The notes under the pieces are model-generated. The model ran no database searches. It was not told where the DNA came from and saw only the letters and a program-made list of their open reading frames with translations. This document shows, piece by piece, positions 1 to 59,404 of a DNA stretch of 59,404 bases (within the stretch, counting starts at the first letter, position 1; each line of letters opens with the position of its first letter). This stretch comes from Pelomyxa schiedti (lineage: Eukaryota > Protista > Evosea): contig JAHLWZ010000885.1 in the NCBI GenBank assembly GCA_020536535.1, forward strand, positions 1 through 59,404, given 5' to 3'. Made by a program: the position numbers and the translations under genes.

Positions 1-118
1 TTACGTCGCCAACAGTGAGATTCACAGAGACTCGGATCGTAAACTCCGGCACTGAAGGTGACATTGACCGTATCGTAACATCGACATCCGGCACTGATGA
101 CGCATCAGATCTACTCAT
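1..118 (-). CDS. 5' end of a probable ubiquitin-like-domain protein (runs off the window edge)
   Basis: ATG at 118 reads MSRSDASSVPDVDVTIRSMSPSVPEFTIRVSVNLTVGDV. The beta-beta-'TVGDVK' pattern is typical of the start of a UBL fold. Only 39 codons are visible. Confidence 0.45.
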   Translation of the reverse strand, partial: MSRSDASSVPDVDVTIRSMSPSVPEFTIRVSVNLTVGDV

Positions 119-472
119 CGCGGCACCACTTCGTTCTTCCTTAATATTAATAAATGATTTTTCGGTTTGACACCTTAAATGTCAGCTTGCAGATTCGGTG
201 AGGGTGACGAGGCTTACCACGTGTTGCAGAGACCCTGGCCCTTCAGATTTTTTGGTACTCCGATAAGCCCGGTTCTTGTCTTCAGGTTTTCCTCTCTCTT
301 TTCATCTGCGACGAATTCAGCAACCCCGAATTGAAGAAGTTCACCTTTTTTTTTTTATGTGTTGTCGAGCAACACACAGCCATCGTCAACTATTATAGAC
401 ACCCGCAAAAACAACAAAGCAGGAACTTTCTCGACTAATTTTGAGTGTGGCATTCGTTCCCTGCGCGTTTGT

Positions 473-2442
473 ATGGATCGGCCAAATGACGACGCTCAGT
501 CAGGTAAGTTCCAAAAAAAAAAAAAAAGCTTTTCCCTATACATTGACCTATTCGAAATAAATTAAAAAAGTCTATAACCCGTAACGAATGTTCGTCAGAG
601 GCGAACCAGCGAGATCTGGACCAACTACACAGAGATCAGACCCACTCTCAAAACGTCCTGCTGTCTCAGCAGATTGAGCAACAGCAGCGGCAACAAGAAG
701 ACCACATGCACCAAAAGTGCGCAATGGAAAACGAGCACAAGGTGCAGCAACTCTCCCTGAAGTTGGAGCAGATCCAGCAGCGCCAGAAACTCGACGAGTT
801 TCACTCTGGGCAGCAGCACCAGCTGCAGCAGATTCAGCACGACCAGCAGCAGCAATTTGCGAACCAGCCCCCCGCTCAGCAACAGATGCTGCACCATTTG
901 CAGCAGCAGCAACAGCAGCAGCTGGATCAGACACACAGGGCGCAGCAGTGCCAGCTTATGCAGCAACACCACGCCCAGGACGAGACACAGCGACAACAGC
1001 AAAGCATCGAGACGCACGCGCAGGAGGCCTCGCACCAGGAAATAAGGTCGCGCCAGCAGCAGCAACAGCTGGAGCAGCAGCAGCTGCAACATAATATATT
1101 TACTCAGGAGTGCCAAAACTTGCAGGCGCATCATTTGGCACAGCAGCACGGCTCTGGCCAGACCTCTCCTGGTCAGTCGACACCCATACTCCAAACACTG
1201 GTAGGTTCTCCTCAGCACTCCCCCTTTCAGGAACAACAACGGTCTCCCCCTACACCGCCCCAACCGCAATCCCTGGAGCAACGCTCACCACAACCGCACT
1301 CACCACAAACGCCCTCACCACAACAGCCCTCGCCACAGCAGCACTCACCACAAGTGCAGTCCCTACCGCCACAACCACCACCGCAGACACAAGTTCAACC
1401 AATTACACAACCCACGCAACAGTACTCACCTCAGACACGGGCACAACAAGCTTCTCCAAGTGGACCTTTAAATGGACAACACACTTCCCCACAGGTACAA
1501 CAAACACCCCTACAAGAAAGCTCACCACAGACACAGCAATCTTCATCACAGGTACAACACATTTCGCCACAGGTGCAACAACATTCGCCGCCACTGGTAG
1601 GTCCCCAGCCCTCCCCTCAACATAATCTGCAACAGGTATCATCTCCACAACCTAAATCCCCAACAAAAAATCTTCCGCAGGATCTGGGAGGTGAGGCTTC
1701 AACAACAAGAAAACTTGACGAGCCACAACCCAAGAGAAAACCCTACCATCCACGTAAGCCACCTGCTTTAGGAAACCAAGACTACAGTGTTTGGTCTCTG
1801 TCGACCAATTCTTGTACGTACAATTCAAGTGGTTCTTCCCCTACAGCGCAACACCCATCTACTGTTGAAACAGCCCCAGGTGCATCTGTAACTTCTAACC
1901 ACCTTCCTATACGTTGCTCCGGGCACACCGCAACTGCCCATCAACCATACTACAAGCGTGTGGCTGTCAAACACCACGCAGGACATTCAACCAGGACTGC
2001 TGTCGAAGGTAGTATGAGTAGCAGTACCATTACCGGCAGCGATTACCAAATGCACTTCAGCACCCTCTACTTTACCAGTTCGACTGTGCGAACTACAAAT
2101 TCCTACAGCAGTGACAGCAGCTCCACGAGTGATAGCCTCAGCGATACCGACAGCAGCAGCCCGAGTGACTACGATGACCTAGCCTCGAAGACATCACACG
2201 GCATATCCTGGCGCTGCGGAGGCGGCGAGCGCGTTCTCCGGGCACTCTCGCAGCAAGTCAGAGAAAGACCAGACTGGATGCTGCTGGAAATGGTTAGGAA
2301 GTACCCGGTTCTGGCCGACATTGCCGACCGATACACCGCACTCAGAAAGGAAGAAGTTCTGGCCGCCGCACAATCCAAGGCGCCGCATAATGGCGGCAGT
2401 GATGGTTCTGGTCCCAGTACACAGGCCAGTGGGGACTTCTGA
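473..2442 (+). CDS. Gln/Pro/Ser-rich low-complexity protein of unknown function (2 exons)
   Basis: Exon 473-503, GTAAGT...CAG intron 504-598, then in frame with ORF 706..2442. Contains polyQ and SPQ repeats; no recognisable domain. Confidence 0.7.
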
Positions 2443-2830
2443 CCACGCCTGCTTGGCAGGACACTACGAGGCATTCAACTTTTGTACAGAGGAGGAGCCT
2501 GTTGGGTGACTTGGGGCAGAAGAAGCACTTGAAAAAAAAGGGGGTACTGTTGTTTTGACTAAAATTTAAAAAAAAAACAAGTATTTTGGCTTGGAGTAAC
2601 CTCTTCTTTTTACTATCTTTATTAGATTTGAAAGATTAAAGTGCTAGTAAATAAGACCAACGCTATTAGACACGGAAAAGGAGACAGAGGATCTAATTCC
2701 GGCGGGCAAACAGTGACAAACAATAAGAGAGCACAAACGCACATTAAGCCAATCCAGCATACAGCACGCACATACTTCAGATTGCCTTCCAAAAGCTTCA
2801 CATCGGAGTTCAGATTGTCCATTTTGGAGG

Positions 2831-2910
2831 CCAGAGTGCGCAACTTGGTCTTCATATTAAAGTCCAGAGTGCCCAAATCGGTCTTCATATTCAAGTCCAG
2901 AGTGCTCAAT
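2831..2910. repeat. 33-nt coding tandem repeat (about 2.4 copies; TLDxNMKTxLx)
   Basis: ccagagtgc...ggtcttcatatt units start at 2831, 2864 and 2897. Confidence 0.85.
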
Positions 2911-3020
2911 CTGGAGCGCAAATTGTCTTCCAAGAACTCTAGGTTTCTAGAGCCTTTCAGATATTCCACGTCAGAGCGTACTGGAATCAACTCAAGTGAC
3001 AGCTTGTGGTTGGCATCGCC

Positions 3021-3146
3021 GGCGTACTGTACTTCGGAGCTCAGTGACTCTAGTTTTTCCCTGGCGTCCTGTACTTCGGAGCCCAGTGACTCTAGTTTTT
3101 CGCTGGCGTACTGTACCTTGGAGCCCAGTGACGCCAGCTTTTCTTT
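3021..3146. repeat. 42-nt coding tandem repeat x3 (double heptad, EKLESLGSEVQxAx)
   Basis: Units at 3021, 3063 and 3105 are directly visible. Confidence 0.9.
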
Positions 3147-5407
3147 TAGTCTTGAGTTGTCCTGGGTAACGTCGTCGAGCCGCGCAGACAGCGTAGTTTT
3201 GAGAAGCTTGATTTTTCGTTTATGTGTATCCAGCATGTCTTGTTGTGTCTGTTGCGCTGCGTTGAGGGCAGCGACTTGGCTCCTCCAGCTCTCTTCCTGT
3301 GACCGCAGGTCTTTCTTGAGCTTGCCAATTTCGGGTTCCGCTTTATCTATGGGTTGAGTTGATTTGACAAATACGTCAAACAGCTCCTGATTGAACCCTT
3401 TAATTTGGTTTAGTGGTTTTAGGTATGAAGTCACTTACTTCCGGCAGTTGGGACTGCAGTCCAATCAGCACTGGAATATCTCACTGAAAAGAAGAACCTA
3501 CTTCAAGTAAAACCCCTGGGCAAAAAACAGTGGCAAACACAGACCTCCCAAGGGATGCCATTACGGTCAACCAGCATGGGTTGCACTTCGCATATTCACG
3601 CCATGCGTTCTCAATCAAGTCAATTTCCGTTGTAGCTATCTCCAGACTGCAGTACCATTTTTTGGCCAACTGTTTCTCCGTGCCGAAGGCGAGACAAAGG
3701 GGCAGTGTTGCATTATCATCAAGATTCATTTCCTCCAGCATGTGCTTTTGAAACCGAAGGAACTTCTCACGCAATATTTCTTTGTTCTCCAGATAAAGAA
3801 TTTCTGGGATGTAAGCCCTTTCATAGCTAATATTTTTGGTGTTGGCATCAGCTGCTCGCGAGGGGGCTTCTAATGTCGGTAGACGGGTGGGGCAGAGTAA
3901 AGATTGACTTCCTGTATTGCTGGGGAGAGACATGTCCATGGGATGTTGAGACCTTGAAAGTGAAAGGAACTGTTCTTCCTTCTCGGTGTCGAAGGTCCCC
4001 AAGAAGTAACTATCCTTCGCCGCGAGGTTGACACCACAAAAAGTGTATGTGCCCGGTTCCTCACAAGATCCACAACAAATGTACTCATTTTTTCCTTCTT
4101 GAAGTGGTGGTGCTGTTGGAATCGTTATTTCTGTCGTTACTGGGAGACTGTCTTCCTGTGGGGGTCTCATCATAATGTCAAATAAGTCAGCTATCCTGCA
4201 GCCTGAAACCCTTGCCTCACACAACAATTTAGCTTTTTCCAGCCACCGAAATGATTGGACTCGTTCTGAGGATGATGAGGAATACTGTTGCAGGAGTTGT
4301 AATTTGTGCATGAGGGCAAGGTATCTCTTCACACGAGATGACGTTTCTTCGCTATCTTGGCGTGGCGAACGCAAATCGTCGGGAAACAGCAACCAGTGGA
4401 AGATGAAGCATAGCGACTGCAAATCGCAGGCAGGGTCACAAAGCAACCCCATGTGCTGGAAAACTGATGCCCAGCGGGTATTACCTTGGAAGAATGGTGG
4501 GGAGTACAAACTGCACCTGTAATCGATTGCTAATTTGCTCCCTGTAATTTGGCTATGACTATCCCAATCCCGGACAGTTGCCGCCAGGTGAAAATCTACA
4601 ATCTTGACAGGAAGAGTGGGGTCTGGGGGCACAATGATGTGCTCCAACTTGATTCAGAGCCCACACCGCCTTCACCACCCTCGCCGTACAATCGGGATCT
4701 TTCACGTGATTCGCGTCAAGATACGTTGTGCCAACATCCTGAACCAAGAGAACCTTCCGAAACGGGGATCCCTCCTTGAACTTCCCCGTTATGACCAGTG
4801 GAGAGACGTGCTTTGAAGCTTCAGCAGATTCATAAGCCCAGCCATAAGCCGCGCTCTCTTCGTTAGTGTAGATCTTCGCGAAAAATGTGGTGCCGGTCTC
4901 AGATTCCGCGTACACTCCCAGGTGCTTTCCGCCGCTCCAGGCCTTACAATTTTCCCTTGAGCCGGTTGAGTATTCCTCCTTTAAAGTGAGCTTCAAAACG
5001 TCGCCTGGTTGGAAGCCTGTGAATAACACGTTAGTAAACAGCCGTCGAGCGGTGGTCACTATTACATCTGGGCGACGAAGAAGGCGGCATTTCGACGCGC
5101 TTTACATTAAACACGACAGGTACACTGGAAGAAGCTCTTGTGGTCGTAGATTCGCAGTCGTAGCGGACCGCGTCCTCCTGCGACATTTTTGTTTTCTCGA
5201 GCCGGATTGGGTTTTTTTTATGAAAGTAGAGGGAGATCTTCCTTATCAGAGTGCCTCAGTCGCCATCATGGACGTTAAATGTCGCCGCATCACCCTACGC
5301 GGAAATAAAAATTGTTTATTTGGGAAGAGACAAAGAAAAGAAGAAAAACCGCGTTCGACGAAGACGATTTTTCCCCACATCGTCTGACGAGCGGGTATAA
5401 TAATAAG

Positions 5408-7692
5408 ATGACGACCAGTAACAGGGCACAGCGAATGATAGATGGAATGTCAGGGATGCTCAAAGTGAACCCATCGAACTTATCTGGAGCAATCGACGTA
5501 CCCTCGAAACCCCTTTGTTTTGTGGGCCATGCCAACCAAAAAAAAAAAAAGGTCCTTGTTGTCAAAAAGGCAGATGGCACGTTGTGTAGCACCCCATTTT
5601 ACGTTAGATTTGGAAAAATGCAAATACTGAAGCCCAAAGACAAACAGGTACTGCTAGTCACTCTTTTTTTTTTTTTCGGCAAGGGAAATTTCTCTAACTG
5701 GGGGGTGAGTCAGGTGTCCATTTTGATTGACGGAGTACTGAAGCCTGTAACTATGCAGCTAAGCCACACGGGAGAAGCCTATTTCCTAGAATACGAAACA
5801 GACACGTACCATATCCTACTTATTTGGTGAGGCATTAAGTAATAAAGGTGCTGTTGGGAAAAACCAGCTGTTGATGTGTGCACTATTCTTGAAAGTTACA
5901 CGTGGTTGTAAAAATGTACAGGTCTCGGAAGAATCTACTGAAAGTACCACGGCAGAGTACTCTATTTGTTTGCAGTTACTTCAAGATGTAGATACAAAGG
6001 TACTACAGGAATTATTCAACTTCTCTTAAGAAATTGAAAGAGGGCCAATGAAATTTTTGACTCACAAAGAGTCCCCCATGCCACAATTCAAAGTAACCCA
6101 GCTATTTTACGAAACGCGAATGGTGTATTCCGGATAAATGGAAAGTATGACACCAAAATATCCTTGATCTAGTTTATTATTTGAGGGTAGGCTTTACCCT
6201 GGCGAAGTAGGCCTGGTAATGTTGGCATCAGAACCAATTCTAGGAACATCTATTCCTGTCTCAGAAATCACTCCACAAGCAACTAATTCAACAAGTGAAA
6301 CCAATGGGGCTCCACAAAGTCTGTAATTAATACACACTATTTTCAGTTACACCAACAAGGAAGTAGGTTCGTCTTCAGGAAACGCTATTGAATGCACAAT
6401 GACTTCTTCACCAAGCACCCCCTCGGCATCCCCAAGTGCCCCGTCGACGTCTCCAAGTACTCCCTCGACGTCCCCAAGTGCCCCGTCGACTTCGCCAAGT
6501 ACTCCCTCGCCGTCTCCAAGTACGCCCTCGACATCTCCAATTACTCCCTTGACATCGTCAAGTACCCCGTCAACGTCCCCAAGTACACTCCCTTTATCCC
6601 AAAGTACAACCTCCAATACCTCAACAAGCACAGTAACTCCTCTATCGATATCAGGGAGTGGTAATCAAGACACAAATACTACGACCACTACCTCTTCAAC
6701 ATCAGCAGCAACGGTGCCTCCTTCACCCACAGCTTCCACAGCTTCCGCATCTGCAACGAAAGTGAAAACACAAAGACCCTCTACTTCCTTATTGGTATTC
6801 TCCTCTCAATCTACTCTAAATTGACCTTACTTAGGCCCAACTAAATTTAAAACCTGGAATGAACCATGTCACATTTTCAGTCACAAATGGCACGAGTATA
6901 AGGGAGCTGTATGCTGCAATTTATCTTGTCACGGCTCAATCAAAACTGGTCGTCACTGACGTTGACGGAACAGTAACGAAGTTACTACGTTGGTAAAAAT
7001 TTGTGCTCTTGGATCTTACCTCTAAATCAGATCCGATTTTCGAGGGCAGCTCTTCACCTACCTTGGCCAGGATTGGCTTCACAAGAGTGTCGCTCAGCTC
7101 TTCACCAACATATCTCAAAATGGGTACACTGTAGTTTATCTCACATCAAGACCCATTGGACAGGTGTCTTCTTTTTTCCTATTATATCTAACCACAATAG
7201 GCTCGGCAAACACGAGACTTCATAACTTCAGTGACCCAAACTGCAGGGCCTGCCAACTTCTTGTATACACTTCCTATGGGGCCGATCTTTACAACCCCAT
7301 TTCGTCTGTTCGACGCAGTAGATAAAGAAATGATTCATAAGAGACCAGAAGTATACAAAGTTGAGTGCCTTCAGGACATAGTCCAACTTTTCCCGGAGAA
7401 TACCAACCCGATAGTTGCCGGATTCGGGAACAAGAAAACAGTACTCCACACATTTAAAGTTCTTTCAACTACAACCCTTATCGTTGCTGAAGGATCAGTC
7501 TGCCTACCAAATAGCAGGAGTACCAGAGGACAAGATATTTCTCATTAACAGCCGTGAAGAAGTGGAGGTACATTCTGTCATCAAACAGGGGTAAACTGCT
7601 CCTGTCACTTCATTCTTCCAACACTCCACAGTTACACTGATTTGAACTCCCAAGTCAATGACCTCTTCCCTCCTATTCCCCACTCAGACTAG
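5408..7692 (+). CDS. LPIN: Lipin / Mg-dependent phosphatidate phosphatase (multi-exon)
   Basis: N-LIP motifs NPSNLSGAIDVLVV..STPFYVRFGK..MQLSHTGEAYF. C-LIP HAD motif VVTDVDGTVTKSD, plus YLTSRPIGQ and AGFGNKKTD. Stop TAG at 7690-7692. Confidence 0.92.
6408..6590 (+). repeat. 21-nt coding minisatellite (SPSTPST) in the lipin linker
   Basis: ccaagt(a/g)c.ccc/gtcgacgtc. repeated about 8 times. Confidence 0.85.
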
Positions 7693-7807
7693 TAAGCCCC
7701 TTTCGCCCCTCAACCGTCAAAAAAAAAAAAAAGTTTCCCAAAGAAAAAGTAAACAGCAAACGCCCAACTAGGGACAAGAACGAAAGGAAAAAAAAAATCC
7801 CATCAAA

Positions 7808-10115
7808 ATGGCTTCGTCCAACGGCGGAGACACTACGTCGTTGCCGTCTGACCAGCAACCGCCACAAAGTGCAGTTGCACATGACGTGGCAACGTCGACG
7901 ACAGCCGCACAACCGCCGCTCCCGCCCCGCTCCCAATTTGGCGCACTCGACAGCGCCACGGCCGCCAACGACAGCAGCAGCAGCAGCGCCTCCACGCCGT
8001 ACACAGTCGGTGCTGCTGCCACCTCCGCCCATAATGACGGCGGCGCCGCAGCTGATTCCTCCTCCACATCATCAGGCGGCGGGGGCGGCGAAGCAAGCGC
8101 CTTGTACACGCCGGCGTTTGTGGTGTCGTCGGGGTGCATGGGGATGGGCTCTATGCTCGCCGGCCTGTGCGACCTCGCCGGCGGCGGCGGCGGGACATTG
8201 GGGTCAGGCGCCGGCGCCAATGGCAACCCGGCGCAGGGGCCCCCAAGCGGGCCAATCGACGCGACGGCAGCGGCAACTGCAACTGCAACAGCAGCCACCC
8301 CGCTGCCAACCAACGTCGCCACCGCAGCCACCGCCACCACCCCCGCAACAATGTCGGGAAACACCGCGCAGCTGCCCCTTTGCGACTTCGCCGCCGCCTC
8401 TTCCTCCTCCGCCGTGTCTTCTGGTGCCGATTCGGGCTCCGGCGGGAGCTCCCCTCGTTCCCCGACCCTCGCCCGCAGCCCCACGCTGCCCTCTACGCTG
8501 GCTCCGAGGCCCCCGCTGCCGCTGCCTCTGTCGGTGCCGGGGACCGGCTCGCCCGTGCTCCTGCAGCAGCCGCCGCCGCAGCAGCAGCAGCAGCAGCACT
8601 CGTCGCCGTCGCCGTTGTTGTCCTCGCCGCCGCCGCGGTCGCCCGCGTGCTCGCCGTCCCCGTCTCCGTCGCCTTCGCCGCCGCTGCCGCCTCCTCCGAT
8701 GTCGCCGGCAAACTCCCCGCCGCAGTCGCCCAGGCACGGCCCCACTACTTACTTTTCTGGTGCGGGATTTGGGTGTAGCAACCAGGTTTGTGATGGCGGT
8801 GCTGTTGCCTCTCCTAGTATGCAAAATTTCCGGAACTCTCTTGCTCTGTTTTTCCTCTCATCTCTTGTTTTCGAAGTGTGCAATATTTACTTTTGCTATA
8901 GCATTCATGGAAACTGCCACCCAACCTTCGACAATTTGCTCTCTTGGTAATTCCAGCCAAGGATCTAGTGATACAAACCCGACCTCAGGGAATACTGGAA
9001 AGCCTTTTTCATTCTTTGATATATTCCCAACACCACAGTCTGTGCATGTCAACACCCCTCCAGTTGAGCACACTGACTCTTTACCCACATTTAACGTTCC
9101 CAAGAGAACAAACTCTTCACAGGATTCCACTGATAAGCCCTTAGAAACTCTATCCACCCCTCCCTTGAAGCCACCCCAAAGAATGCCTGTCCCACCCCAA
9201 CTCACACCAACAAATCTTGTGAATATCACACAACCATCAGGGTACCAGCTGCCCCAACCTGGACCTCTTTATCCTCCCCTACCATCACCGAGTTTTGTTC
9301 CTCCCATGGGTCTTCCCAATGCTTTACCCACTCCAATTCAAATACCCTTTCCTGGTCTAGCACCGATAACCCTTGGAAACCCTAACCCACCTTCACAGTC
9401 TACACCACAGGTTTTACTTCCGCTACTCATAAAGAATCCCCTCCAGCAAGATACTTCCATATTATCAAGTCCGCAGTCCATCCCAGCTTCACTTGCAGCC
9501 CAACCTGTCTCGCTTTATATGCAACCAACGTTGGCAGGGCCGCAACCTTCAGCACCACCACAATCCCAAATGACTTCGCTTCCGTCAATACCAATTGACC
9601 GGCAACCACTAAGCCACATGCCTCAAGGCTCACAAGCACACCTTACCCACACAATCCCCATATCCTATTCAATGCCAATGCAACAAATGCCCATGTACAA
9701 TCAAATCCAGCAACCAATGCCAATGCAGGTTCCGTCAATTCCAATGGCTTCGATGTCCATGCCACCACCTATTGGGATGCAACAGCCAGCATTTCCTATA
9801 CCACAACCAAATTTTATGGATAACAATTCATTGGTGCAGCAATCTCAGATGGCCCTCATGTTTCATGAACAACAGCAACAACAGCTGTTGTACCAACAAC
9901 AACTCATGTTTGAACAACAGCAGCAGCAACAGATGATGTACCAGATGGGATTCTCTGGAGTGTGCCCCATGCCAACAATTGATTACTATACCAAGTATGC
10001 CAACCACCAAAACTCATTCCCCCTTTTCCCTTTGCTTCTTTTTTTCTCGCTCACCCCACACAGGCAATTCAAAAAGAGGCAAAAGAAGGGCGGCATGTAC
10101 GGCATTCAGTACTAG
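7808..10115 (+). CDS. Ala/Ser/Pro/Gln-rich low-complexity protein of unknown function (about 3 exons)
   Basis: GC-rich exon 1 from ATG 7808 to about 8759, intron to about 8899 (ctatag), P/Q/M-rich exon 2, then a short intron before the basic C-terminus QFKKRQKKGGMYGIQY*. Confidence 0.6.
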
Positions 10116-10200
10116 CTAGTACTGAACCACCTTGAGGCATAGAAAATTACTTTTTTCCTAAAATCAAACATTCCATCCAAACAGCCGAAACACGAACAAG

Positions 10201-14282
<4,082 letters not shown>

Positions 14283-14341
14283 ACTACTACTTTCGTCGCC
14301 CCCCTACCGTCACTGAAGCAACTGTCGTCTGTCAAGTAAAT

Positions 14342-14942
14342 TTAAAAATTTCCGTTTTTAGGAAAAACTGGTTCTCCAACTGAAAAATGTGGCTCGTTTG
14401 TGAAATGCGAGATCAGAGTTCGGGCACTTGGGGTAATGCAAGTAAATATGGGTCATTTTGATGAAACCTCACTACTCTGGTGGGTGGCAGTTGTTTGTGT
14501 CTGAAATGTGCCCACAAATCAGGAACCCTCGTTCTCCCTCCCACAGTCACCAAATGCCACAACAACACCAAGGATATTTTGACCCCTTATTATGCGAGAT
14601 CGGCTTCGAGAGATATCGGCGTTGCTTAGCATGCAGGCTTTTGTGTTAATATCTTTGGGAGATTTGATGAACACAGGTGCGGCCGCTCGCAATCTTGGTT
14701 TCAGGGGTGCCGCAAGAGATGGACATCTGTAAACCACTTCTGAATACCTTCGATGTAGAAAGGGACCCATAATAGGTCACAAGTTCGTGGAGCAGTACAG
14801 CGTCGGGATTGTGCACAGACCTCCTCCTGTCAGCGTAGAAAACATGAAGAGTGGTTCAACATAACGGAAACAGGAGACCCCATGCCACAATTTGGCACCA
14901 AATTTCAGTGTCAAGGAAGGTGTTGTTAGCTGCCCTGCTCAT
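14342..14942 (-). pseudogene. Possible decayed gene with an F-box-like N-terminus and three in-frame TGA codons
   Basis: ATG 14942 reads MSRAANNTFLDTEIWCQIVAW, followed by a GT..CTGACAG intron. The frame then runs to TAA 14342, interrupted only by TGA at 14777, 14519 and 14453. Confidence 0.35.
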
Positions 14943-15038
14943 CAACGGCGGGCGTTAGTTGAACGAAAACTCCAGTCCATCAATCGGCGTTCTGAAGTTT
15001 CCTTCACCAAAAATATCTTTTTTCTCCAAACAGGGACA

Positions 15039-17788
15039 ATGGGGAAGCGGCAGTGGCGCTGTTTGCTGTTTGTGATGTGTGTTGTTGCAGTTACATCCGG
15101 CAAGGGGGCCACGCGGGGCGGAAAGCACGGCCAAGCGCCACGGCGAAACATCAACGAGGGAGGCGGTTATGGGACTGATGAGGCTGGAAGTGACCTTAGA
15201 GACATTGGATGTGATGAAGCATTGGAAATGTGGGCAGCAGGGACTTATCCAAACTCCGATTTGATGTCACGATTCTCGGCAAAGAAAATCGCCTTCGATG
15301 ACATGGGAAAGTATATTTAGCATCTCCACGCATTAATATTACTATTGCCGCTGTTCAGTCTTGCTCGCTATTTAACGATTTACGGTGTTGAATCTCACTT
15401 ATTTTTCTCCTCTTTTTCAAACCTAGTTATCAAAATTGTTTGACCATAGCGGACACATCACATTTTTGTTCCTGTGGTTACACAATTTTAAATACAGCCA
15501 CAAATGAAACAGCAACCACATTATCTGGCCTTTGCGTGCCCCTGTCATGCAATTCTTCTGAGCTTGAAACAAGAATAAAAGAAATTGCTAGGTTTACCCA
15601 ACAAATCCTCTACCACCCTCGTCCTTTCTTAAGTGACTCTCATAAAAGGGTCGTGTGGTTAAAAACTGAGAACTTCACCATCGTTCTCCCACGTGCCAAA
15701 TGCCCTGATGAGAATCCAACACTCAAAGATAGTCCTGGTGGAATCACCATTCTAGTTTTGTTTTCGCTCCTTGTCATCCTTATTTTGGTCTCAACCTTGT
15801 ACCAAGTTTTGGTCTCCATTTCAAGGTACGCCAAAATTTTGGTGCCCCCAATAATGCAATGAATAACATACTTTGGACAGAAGTCACGAAACCATTTCTC
15901 TTGGAGAGCCATATGCCAGGACATCTGGCGAAGTAAGCCTCTCGCAAGTGGCCCTGTACTGATATATCAATAGGTTTCCTCTTATCATCGCCAAAAAGAG
16001 ATGTCAACTGCAGAGAGCGTCTATACAAGCGGCTCGCTCGTCAGAAACATTCCGTCTTTAATTGCGACTGTTGACAAAGAGAATATGTTCCCTATACTGA
16101 ACGGAATCAGGGTTATGAGCCTATCGTATATTTCCTCTCTATGGGTGCTTCTATTTGACTATTCTCAGGTGGGTGATAATAGGGCATTCCATAGTGTTTA
16201 TTGAGTCATTCATCACGGACTATGAATGGCTTCTCTGGATATCACAGTTCTTTATCTGGCAGATTGTCACTTCAACATTTTTTTCTGTTGACACTTTCTT
16301 TTTTCTTTCAGGTTTCTTATGAAGTTGTACTAAGGTAGTAACTTTTAAAAAGGATTTCTGGCTGCCTACTACATTATCCTAGAAATACCCCCAAATAGGA
16401 AAATTTTGAGACCTGTTCAGTGGATATCAATGTACACCAAAAAGTCATCACCCTCACAGTGACAGTGTATAGATATACTCATCGATATATACGTCTCACC
16501 CCGATCTGGCTCTTTGTAACATTATGTGTTTGGCTTGTTCTACCTTATGTGACAACAGGACCATTTTGGTACTTTTTTTTTTTTTTTTTTATGGTTGAAA
16601 CATTAATATCTGTCTAGGCTATTCGTTGATGTTGATAACTGCAAAGATTACTGGTGGACAAATGTCTTATATATTAACAATATCTACCCCTGGTCACTTT
16701 CCTCTGAATGTGCTGACTGGGGCTGGTACTTAGCCAATGGTTCACTGGACTACTATGCCTATTTATTTACTTTTTCCCAGATATGCAATTCTTTTTGCTA
16801 GCTCCCATTTTTGTGGCTTTTTACATGGTGCACGAGGTTGTTGGGTGGGCAGTTATAATTTTCTGTGCCGTAGGAAGCGTGGTAGTCACAATCTGCCTCA
16901 TGGGATTCAATGGTCTCACCATGTACTACTTTGCTGAAGATAATACTGGATACTGGGATGATGTTTATACTAAACCTTGGTGCAGAATTCAACCTTACTT
17001 GGTGTGTTTTAAGAGTAGTTCTTTCTTTTATTCAAAGCAAGTTACCAGGTCGGTGTAGGATTTGCCTTCCTTGTTCACAAGTTCGACCCTAGAAAGACCA
17101 GGCTGAGCCAACCAATCTTTTACATTTTGTGGGGTATCACAGTCCTATGTCTAGGAATACCAACATTTGGGGCCTACCGACAGTATGCTTCTTTGTCCCC
17201 AGGTATTATCTTTTTCAGAAAATTTTCTTCTAAAGGAAATAAAAGATGCCTGGTCAACATGGGAAGATGCTTTCTATGCTGGTAGTTGTAGGTTTCTATG
17301 GGGACTCGGAATAGCTGCTTTCATCTTTTTGTGCACATCAGTGAGCTTCAATTCCGATAGACTATATCGGAACGGGATCACCCAGTTCCTTGTGAAGCTG
17401 AGTCAGTACATTGCCAACATACTCTCCCATCCGGCTTGGACACCTTTGGCCAGGCTAACTTATTGTACTTATCTGATTCATCCTTTTTGGTACGAAAGCA
17501 AAGAAAAACAACACCCCTTTCTAACATTCCAAAAGGCTGATGCTAGTGTATGATGGAACTCCTGACTGGATTCCTCTCACTTCTACCATGTTCCTTACCT
17601 TTGCGTTTGGCAACATTGTCATTGCCACAGTGCTAGCAAGCATTCTCTATCTCGTTATTGAGAAGCCAATGGCCAACCTCGAAGCTGTTTTGCTTGGATG
17701 GCTTGGAGTTATTCAGCGTAAAACTGTAGTGCCTCCTAAACAACGCTATTCCGGTGTGAATGTGCCCCCTTTGCTCGCCAAAGATTAA
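15039..17788 (+). CDS. NRF-6/OACYL-like membrane O-acyltransferase (signal peptide, NRF domain, Acyl_transf_3)
   Basis: GLCVPLSC, LNGIRVMSL.WVIIGH, SVDTFFFLSGFL, HRYIRLTP, CKDYWWTNVLYINN, WYLANDMQFF, YTKPWCR, PLARLTYCTYLIH, IEKP. Confidence 0.9.
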
Positions 17789-17862
17789 GGATTTCTAAAA
17801 AGAAATTGTTGTAAAACTATTTCGTGCCTTTTTAATTGAGTGAAGGATTTTTTTTCTCCTGT

Positions 17863-19394
17863 TTAATATTCACAACCTGTTCCTTCAGCATAGCAACAGA
17901 CAAATTGTGTATCTTCTGGGTCTGGCTCGTGCGGTTGTTGTACAACTTTGTTGCCATTTACTTCCCTGATCCACGTTGAATCCAATGACACTATGTGAGT
18001 TTTAAGGTCTTCCTTGAAGAGAAGGACCCTGGCACCGTGAATCAACCCATTATATCTTATAGAGATGTTAGGAGGGTGTAATGTATTCTTGAGTTATTTA
18101 CGCTGCATAACCAGTTTTTCTGCCATATGCGAATGTTATTCCATAGTAATCCCCGTAGAAGTCACACAAGTGGTCGTGCTGAAACGCGAAAAGTGAGTAC
18201 TACTAACGGTTTTTGTACATACTCCAAAGTGTACGCTCTTGACATCACCTTGCTCAAGTAGCACGATGTACTCACCTGAATTGTAGGCACTGCAATGAAG
18301 ATCATCAATATTCGTCCCGTAGACCTGATAATATTAATAAAAATAAAGTGGCCTGGCAAGCAACAGTATGATAATTCCAAAGATTCATGATTTCCTGGAA
18401 AGGGATATGCTGGATAGCAACAGAGTAGAGGTGTCCATATTTTGACACTAGAGCCGCAGATTGTGTACGGAACCAGTCTAACTGTTGGGCTTTCACAATG
18501 GAAAGAAAAGAACGAATTGTTACTTGTGATGTGGAGACAGCACAATATCCTGGGACAATGCAGTCGCTACTGTTTCCGGAATCAAAAAACCACATGTTGA
18601 AGCTGAATTGAATAAGATAAAGCTGGTAGAGAACGTAATTTACGTAGGGACGTTTGGATTTGTAGCGGACATTACTTGGAGTACATAGGTGCTGGTGTCA
18701 ACACCCCCAGTCATACTCAAGTTGTAGGATTTGTCAATAGCAAGTAATTCAGGTCTCTGGAGATCTCCTTCATGAGTATAAGCAGGGAACAAACGCCGAA
18801 GATATTACAAAGAACCTTCATGGTCATGATTTCTGAAAGAGAGTCAATTATAGCTCTGACTAAAATTAAGTGTACCCAAAGACATATGCCCACGGGACAT
18901 TTGCTTCAATAAGAGGTTCTGTCATTGCTGGCCAACAATCACCTGTCTGAATTGTAGGTGGTTAAAAGATTGGTCTGTAATTAGAATAGCAGCTAAACAC
19001 ACAGAATATTCAGCACATCCTCCCACAACTCCCCAGTCATAGCCCGCAACCCAATCACCAGATATCCACACCAGGTCAGGAGTCTCTATCTCTAGTACAG
19101 TTCGCATGACCTTTGATCAGAATGAAAACGGGAAATACAGAGCCTGTTCAATAATTACGCACATGCTGTGTAGCCCTGTCAGCCTCCCCAGGGTCTCCAA
19201 AATGCAAATCGGTCAATTGCACAACCTGTTGGAGCAATACCAAACTAGTGTTAACATCATCACAATAAACACCTTAGGAGGAACAAACGAAAAACCTTGA
19301 AGTAACCGTTGGAGTCGAATTGGAGTTTCTGGGAAAAACTGGCTCCACACATCCACGCGCAAAAAACAAGAAAAAAAGCAACAACAGGACCCAT
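17863..19394 (-). CDS. Secreted calcineurin-like metallophosphoesterase (Dcr2/PAP16-29-like)
   Basis: Signal peptide MGPVVAFFLVFCAWMCGA, then LQFDSNGYFK|VVQLTDLHFGD, PDLVWISGD, GNHD, WFFDSG, QQLDWF and YGITFAYGRKTGY. Confidence 0.85.
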
Positions 19395-19491
19395 CGTACT
19401 TCTTATCGTTAATTTGTTTTTTTTAGTGGTGGTACAAAGGAACAGGAATCTTAGTGCTTCGTGGAAGAAATACAGACAGAGAGAAAAAACC

Positions 19492-22269
19492 TCAAATCCA
19501 CCCCGAGAGTTTGATAGAGAGCTCGTGGTTGGCCTTGAGAAGTCTGGCCCCGAGGGAGTTGACGGCCTCTGTCACAATTGCATTCAACAGTTGCAGTTGC
19601 TTTTGCTCGTCATAACCAACCATGAACCGGGTGTAGAGGAACTTGTAGAGTTCGTTTTGGCTTATGCCTAGTTTTGGTTTGATGAAGTGGTTATTAGGTG
19701 CGGTAATTGTGGAGGGTGGGGAAGCGGTACAATTCAGTTGGTCTACACAAACTGTTTTGAGCATCACGGCAACAAATGGTAGGCACGGCTGAAGCAAGCG
19801 AAGAACCAGGAAGCAGGTATCCAGGAACTTAGGTTTTTGAATTGACAACTCAATGATCTCCATTAACTCGTCGGAGAAACGAATTGTTGGGGCACCAAAA
19901 AAGCCTTCAGCTCTGAAAGGAAGAAATCAGGTAAGAGAAAAGAAAACATTTCTTTGATTCTAGAAACACATACGACGCATGGTGGCCCAGTATATAGCCA
20001 AAGTCAATGTGGAAAAAAGACCTGTGGTTTTCTATCATGATGTTTCCTTCATGCCTGTCACCAAAGCCAAGAAGATACGAGATAACTGTGTAGGCGGCAA
20101 CACTATATGAGAAGCGTTCCCTGTTTTCAGCGGGAATATAATCAACCAGGCGTTTACCCATTTCTGTTGAAATTTTGAACAGAGTGCTGTGCCATACAAG
20201 TCAGAAAGCGGTTGGATGGTATGAAACATACTCCGCATTGTCGACCACCTCAATTAAGCCACTGTCGGGACTGACGGGAACTACCTTGTAACTTACAACA
20301 TTTCCGCGCATGCACTCCAAGTTGCTTTCCAGTATGTCTTTAAAGTATTGGATCACATTGCATATTATCTGATCATTGCACAGATTTTCACTTTTAAAAA
20401 TTACATTGTGTACTCGACTGGCTTGATTGTAGCATTTATCTGGATGACGGTTACTTGCAAGTGAAGAGCAATAGCAATTACATAAACTTGGTGCACTTGC
20501 TGATACAAAAGTTTTTATTTTGCGCATTTCAGTATAAGGATTCGAGTCAGCAGAGGCCGTTGGAAGGTACCAATCTTGTGGAAAATCGAAGTAAGACTGT
20601 TCACCTCTTCTCATAGAAATGAGTTGTGGACCAGCATTTAAAAGGGCATGTTTGAATACTAGGTAGGGTTGAAAATATTTCTGGTAAGTTTCCTACTTAC
20701 TGTTACATCTTTCTCTTACAGCAGGAGCCAGACTAGGGGAAGCAGCAAAATTTCGGAAATATCGGAAGTATGGAGTATATGGGCAGTCTGGTTGGCCGGT
20801 TGAAGAGGACCTAAGTGCAAAAAAGAGTGCAGCCATGAAATCTAAGTCTCTCTGGGCTCTCTCATATAGAAAATCCCAAACAGCATTGCACATTGCTTCG
20901 TCTCTTTTTCTGAAGAGAAGTTTGAATGTGCTACTTTCAACTTTGAAACACACAAACATGTGACGAGAATGGGTAGTGCTAATGTCAGTGTTCGGGTTTC
21001 AAGTGCCAGACACCGCAAGGCCACTTTAGCGACACTGGGCTTGCAGGTACCCGCAGTTGAGAGTACTAAGAGGGCCTCAGGAATATCGAATAAACCTTTT
21101 TTAGGACACGGCTTATAGCACTTCAGTGCAGAGCAAGGAACGCGGTTAGAAAAATCCGTTGTTTCAATCAAAGCAGCAATGTCTGCATCTGAAATATCTG
21201 GAACACTGCAAGGATTGATACATCAAATGTAAGCTTGGAGAGTTTAAAGTTCACACCATAGGAGAAAGTGAGCAACCCAGATACTGTGCCCTCTGATGAT
21301 ATTTTTGTTGTTTCGGAGCAAGATTTCATCAAGGTGGCAGTACTGGCTCCCGGGAAGTGTATATTGGATTGAAGACCAGCATTGCAAAATATGGGTAGTG
21401 AATTTGCCTTTCAATGTTAGCTCGTTAACTGGAATGCGTGCTGCATCCAGGAATGGTACGGGAGATTGAATACTATAGTCGAATAAGGGAAGGACGGAGA
21501 TGTGATGCCATACATGACGTGGCAGGCTTCGCACAGTGTCGAAGTTGGGGTTGAAGTTGTATCTCTCCTTAACCATTCTGGTAGACCACTTCTTGTAACA
21601 GGCCAAGTATGTGAATGGCACAGGCAACAACCGCAACCGGCACATACAGATGAACTGGCTTGCGAGCACCCCTGTGTCAAAGACCCAATACAGGCACAAA
21701 AGACCCCAGGGGGTGTGCGGCAAAAAGGAGGAAGTGCGGCTTGAGAAGAGGATGAGGAGATATTGAAGAACATGGCAGAAACGGACATGCCCAAGGGAGA
21801 ATTTGGATCATATGAGGATGTTGGTGTAGAAGATGGAGATGAAGATTGTATCTCTGGAGTGTGCACCTCTTGTGGTAGGGCAGTGTTGAACGGGCGTTTT
21901 ATGGATGGTTGTCCCACAATCGGCGGGGTCACAATTAAGATGCTTTTTGGATTTGGAGTTGAAGTACCAACACTACCAGCATGGTACAATGGTGGAGTTG
22001 TGGTAGTGGGTGGAGGTTTGAAAGATGTTATTATAACGGGCGGTTGTGGGGAGCTGCACGGCAAAGTACTGCACCTTCTACATAACCACTTTCCACAATC
22101 TTGAAGTTATTTAAACTAAGCTAAAGTGGAGGGAGTGAAAAACAAGGAGTAAAAAGAAAGAGCCCAGTAACTGTAGCATTTGATAAAAGTTACAGACAAC
22201 CAAAAGAACCTATTTAAAGAAAAATAAAATCAAGTTTAGAAGAAAAAACACAACAACAAAGGCAGTCCA

Positions 22270-22302
<33 letters not shown>

Positions 22303-22410
22303 CCAGCATACACACAAAAAAAAAAAAGGAGAGGGGAAAACAAGAGGCACATAAAAAAGCAGGGTGTAACAATGTACGCACTCTTGACAGCACCCACACC
22401 GTCCCGGCAT
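19492..22410 (-). CDS. Atypical phosphatidylinositol 3-kinase-family protein with Cys-rich (FYVE-like) N-terminal motifs
   Basis: VIFKSENLCND, YKVVPVSPDSGLIEVV, YLLGFGDRHEGNIMI, FHIDFGYILG. N-terminal CGCC/CGKWLCRRC and CAGCGCCLCHSH motifs. Start approximate. Confidence 0.8.
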
Positions 22411-22714
22411 GATGCTGGTAGTCTCAGCGCTATGACGCAGTTCTCCCCCTTGCATCTCCCCTCTCTACTACTTGCGGTTTACTCGAAACAATTAATTAAA
22501 ACATTGTTCTCAACCCTCAGTTGGGTGTCCAATGTCACAGGTTGTTCTTCTCTGTTGGTCAACTTGTGTAGTCGCACACACTTGCACCCGGCACAGTGTT
22601 GGGTGTCTTGCTATTCCTGGAGGATCTGCAAACTAACTTGGGTAGAATCTTTTTTCAAGAACCCACGATTGATCGATCGACGTTGTTGGGGACGAGACAA
22701 TCGACATCAACGCA

Positions 22715-24121
22715 ATGTACGGGAACTCCAAGTTCCCTGGTATCTGGGGCACAACGGTGCACGCTGCGACGGCGGCCGCGCTGCCCGGATGTTGTTGTTG
22801 CTGCAGCCGCGGCCACCGCACAAGCCGTTCAAGAACATAAAGGCGGTCAACTGTTACCACCACACACCGCTGTCGTTGGCGTGCCGCGTAGTGGAGGTAC
22901 TGATGCTGCCTGAAGAAAACGGTGGCCGCGGGAGGGAGGGGAGCGAGGTCGACGCGACCACGGGGGCAAGGGGACCGCAGTGCGAGCTGTGTCTCAGCCC
23001 CCCCCCTCCGAGGACGGCCACCCTGGTGGGGGGGTCGTGGCAATGCTCCTGTGCACATCCGCAGGTACAAGTGAACCAGGTGGTGCCTCGACGAGACGCC
23101 GCTCACGCGCGCAATCACCAGAAACTTCATGAGAACAGCGCGCGCGCTTGTGATGAGAAGTGGTGCGGTGACACCAAAGCTACAAGGCGATGTGGACAAG
23201 GCAACTGGGGGGGCGCATGATAAGTTCCTGGAGTGGATGAGCACTTGCCTGCCACCCCCACCCCCGCGCGAAATTTCCGTGACAGCACCGCCTCGACCTG
23301 TCACACAGCAGGAAATAGTATCTCTATGTAAATAAATACCTGTGATATTTTAATGCTAATGTTTGTTATTCGACAGAGTGAACAACTTCAAGCTAAGGTC
23401 AATCAGTTGGAATGTGAGAATAAGCGTCTGCAAGCTGAAAACAAACTTCTTCAAACTGATAATCATCACCTGCATGAAACGGTCAATGAACAATTTGCAT
23501 GTATATACAATCCCCAATGGACAAAGGATTTACCTTTTCTTGTTACAGTTGTGGACCATATCTTGGAGCACCTGCAGGGAGCAAGCTGGCGTGAATCTCT
23601 CTCGCATACTCGACAGCATCAATGAATGAGGGCACTGACTGTACCGTCAAGCCTCACAATGAAACATTCTGACAATTGTTTTGCTCCAGCTGCCCCGTTG
23701 AAAAGGTGATTACCACCATTGAAACCGATGAAATATTAATTTTATAACCCTTCACACAAGGCGGTGAAGATGGCTGTGACAAGAGGTTTGGTGTTGATCA
23801 AAGCCTTCAAACACTATCGTTCAGCATTCCAGGCCAGCACTGCGAGGTCCTTGGAGGGTACAACCTGCATTTTGTCTCAAATCAAGGGATTGTCATCCAT
23901 TCATCACAGCACTCTGTGCAAGTCACCGTTGAAATCAAGAGAGCCACGAATATGACAGAGGAGGGCCTGAAGCACCTCAACACACTTGGCTCTGTGACGT
24001 ATGTTTCTAAGTGTCTCCTTCTTCCAGCCCAGGCATTACACAATAAAAGGCAACCAGTCAACTCTCCACCTCCTGAACAAAATTATTTGGTTTACAATGT
24101 AGAACACTATTGTCCTTCCTG
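22715..24121 (+). pseudogene. Degenerate ankyrin-repeat / coiled-coil gene
   Basis: WGTTVHA then frameshift to CDGGRAARMLL; NIKAVNCYHHTPLSLAC-RVVEVLM is an ankyrin repeat lacking its GH turn. A further frame switch near 23130, then a coiled coil (QLQAKVNQLECENKRLQAENK). Confidence 0.45.
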
Positions 24122-24178
24122 AAAATATCACTTTTTTTTTTTGGCAACATGGAGAGGTTCTTTTTTGCTTTGGACAAA

Positions 24179-27100
24179 TCAGGGAGCTACAAGGGAACAA
24201 TGAATATCAGCTAGGGAGTGTACACTGGTTGCGGTGCATATGCTCGTTCTGGGGCCCGCGTGCGGGGTAGGTATGCGGAGTACGGCCTTACACTGTGGGG
24301 AGTATGAGTAATTGTTGGGAGTGACTGTTATTGCATACCGGAGAGGATTTGAATTTAAGGAATGGGTTTAGGGTCCCGTAGTCTCTTGTGCCTTGCTGGG
24401 CTGGTAGGTTTTGGTTAGTTTTGGTTGTTTGTGGCTTTGGCACTAGTTAGGGTGATTGGGTACATACCTTGTTCCAGTACATCTTTGGTGGCTACTTTGA
24501 TGGCATTATTGAGGTCTGAGACCTCCTGTGTGGGTGGCTCTGGGCGTTTGGCGAGGTTCACTATTCGGGAACATGCTTGTACAGTGCGGAGCCTCTGAAA
24601 GAGATGAGAGAATATCACAGTGAAAGGGATGTGAGTACCTGTGTCAGCTTGCTTAGTTCTCTGAAGCCTTGGTCAGGTGCACTTTTAAGCTAAAGTTAGA
24701 TCAAACGATTATGGAATGTTTGCACCTTTTCGATATTTGAAGTGGAGGGAGGCCTAGTAGGGTATTGGTCATACAAACTGACTTCAGCTTGGTGTTTTCA
24801 TTGGCGATGTACTTCAGTCCAGCTTTTAGTGAGGTTATCTGGGGCAAGTTCACTAGTGAAGATGATTTTGTTTTGGCTAACCTCAAAAAGCAGTGGTTTG
24901 ATTGCAACTGCCCTAGGTAATTGAGTTCCACGCTGAGGAGTGGATTGGACGGCAGAGCGAGCTGGAGTGGTGAAAGGTGTTGGAGAGGTGGCTCTGATAG
25001 GGGTTGCTGGGGCTATCACCGGGGAGTTTGAGGGAACAGGCGGAGATGTTTGGCTTGAGAGTTTCCTTTCCAGCTCACTTTGAAGGAATTCTAATTTTTG
25101 GTTCAAATTGGTAATTACCTGAAGCCAGAGGTGAGATGGGAAAAGTGAGGGGGAAAAACCTCCTCCCGTTCTGCTATCTTTGATTCAAAGTCTTCTTTCA
25201 TTGCTATATCCTGTTGTGGAAAATAAGTACAGGTATTAGCCAGGGTTACTAGAGTTACATTTTCTTTATAGGTTTTCAGTGTGGCATATAAGGCTTCCTT
25301 CTGCCTTTTCTCTTCTGCTAGTTGATATTCAAGAGATTTGACAGAAACGGTCAACTGGTTGAGAGTAACGTTTTGGTGGTTGTAGTCATCCCGCAAACTG
25401 GACAAATCTATCGGCTGTATAAATTAAAGAAAGTTGCATGCAGTAGGGTACCTTTCAATTTGGATTTGATTTGCCCTGCTCGATGCTTCCAAGGCGGGAT
25501 CACTGAAAACATTATACATTAAACAACAGCGGAACAGTACCTGCTTGTGCTATTTCAATCTCCGATTGATGTGTTTGGAAGACCGTGATAGATACTTTCA
25601 ACTTTTCAAGAAATATGTGAAACGTTTCCTTTATTGCAATTACGGCATCGGCAGAGTATTCATCCTAGTACAATTCAATGTTGGCTGTACTCTAAGGTAC
25701 TCAATGACTTGCATACAACTGATACAGCCTCCTCAAGAGACTCGGCCGCTTTAACTAGTTCTCTACAAATGGTTATAAGAGGCTCAAATAATGCAATAGC
25801 CTCTGTGGAGAAGGCCACGGGAAATTGTTTCGCTGAAAGCTCGTATTGCCTTCGAAGAGTGAGAGGTTAAGACAAGAGAAGTATCTAAACCTAAGGTGCT
25901 CTGCGATAGCAATAAAATCAGATTCAGGAAAGATTTTTTCTAGCCAAAGATCAGGAAAAAGGAAAGAAATTAAGAATACCAAACCGGAAGTTTGTTTTGC
26001 CTTAAAGATTACAAAGTTGCATATACAGTATACATGTTCAATCATCCAAAGAACTTCCAGTGCTGGGGGCGGCGCCGATATTGTCGCTGCATGTACCGTG
26101 TCGTTGACGATTGTTTCAATGACCTGGCAGGTCCTCTTTTTGAGCAGAAATGAGCAATAAAAATACAGTAAAAGTCACTCCTACAGCAATGGAATGGAAG
26201 GAGTAACTTGCACTCCAGGAATCCTTTTTTAACATCTCAATGAACTCATCTACAGGGGCTTCCAAGCCCTTGGTATCATGGATGCTGTGCCCAATCTAGG
26301 CACAATCAATAATAAAATGGCAAAGGGACGTCCTACCACAAGGTAAGCTTCAACCCGACATCGTTCAATGCCGAAACGGAGTTGTGATGTACAACACTTC
26401 AACCTCTCAAATACGTCAAGAGCCTAAATGCCTCTTACATTTGATGAAAAAGAGATGTGATACCTTCCATCTCACAGCCACAAGTTGGGAAGAGTCATCT
26501 GATCTTTCTTGCAACATTTTCTGGAGGCAACCACCAACGATAATACATTTTTCCACGACACGGTCAACAAATTGATAGGTGTAAAACCCATCTATATCTG
26601 CTGGGTTCATATAGAATTCAGGGATGAAACTCTGTAAAGATCAGAATATAGGGGGATTCTAGTTGATACCTGGAAAAATTCAGAAAGTTGAAGAGCTTGT
26701 CGTGAAGCAAGTCTCAATGTGGCATCTCGCAACTCCCTCTCAGTTGCCTTAAAGTCTTTGTTCTACTTAGGATTAGAAAATTCTCGGATAAGATTTGATT
26801 TACTTGGAGTGCCAGGGTCATTGAGAGGAGTTCCTGTTGTGTTGAATCAAGCTGCTTTTGTACATTGTGATCGTCAGCTTTTCCCTGCTCAAGTTCTTTC
26901 AACCGCAGAGTTTGCGCCTAAGAAAACAACAAGAAAGTAAATAACTAAAGAGTAACTCAAGGAGGTAGTAGAGCCACTTTCTTACACGAACTAAGTCCTT
27001 GTACTGAGATATATTGCGGTCTTGCAACTCGAGTTTGGCTTTCAACATGTGAACTTGCCCACTTGCAATGAGTAAATTCTTTTCAGTTCCATCTTGGAGA

Positions 27101-28941
27101 CTTTAGATAAGGACGTTTCATGTAAATGCTTCTACAAAGTGTTTCTCGTAATTTTTTCTCCAATATCTCTTGTTCCTTTTCCAACTCTTCAGATACTACT
27201 CTCAAATCGTCCAGTTGTTTAATTTGAGAATTCAGTTCCTTGATTGTCTAGGAGGAAATGAATTGTGGAAATCGACTTCAGTGGACAAACTTGAACACAC
27301 ATCACTTTTAGCCAAATCACTTTCGGTGAGTTTTTCAAATGCTTCTTGACAACCAGCATAACCCTCCAGAGTTTCAGTCATCTGTTCAATTGTCTTGTCC
27401 TGGGTTTCAATGTAGGTGTGCAGTTGAAGGCAATCATCTGTTCTCATTTTGTGAGAAAAAGTTAATAACTAATATTACCTTCAAGCCGGATTATCTCAGC
27501 TTTCAGTTGTTCAATTTGAGTTGCTTTTTCCTAGTCATTACTTATTTCTTGTACTGCTTATCGGGAAACTTGCCTGTTGATCCCTTATAGAAAAATCACG
27601 AAGTCTTACAATAGCTTCCTTCAGTTTTCCATTCTCGGTTCTAAGAGACATTACCACAGCATCTGGCTTGGTTGTTGCAATTTTCTGAGGTTTTTTTTAC
27701 TTCAGGAAAGCACTTCACACCAATAAACCTCTTTTAGTGCTGTTAATTCCGCAGATAATTCTTCAACTTGTTGCTCTGCAAGCTCTTTATCGACTGTTAC
27801 AAGTTCCATCCTGTCGTTCAGTGTGGATAGTTGGTCTTCTAACCCCTTTTGGAATGTCAGTTTGAAGGACACACACAAGAAGGAAACCTGTTTCTCTGTG
27901 GTGACTTTCTGTAACTCGGATTCTTTTGATTGAACAGCTTCTTTAGTCACCTGCAAAGCCTTTTCTGTAAAAAAATTGTAAAAAAAATTATAATTGGAGT
28001 GCCCGCAGGTGTTTGTTTGTACCCACCCATCTCCTCCATCTTAGTTGTAAGGTTCTTTTTCTCCACAATCTGGCAGCATGTCAACAACAACAACAACAAA
28101 AAAAAAAAAAAGGGCAGGGATTCAAGAGGCGCAAGTAATCAAGATACCAAGTTAGCATGGTCGTGGTCACGGCACAGCCCAGTGGCGGTCGCGGTGGCGG
28201 ACGATGCTGCCGGCCTGGCAACAGTGGTGGAAGTAGACAAGCCGCGAGGCCCAGAGGACGTCAGGCCCGGCCTTGACGACGTGATCGCGGCGCTAGAGAC
28301 CGTTCGGCTGAGGACCCCTGTGCCCAGCTTGTTCGACGTCGCGTTCAGCGGCCTCCTGATCGTGGCGTTGAGGTTGGTGACGTTTGCGGTGCTGATGCCA
28401 GGGCGCAGCGTGGCGGCTGGGACACGGCCGCCCGTGGTGGTGGTGGTGGTGGGCCTGACCCCCATCAGGGACGACGAGGAGGCCGACCTTGTGATGGGCG
28501 CAGGCGCCGGTGCCATTGGCCTGGGTGCTGCAACGTTGGGCTTCCGCGCGGCAGTGTCAATAGTAGGCTTTGGTGGTGCACTCGCTGTAAAGCAGGTAAA
28601 TGTAAGGCGGGGAGGGGAGGGGAGGGGAAAAGAAAAGAAAAGGGATTACCCGGCAAAGATGATGACGATGATGTTGTTGTTGTGGGCGCCGAGCGAGGTT
28701 GGCCAATCGTTGTAGGTGCTGCATTTGATGCAGGTTGGTCCTCGGTGTCATCTGCGCTTTCGGGCGTCGAGGCTCCTCCTCCAACGGTGGCGTCGGCGTC
28801 GGCTGCTTCTGCGCCCTCGTCTTCGCTCTCGCCCGAGGAAGACGCGTGCTCCTCGGGATCGCTCATTATGGGTTTGTCCCCGTCCTCGTCATCTGGCATC
28901 ACGGGCTTGTCGCCGTCGCTGTCACCCCCACTATCACCCAT
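24179..28941 (-). CDS. DCTN1: Dynactin subunit 1 (p150Glued)-like, no CAP-Gly domain
   Basis: MELVTVDKELAEQQVEELSAEL (compare IEMATLDKEMAEERAESL), ENGKLKEAIVRLRD (compare QNARLKDALVRMRD), AFEKLTESDL, ISQYKDLV, SFIPEFYM..DID. Stop TGA at 24179. Confidence 0.82.
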
Positions 28942-29089
28942 TTTTGATCAGACGGGTGTTGATTTCTTCTCGTAATCGCAGCTCTGCCCAAGTTGGGTTT
29001 TTCCTTCGTGTGCCCCAAAGTTGGACAAGAAACCCACTTGTTGCTAAGACTTTCCTTTGTTTTGTTCCACCGATTACAAAAATTAACTC

Positions 29090-31154
29090 ATGTCGCATGC
29101 CGGTACCACCAGTGCCGTCCGTGGGATGTGTGCAATTTTTCCTTCACTAATTGTTGTTGTGGGTTTCCTGGGTTTTTGTTTTCTGGTGCACACACTTATT
29201 TCTTCAAAGGAATGATAGTGTACTTAATCTGGAAGTGATGGGCCGTAGAGGTATCGACATTGGTTGTTGTTATGATGCACGAAACGAGCAGTTCCTTCGG
29301 CTTTCCTTGTGGAACCCAAAATCACTTGAGGTTCTTACGAGTAAACCAGTCTACGAAGGCAACCAGAAAATGAAAGTGACGATTGAGAGAGACCTCTCTG
29401 ACCGTCTGAGTGACCTCGATGTGTCTGCGGAACTGAAGCTCTCTATTCTTGCTGGATTGATTGATGTATCAGGATCGGGTGCCTTTGTCAAAACCAAACT
29501 TGTCAACAAAAATGTGCCGTATCAGTTTTTCCCCTGCAACTGACTGGAATTCCAGGTTGTTCGCGTCGTATTCACAATCAACGTGGTTACTCACTGGATT
29601 GGGTTGACCATGGATCAGCTCGGAAAGGGCAAAAAGGGTAAGATGCTGTTTGACCAGCAGCACATCTCCGAAAGAGAAGACGTCACCCATGTTGTGAGCC
29701 AGATTATTTATGGTGTTAACGGGCACTTTGCGTTTGACCTCACTCTGGAGGAGTCTCAGGATAGGACAGCGATTGAAGGAAAGCTTGGCGCCATGGTAAA
29801 GAAGGTACCAGGCTGCAGAATAGGGGGCGAAGGTTCAGTGACCTATAGCGATGAGGAAAACCAGCTGTCAAGCAGGATTTCAGTATATTATGATGGAGAC
29901 CTTATCCTTGACACACCTCCAACAACTTTTCTGGATGCTGTGCGTGCAGTCAAGCAGTTCACATCAAAAGAAATCCGCAATAATGCCGTACCATTGAAGG
30001 TGCAGCTCACGCCCCTTTCAATGCTGTTGCCACACGCCACTCGAATCTGCCGAAAAATCAGTTTGGACACACTCCAAGGACTCCTAAAACTGCAATGCGC
30101 TATTGAGGGGGTTGCAGTCGACTTGCGCGCACTCAAGACGGATTGCGTTATCCCTGAAGTCAAGGATGTTATATCTACTCTAGAAGACGCCGCAGGGGAC
30201 CTGAAAATGTTTATGCAGGCACAACTGTTGGAGAAGATTCCACTGGTGAGAAAGGACGGAACGGGGAGGGAGGAGGCAGCACTCCTGAAGCTGTATACTT
30301 CCCTGATCCAGGGTGCATTTCGACCTTCTTACTTCAAAGCCTATGCTGAGAAGCTTCTTCACCAAGTGAGGGTATTAAACCAAATTATTAAGAAAGCAAA
30401 TACACTGAAATCCGCTGTCAAAGGGACTTCCGACCTGAAGCTCATGAGTCTCTCCTCTGCCAATTCACAGGTTGAGGATGATATCATTGTAGTCCAGCTA
30501 AAGTTGTGCTTCGAGACCGACTACATAAAGCACCTGGCAAAGAGGTTGTATACAGCTGACTCATCCAATACCCCAGCCCCATTGCCTCTCCCCTGGGATG
30601 AGGATGCACAACTTCTCACCAAACTAGCAGGGGTGTGCCAACTGGCACTCAGGAAATCTAAAATGTCCTCTCTGAAACCAATTTTCTGCTTGGAAAGCAC
30701 CAAAGATTGCGGACAAACCCCCTCAGTGCTGATTCGCACCAGAAAGAACCTGTTGTGGCATACAGTTCAATGGCCACCTGGACCAAAATACGTTCTTTCA
30801 AGGGATGTCCCGAATGCCAAAGGTGAACTCCAGGTCTCTTGGGGCTCCCCTCTGCCTGGCCTCTCATTTACTCTCCAGAGGAAAGACCCAGCTTCTGAAT
30901 CCTGGCAAGAGTGCTATCAGGGGCCGGGGGTATCTCATAAACTATCTGCACCTCCTACAACACTCTTTCGCCTGTGCACCAGACTTTGTGGGGAATCAAG
31001 TGCCTGGGTCATGTGCCTATATTGGCCTGATATGCTTCCCAAGTTTCCCATGCAAAGACCCCAACCTCCTCAATCTCCGGCAGCATCTCTCCCATCACAA
31101 CAGAACCGTAAATCTCCAAACTCTCGAGCCAAGCCCGGCACTTGGCAGTGCTGA
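29090..31154 (+). CDS. Stonustoxin/neoverrucotoxin-like (SNTX MACPF/CDC) pore-forming protein with a C-terminal FN3-like domain
   Basis: MGRRGIDIGCCYDAR, LDVSAELKLSILAGLIDVSGSG, THVVSQIIYG, IEGKLGAMVKKVP, YDGDLILDTPPTTFLDAV and AVPLKVQLTPL are collinear with recalled stonustoxin subunit motifs (LGRPFTLGMLYDAR, GGLVEVGGSA, THVVTSILYG, FHGDFLLESLPTTFEDAV, VPMKVWLAPL). Confidence 0.88.
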
Positions 31155-31257
31155 CACAGGCTATTCCCCATGGTGCTTGGTTGTGGTCCATACAGTGGGC
31201 AAAAGAAAAAAACGAAATTGTTTTACACCAAAACTCTCTATTGATACATTTGTTTCG

Positions 31258-34200
31258 TTAGGCGTTGTTGTTTCGTGGTACAACAAAAAGGGAGTAGTAG
31301 TGGTCAAAAAATGCTGACAAAAGTAGTGGGTTACATCTGTGTGTGGTGAGGGAATAATGTAAAGATTGCATGGGAGTACCTCAGCGTGGGCACAAACACT
31401 AACAGTAAGGATGAGCTTGGCATTTTATTCCATTTGGAGAAATTTGACACTTTTAACAGAAGTTTGAATGTGTGCTGAAATAGAATTAGAAACACATCTA
31501 CTGGGAGGGGAAATTACTTTGAGAAGTGCATAAGCTGAACTCGGGAGGGAATGCAGCTCTTCTCTAAGAAGCTGTAAAGCCACATTGGGTTTGTAAGTGG
31601 GATGTGAATCAGCACTGTTCACGGCAGCTTTTTTTTTTATTGTGGCAATCAGATTTGATTTTGAAGTTGAATATGTGTTACCAACGACCAGTGACATTTG
31701 CTGGCATAACTCTGCAGGAATTAAAGGGTGGGGTAGTTCACGGAAAAAAGATTTTATGACTCCAGTCAGAGCGTGAGGGTCACATGTGCTGAGATTGACC
31801 TTTCTTCCTGCATCGCATTACATCAAAAGCAAAATCCCGATATTTGGGGCACCTTTTTCAATGTCTGCCATTATGGAGTCGATTTCTTTCAGAGAACCAG
31901 AAACTCGAAATAATCCCTCTTCCTTTATCACTACAATTTGACTTAGAAGCGAGAAGGTACTGTGCATGACTAACCATGGGATGAGATAAAATGAAAAATT
32001 CTACTCAAGAACTCTGGAATCTCTGCTTTGGGATACTTAATTTTTTGTTCTGCCATTAGAGTATCAAGAGCTATGCCAAAAATCTTCATAGAGCTTGATG
32101 GGAGCACCGCTGTACAATTTTCCACAAATTCCAGCTCTTCTGCAAGTCTAATATTGCCTCTGAAGTAATGTTACGTATTGACACATGTGGGTGGAAGATG
32201 CCTTATAACAGAAATCCATTCTCCCAAGGTACCGTGCAGTTCTGCTGAAATAAAGCAATCTCCGCGAGTGCTGGTAACGATTCGACCACGGGTTTTCTGA
32301 AGTACAGTTAGTAAAACCTGACAGAGGACACTAAACCTTATACGTCTTCAAGCCATCTGGAGAACTGAGGGAAATACAATTTTTATTTACATGCTTTATT
32401 ACAATCTAGTTCTTAATGTAAGAATTTTATAACGCGGCAGTAATAGTCTATGACTCACTTGTGAGGTCAGGGCAATGGCTCCTTTTGGAACACCCTCCTA
32501 AAAAAAAAAAAGAAAAACATTAGCACAGCAAAGGGAAAGCTATCCTATACCTTGGTTGTGGAGTAACACAGGTAGTTATTGCATACAAAAAAGAAACGTC
32601 GTTTCCAGTTCTTAAAAATATCTTCACCTTGTTTGAGCAGCCAACCATATTTATATGTCTCCTGTTTTATTTAAGCCATGGACTACAATCCAAAAGAGAC
32701 AATACAGAAAATTGTCCTGCAAGAGTGAAAGGCTTTTCTCGCAATTTGGTTTTCAGGGTTTCGGAACCGGGTTTGAAGGCATTCCGAAAATCAATATATG
32801 CTTGCTTGAAATTTTTCTGTGGTAAAATAAAAACCATTGGAAGTTGCATTGACTAACCAGTAGAACATACACTTGTGCAATCAATGCCAAGCACTCGACA
32901 AAAGTACCCCCAGAGGGAAGGAAGTTCAGCGAAATAGTGCCATGAGCGAGAAACCTGGTCAAAGAGGGGAATGTGAGTTCAAATATCGGGGAAGGTTGTT
33001 GTGAACCTGTGTGGAACAAGATAGATCACATGGACTCAAGAAACTGAAAATGAGAATTATTGCTGACGGCGGCAACGGGCACGTAAACACTGTCTTCGCA
33101 ACAAGTGTATTCCTGGTTATGAATTAAGATGAAAAAGAATAATTTCCAATACCCGTCAATATTAATTATCATGGGACGAATGGTTACATGTTGATGCCTG
33201 CTACGCAAAACAGTCATGTCTAAGGAAAGAGTGAGCTAAAGGAGTGGGCAAAAAGGGATGCCACCTTGGTGTGAAGGATTTAGTAAGTTCGATTCTGAGA
33301 GTGATGATGACGTTACAGACTTACTATATAGGGTGGTTACAAAAAGATGAAAGATTTAAAGCAGGGAACCAGGGAGTGGGTTCTGGCAAGTCACTTGCAC
33401 TCTTTGGAATGCTGTTTGCTCGTAAACTCGCTCTCTGTGAATTAGTTGGAGGGACTTCGATGCATCTTGAAGACAAAAGAGTAAACCAGCGCTCAAAAGT
33501 AGTGACATCAGGAGCCACTAATCGCATTTGATGGAGCTTTAAGACAAAATGTGAGTGCACTTGTTTCTATATTTATTCCCCCCTTCAATTTTATGGTCAA
33601 AGAAAAAACTCAGGATTCCAGGGAGCACACATTATCCTGATGAACATATTGCAGGTCCATCTCCAAAGGCGAATTAAGTACCCTGAATATTGCAGTTCCA
33701 GGGTTATCCAGGTAAATCACACACTCACCACCCCCACCCTGCACAGCAGGGCTACTGCTGCCAGAATATGAACTACCACCATCCCCATGCGTTGAATTCG
33801 TCGCCCCATTGCCAGTACCTGTCGTTTCCGAGAATCCAGTTACCGCCGAAGCCGCCGCGGCAGCAGCAGCAGCAGCCGACGACGACGACGACGACGAAGA
33901 GGACGAAGACGAAGACGAGGAGGCGGCGGAGCCCGTGGCCGACGCCGACGACGGCAGCCTCACGTGCGCGTGCCTGCCGCCTCCGTGGCCGTGCTTGCCG
34001 CTGCCGCCCCCACAGTGCCTCTGCGGCGTGCCCGTCGCCCCGCCGCCTCCTTTGGCCGCCCCGCTCTCCTCCCTCTTGCTCCCGCCGCCGCCTCGCGCCT
34101 CCTCGGCCTCGCGCACGCTCGCGCGGCCCGAGGCACACACGCAGCCGCCGCCGACCCCGCCGCAGCCTCCGTCGTGGGCGCAGTACGTGAGGCCCGTGGT

Positions 34201-34596
34201 GCCCAGCAGCAGGGGGGACACGCACGGGAGCGGATACATCGGGGGCGCCGGCTTGTACCGCAGTGCATTATGGGTCTCGTTGAAGCTGAACCAGAACGTG
34301 TCCACGGCCGGCAGGTACTGTTGTTGCTGTTGTATATTTCCAGTAGTACCACCGCCTGAGGACGAAGATGAGGGCGCACTCGAGATTGGTGTCGGCGTCG
34401 GTGCCGATGTTTGTGCCTGGGCGTTGACTGGAATCGAAAGTGACGAGGGAGGGGGCGACGGCGAAGATGATGGGACAACAACCAGCGGTGACCTCGTGAC
34501 CAGGGCCCTGCGGATTCCCAAGAGGCCTTCTGCGTCCCCTTGTTGTTGATGCTGATGCTGTGGCCCTGTGGGGACCGCCACAGTGCCCCCTTTCAT
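31258..34596 (-). CDS. PH-domain-containing Rho GTPase-activating protein
   Basis: KIFGIALDTLM, IPEFL, EEGLFRVSGS (arginine finger), DPHALTGVIKSFFRELPHPLIP. Upstream PH-like segments PKGAIAL and ISAELHGTLGEWISVI. Low-complexity N-terminus. Confidence 0.85.
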
Positions 34597-34965
34597 GTGA
34601 TCAACCTCGGTTGTTCCCTGTGTGGAGGGCTTCACTGTGGAAGTGCTCAGCGTTCCTTCTGTTGTGTCAGAACAACAGGCTTGGTGGCGACTGTTCGTGG
34701 TGATGATTGGTTGGTTGTCGAAGTGAGGTGGTTGTCGTCGAGGGTCTTCGTGCTTTTTCGTTGGTGTTCGGCGGCTTTGCTGTTCCAGATTTCTTTTCGC
34801 GTGAAAAAAAGAACAAAAAACGCTTTCAAGGGTTTTTTTGTTGTTGCCGGGAACGTGTTACGGTAACTTTCGTGATGGTGAATAAGGAAAAAGGAGGGTC
34901 AACAGCGCGGAACCGAGTTTCAGCCGAAACAGGCCGGACAATCAACCCCAGGGGTTCAGTTGTTC

Positions 34966-37731
34966 CTATGGGTTGTAGACTCGGACTTGTGCGTCTTGCT
35001 CTACGGCTGAGTGCTTTTTGATGATCAAGCGGAGCTGCCGGTCATGGACAAGGATTGCCGCTGCAAGATTGACCCCGCCACAGTAATTACTGCTGGAGAA
35101 TAACTGAAAGGCAATTAGGCTCAAAAGGTCACATAAACATGGAACGCACAGTCATTATAGTGGCCTGTTTAGCCAGTTCTACTCCTTGCTGATTTTTGTT
35201 GTTAGAAGGGGGATATTCTACAATGCGGACAATACCTCAGAGGACTGGTGAGCTCTAATAATGTGTGAACAGCCAGTGATTTTGCAGAAAGTTTGAACTG
35301 CTTCCCTACCAAAAACTCGTGTATTCGAGCCACGAGAATTTTGACCAAAACCAGGAGGATTCCCGTTTTTCCCTGTGTCCTGCCTAAGTATTGAAGGGTT
35401 AACAGATACACACCAACTTCAGTATCCTCTTCAGCACTGGTCGCCGGATCCGACCAAAGTAAATCGAAAAATAGGTCCGTGTACAAAGCAGGTGGACGTG
35501 TTATCTGTTGGTTGTGAGAGGAAATATCGTATGTATCAACTAACAGCAGCAATCATGTTAAAGATATCTGGTGGGGGATTCTGAGTGGTGGTTCGAGGTA
35601 TTCCAGCGTGCACACAGAATACTTTTCTATCAACGATAGACACAAGAGGCACTATGCATAGGTTACTTGAGTTCTATACAAGGCAGTAAAAAAACTGTAA
35701 TCAAAGCATCGATTGAACAGTGTCCACAGTTCCGTGCCTGTGTGAACTTAGAATCGAAAAAAAGGGAGATGAATACAACCTACTGTCTCTCCATATATAG
35801 TCTTGCATTGCCGTTTGAAAGACCCATCTTGGTAACTAGAAAAGTTGAGGAATAAGAATACAGTAGGAATGGTAACTGTTGGTGCCATACGAGGCTTTTT
35901 TTTTTTTTTTTTTTTTTTTTTTAGAGAAAGTCAACAATAGTTTTTAGGAAAGAGAGTATTTACTTTCGTCCCCATTGATATCTTCCACCTCATGATTTCC
36001 TCTCAGCAGAAAGATCTTAGACCATTATGATCACTAAGTCAAAGAAATAATACGTTGTGTACCTTTCCAGGCCATTGAACTTTTAGAGACAGTAAATAGG
36101 AAATCATTTCAACAGAATGAGGTCCTCTGGTTGGAGTTAGAACCGAGACGATGATGAAGGAAGGGAACCTGTCAACATAATCGCCAAGGAATAAAAAGTT
36201 TGCAGGAACCTGGGGTTTCATCTTAGTGCACATTAAAAAAAAATAGGGAAAAGGTACAAAGTCAGCATGTTCCCACAAGCCAAAAGCTTTGGCAAAATAA
36301 ACAAAATCCTTGGAGCAAATGTCAAATCAAGAAACCCATTGGTCTACCAACCTTGAAGTTGCCGTGAAGGTCACCAATAACATAAACAGGCGGTTTCAAA
36401 TGAATTAGAGTCTCTTCCCGCTTAAAAATATCAGTAGCAGCTTTGACAAGAAGCTTCACTAGAGACCCTGGTAAACCTGTACCTGACGACCACCTTTGTT
36501 TGTTAGGTATATGTGGGGTACTGAATGCCGTTACCGGTGGGAAGGTGTGTTCATTTGATACGTAAAGTCAGGCAACTCTTTGAAGTGGGTGTGCAGAAGT
36601 TCTAGGATAATTGTTGCCACTTTGGTATTACTTGTTTGCTCGCTGTTGCGGGCGATCAACACTGGTTTGTTCATTTAACATTATTAGAGGCAATGTTTTC
36701 ACATACTCTGCTGAAGGGTTTGCAATGATGACGCGCTTTGTGTAAGATTCTCGCGTAAAGATGACCGACCCACTTTTCCTTTATGGGATATCTGCTTACT
36801 GTTGACAATAGAAAAAGAAGTACAGGAAAGTGAACCTCATTGAGAGTTGGAGATAAACAGTATGGTGGTTTGGTAGCTGGCTTCACTACACATTCGGCGG
36901 CAGTGTGACTTAACAGAATTATGTCGAGAATTTCCTTTCAAACATTAAGTTACATTTGTGGTAGAGTCTCTTACATTTGATAGCCTATCACGGATAAGGT
37001 AAAAATTTCTGCTGATTGAAATACAATATTGCGGTTCGGTTGTAACAGAAGTATGATGATGTGAATGCATAGAAGCAGACGGCGAGGGTGGGTTGCATAT
37101 GTGGTATGTATGAAATACTACAGAGGGATAGTCGAGAGCTGGGGGAACCATCCCTCTATCAGCAAACCACGAGCTTACAATTCCTGTACTATAAGGAAGG
37201 TTAACAAAACTAGTGTTTTCCACTATGAGAAAGGGAAGTCTACTCCACAGATTCCTCTTCTGCAGATGGAGGAGGGCTCTTCTTTGCACTGAACATAAGA
37301 GTCATGTATTAGGATTTCAAAAACGCAAGAAACTTAGGAACGCACTCTGGGTTGGGTATAACTGACATAGATGTTGACCTAGCAGGCGGCGCAGACGTGG
37401 CTCTGCGCGACGCCGAGCGCCTCTGGTCCACCGGAGGCGAAGAAGACCTGCCCCTGGAAGACGAGGAAGTGCTCGTCGTGGTGCTAGTGGTTGCTGTCGT
37501 TGTCGAAGGAGAAGAAGGAGGAGGCGCAGTCGTGGTGCTGTTCGTCGGAGTCGGCGTAGGAACAACAGGTGCGGGTGTTGGCGTAGGAGTGGAAGCGGCC
37601 GTAGTGGGCGCCGACGAGGACGACAAACCAGAGGGTACCGACGACGTAGACGTGGACTGTGGAGGAGATCCGACGTAGGGAGATCCGTGCGGGCCTTTTA
37701 GTCGCGATATCGGTTGCTTTAGCGCCGACAT
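34966..37731 (-). CDS. PPP-family Ser/Thr protein phosphatase with a long N-terminal extension
   Basis: VIGDLHGN, FLGDYVDRG, LLRGNHE, FCVHAGIP, DLLWSDP, IIRAHQ, TVFSSSNYCG. Stop TAG at 34966. An additional upstream exon is possible. Confidence 0.9.
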
Positions 37732-38084
37732 CTGCGGTAGTTACCAGTGAGCTGTGTCCTTTATTTTAAAAGTTTGATTTATCGGATTGATAACTTGAAC
37801 AAGGACCTGCAGCGAATGTACATTGTGTAACTTCTCAGTGGCTCTGGAGTCCTTCAGTCACGAACTCCCCTTCAAGAGGAAATAGAACCAGATCCAGAGA
37901 CCGTGGAGAGTATTATGAACAGGCGATTTTTAGATCCAGATTTGCGTTTCGTTCCGGCCCGCGGGCACATTTCGTTTTGAAATGTGGCACATTTTCCCTG
38001 CGGCAGCGAAGGAGGAAGAAGAACCGCATTAAATAATATTAATCTTAACTGTGTGCTTCGATACACACACCTACTGAAGCCTAA

Positions 38085-39970
38085 ATGGCCTCTGAAGAAC
38101 CGGAACTTTGCATAGGTGATCCTGTGGTTGACAGATCTTCAACAACACCTTCAGTACCGGACACTGTAGTACTGGATCTTGACAATTCCTCACCCTCAGT
38201 GGTGGTGCAAGATGAACCGATACAGAGATCGCCACCAGAGCCGGATGCGAAAGAGCGAGAAAGTCCGGTGCCAAATGAAGAGTCAGCTAAGAGGACACAT
38301 AACCTGTACAACCGCCGGTTCGTCATGCTGTTCTTTATAGGCTTCATCAGTCTTACAAATAGCTCGAACCTTCTTGCATTCACTGTGATTGCTTCACAGG
38401 CTGCTGAGTTTTGGAAGGTAATTTACCTTGTAAATTATTGTCTTCCATAACGTTCTGCAAGGTAAATATCGCGTTAGTCAACGCGCTAGTAGCACTGGGC
38501 GATGGGTTATCACTCGTCGCGGCTTTTGTCATTCCGTATTTTGTAGATCAGAGGGGACTCTTAGTGTCATCTGTGGTAGTTAACAGTGTGAATGTACTGG
38601 CCGGTTGGCTGAGGTTTGCTCTTCCAATTTTTCCTTCTTGTAATGCTCACAATAGATTCATTGGAGCCCAGTCATCCAAGTCATTTTTTGTATCTATGTT
38701 CATAGGGCAAGCGTTTAGTGTTCTGGCAATGTTCGTGAATGCACAAATGGCACCAAGATTGGCCTCTTTATGGTTTCCTGGAAAACAGAGAACAATTGCT
38801 ACTGCCGTGCAGAATGTTTCATGGCAGCTTGGCCTTGTACTAGGAATAATTTTAGGTGACCAGCTTAAAGACTCTATTTGGACTCTTCTGTTGATTCAAG
38901 TACCCTTTACCCACCAGATGATATTTAACTGCCTCTTTCCAGGCTATAATCAACACTGTTCCGGCACTTGGTGTACCCTTCATGCGAGATCAACCTCCAT
39001 TGCCTCCACAGCCTATGAGTGAGATTGCGGAGGGCAAATGTGAAAGAAGCTTGAAGGTTTGTCTCTAACTGCGTCTAATATTATTAACGAGCAAGCAGGA
39101 GGGGGGATTGCTTCCTGCCACCAAAGCATTAATAACAAACCCTCATTGGGTAGCCCTTGTTCTATCCACAGGGGTGCCAATTGGAGTCATGTCTGCTGTC
39201 ACAACACTCATTCAACAGTTGCTTCCTGAGAATATGCAATCAAAGGCAGCCCACTGTTCCAGACATATGGCATATTTCTAATGTTGACTCAGGCCGCACT
39301 GTTCTCCATTTTATTTTTCCTGTGTGGAATTGGAGGTAGTATTGTTTTTGCCACAATAGCGGACCGAACAAAGCGATACTACTTACTCACAGTGGGCATT
39401 CTTCTGTGGTCATGCATTGCCTGTGCTTTGTTCCTAGCGGGGACATGCATTGACGAAATAGTAATGGCAGTTGTATTCTATGCATTACTCGGTAATTTAC
39501 TACGAGTACTTTTATGCACCTAACCTTGGATGAACGCAAAGGATTTTCTCTGCTGGGATTGATGCCTGTAGTTACCGAGTTCGCCATAGGTTTTACTGGT
39601 GTCCTCAGTGCATAACTCTTATTATGTAAACAGAGGTGTCATTTTCGTCTGAAATTCACATGGAAGCGCGATCTACAGCTTATCTTTGGCTTGTGACAAA
39701 CACATCATCCATCGTACTCACGTTCTCCACAATGCCATCTGTGATGTCCCCTGTAGCTGCTCTTATTACATATGTTTCTATCTTGGGAGTATGCAACTTG
39801 AGTGTATTATGCCTCGTCAAAGCACCATACAGGTATAAAGAGTACGCTTGGTATTTGGTCACCCCAAAAAAAGGAGACTGCAACTTGAATTGGAAGAGGA
39901 ACGTGCTTCCACAAACGGATGTCCCATTGAGCTTCAAAATACAACCAAAACATCGAAGAAGCCAGTGTGA
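38085..39970 (+). CDS. MFS transporter, FLVCR/SLC49-like
   Basis: LYNRRFVML, GQAF, PRLASLWFPGKQRTIATAV, PPLPP loop, ADRTKRY and multiple TM segments. Stop TGA at 39968-39970. Confidence 0.85.
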
Positions 39971-40248
39971 TTGGTGACATCACATCGTCCACAATTTCTT
40001 GTCACGCGCACAGTGTAAAGGTGTGGCGTCACCTTTTTGTTAAGGCCATGCATGCCTTTTCTTCTCAGTTCTGAAATTTTCATCTTTTCATGGAAATGGA
40101 ATTTTTTATTTTGATAGGGAAAGCCAAAAGGCTGGCACGGAGGCACAACACATTCGTGTGATCCTGGGGCAACTTGGGGAGAAATGTTGGCTCTGTGCCT
40201 CAATGCGATTCACGAAGTAGGAGTGGTAAAAATGACTGGGTTCAACAT

Positions 40249-41105
40249 TCAACACTTAACCAGAGCACCGTTTTGTGTGAACCACTCAATGGCTTTGTCG
40301 CGCTCTGATGAATTGGTGAAGGAAAAAATGAGCACTCGAGTCCCCTTATCATCAACCGGCCTGAAAAGCCCCTTCACAATAACATTTGTTAGTATCTCAA
40401 TTGATCATTCATTCAGATTGTCCCTTACTCGAAAGTGGTTCAAACAGTCTTCTTTGCCTGCCATCCACGAGTCCCATGCCTCACAGTTGAAAGTGGTCAA
40501 AAACGTTGTTGGCTTGTGTGGGTAAATGTCTATCAATGCACCATTGAATGACAACTTGTCCGCCGGCCAAACCTGTGGATTGTGTGTGTTGTTTTTGTGG
40601 TCATTCCCATCAAACAAATGGCAAACGAAAGAACCTTTGGTGTGTCACTCGTCCTCGGGAGCAGCTTCACTGCCAAGTGGTTTTCACAAAACAAGGATGT
40701 GCTCATCCCAGGATTTTTCATCAACCACAACCCCGCTGCCAGAACGTCGATGTCGTGATACACCCTCTGCAGCATCACAATCTTCCTGCACGCACCGACG
40801 CAGTTTAACGCGACCGGGTTCGTCTTCTTCACGCTGTCAAAGTCCTGCCTCGTGGGAGCGAATTCGCCTGCTCTCGACTTGAACATGACTCGGCCGTCGG
40901 ACCACATCGACAGTCCCACAATGTCCTCTCCCTTGGTGGTTCGCCCGATGGGGTCAGGGTATGTTTTCGTGCACATCACCTCCGGCCTTTGTCTCTCCTC
41001 CTCCTCGGACAGTCTCATCGTTGCACCACCACCACCACCAGGCGACGTCACTGTTGTAGTCACTGGGGACGGTGTTGCTGCTGCTGTTTTGCTCCTCAGT
41101 TTCAT
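40249..41105 (-). CDS. Hypothetical protein (about 3 exons)
   Basis: ORF MKLRSK..., with two GT-AG introns (one containing TACTAAC) that restore the frame to TGA 40249. No known domain recognised. Confidence 0.6.
40807..40988. repeat. 182-bp inverted duplication, copy A
   Basis: Reverse complement matches 47775-47956 with 4 mismatches counted by eye. Confidence 0.95.
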
Positions 41106-41186
41106 CTTGTTTTTTTTTTGTTTGTTGACAGCCCGAGATCTCATTCTTCTTGTTTCTTTTTTGGGGTTGGAAAAGTACCTGCTATC

Positions 41187-44100
41187 CTAATAAAACAAAG
41201 TTCTTTTCTGTTCAAAACATACGTCTCGCGAAAGCGCCAGGAGGAATGGTGAGAGACATTGGTTGTGTAGTAGTACCTGTGGCGCCGTGTGGTTGGAACA
41301 CATGGAACTTGTAGGTTCAGCTGGAGATACTGGAGCTGTGAGTCTTTCCTTGAAGAAATACAACAGTTGAGTCAACAGCCTTGTTGTGATACTATTACCC
41401 AGTGTTGTTGGGTTTTTGAGTTGCCGCTGAATGTAGTCTACCCAAATGTCCCGCGGTACGCATTTGGCAGAGGCTGTGGGGGTCAGAAAATCATTGGTCG
41501 CTCCGCCGGCGGCCACGAGTGCCTGTGATGCTGATACACATTGCTCCATAAACTCGGAAAGGGCCATAAACAGAGAACCACACAAGTTCAGTGTAGTATT
41601 ATTGACATTGACTGGAGAGCACACTGGACATGGAGAACCTGCTCCAACATGGAGCCTAGCCAGCATAAAATCTTTCAATATATTGCAAACGTGGTCCACG
41701 GCAACAATCCGTATTTTCTCATGAGGAGAAAATTGCGGGAAGCACGAGAGAGCCGCAACTCCCTTCACCAGTATAGTGAGCCAGTCGTTCCTGTTGAAAT
41801 CCCCGGTTTCAGAATTCCACCCCACAAATCCCAGTCTTACACAGAATATTTTCCCGCGCGAACATAGACTTTCAGTTGAAACCTGGCTTACAATCTTTTC
41901 TGCAACCCACTTGCTCTGAGTATAGCCATTTTTAGAACATATGTTGTCCAATGGAAGGAGCCCTTCACTGTTGGCCACTGATGCTGAGGATACATGTACC
42001 ATATCTGAGCAGGAAAGATCCCTTAAGTGGAGAGCTGAGCATGTGCCAATAACATTTCCTTTTCTGGTAAGAGTGAGAAAGTAGAAGATTCTTGGTGCAT
42101 TATTACCTCAGAGATGAGTAAGGCGCAATATGATTTACATCTGCAGCGATATGGTAAATAAATTTAGTCCGTGAAGCAAGTTGCACAAAATCTTCTTCTG
42201 ACAAACCAAAATTGTTCAATGTGCAATCACCTTGCACTACACAAATGTCGCCCTGCTCAATGGCACTATCAAATAGAGTTGTCCAAGAAGACTGAATTTG
42301 AACAGCTTGGCGGAGTTTGCACAGTCCTACTTCTTGTGAGGAGCATCTCACAAGGCAGGCAATTTTCATGTAATCTGGTTTGAATTTCACCAAGTACATA
42401 AGCAGATGTACACCAACAAATCCTGTGGCGCCAGTTATAAAAACCGTGTCAGGTTTCTCGGGATGAGTACAGCACACGTGCTTCCTGAAACAAACACCAA
42501 TCCCCAAGTCATTGGTAATCTGATTTTTTAGCTCTTGTGTGACGTTAGTATTCGCAACCAACATCCCTATGGAGAGTCCGGCGTCAAATAGTACACTGGG
42601 TGGTACTTGTATTCCAAGCTTTTCACTTAGGGAGGTTGTTAATTTCATAGCACTTAGAGAGTCCCCTCCATGTGATAAGAAGAAGCCTGTTCATTGTTAG
42701 GCCACAAGTATTTTGGTTTCTGGGAACCAGGGGTTCCAAGAGATTCCTTTGGAACAGATAGAACGGAGCTTATTATAGACTCTATTTCTGGTTGCAAGTC
42801 ACAAACGTTAGGTTTGACATCAGTTATAAAGCACTCTCTGATTCGACTTTGGTATTTAGCATCCAGTGATGGCCTGTTTTTCTTCTGAATTACCGTAAGA
42901 AGCCCTAGAATAGAACATTTAAAGTAAAGCTGAAATATCTGTTAGAAACCGCTTTCAATTGTCCATGAAATGGGTTCCAAGAGCAGCAGAGCAGGAACTT
43001 CAAAGGGACGCAAGTGTAAACGCTTTCCCGTTTCTACAAGATGAGACATGACCTGTTTGTAGAGTTGTGCTTAGGTGAAGTCTCTGTGAGCTTGGATGTT
43101 ACTGTTTTGTGAGCTAAAGGTGACTGGACAAGAAGAGTCCAAGGAGTGGTGCTATCCTTTAAGGTCCGGCGTAATTGAGTTTCGTTGGGCACAACAATAG
43201 CTATCTATTACTTATCAGGTTTTGTTTGGGGAGTTGTAAGGCCTACTACTGCATGCTGGTGAAACTGTGTAACATTTTCGCAAGTTATGAATATCTGTTG
43301 TACAAGAGGGCACTCAGAATAAGCCTCTTCTACGGATTGGGGTGCAATAAACTCTCCCTGTAAGAGGCAAGTTCAATTGGTGAGGGACAATACTGTCACA
43401 CCCCCAATTACTTGAGATAATTTGAAGATAAACTTTTTGCGGTCCACAATCCTTATTCTTGATGGTTCAACTACTTCCACAATGTCCCCTTCAGAGTGTC
43501 AACACTGAAAAAAGCCTTCTCTTTTTCACCTGTGTGGAAGAAACCCTCACTATCAAAGGCAAATGCCGTTTCTGTGGGATTATTGTAGTACTCAGTTGCC
43601 ATAATAGGTGTTTTTACACAAATCTCCCCTCTTGGATAGGGTTTATCTGTGGCAAAATAATTCATCTCAGGCCAGTCAATGATCTGCTGAAGGTAATTAA
43701 AACAGAACTTCTGGGGCACAAGTCACCTTCCACAGATTATCTTTATTTATTTGGCCATCAATTAAAGCAATTGTTCCTGTCTCAGTGCAACCAAAACTTT
43801 CAGAAGCAACTATCGTTCAATTAATTTCCTTTCGCAAATGAATAAGGAATTACCATTTGACCCAAAGCATTCTTTTAGAAAGGAAAGAAGATTAGGACTT
43901 ACAGCAGCCCCTCCTATAGAAATACTTTTAAGACGTTTTCCCATATAAGTTTTTATCCTTGCCAATAGCTGTTGGTTTGAGAAAGACTAGAAAACACAGG
44001 TATTTAACCTTTTGTCGCTCCACTTCAACTAAGGAGGGATGAAAAAAAGGGTCACTAGCTTGCATTTCTGACATTAATTGCTGTAGCTCTGCCCTGTACT

Positions 44101-45323
44101 GTACAAACAAGACTTCGTAAAATCTTACAAATGTGAGGGCCAGATAAATTGACAATTATCTTAGAATCAACCGTGGGGTTGCTATCATATAAGTAGGACC
44201 CAAGACACGTAAATAATCATAAAGCAAGTCAATCTTATCAACGAGGCCAACCCTTCCTCCACTGCATATTGTTCGGTAGAAGAATTTTCTGTCACCACTG
44301 TTCACAAGGGAGGCTGTAAAATTTTTAAAAATCCATAAGATAGTGTGGAGAAAAGTTACCAAAGAGTGCCTCCACATGGGGATCAAAAGAAAACATTCCA
44401 TGTTGCACTACCCAAAGAAGTGATTTCTCGTAAAATGGTACACCTTTAGGAGACCCAGTACTGCCACTATTCAAAGGTGTGTGCTTTTTTACAGTGAAAA
44501 ATGACAGACCTTGTATAAATAATAGACACAATGTCCCCGGGCCGACGGTGGACAGGGAAGAAGTCAAATTTCGAAGCAGCAATTTCCTCGAGGTGATCGA
44601 CATCCACTACATACTTGAGTCTTTGACATGGAGTTGGAGTATCAATTTCAGTTGAAGACAGTGACATTAGTGGGGAGAATTCAGGTATTCTCTCAGTGTC
44701 ACAAAAAAGGAGCGTTGCACCACACTGAGCGAGAACAGTGCTCACAAATGTATAAGAGGCATGCGGATTGATAGTGACAGTGGTAAAACCCGAGATGCAA
44801 CAAGCAAGATCCAGAGATAGCCACTCTAGACTGTTCTTTGCACATATGGCAACAACTAACTGGGAAACGCCATTTGTGTTCATGTCAGACCCCCTTGTTG
44901 CAGTGATTTCAGCATCAAGGGTTCTCAGCCTCCCAACAAATTGCAGTGACAATTCCTTCACTTGAGCATAAGTTTCCCACATGAACCCAAGTGGAGTATC
45001 AGCCCTTCGTTCTGTCACTCTTCCAACACAAGGCTGGTTGCCATATTCACAAAATGCAGTCCACACACAGTCAGCCAAAGTACAACACGAAACAACACGT
45101 TGGCGCTTTGCTTGAATTGGCTCCCTACAAATATACGTCGGGTGGTCGCAATGCTCTCCCTTGCAAAAGCACGCCTATAACTCATCAGAGAAAAGGGGAA
45201 AAAAAAAAACCACCGACGTGAAAAGAAAAAGACCTCACAAATATCGTAGTCCTCACACTCACAGCAGTGCCGGAAAGGCGACCCAACGCACGTACCACCG
45301 CACACGTTGCACACTCCTTTCAT
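41187..45323 (-). CDS. NRPS-like carboxylic acid reductase (A-T-R) with an N-terminal ZZ zinc finger
   Basis: ZZ: CNVC..HCCECEDYDICE|ACF..H..H. A domain: IIYTSGSTGSPKGV, PYPRGEICVKT, GFFHTGD, IVDRKKFIFKLSQGEFIAP. T domain: FLSHGGDSLSA. R domain: VFITGATGFVG, IYHIAADVN, GYTQSKW. Confidence 0.9.
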
Positions 45324-45330
45324 CTTTTTT

Positions 45331-45389
45331 TTGAAACTGTGATTTCAACGGCCGCGGAAAATACCGATCAAAATCTAAAACGGTATTTT
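45331..45389. promoter_or_regulatory. Two inverted repeats upstream of the ZZ-CAR start codon
   Basis: TTGAAA-N6-TTTCAA (45331-45348) and AAAATACCG-N14-CGGTATTTT (45358-45389) in a 78-bp intergenic gap. Function is inferred only. Confidence 0.3.
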
Positions 45390-45401
45390 TAAAACCGTAT
45401 C

Positions 45402-47622
45402 TCAAAAGGCGTGAGATTTGAGGGTGTCAATGAGGTCCGAGGGTATTGTTTCTGCCCAGTCGGTGCCGGTTGACAGGATTCCCATAATTCGCATCATTCT
45501 GACTGCCGGTTCGCCCAGGCACTCAACGGAGACCATCGAGCAAAGTAGGTCACTGGCTCCATGTGCGTTGGATGCCATCTCTTGCACTTGGGAATATGTC
45601 TCTTCATCATTCACTATGACGTGGTAAGAAACAACTTGCTTCCCTCTCTGCTTTGATCTCCCGAGGCTGAAGAAGTGGTGGCACTTGGCTTCAGGTGGTA
45701 GAGTCATCTTTTTTTTTTTTTGGTGTTGTGACTAGGGTGTGAAAGGGAGGGATAAAGAATCAAGTGAACACCTGTGCATTGCATGGTGAGAAACTACTGC
45801 TGTGTATGGTAACAAGCCTGGGAGATACGGCATTAAATTCTATTCCTGCCGTTTTGGGATCGGAGTGTGGCAGGTGGGCTGGCGTGACATTCTGGGTACA
45901 GAAAATCCCCATTTCGACTTCTTCTTGTATTTCAAGGTTCTCAAATTTCTGGTCTGAATAAAGCCAGAAGTGATACATCATATTAATCTATATGGAATCC
46001 AAAAACAAATCAGTCCGACAGTGTTTTACTCCTAAAAGGAAAGAGTACCTCATTGAATGAATCGCAGCTGAAATGTTGGCAGGGTCCTATTGGGGGTCTC
46101 CTGTGTACCATTGCATATATAGGAGTACTTGATGCAAGTGTCATATCTACATTTTCTATCAATTCTGGCGGGAAAGCCCCTCGGTCCATAGGAGTAAGTG
46201 GAGCCTGCACTTGAAATTTAGGTACCAAAAATCATGGTAAGCGGACCATACACACAACAGAACGATGGGTTCAGATGGCCAGTAGTCCTCGCCGTAGGTA
46301 CCAACAAGTGGTACGCAAGGAAACCCAAAGACATCAAATAATTCCACAGGAAGTGGATCATGCCCACAATGGATATTCATTTCCACGAATTTCAGAGACG
46401 CAGACACACCTGCTTGCACGGGATTAACCTGTTTTTGTAGAATCTCCTCTTGTTCCTTGGGTAGAGGCACAGTTTGTTCTTGTGGGTGCCCTGTGAATAA
46501 CGTTTCCTTTTCGAGGATTTTATCATTGCTGGGTGCGGATTCAATACTAGTGCTAATTTGAGTGTTGACATGGTGATCTTCTTGTACTGGGGGTATTTCA
46601 GATATGAAGTCTGGGGTGTGAGAAATGTGAAGTTCTGGTTCTAAAGTAGGTTCTTGAGAGACTGCTGCCTCTTCCCTCCCATGTTCATTGTTCCTTTCCA
46701 TGTGACTCTGTTCTGCTTCTCGGGTCAAAGACTCAACTTCGTGTGTAGTATGGACAGCGAAGTGTGGCGAAACTTTCGGTTCATCAAAATATGACGGAAT
46801 TGCATGAGGTGACCTTTTCCGCAGGAGGTTTTTGGCAAACAGCAACAGTCCTATTGTTGTGCGCAAGCCGTAAATAGCCACCTGAAGAGAAACCAAGAGT
46901 CCAAGTAGTGGTAAAAAGCACACAGCGGACACCAAACTGTTGGGCCAATGGACTGACCTCCAAATCGAAATGGTAGCTTCCGATTCCGCATCGCCGTCCT
47001 CTTCCTCGTTCTTTTGAATTCCCTGCAATCGACGCCGAATCCTGCCGAGAGGAGGAGCAGGAGGAGGAACTTGCAGTTCTGCCAAAGTCCCCCCCTCGGT
47101 GTTAGTGCAGGTCGCTGTGCTTCCGCTCGCCCGCGCGAATCTGGGAGGGGCGAACTGCGGCGGGTCGACGTAGGGCCGACTGGGCATTTGCCTCTCGGGC
47201 CGTCTGCTGCTGGCCGCGGCTGCAGAAGCTCCGCTCATGGGAGATTCTCCGGGACTCGCCTGGCTGGCTGTTGCGGACGGCCTTGGGGGTTTTTGATCAG
47301 GCGCAGGAGCAACTATGGGTGCTTCTGGACACTGGGTGTCGGGTTTCGAGGCGACAAGTTGGTCGCCGCCGTTGTGCCCAGTGCCAACTACTTCGAAGGC
47401 GGTCCCTGTGGGTGGAAATTTTCCCACAATTGCAGCATCGTGGGCCGCACCTGCACTCGTAGATGTGTGGTCCCCAGTGATCCTGCTTGCAGCGGGTGTC
47501 AAGACAGCGACCCTCGCTGCACTGCTAAGCCTAGAATTGCACAAAGAGCAAAAACATGCCTGAAACGCTCTCTCTTGTGTGCCAACAACCACCGAATTGC
47601 GCCCCGATACTACAAGCAACAT
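45402..47622 (-). CDS. Hypothetical protein with one hydrophobic segment and a globular C-terminal region
   Basis: 487-codon ORF plus three downstream exons joined by GT-AG introns. TM-like LVSAVCFLPLLGLLVSLQVAIYGL. The true start may be the ATG at 47238. Confidence 0.6.
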
Positions 47623-47649
47623 AACAAGTCAATAGAAACTGATCAGAGA

Positions 47650-48405
47650 ATGAGCGTTGGAGTCCCACCTGAGGGTGCAAAACGCACTCAAGGATTCCCA
47701 CTGAAGGGAGGTGGTTTTCCAAACTGATCAAGAGTTTTTCTTGAGATCGATATCCTCTTTGTTTTTGAACCCAGAGGCCGGAGGTGATGTGCACGAAAAC
47801 ATACCCTGACCCCATCGGGCGAACCACCAAGGGAGAGGACATTGTGGGACTGTCGATGTGGTCCGCCGGCCGAGTCATGTTCAAGTCGAGATCAGGCGAA
47901 TTCGCTCCCACGAGGCAGGATTTTGACAGCGCGAAGAAGACGAACCCGGTCGCGTTGGTTTGTGCATCAAAGCAAGGGGATGTGTGAAAAGCTTATTCAT
48001 TTTTCAACAAGCTAACGATTCAAAAAAAAAAGGGGGGGGCTGACCAGAAGAGGTTTGTAACTGGGTTTTTCAGTGTCTTCCTAACCCAGATGGGCATAAA
48101 TGGTCAATTGTTCCCGTGATGGTTTGGCTGGTCTCAGAGCTGTTGGTGTTCTATTCAACTCTGTGGTTGGTCAATCCTTCCATGTGCTTTGTATGCTTGT
48201 GCCCAGTGTGACTCCCGATCGGAAAATTACTCCGCAATCTCTTACGGTAACTGAAGACACACTACTCCTACTCACAGGAGGCATTGTAATGCTTGGGACC
48301 AACTGTATCGACAGCTTCTCGTTTGTGGAGTTTGCATGTCTCAGTTCCCTCTGCCGGGTATTCATTCCATCGGTTGGCACTGCACCACAAATTTTGTTCA
48401 AATAA
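47650..48405 (+). CDS. Putative small gene containing the duplicated segment as an exon
   Basis: Copy B is bounded by a pyrimidine tract plus CAG at 47774 and GTTTGT at 47958. Flanking exons (ATG near 47650; ORF 48100..48405) are uncertain. Confidence 0.35.
47775..47956. repeat. 182-bp inverted duplication, copy B
   Basis: Encodes RPEVMCTKTYPDPIGRTTKGEDIVGLSMWSAGRVMFKSR...TNPVAL, nearly identical to copy A. Confidence 0.95.
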
Positions 48406-48434
48406 AGTCACAATCCAAAGTTTTTTCCTTTTGG

Positions 48435-51400
48435 CTATGATTCAGTGAGAGAAATACACCAGAGGTGGTTATCACGAGACCCAAAAGCTAGCCTGCTGCC
48501 CACAACAACGGGGCTGCTGAAGACAGGCACCTCCGCGTGTACTTCACCCTGGCTCTGTCCCATAACTCTGCTTTTGCTTAGGTGTGCGACCCGGCTCTTC
48601 CAGGCTGGTGGTTGAACCACTTCCTCACAATCCCATGGGCCAGGTGTGCCGGTCAGGGTGCACACATCACCACCACTGCTCACACAAAGTGCTGTTACTT
48701 CTATTGTTGTAGATGCTGCTGATGTATTTGTGGTAGTAGTTGTTTGTGTTTCTGCTGAACTTGTTTGGGGTGTTTTGATCCAGAGGGGGGAGCCAAACAC
48801 GACGCCTGCCAGTTTGTCTGATATGGCTATGTTCTTGCCGGTGGTGCCGTGGATTATATACATTCTCCCGTCGTGGGCTCCAAAGGCCACCAACTGCATC
48901 AGTACACTGGGTGAAGAGAATACCGGTGATCCACAGTTGAACTCCCACAGCCTCCCACCACTTTGCATGTCCAGTCCACACACAGCTCCAGTGCAACACC
49001 CCACAACGAGAATTGCATTGCCGCCATTTCCAGATACAAGGCCCGGTGTGCTGAATACGGCGGAATTGAGGTTTTCTTGCCATAGTGTAATCAGAGGTGA
49101 CTTGGCCCTCATGCTGTGCTGATCGGGGAGTACGGCCTGTATGTTGGAGTGGCACTGATATGCATACAAATGTCCAGCTGTTGTGACAATAGCAATGATA
49201 CCCGTAGTGGGATCCTCTGTTGGGGTACAATAAACTGGTGCCCGGACATCAGTTTTCAGTAAATCGGCCAGTTGGCTGTCACTGGAGCCGCTCAGCTCAC
49301 GTGTGGCAACAGTGTAAATGTTTTTATCATAGGAACCAAACCACAGTGTGCCACTTCGAACACAAATATGTGCAGTACATTTGATTTCTGCACCTGTTTG
49401 AATTTTGCGGATAACGGCACCTGTCCTTGAATTGAGTATATACATGTAGGAGTCATAGGACCCTAGGCAGATGTTAAAAGGAAAGAAAAATGTACACAAA
49501 TATACCTATCAATAGGGTGTCACCAGTTTGTGTAGGAACACAGCTACTTTCAATACGGCCTCCCAGCTTGGTAGCCCATAATGTTGAGGATGTCTTTGTC
49601 AAGTATTAGTGCTAACTTGACTGTAAAGTTACATACGTTCAAGTCTATTGCATAGACATGATGATCATGTGAACCGACATACGTAATTCTAGACAACGTA
49701 ACTGCGAATCTTAAACTGGGAGAGCATACAAACGAAGAAGAGATTCGGGATTACTGCTAGACCAAGCCATTACAAGTGGGCTATTTATATTTATTGATAT
49801 CAGTGTATAAAGGTACAAGAATGACAAGAAAAATACCTGGAATCCACACATTCGCGAAGAAATTTCCGCCATTCAATCTGTAGAGTTAAGTCATGTGACC
49901 GGCATGCTTTGCCTTGCCCATGGACAAGATGAATGCATGAAAGTTCGTATGACCATTCAGTTATTTGGCAGATATGACAGCTCCATTTGTTTTTGTGGTG
50001 AGACCATCTTGGATGAAAGTCTGCAGAGAGTAAATCCATAGCCGGTCGATCGTCTGTGCTTGCAGTTAATGTGTTAACAGAGTCAGACTTGGAGCTGGTG
50101 AGCCATTTGAGAAGGAGGTCAACTGATGTCTTTAAACGGTTATGAAGCAAACAGTTGACTAGTCTAGTATTCATGAAACAAGGTTTGGAAGCACAGCGGG
50201 ATATACATAGCATTCCTATCTTCTTCAGCAGTGTCGTTGAAAATTACTGCAATAATGATCAGAATAAGGGAATACATGGGTGGTAGGTACATAAGTGTTC
50301 AAGTAGCCTCTCTACAAGGTGCACGCAATCCAAGGAAGAACCCCCATAGCTCAGCAGAAACACATTTTCTTGATCAGAAAGAGGAAAGTCTGGAAAAGCT
50401 CAAAACTGTGGTCAAAAAAAAAAAAAAAGGTAACTACCTGGGGCTACAGATTTACCCAAAAATAAGACAAACCACATTTCCAAGATGAAATTAGTCAGTG
50501 TCGCTGAGGTCCATAATAGTCCTGGAGAAAGGACTCGAGAATTCAACGGTAAAATGACTTGTTTGCAATTTGACTTGGTAATGGCAGGCACATTTACCTG
50601 GCACCTTTATTGAGATTGAAATTTACTGTAGTTTGGCATAAATACCTTTCCGTTTGGAGTGACTGGAATGTCCTGCGAGGAGCTAAACATGTAAATTTTT
50701 GAAGGTTGCATGTGGGATGGTAACGATCTTTGTATATGCACAGTGAGGCCTTCTTTGAATTAGTAATAGAAATCTTGAGAGGGATACAAAACTTGGAATG
50801 TCGATATTCTCTCTTGGCAGGATAGCAGCTTGCAATCCTTTGTCGTTGTCTTCTTCAACTGGGAATACCCTAATAATAATCATGAAACTTGACTGTCGAT
50901 ATTTGATATACAACTACCAAGCGACTTCCACTGAAGGATGCTTCATGAGACAAGATTCCACTTCCTCTGGTTGTACCCTCTTTGCGCGGATCTTGACCAT
51001 TCTACCAAGTCTGCCTGTGAATGAATAGAACTTCTGACCCAAGACAGAATTGACTGAGAATAGGTCCCCAGTTGGCCTCTGAAATGTAGATGTGTTCTCA
51101 AAGTTACTGCACGAAAAATGGGATATTAGGTGGCCATGACCCTCCCAAAGAATGGGGAAAGCTTACTGAGAGCTTAACTGTGACACTGTGAAGCAATGTC
51201 TGCCCCCAACGAACATCTGTCCGATGCCGTTGTCGATGAGTGCACCAGAAGTATCACGAATGAAAAGACTTGTTTCTCTGAAAGCCTTGGAGACGGGAAC
51301 AGGATCGGACGTAAGTGTATCCACAGAAATTGGAGGCAAAAGGTGATAGGCAGACCACTGGGTGCGATTAGCTGAAAACAGAGCAGGAGAATGGATCAAC

Positions 51401-53022
51401 AATGGATTGTTCTGTGAGACCATAAAGTTGAATGATCTGAATGTTACATATGTCCTCTCCCTGGAAAGGGAAATCAACACAGTGGTGAGGAAAAGTAGGT
51501 GATAGAATAGGATACATACAAATAGTTGGAACAGCTCGGTTGTGGGTGGAGATGGTTCCCCTCCGAGCGCAAGCAAACGGAAAAACTTGTTTGCGAGAAG
51601 TGTATGCAGATGGAGGGAGCCCAGCCTCCTGAGGAATGTGGGAGTGCCTGTAGTTAGTTTTCCTTCAGGAATGCGCAGTAATTTTGGAGTTACATTGAAG
51701 AACGGAAACTTTGGTTTCTAACATAACGGAAAGCAGGAGGTCTGGGGCTAATCTGATATATTCTGGCACAATCACTAATGAACAGTTTCTTGCCTACAAA
51801 CAAGAGGGTTGAGGATCAAGCACTCAAGAAGTGAAACACACATAAGTGCCGAAGATATCCACAATACTGGGATCGAACGTAATGGGAGAAGAAAGCTATG
51901 ATTCTCACTCAGCAAGGTGTCACATGGTCGAATAGTTTGATAATTACCAGAACAACATCTGTTGAGACAAGTTGGAAGATCTCTGCTATCGATTTGATAT
52001 TCGGCACACAGCAGCTGTAGCAAAGTTTCAATCTTCAAAAAGGAGAGAAGCGGGAAGTGCCTGTGAGGAACAAAGATAGCTTCCGGTTTTCCTTAAAGAG
52101 AATTAGCACCGTATTGGGGAGGAACTTGAATGAATAACCTGTAGTGCCAGATGTAGACATCACATAAGCAATATCACCGAGTATCGGCTGCAAGTTGGCT
52201 CTTAACACTTCGAACTCAGTATTCCTTGTCCTAATAAGCTTTACTGAGACTTGAACACTCTAGTAGCTTCTGACCTTGGCTCCAGTGGAGCAATGGGCTG
52301 CAGTGAAGGAGAGGAGGTCGAGTGTGAACGAGTAGTTTTTATCTCTCCCGCACTGCCGATAGACACAACAAAAAATGCATCACATTGCCTAGAGTGACAC
52401 AGAGACTCAATTTCACTGTCCAGGGATTCATGGCATATACAACCACCTGCAGGAATTGAGGCGAAAAAGGTTTCAGTCCACTTGTGAGGCTGTCGAGGAT
52501 CCAAAGGAACAAATGATGCACCGCTTCTCAAAATGCTGAAATGGTGTTAAGATGAAACGAAAATATCTCTAGAAAACCTAAGGATAGCTACAATCAAAGC
52601 AGCAGATGGCTCAAACATAACAAAAACGGGAAGTTTATCCCCATTCAAAACTGCAATCACTTTGGATACTTTCTCCACCTGATATTATCAATTAGGTTTA
52701 AAAAAACCTCCCCCAAAATGCAATTGCAGCGCACCAACGACATTACACGTGAATGCGACCACGCGACATAAACCCCCGGAGAGGTAACTTCGACAATCTT
52801 CGTCCCACAATCCCCATCGCCTCCCCCCTCATCTTCCCTTGTTAGTTGGTTGCCGCCAAGTTGTTGCTGATCACCACGAGAGCAAGCAGAGGCGTCAGCA
52901 TCATTATGGGGCGGAACCACTACAGACACCCTCCTTCTCTTGGTGGAACTGTGGTGCCTCTGCGTCACGTCCCCCTCCGTCTCAGAACCCGGCACAACCC
53001 ACACAAAGTCGCCGAGCATCAT
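48435..53022 (-). CDS. AASDH: AASDH/ACSF4-like beta-alanine-activating enzyme (adenylation - carrier - PQQ beta-propeller)
   Basis: ASFVPLDP, IAYVMSTSGTTGKP, LALGGE, YGLTE, PTGDL, GRLGRMVKIRAKRV. Carrier motif FLLSYGGSSLD near 50330-50360. PQQ repeats CVDSSP, YVGSHDH, LGGRIESS, VFSSP. Confidence 0.88.
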
Positions 53023-53157
53023 TACATCAAACAAGTCAACACAGCCGAAAATTCGGTGATTCCTCAAAACATCCGGTCGTAAAACATCGAAGTTCTGGGG
53101 GGGAACGTTCTGTCACGTCATCCTATTTACGTTGTTGTCGTTGAAAGGACTACCGCC

Positions 53158-54299
53158 ATGGCAGCAGTGCACGAGGACGAGGACAGCGAGGGCGGGGGGG
53201 AGGAGGGGGTGCTGACGCCAGAGGGCCTGGCTGACGACTACTCTGATGTGATGGACGATTCCTTCGCCGTACTGAAGCGTGATATCCTGGGCGACTACGA
53301 GCCACTCCCCGGCGACGAGCACCCACCCTCCCTAGACGACCCCGCAGAGGCACGGGCCGACGACGGCGAGGGCGAGGGAGAAGGGGAGGCAGAGGGCAAG
53401 GAAGGCGAGGGAGATGCAGAGGGAGAAGGAGAGGGCAAGGAGGGGGAGGAGGGGGGGGACGAAGAAGGGGATGAGGGGGACGGAGATGGGGAGGAGGGAG
53501 ACGACGGGGAGTCGGCGGCGGCCCCTGTGACTACGCAGTGGGAGGAGTTTAGTAATAAGGGGGGAGTGTGCGTGAAGAAGGGGTGGAAGTCGGATAACGA
53601 GGTGGCGCCTATCTTCAAGGCAGTCGGGATTATCCCGAATTGCACACCTGAGGATGTTCTTCACAAAGTTATTCTAAACCCTGATGATGCTGCTGTGAAG
53701 GTATTCCCTCCTTTCTTTTTTTTTTTTTTTTTACCTCGGTCATTTTATACTATCGTATATGCCAACCTTTTCCTAGGTATGGAACCCAACACATGGCGGA
53801 AATGTAGTTATTTGTGAGACGGACCGGGATGATTTGAGACATGTAAGACTCTTTATTAATAAGCAAGATGGTGGCGTAGGTGGGCTAGTGAGTCCCCGGT
53901 ACAGGATTTCTTCATTTATTCTCTTCACTGCAGTGTAACTTTACAAAAGAGACTTTGGCCAACTCAGTGCCTGGGAGAAAGATTCCAATGGTCGTATCTG
54001 GTACTTTTCTACCTCAGTGGATGATGATTCCGTAAATGAGCCGCTACCTGGATACACAAGGGGCACATTGTGGCCATCCGGATTCATGCTTGAACCTGTG
54101 CCCAACGCGAATGCTACCAGAGTTCACTATACAATGCATGCGGATCTGGCTGGCTCTTTGCCTAGGTTCATTATAGACTTGGTATATTCCTCCTCCTTAA
54201 ACATCAAACTTATGCAACGGAATCCACCCACAGGCAATCCCACCTCAAATGTGTAATTTCTTTGAAGGGGCAGCACTAGTAGTAAGCAAAAAATCCTGA
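53158..54299 (+). CDS. START-domain lipid-binding protein with an acidic N-terminus
   Basis: WEEFSNKGGVCV, IFKAVGII, VSPRDF, GYTRGTLWPSGFMLEP, TRVHYTMHADLAGSLPRFII. Stop TGA at 54297-54299. Confidence 0.88.
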
Positions 54300-54454
54300 T
54301 TGTCTTAACCTTATTAGTCGCCAAAAAAAAAAAAAAAAATACATCGGTTATGTTGGGAACTCTACCACAGACATACCCAACACAACCAACAATACCCTTG
54401 TTATCATACCACCTTTTCCCACAATTTCCCATCACTTTTCACATAAACCCCAAA

Positions 54455-56060
54455 ATGAGTGCAACGGTTCCGTCCCCAACCGTCACAGACGAGTCTCACG
54501 TCGACAGCACACCCACCACAACCGCTACGAGCACGAGCACGAGCACAACCTCCACAGCAAGCAGCAGTCCCACTCCTGAGGTTGCACCGTCAAACACACC
54601 AGCAGGGCCGCCGTCGACGACTTGCGCTGCACCACCAGGGGCGGGGACACCAGCACAGCCGGGAGGGAGCGGGAGCGGGGGCGTGGGCGGGACGAGGCCC
54701 GAGGCTGGGTACCAGGCGGACGTGTGGTATGAGCCCCTCAAGAGGTGGACGTTCCCTACGTCGTTTGTGCCGGTGAGTGGCGACGAGGCCAGGGCCGTGG
54801 TGCACTACTTCGAGGCGAAGCATAAGGGGGAGACTTATAAGCTATTACCTGGTAAGGTATATTCTCCTTGTCACTGACTCTTATCACTTTGTTCTGTGTT
54901 ATGACTTTTGTGTTTTTTTTTTCACCTCTACCACCAAATTAGATGATATGAACCTCATTGAGGGCTTGAGAACTCGGCTGGCGACCGCTTTTACTGCTTA
55001 TGGGGAGAGTGGAATTTTCGTCAAGTTGGCATCTCGATCTTTCAAAGTATGTTCTTGTGAATCGGCGAGCTACTTGAAATGGGATGTGCTGATATTTGGT
55101 TTCCCTATTTAAAAAAAAAAAAGGATTCCACTCTAAGCTCCGAAGCAATGCGTAATGAAATGCGATCGATGTTTCACAGTAGGCTCGAAGAGCTGAAGGC
55201 CTTACCAGAAGACCAGCTTCGCAATGAAAAGATGATAATATTTGTTAGAGCAAGTGTAAGGTACGCAGTTTGACAATTATTACATCGCTCATGTAGTTCA
55301 GATCCATGAAATTTACATCAGCTGATCAAGTAATGGAGCTGATGAAAAATAGTCAGAGAGCTTTTGGGGACCTGGTAGATTTCTTTCTCTCTTTGCCTGT
55401 GATAAACCAGTCCTATAGCTGTTATCCCTCATGGATGAGCCATTTAATATGCCTCTTACATTGCGGAGGTTTGTGAAAATCATTGGGAACTCACCTAAAA
55501 CTATTACTAAAGGTGGGACGACCGTGTAATACCTGAGACAGAAGTGAGAGTGTTTATAGCAGGAGGAAAGCTGACTGCGGCTACCCAATATTACCCTCAT
55601 TTATACTGCCGGTTTCTTCATGAGAACAATGGAGTTATATTGGGGAGGCTTCTAAGCTTCTTTTCCTCCAAGATATCGAAAGTTATTTCCCTGCTGGATT
55701 ACACACTAGATGTTGCATGTCTCCCAGATAAAATGCTCTCCAGTGATGCCACAGACGAAGAATGTTTCATTGTGATTGAGGTCAGTCTTCCCTAATTCCC
55801 AAAGCAATAACAAAAATCAGATCAACCCACCACCACCCCGAGCGGGCACATCCCTCTTCATGGAGGGTTCCGCACATGACCAGGAAATTCTCAAACATGG
55901 TCCCACACAGTTCCGTGTCAACACCTCTATTCCACCCAATAACTTGGATGAGATACAAAAGGAACTGCGGGAATTCATGGATGCCATTGTCCCACCACCC
56001 CCAGCACCACCAACACCCAGTCCAGCAACACTGGATATAATCAAATGTACCCTATGCTAG
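54455..56060 (+). CDS. CDC123-like (R2K clade) ATP-grasp protein with a CaaX-like C-terminus
   Basis: WYEPLKRWTFPT, FVKLASRSFKDS, NSQRAFGDL, LRRW..EVRVFI..LTAATQY, YTLDV, IEINP..AGTSLF. Ends CTLC*. Confidence 0.82.
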
Positions 56061-56099
56061 GTGTTTGTAAAAAAGGGGTGTTGTCAATCACAAAAGCAG

Positions 56100-57050
56100 C
56101 AGTGCAACCAAGCTCCAGAATTCCTTTGTCATCAAGCACTACCAGAACCCAGCCTGCTGTTGCGAGTGTTAGGACACCATAGTTCTTTGGGAGCAACTAC
56201 AAAAGAACATATTGGGAGTTGTTTATTATTTGTCTTTGACCCTGGTTACTAGGCCCACAGTTTATGATGTTGTACATTGACAACCTTTACTAGGCGGAAA
56301 GTCAAGAGTGAAATAAAAAAAATACCTAACAACAGGATCCTGGAATACATTATTATTCAGAACAAGAAAGTAAGAACACAAACATGGGAAGCACAGCCAT
56401 TCCTTTGGAAATTCCTGAAGATACTGCAACTACCTTCCTTTGTGTCCAAATGAAGTCCCACCCTTGATCAGTGAAATTGGTGTCTCCTGCTATAGCCTCA
56501 TACAGAGTGATAAGTTGACCTAAGTGCCTAGAATACATGATGTTTTCATGAACCTAAGGGAGTCATTTACTTGGAAAACCTCTAGGAAAACTTGGTTACC
56601 ACTGGGTTCAGGAAATATCTAATTGCAGTGTCATGTGTGATTCAGTGAATCCACAGGCAAACTCTTCAAAGCAAACTGCTGAAGTCAGGATCCCTCAAAT
56701 TTGACTTGATTTCAAGGCCTGTATAAGCTTGATGCTCCAAGCTCAGAATCACATTGAAAAAAAACACACAAACACAACATATTAGGAGCATACAGTCACA
56801 TAGCAGAAAAAAAGAAAAAAAACAATATGGTGTCTCTGCCCAATATTTGTCAATATAGGACCATGTCACAGGGTCAATTTCTCTCCAAATAATATCTTCA
56901 AGAGCAAGAGCAATTACTCTGGATGTGTGTCTGTGCATTCCCATGTGAGATACTGTGAATGAGTCAAAGCAAGAAGCCCTGCCAGTTCACCCCCCTCTTT
57001 AATGGAGAACCCTGCACAGGCCACCTTGCTTCCACAACAGTGACATTTTC
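56100..57050 (-). pseudogene. Decayed coding-like sequence of unknown family
   Basis: Short protein-like ORFs (56666..56944, 56353..56538) with intron-like T tracts and internal stops. CpG-free from 56297 onward. Confidence 0.35.
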
Positions 57051-57162
57051 AAGAACTTGAGTTCAAAAAGGGGAACAGATTGGGAAATGATTTAGGGTGG
57101 ATTGTTTCCTAAAACAAACACACTTGGCTACCAATCTCTGTCTGTGTTTTGGGTAGTATGGG

Positions 57163-59404
57163 TTATTCACCTGTGTGGGTGAGGGTTTCCCCTTGGGTTG
57201 TTTCTTTGAGCTTTTCCTTGAGGGCAATGTGAGCTTCCTCAATCATATGAGCTAATTTGGCTGGGCTTTCAAAAAGTTGCACAAGTTGCAATACACCAAG
57301 GGCCTCCAGCAACATGGCAGTGATCCTGCCTGCCTTGTCAAGGGGCACAAGGTTTGAATCATGAATAAATTGCCACAATCTTTCTCCCACCTCTTGCTTA
57401 GATGGCACTGGACCAGTGGGAGGGGAAGGGAAGGGAGGTAATGAGGGGTTAGCCATGCACCTGGGTTTGCTTACCCTGCCTGGTGTTTCTTTTTTTCTCT
57501 GAGTATTAGGCTTCACTCCAGTTTTGGAGGAAGATGGTGCCTTTTGCAACTGGCTTTGGTGGCATTGTGGAGAGATACTCTGGAGTTAATTANNNNNNNN
57601 NNNNNNNNNNNNNNNNNNNNNNNNNNNNNNNNNNNNNNNNNNNNNNNNNNNNNNNNNNNNNNNNNNNNNNNNNNNNNNNNNNNNNNNNNNNNTACCCTGC
57701 CTGGTGTTTCTTTTTTTCTCTGAGTATTAGGCTTCACTCCAGTTTTGGAGGAAGATGGTGCCTTTTGCAACTGGCTTTGGTGGCATTGTGGAGAGATACT
57801 CTGGAGTTAATTAGTTTCATGCAGGTGTTGTGTAACCACATACTTGAAGCCTTGAGATGTCATTTGTGGCTGAGAGCCTTGCAGTCTTCTCTGGGTTCAT
57901 CCTCCCAACCATTACTGTGTTGACAGTATCCTGAACAGTGTAAGTTTGTTAGGAGTTGCATGTGAGGTATCAATAAAGAGTTGATAAACCTCATATCTTT
58001 GGGGCTTATCAACTGCCTTGAGAGCTTTCCTTATATTGGCCACAACAACACGTTCTTTACAGAGAGCTGCCTCTGTGTCACGTAGATGAATCTCAAGTTG
58101 TGCCTTTTCATTTTGGAGTGCCCTCACAGCACGGCGTTCATGAAAGAGAGCTAACTCTGCACCATTGACATGTCTCACAAGGTGCAGGTTGTCTTGTTCT
58201 AACTGCATAGAGGGTGAGTTACATCTTCAATTCCTGTAACATCTCACCCTATCAATCTTCCTTGATAATTTCTCCTTGCGTGCCTGATTGTGAATGTTGA
58301 GTGGAGTCAATGTGTTACAGGACACACCAGGAATTCCTCTTCTTTCTTGTTGAAAGCCTTTTGTGAACTGATTGTAGCACTATGTTCCTGCATGTTTCAG
58401 TTTGAAAGGACTGTGGCTTGGACACACTCACCTCTTCATTCTTCTTTTCCAACTCAGCCACATGTTCCTTCAAATATACAACTTGCTTTTTCAGCGTTTC
58501 TACTGTATCTTCCTGTTGTTCTGTGGGGTTCATACCATCACAGTGCTCTTCCAACCTTACACTATGTGGGGAGTTACAAGCAATATTTTCAAGGATATTA
58601 GATGCCCCTCTGTGCCCAGACTTGGCTGCCTTTTCTAGCCAGCAATGTGCCTCATCAACATTACATTCAACACCATCACCATCCCTGAGACACACACCAA
58701 AGTGAAACCTGGAAACAGGATCGCATTTTTCTGCTCCCCTCTTGAAATAAGCAGCAGCAGCTTTCTTGTCAATTGGAGCACCACAATCACCTCTGAGGCA
58801 ATACATTCCCAGTACTCTAAGTGCCTCAGCATCTTCATTTTCTTCGCAGCTGTACAGGTGTTTGGCCTTATCAAGGTCTATTTCAACACCAATGCCTCTT
58901 TCATAACAATACCCCAGGAAAGCATTGGCAATAGGATTGAACTGGTTATGTGTCAGGCTTGTGAGCAATGAAACAGCCTTTGTCACATCCCTTTCCACAC
59001 CACACCCCCACAAATGGCACCACCCAAGGTATGCCTGTGCCTCACCACTGTGAGACTGTTGCAGGAGTGCCACAGCCTTTGGCCAGTCTCTTGGCACACC
59101 CTCACCATGCAAATAACACAATCCCATATGCCATGAAAGATCCGGATCCTCGTTGGCAGCAGCATTGTAGAGGGACACAGCTTTTGTTGGATTGCACTCC
59201 ACACCCATACCATGCTGGTAGCAACTTCCAAGATGGATCATTGCCCTCTCAGGATCGTGCATTTCTGTGGCCATGGTCCACAGTGAAATAGCTTTGTCGA
59301 TTGCACCGAGTTTGTAGAATTCTGCTGCAACGTCAGACAGGCCTGATCCATCACGTAGCATCTTGAACCAGTGCCGTGCCCTATCTATATCGTAAGGCAT
59401 AGGA
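57163..59404 (-). CDS. SEL1-repeat + coiled coil + C-terminal PABC/MLLE domain protein (5' end probably outside the window; spans the gap)
   Basis: About 6 SEL1 repeats (LGxCYxxGxGVxxDxxKA), coiled-coil exons, and a last exon KQEVGERLWQFI..KAGRITAMLLE..LFESPAKLAHMIEEA matching the MLLE consensus. Confidence 0.75.
57472..57813. other. Scaffold gap (100 N) flanked by a 121-bp exact direct duplication (likely an assembly overlap)
   Basis: 57472-57592 equals 57693-57813 on either side of N100. Confidence 0.9.

Follow-up and report, generated by a model that had tools for sequence, protein, structure and literature searches.

A ZZ zinc finger joined to a carboxylic acid reductase-like protein in the anaerobic amoeba Pelomyxa schiedti and other protists

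Carboxylic acid reductases (CARs) are prized as biocatalysts and, to our knowledge, have been studied almost entirely in actinobacteria and fungi. In the bacterial CAR/FadD9 enzymes (NF041592; PDB 5MSO, 5MSC and 5MSP), an adenylation (A) domain is followed by a phosphopantetheinyl carrier (T) domain and a thioester reductase (R) domain, and a PPTase is needed for activity; the mechanism and this requirement have been described (PMC5396282). The fungal alpha-aminoadipate reductase Lys2 (TIGR03443) and the fungal CARs of types II-IV are likewise A-T-R enzymes requiring a PPTase. We know of no Lys2 protein with a ZZ zinc finger; as far as is known, this type of domain otherwise occurs in proteins that read N-degrons or chromatin and in E3 ligases. 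The N-recognin p62/SQSTM1 (PDB 5YP7, 6MIU and 7R1O) carries its ZZ finger in a protein that is not a metabolic enzyme, and its residues D129, D147 and D149 are each required for binding of Nt-Arg, with D149 holding the alpha-amino group (PMC6197226).

The window investigated here, i.e. the whole 59,404-nucleotide stretch of P. schiedti contig JAHLWZ010000885.1, contains a genuine, transcribed gene of the ZZ-CAR type. Its protein comprises four domains in one chain, namely a ZZ zinc finger, an A domain, a T domain and an R domain of the NAD(P)H-dependent thioester reductase type. The features of the locus are as follows:

41187 to 45323, minus strand: whole ZZ-A-T-R coding region, 15 exons and 14 GT-AG introns (40-59 nt), 1165 aa, frame-checked model
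45234 to 45323, minus strand: exon 1, 30 codons (Met1-Glu30) with ligands C5, C8, C20, C23 and C29
45175 to 45233, minus strand: intron 1, 59 nt, GT..AG, interrupting the ZZ finger after C29-E30 and before A31-C32
45142 to 45311, minus strand: ZZ zinc finger, residues 5-41, span including intron 1, all eight ligands found
42879 to 45087, minus strand: adenylation (ANL) domain, about residues 60-630, exons 2-13, Pfam AMP-binding
42538 to 42785, minus strand: carrier (T, phosphopantetheine) domain, about residues 662-730, PP-binding, GGDSLS (Ser690)
41679 to 42444, minus strand: thioester reductase (R) domain, about residues 762-1016, NAD_binding_4 and TIGR01746 matches
42064 to 43102, minus strand: span of introns 11-14, all four supported by joints in RNA contigs
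41187 to 41678, minus strand: poorly conserved C-terminal tail with the stop codon (41187-41189), from the gene model

The start codon at 45323 is the first ATG in frame, and an in-frame stop lies seven codons upstream. The N-terminal two thirds of the ZZ finger are encoded by exon 1, and a ZZ scan of the organism's own genome matched 45225-45326. The length of intron 1 is not a multiple of three, so that its retention stops the frame after 102 aa. Exon 2 begins at 45174, and the frame continues from there through 13 further GT-AG introns to the stop codon. An earlier note on this DNA had proposed that removal of 45175-45233 gives a complete ZZ finger in frame with the A, T and R domains; the coordinates proved exact, with all eight ligands present in an open frame of 1165 aa. 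The ligands after splicing are C5, C8, C20, C23, C29, C32, H38 and H41, in the order C-x2-C, C-x2-C, C-x2-C, H-x2-H, and the splice rebuilds one C-x2-C pair (C29/C32) across the junction. An intron at the same position was found in the paralog on contig C292, and intron 1 is also spliced out in the deposited model. The joined spliced model served only in checking the frame, in local alignment, in building the tree and in assessing the effects of variants; the database searches were carried out with single exons or with the deposited protein KAH3745124.1, which equals the model over residues 1-723.

This deposited protein, named FadD9 ('long-chain fatty-acid-CoA ligase FadD9'), shows that the gene, ZZ exon included, was already in GenBank; the ligase name derives from a partial likeness to long-chain acyl-CoA synthetases. 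KAH3745124.1 has 1063 aa and is partly mis-spliced, residues 1-723 matching the new model at 722 of 723 positions. RNA contigs were unspliced over 41248-42063, contradicting an extra terminal intron of the deposited model, and showed 42107-42685 as a single unspliced exon. Introns 11-14 (43102-43053, 42949-42905, 42727-42687 and 42106-42064) were borne out by RNA contigs, their joints appearing with CT..AC ends on the plus strand in three RNA runs and being absent from the DNA run. The junction of the ZZ intron (exon 1/exon 2, 45234|45174), for which the earlier note had suggested confirmation by cDNA, was crossed by no RNA contig. A further RNA contig (44823-45166) covered the His ligands of the ZZ finger together with the N-terminus of the A domain.

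Pfam searches exon by exon detected AMP-binding (4e-11), PP-binding (8e-9) and NAD_binding_4 (1e-25 and 3e-14), and the deposited protein gave AMP-binding at 6e-42 and PP-binding at 7e-10 in the same order. The A domain contains the motifs A3 (SGSTGSPKG, residue 252), A5 (FGCTE, 417), A7 (FHTGD, 488), A8 (RKKFIFKLSQGEF, 507) and the A10 Lys in QKKNRP (about 629-630), and the R domain contains the Rossmann motif TGATGFVG (765) and YTQSK (921). All of these, as well as the carrier Ser, were in register with the CARs of Mycobacterium, Nocardia and Streptomyces; the alignment with bacterial CARs also comprised the CAR-type hinge KLSQGEF, the A10 Lys within GLLT..K..RP, GGDSLS, the Rossmann motif and YxxxK. 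The solved structures nearest to the A domain were the CARs 5mso/5msc/5msp (1e-58 to 1e-53), followed by the next ANL enzyme at 1e-15, a gap of about 40 orders in E-value. NF041592 (carboxylic acid reductase, EC 1.2.1.30) was the best NCBIfam family for the protein and its relatives, with scores of 310 bits for KAH3745124.1 and 355-445 bits for the relatives, below the equivalog cut-off of 1300 bits. By these matches, the A-T-R part is closest to bacterial CAR/FadD9; at 310 bits and 23-24% identity to bacterial CARs, the likeness is too remote to fix the substrate or the product (aldehyde versus alcohol). The match to the long-chain acyl-CoA synthetase families (NF004837 and relatives) scored 118 bits, short of the cut-off of 476, and unlike such stand-alone ANL enzymes the protein extends into T and R domains. 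Identity with Lys2 was rejected, the match to TIGR03443 (cut-off 1030 bits) reaching about 100 bits and comprising the R domain only; the A domain is FadD9/LACS-like, in contrast to that of Lys2. When the ZZ finger plus the N-terminal part of the A domain of the protein P0012 was searched in the ESM Atlas, the look-alikes were bacterial acyl-CoA ligase clusters only. A PPTase-family gene, as needed to make the holo-enzyme, is present in the same genome, with a PF01648 match above cut-off on contig C561. None of the bacterial CARs among the search matches had an N-terminal ZZ finger, in contrast to the protein of the window.

Exon 1 alone scored 21.6 bits (E 2e-4) against Pfam ZZ (PF00569; gathering cut-off 21.4), whereas the complete spliced finger (residues 1-60 of KAH3745124.1) scored 19.4 bits, below this cut-off. 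It was nevertheless assigned as a ZZ finger because its ligands align with those of p62 (phmmer to the p62 ZZ, 1.5e-5), because the predicted structure overlays on ZZ domains, and because the paralogs score strongly (34-39 bits). The AlphaFold (AF2) model had a pLDDT of 85-95 over residues 1-50, and the Foldseek matches listed for it were ZZ domains almost throughout, p62 being the best (rmsd 1.1-1.5 A, TM 0.83-0.88). Likeness to p62 thus consists of the Cys/His ligand pattern, 33-35% identity and the close AF2 overlay, while the host protein is an enzyme rather than an autophagy receptor or E3 ligase. Within the family, the ligand columns are conserved except for the fourth Cys, which is N, K, E or Q in the myxomycete and Protostelium members; in these, one zinc site is therefore degenerate. 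The Asp equivalent to p62 D149 was invariant in 19/19 family members and was retained even where the zinc ligand is lost. Of the p62-type pocket (D129/D147/D149 plus N132 and R139), only the equivalents of D147 (D25) and D149 (D27) are retained in the window copy; D129 is replaced by Asn (N6), N132 by Gly (G9) and R139 by Phe (F17). Because of these replacements, a p62-like Arg reader is not predicted; judging from the residues present, generic binding of amino termini could conceivably occur. The paralog on contig C564 has the equivalents of D129, R139, D147 and D149.

At least eight ZZ-A-T-R loci were found in the 52-Mb genome of P. schiedti, i.e. the gene of the window and seven others. On contigs C564, C929 and C292, ZZ and R-domain matches lie about 3 kb apart on one strand, and on C798, C530, C158 and C795, CAR-like ORFs are preceded by ZZ-like N-termini. 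A second Pelomyxa subfamily has an insert of 4-6 residues in the finger and a ZZ score under the Pfam cut-off. The combination of ZZ with A-T-R was also detected in Mastigamoeba balamuthi, Protostelium nocturnum (EukProt), Anaeramoeba flamelloides, myxomycete-like transcripts and metagenome contigs, while relatives from Acrasis and Naegleria had no ZZ finger. The protist proteins (Pelomyxa KAH3744291.1 and KAH3757633.1, A. flamelloides KAJ3432268.1, and those of M. balamuthi and P. nocturnum) share the architecture and the same or a neighbouring clade with the window protein at 27-35% identity; they are annotated merely as FadD9, CAR or fatty-acid CoA synthetase, and some differ by an N-terminal leader, by degeneration of the second zinc site or by the finger insert. 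A homologue search with the family alignment gave matches dominated by bacterial CARs and zero new ZZ members. The rarity implied in the earlier note therefore did not hold, as at least eight loci in one genome and at least four other protist lineages carry the fusion, all of them public as unstudied proteins. That note had counted it against its own reading if the architecture were already common and characterised: it is present in public databases, but the literature searched yielded no paper on, or characterised case of, a ZZ-CAR, in agreement with the note's own statement that none was known. The ZZ-CAR fusion is an old, unstudied amoebal enzyme family and not a one-off. The upstream ORF at 46162-47628 (minus strand) was also considered as a lost N-terminal module or conserved partner and was rejected, being unique in the genome and unlinked to the other ZZ-CAR loci.

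In the phylogenetic tree, the window protein clustered with amoebozoan ZZ-CARs (SH-aLRT 99), and the bacterial CARs formed one separate clade (support 100, branch length 1.14). Because a long branch with full support lies between the eukaryotic proteins and the bacterial CARs, any transfer would be old. The A-domain matches, the intron count and this branch agree with the earlier description of the A domain as LACS/bacterial-CAR-like, rich in introns and, if of horizontal origin, anciently acquired. Pelomyxa schiedti is an intron-rich organism, with 7.43 introns per gene (PMC8887013). A recent bacterial transfer or contamination was dismissed because the gene differs from bacterial CAR genes in its 14 host-typical spliceosomal introns, the 23-24% identity of its product and the separate clade. 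As for the ZZ finger, it belongs to the ancestral make-up of this eukaryotic enzyme family and is no local accident.

We consider it likely that the locus is an expressed nuclear gene for a ZZ-A-T-R enzyme with CAR-like chemistry, in which the ZZ finger would act as a protein-binding or regulatory module. By analogy, the A-T-R part would most likely work like bacterial CAR/FadD9: the A domain would adenylate a carboxylic acid with ATP, the acyl group would pass to the phosphopantetheine arm on Ser690, and the R domain would reduce the thioester with NADPH, releasing an aldehyde. Our best guess for the substrate would be a fatty or other non-amino carboxylic acid, because the A domain is LACS/FadD9-like. 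The finger itself is most likely a small zinc-stabilised, putative protein-binding module that may tether the enzyme to a partner or regulate it.

That the ZZ exon is a gene-model artefact, absent from the transcript of the reductase, would agree with the lack of an RNA contig across 45234|45174, but is extremely improbable. Exon 2 supplies C32, H38 and H41 and runs on directly into the A domain; the His ligands lie within an RNA contig, and no Met precedes the conserved A-domain core in this exon. The exact C-x2-C spacing is regained by the splice, the C292 intron lies at the same place, and seven paralogs as well as other species show the same architecture. It is also very unlikely that this paralog is drifting to loss of function within a functional family. 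Such a drift would fit its terminal branch, which at 1.88 is longer than that of any other Pelomyxa paralog, and its ZZ score, the weakest within the canonical subfamily. No sign of purifying selection on the copy was seen in 13 coding differences of RNA or other DNA contigs from the assembly, 11 of which were nonsynonymous, a small count from single-cell-amplified material. The frame of 1165 codons is, however, open over 15 exons with all catalytic motifs intact, the gene is transcribed and correctly spliced at introns 11-14, and six of the 11 nonsynonymous variants fall at or after residue 1013, the unconserved tail accounting for five of them and the extreme end of the R domain for the sixth.

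Two further explanations concern the finger. It might be a structural or vestigial, ligand-free zinc knot whose only effect would be to keep the N-terminal A-domain lobe stable or soluble, a possible but on balance unlikely role. Loss of the fourth Cys in the myxomycete and Protostelium members, the insert in the second Pelomyxa subfamily with its score below the Pfam cut-off, and the relatives in Acrasis and Naegleria that lack the finger entirely are consistent with it; on the other hand, an N-terminal finger has been kept across deep divergence (about 27-35% identity of the enzymes), and eight paralogs of one genome retain it with ligand columns and surface Asp conserved. Somewhat more doubtful is a role along the lines of the earlier note, which inferred recruitment or regulation of the enzyme by protein N-termini or free amino acids: the finger would read N-termini, like the ZZ domains of p62, p300, HERC2 and KCMF1, and would recruit or switch the reductase through the free alpha-amino ends of proteins, peptides or amino acids. 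The nearest structures by sequence and fold were p62 with N-degron peptides, HERC2, p300-H3, KCMF1, BIG and PRT1, which points in this direction, as do the invariant Asp and the retained D147 equivalent in the window copy and the fuller set of pocket residues in C564. Asn, Gly and Phe at the D129, N132 and R139 positions argue against it, as p62 needed each of its three Asp residues. The conserved Asp is moreover a feature of the ZZ consensus in general, and its role may be a structural one. The module that binds a partner protein or regulates the enzyme, in the broader sense given above, is the reading we prefer.

The locus is a member of a separate, old eukaryotic CAR branch bearing an added ZZ finger, which the Acrasis and Naegleria relatives lack. 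If the finger is only structural, what results is an amended annotation together with a family defined for further study. Should it have a ligand, this would, as far as is known, be the first example of a metabolic enzyme under the control of a ZZ domain, and it would provide a handle for finding the products of these reductases in anaerobic amoebae. A more specific proposal, distinctly unlikely, is that the finger would sense free amino termini, be they those of a partner protein or processed peptide or those of an amino compound, and thereby gate or localise an aldehyde-producing reductase. Were this true, NRPS-like chemistry would be under regulation by the state of N-termini, an arrangement extending from Archamoebae to myxomycetes and Anaeramoeba and multiplied to eight copies in one anaerobic amoeba. 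The presence of eight copies in one 52-Mb genome suggests a real metabolic role.

On translation of the minus strand from 45323 to 41187 in three frames, the ATG at 45323 proved to be the earliest in its frame, with a stop seven codons upstream. The reading frame was resolved into the following features, with Pfam searches run exon by exon.

45323-45234 (-): exon 1, 30 residues with C-x2-C, a second C-x2-C and then a Cys; ZZ finger (Pfam 21.6 bits, cut-off 21.4)
45233-45175 (-): intron 1, 59 bases, beginning with GT and ending with AG
from 45174 (-): exon 2, with the second Cys of the split pair and two His residues; AMP-binding (Pfam 4e-11), weakly also in the following exons
exon 14 (-): 580 nt; PP-binding (Pfam 8e-9) and NAD_binding_4 (Pfam 1e-25)
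last exon (-): NAD_binding_4 (Pfam 3e-14)

The last Cys of exon 1 is unpaired and exon 2 supplies its partner, so that splicing rebuilds a C-x2-C motif across the junction and completes the ZZ ligand set (C5, C8, C20, C23, C29, C32, H38 and H41); the Pfam score of the spliced finger was just below the cut-off. If intron 1 is retained, the frame closes after 102 residues, since 59 bases are not a multiple of three. With this intron and thirteen further GT-AG introns of 40-54 nt (introns 2-14) removed, the open frame comprises 1165 codons, with its stop at 41187-41189 (-). An earlier note had proposed that excision of 45175-45233 joins a ZZ finger in frame to adenylation (A), carrier (T) and thioester reductase (R) domains of the carboxylic acid reductase (CAR) type; the in-frame ZZ-A-T-R gene at 45323-41187 was confirmed. 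An upstream gene (45402-45707, -), covered by an RNA contig over 45416-45600, ends only 78 nt before the ZZ-CAR ATG. An ACSF4/AASDH-type beta-propeller (48438-49505, -; Pfam Beta-prop_ACSF4, 3e-44) is encoded on this strand two genes further upstream of the ZZ-CAR gene, and the intervening ORF 46162-47628 (489 aa) had no Pfam match and no second copy in the genome.

In GenBank the gene is represented by KAH3745124.1, a 'long-chain fatty-acid-CoA ligase FadD9' of 1063 aa, which was used for full-length queries. In this deposited model the ZZ exon is already spliced to the A domain; the model is identical to ours over residues 1-723, and its errors lie within 41187-42686 (-), where a splice inside exon 14 deletes the Rossmann motif TGATGFVG and an extra terminal intron is introduced. 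RNA contigs were continuous over 42107-42685 and 41248-42063, and the true product is therefore about 1165 aa, not 1063.

Contigs of the ZZ-CAR gene were present in all three single-cell RNA-seq runs, which derive from one sample. They showed four joints with minus-strand GT..AG ends (43102-43053, 42949-42905, 42727-42687 and 42106-42064), none of which was present in the DNA run. One RNA contig, over 44823-45166, encodes the ZZ His ligands together with the ~110 residues that follow them. No RNA contig in the three runs crossed the junction of exons 1 and 2, and we therefore infer this splice; the case for it is strong, because half of the finger shares an exon with the A domain, no Met precedes the conserved core in exon 2, the exact ligand spacing is restored, and an intron occurs at the same place in the paralog on contig C292. 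Between 41284 and 45313, RNA or other DNA contigs differ from the assembly at 13 coding positions, and 11 of these differences change an amino acid (for example V4E, Y778S and C829R). Six of the 11 fall at residue 1013 or later, within the unconserved tail or at its edge. These differences may reflect allelic variation among pooled cells, amplification errors or weak constraint. With counts this small and single-cell amplified material, this copy may or may not be under weak constraint. The window's copy has the longest terminal branch among the Pelomyxa copies in the tree.

The best NCBIfam family of the window's protein and its relatives was NF041592, carboxylic acid reductase; their scores of 310-445 bits lie under its equivalog cut-off of 1300. 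Among solved proteins the nearest were CARs, from Mycobacterium marinum, Nocardia iowensis and Segniliparus rugosus (1e-58 to 1e-53); the best ANL enzyme after them scored 1e-15. A local alignment placed the P-loop, A5, A7, the CAR-type hinge KLSQGEF, the A10 Lys, the carrier Ser, the Rossmann motif and YxxxK in register with their counterparts in actinobacterial CARs, at an overall identity of 23-24%. CARs adenylate an acid and load it onto a phosphopantetheine arm, which a PPTase has to install; the thioester is then reduced to the aldehyde at the expense of NADPH, and the substrates of the bacterial enzymes are aromatic acids and C4-C18 fatty acids (PMC5396282). A PPTase-family gene is carried by contig C561. 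From the family assignment, the nearest structures, the aligned motifs, the CAR mechanism and this PPTase gene, we read the A-T-R part as CAR-like in its working, but not as an equivalog of the bacterial enzyme; an acid would be adenylated, carried as a thioester and reduced to an aldehyde.

The solved domains closest in sequence to the finger were the ZZ domains of fission-yeast Nbr1 and human p62. Residues 1-70 were modelled with AlphaFold from 19 family sequences; the pLDDT was 85-95 across the finger, and the model superposed on the p62 ZZ at 1.1-1.5 A (TM 0.83-0.88); almost all structure matches listed were ZZ domains, many solved with N-terminal peptides. In p62, an N-terminal Arg is bound in a groove of D129, N132, D147 and D149. 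Its alpha-amino group contacts D129, D149 and a backbone carbonyl; R139 assists, and none of the Asp residues is dispensable (PMC6197226). At the four groove positions the window's copy carries N, G, D and D, with F in place of R139; the paralog on C564 retains D129, R139, D147 and D149. Every member of the ZZ-CAR family has the Asp that corresponds to D149, and most have Arg at the R139 position. Judged from these residues, a generic amino-terminus pocket is possible in the window's ZZ, while this copy is not expected to share the Arg specificity of p62.

The whole P. schiedti genome was scanned for ZZ and NAD_binding_4. On each of C564, C929 and C292 the two likewise lie on one strand with ~3 kb between them, and stop-free segments there carry, in order, ZZ, SGSTGxPKG, GGDSL and GxTGFxG. 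Four further CAR-like loci, on C798 (encoding KAH3757633.1, 100% identity), C530, C158 and C795 (L004-L008), are intron-poor and begin with a ZZ variant that has a 4-6 residue insert preceding D-x-C and scores mostly below Pfam's cut-off; these insert-type copies form a second subfamily, with its own starred clade in the maximum-likelihood tree. The genome also held 34 NAD_binding_4 matches on ~20 contigs, with open frames of 1000-2400 aa among them, a thioester/fatty-acyl reductase-type gene set that is unusually large for an anaerobic amoeba with a genome of 52 Mb.

Exon 2, used as query in an exhaustive search without a profile, matched only 35 proteins at E < 1e-3 among 1.8 billion, many with an N-terminal ZZ ahead of the AMP-binding domain. 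ZZ-bearing sources included Mastigamoeba balamuthi, Protostelium nocturnum, Anaeramoeba flamelloides, two metagenome clusters and two transcript-derived proteins 56% identical to a Physarum polycephalum sequence; ZZ was absent from the Acrasis and Naegleria relatives. The M. balamuthi protein P0031 (1566 aa) has a trehalase domain (2.5e-49) N-terminal to ZZ-A-T-R, probably two adjacent genes merged in the gene model. The ZZ ligand columns and one Asp were invariant in the family alignment (A2), except for the fourth Cys, which is N, K, E or Q in myxomycete and Protostelium proteins (P0012, P0036, P0038, P0039 and P0008); their second zinc site therefore looks degenerate, and the Asp matching p62 D149 is still invariant there. 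In the literature searched, no paper linked a ZZ domain to any carboxylic acid reductase, FadD9 or thioester reductase, and ZZ-CAR genes are not discussed in the part of the Pelomyxa genome paper covered here (PMC8887013). The interpretation of the earlier note held in part: the ZZ finger does stand on a CAR-type reductase, but the combination is not a one-off, since the window's gene, the three paralogs and the four insert-type loci bring the ZZ-A-T-R loci of this genome to at least eight, and others occur in other protists.

The maximum-likelihood tree comprised 36 proteins, 17 of them bacterial CARs, and a fully supported branch of length 1.14 split these 17 from all eukaryotic and ZZ-bearing rows. 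The window's protein clustered with the C929 paralog, and both joined the Mastigamoeba, Protostelium and myxomycete sequences at SH-aLRT 99. The tree, which is unrooted and has long branches, shows no recent transfer and is silent on direction. The 14 introns of the gene, in a genome averaging 7.4 per gene (PMC8887013), are consistent with the suggestion that any horizontal origin would be old. The gene encodes a reductase of the CAR type and belongs to an old eukaryotic branch, the members of which bear an N-terminal ZZ finger; it is already in public databases but unstudied.
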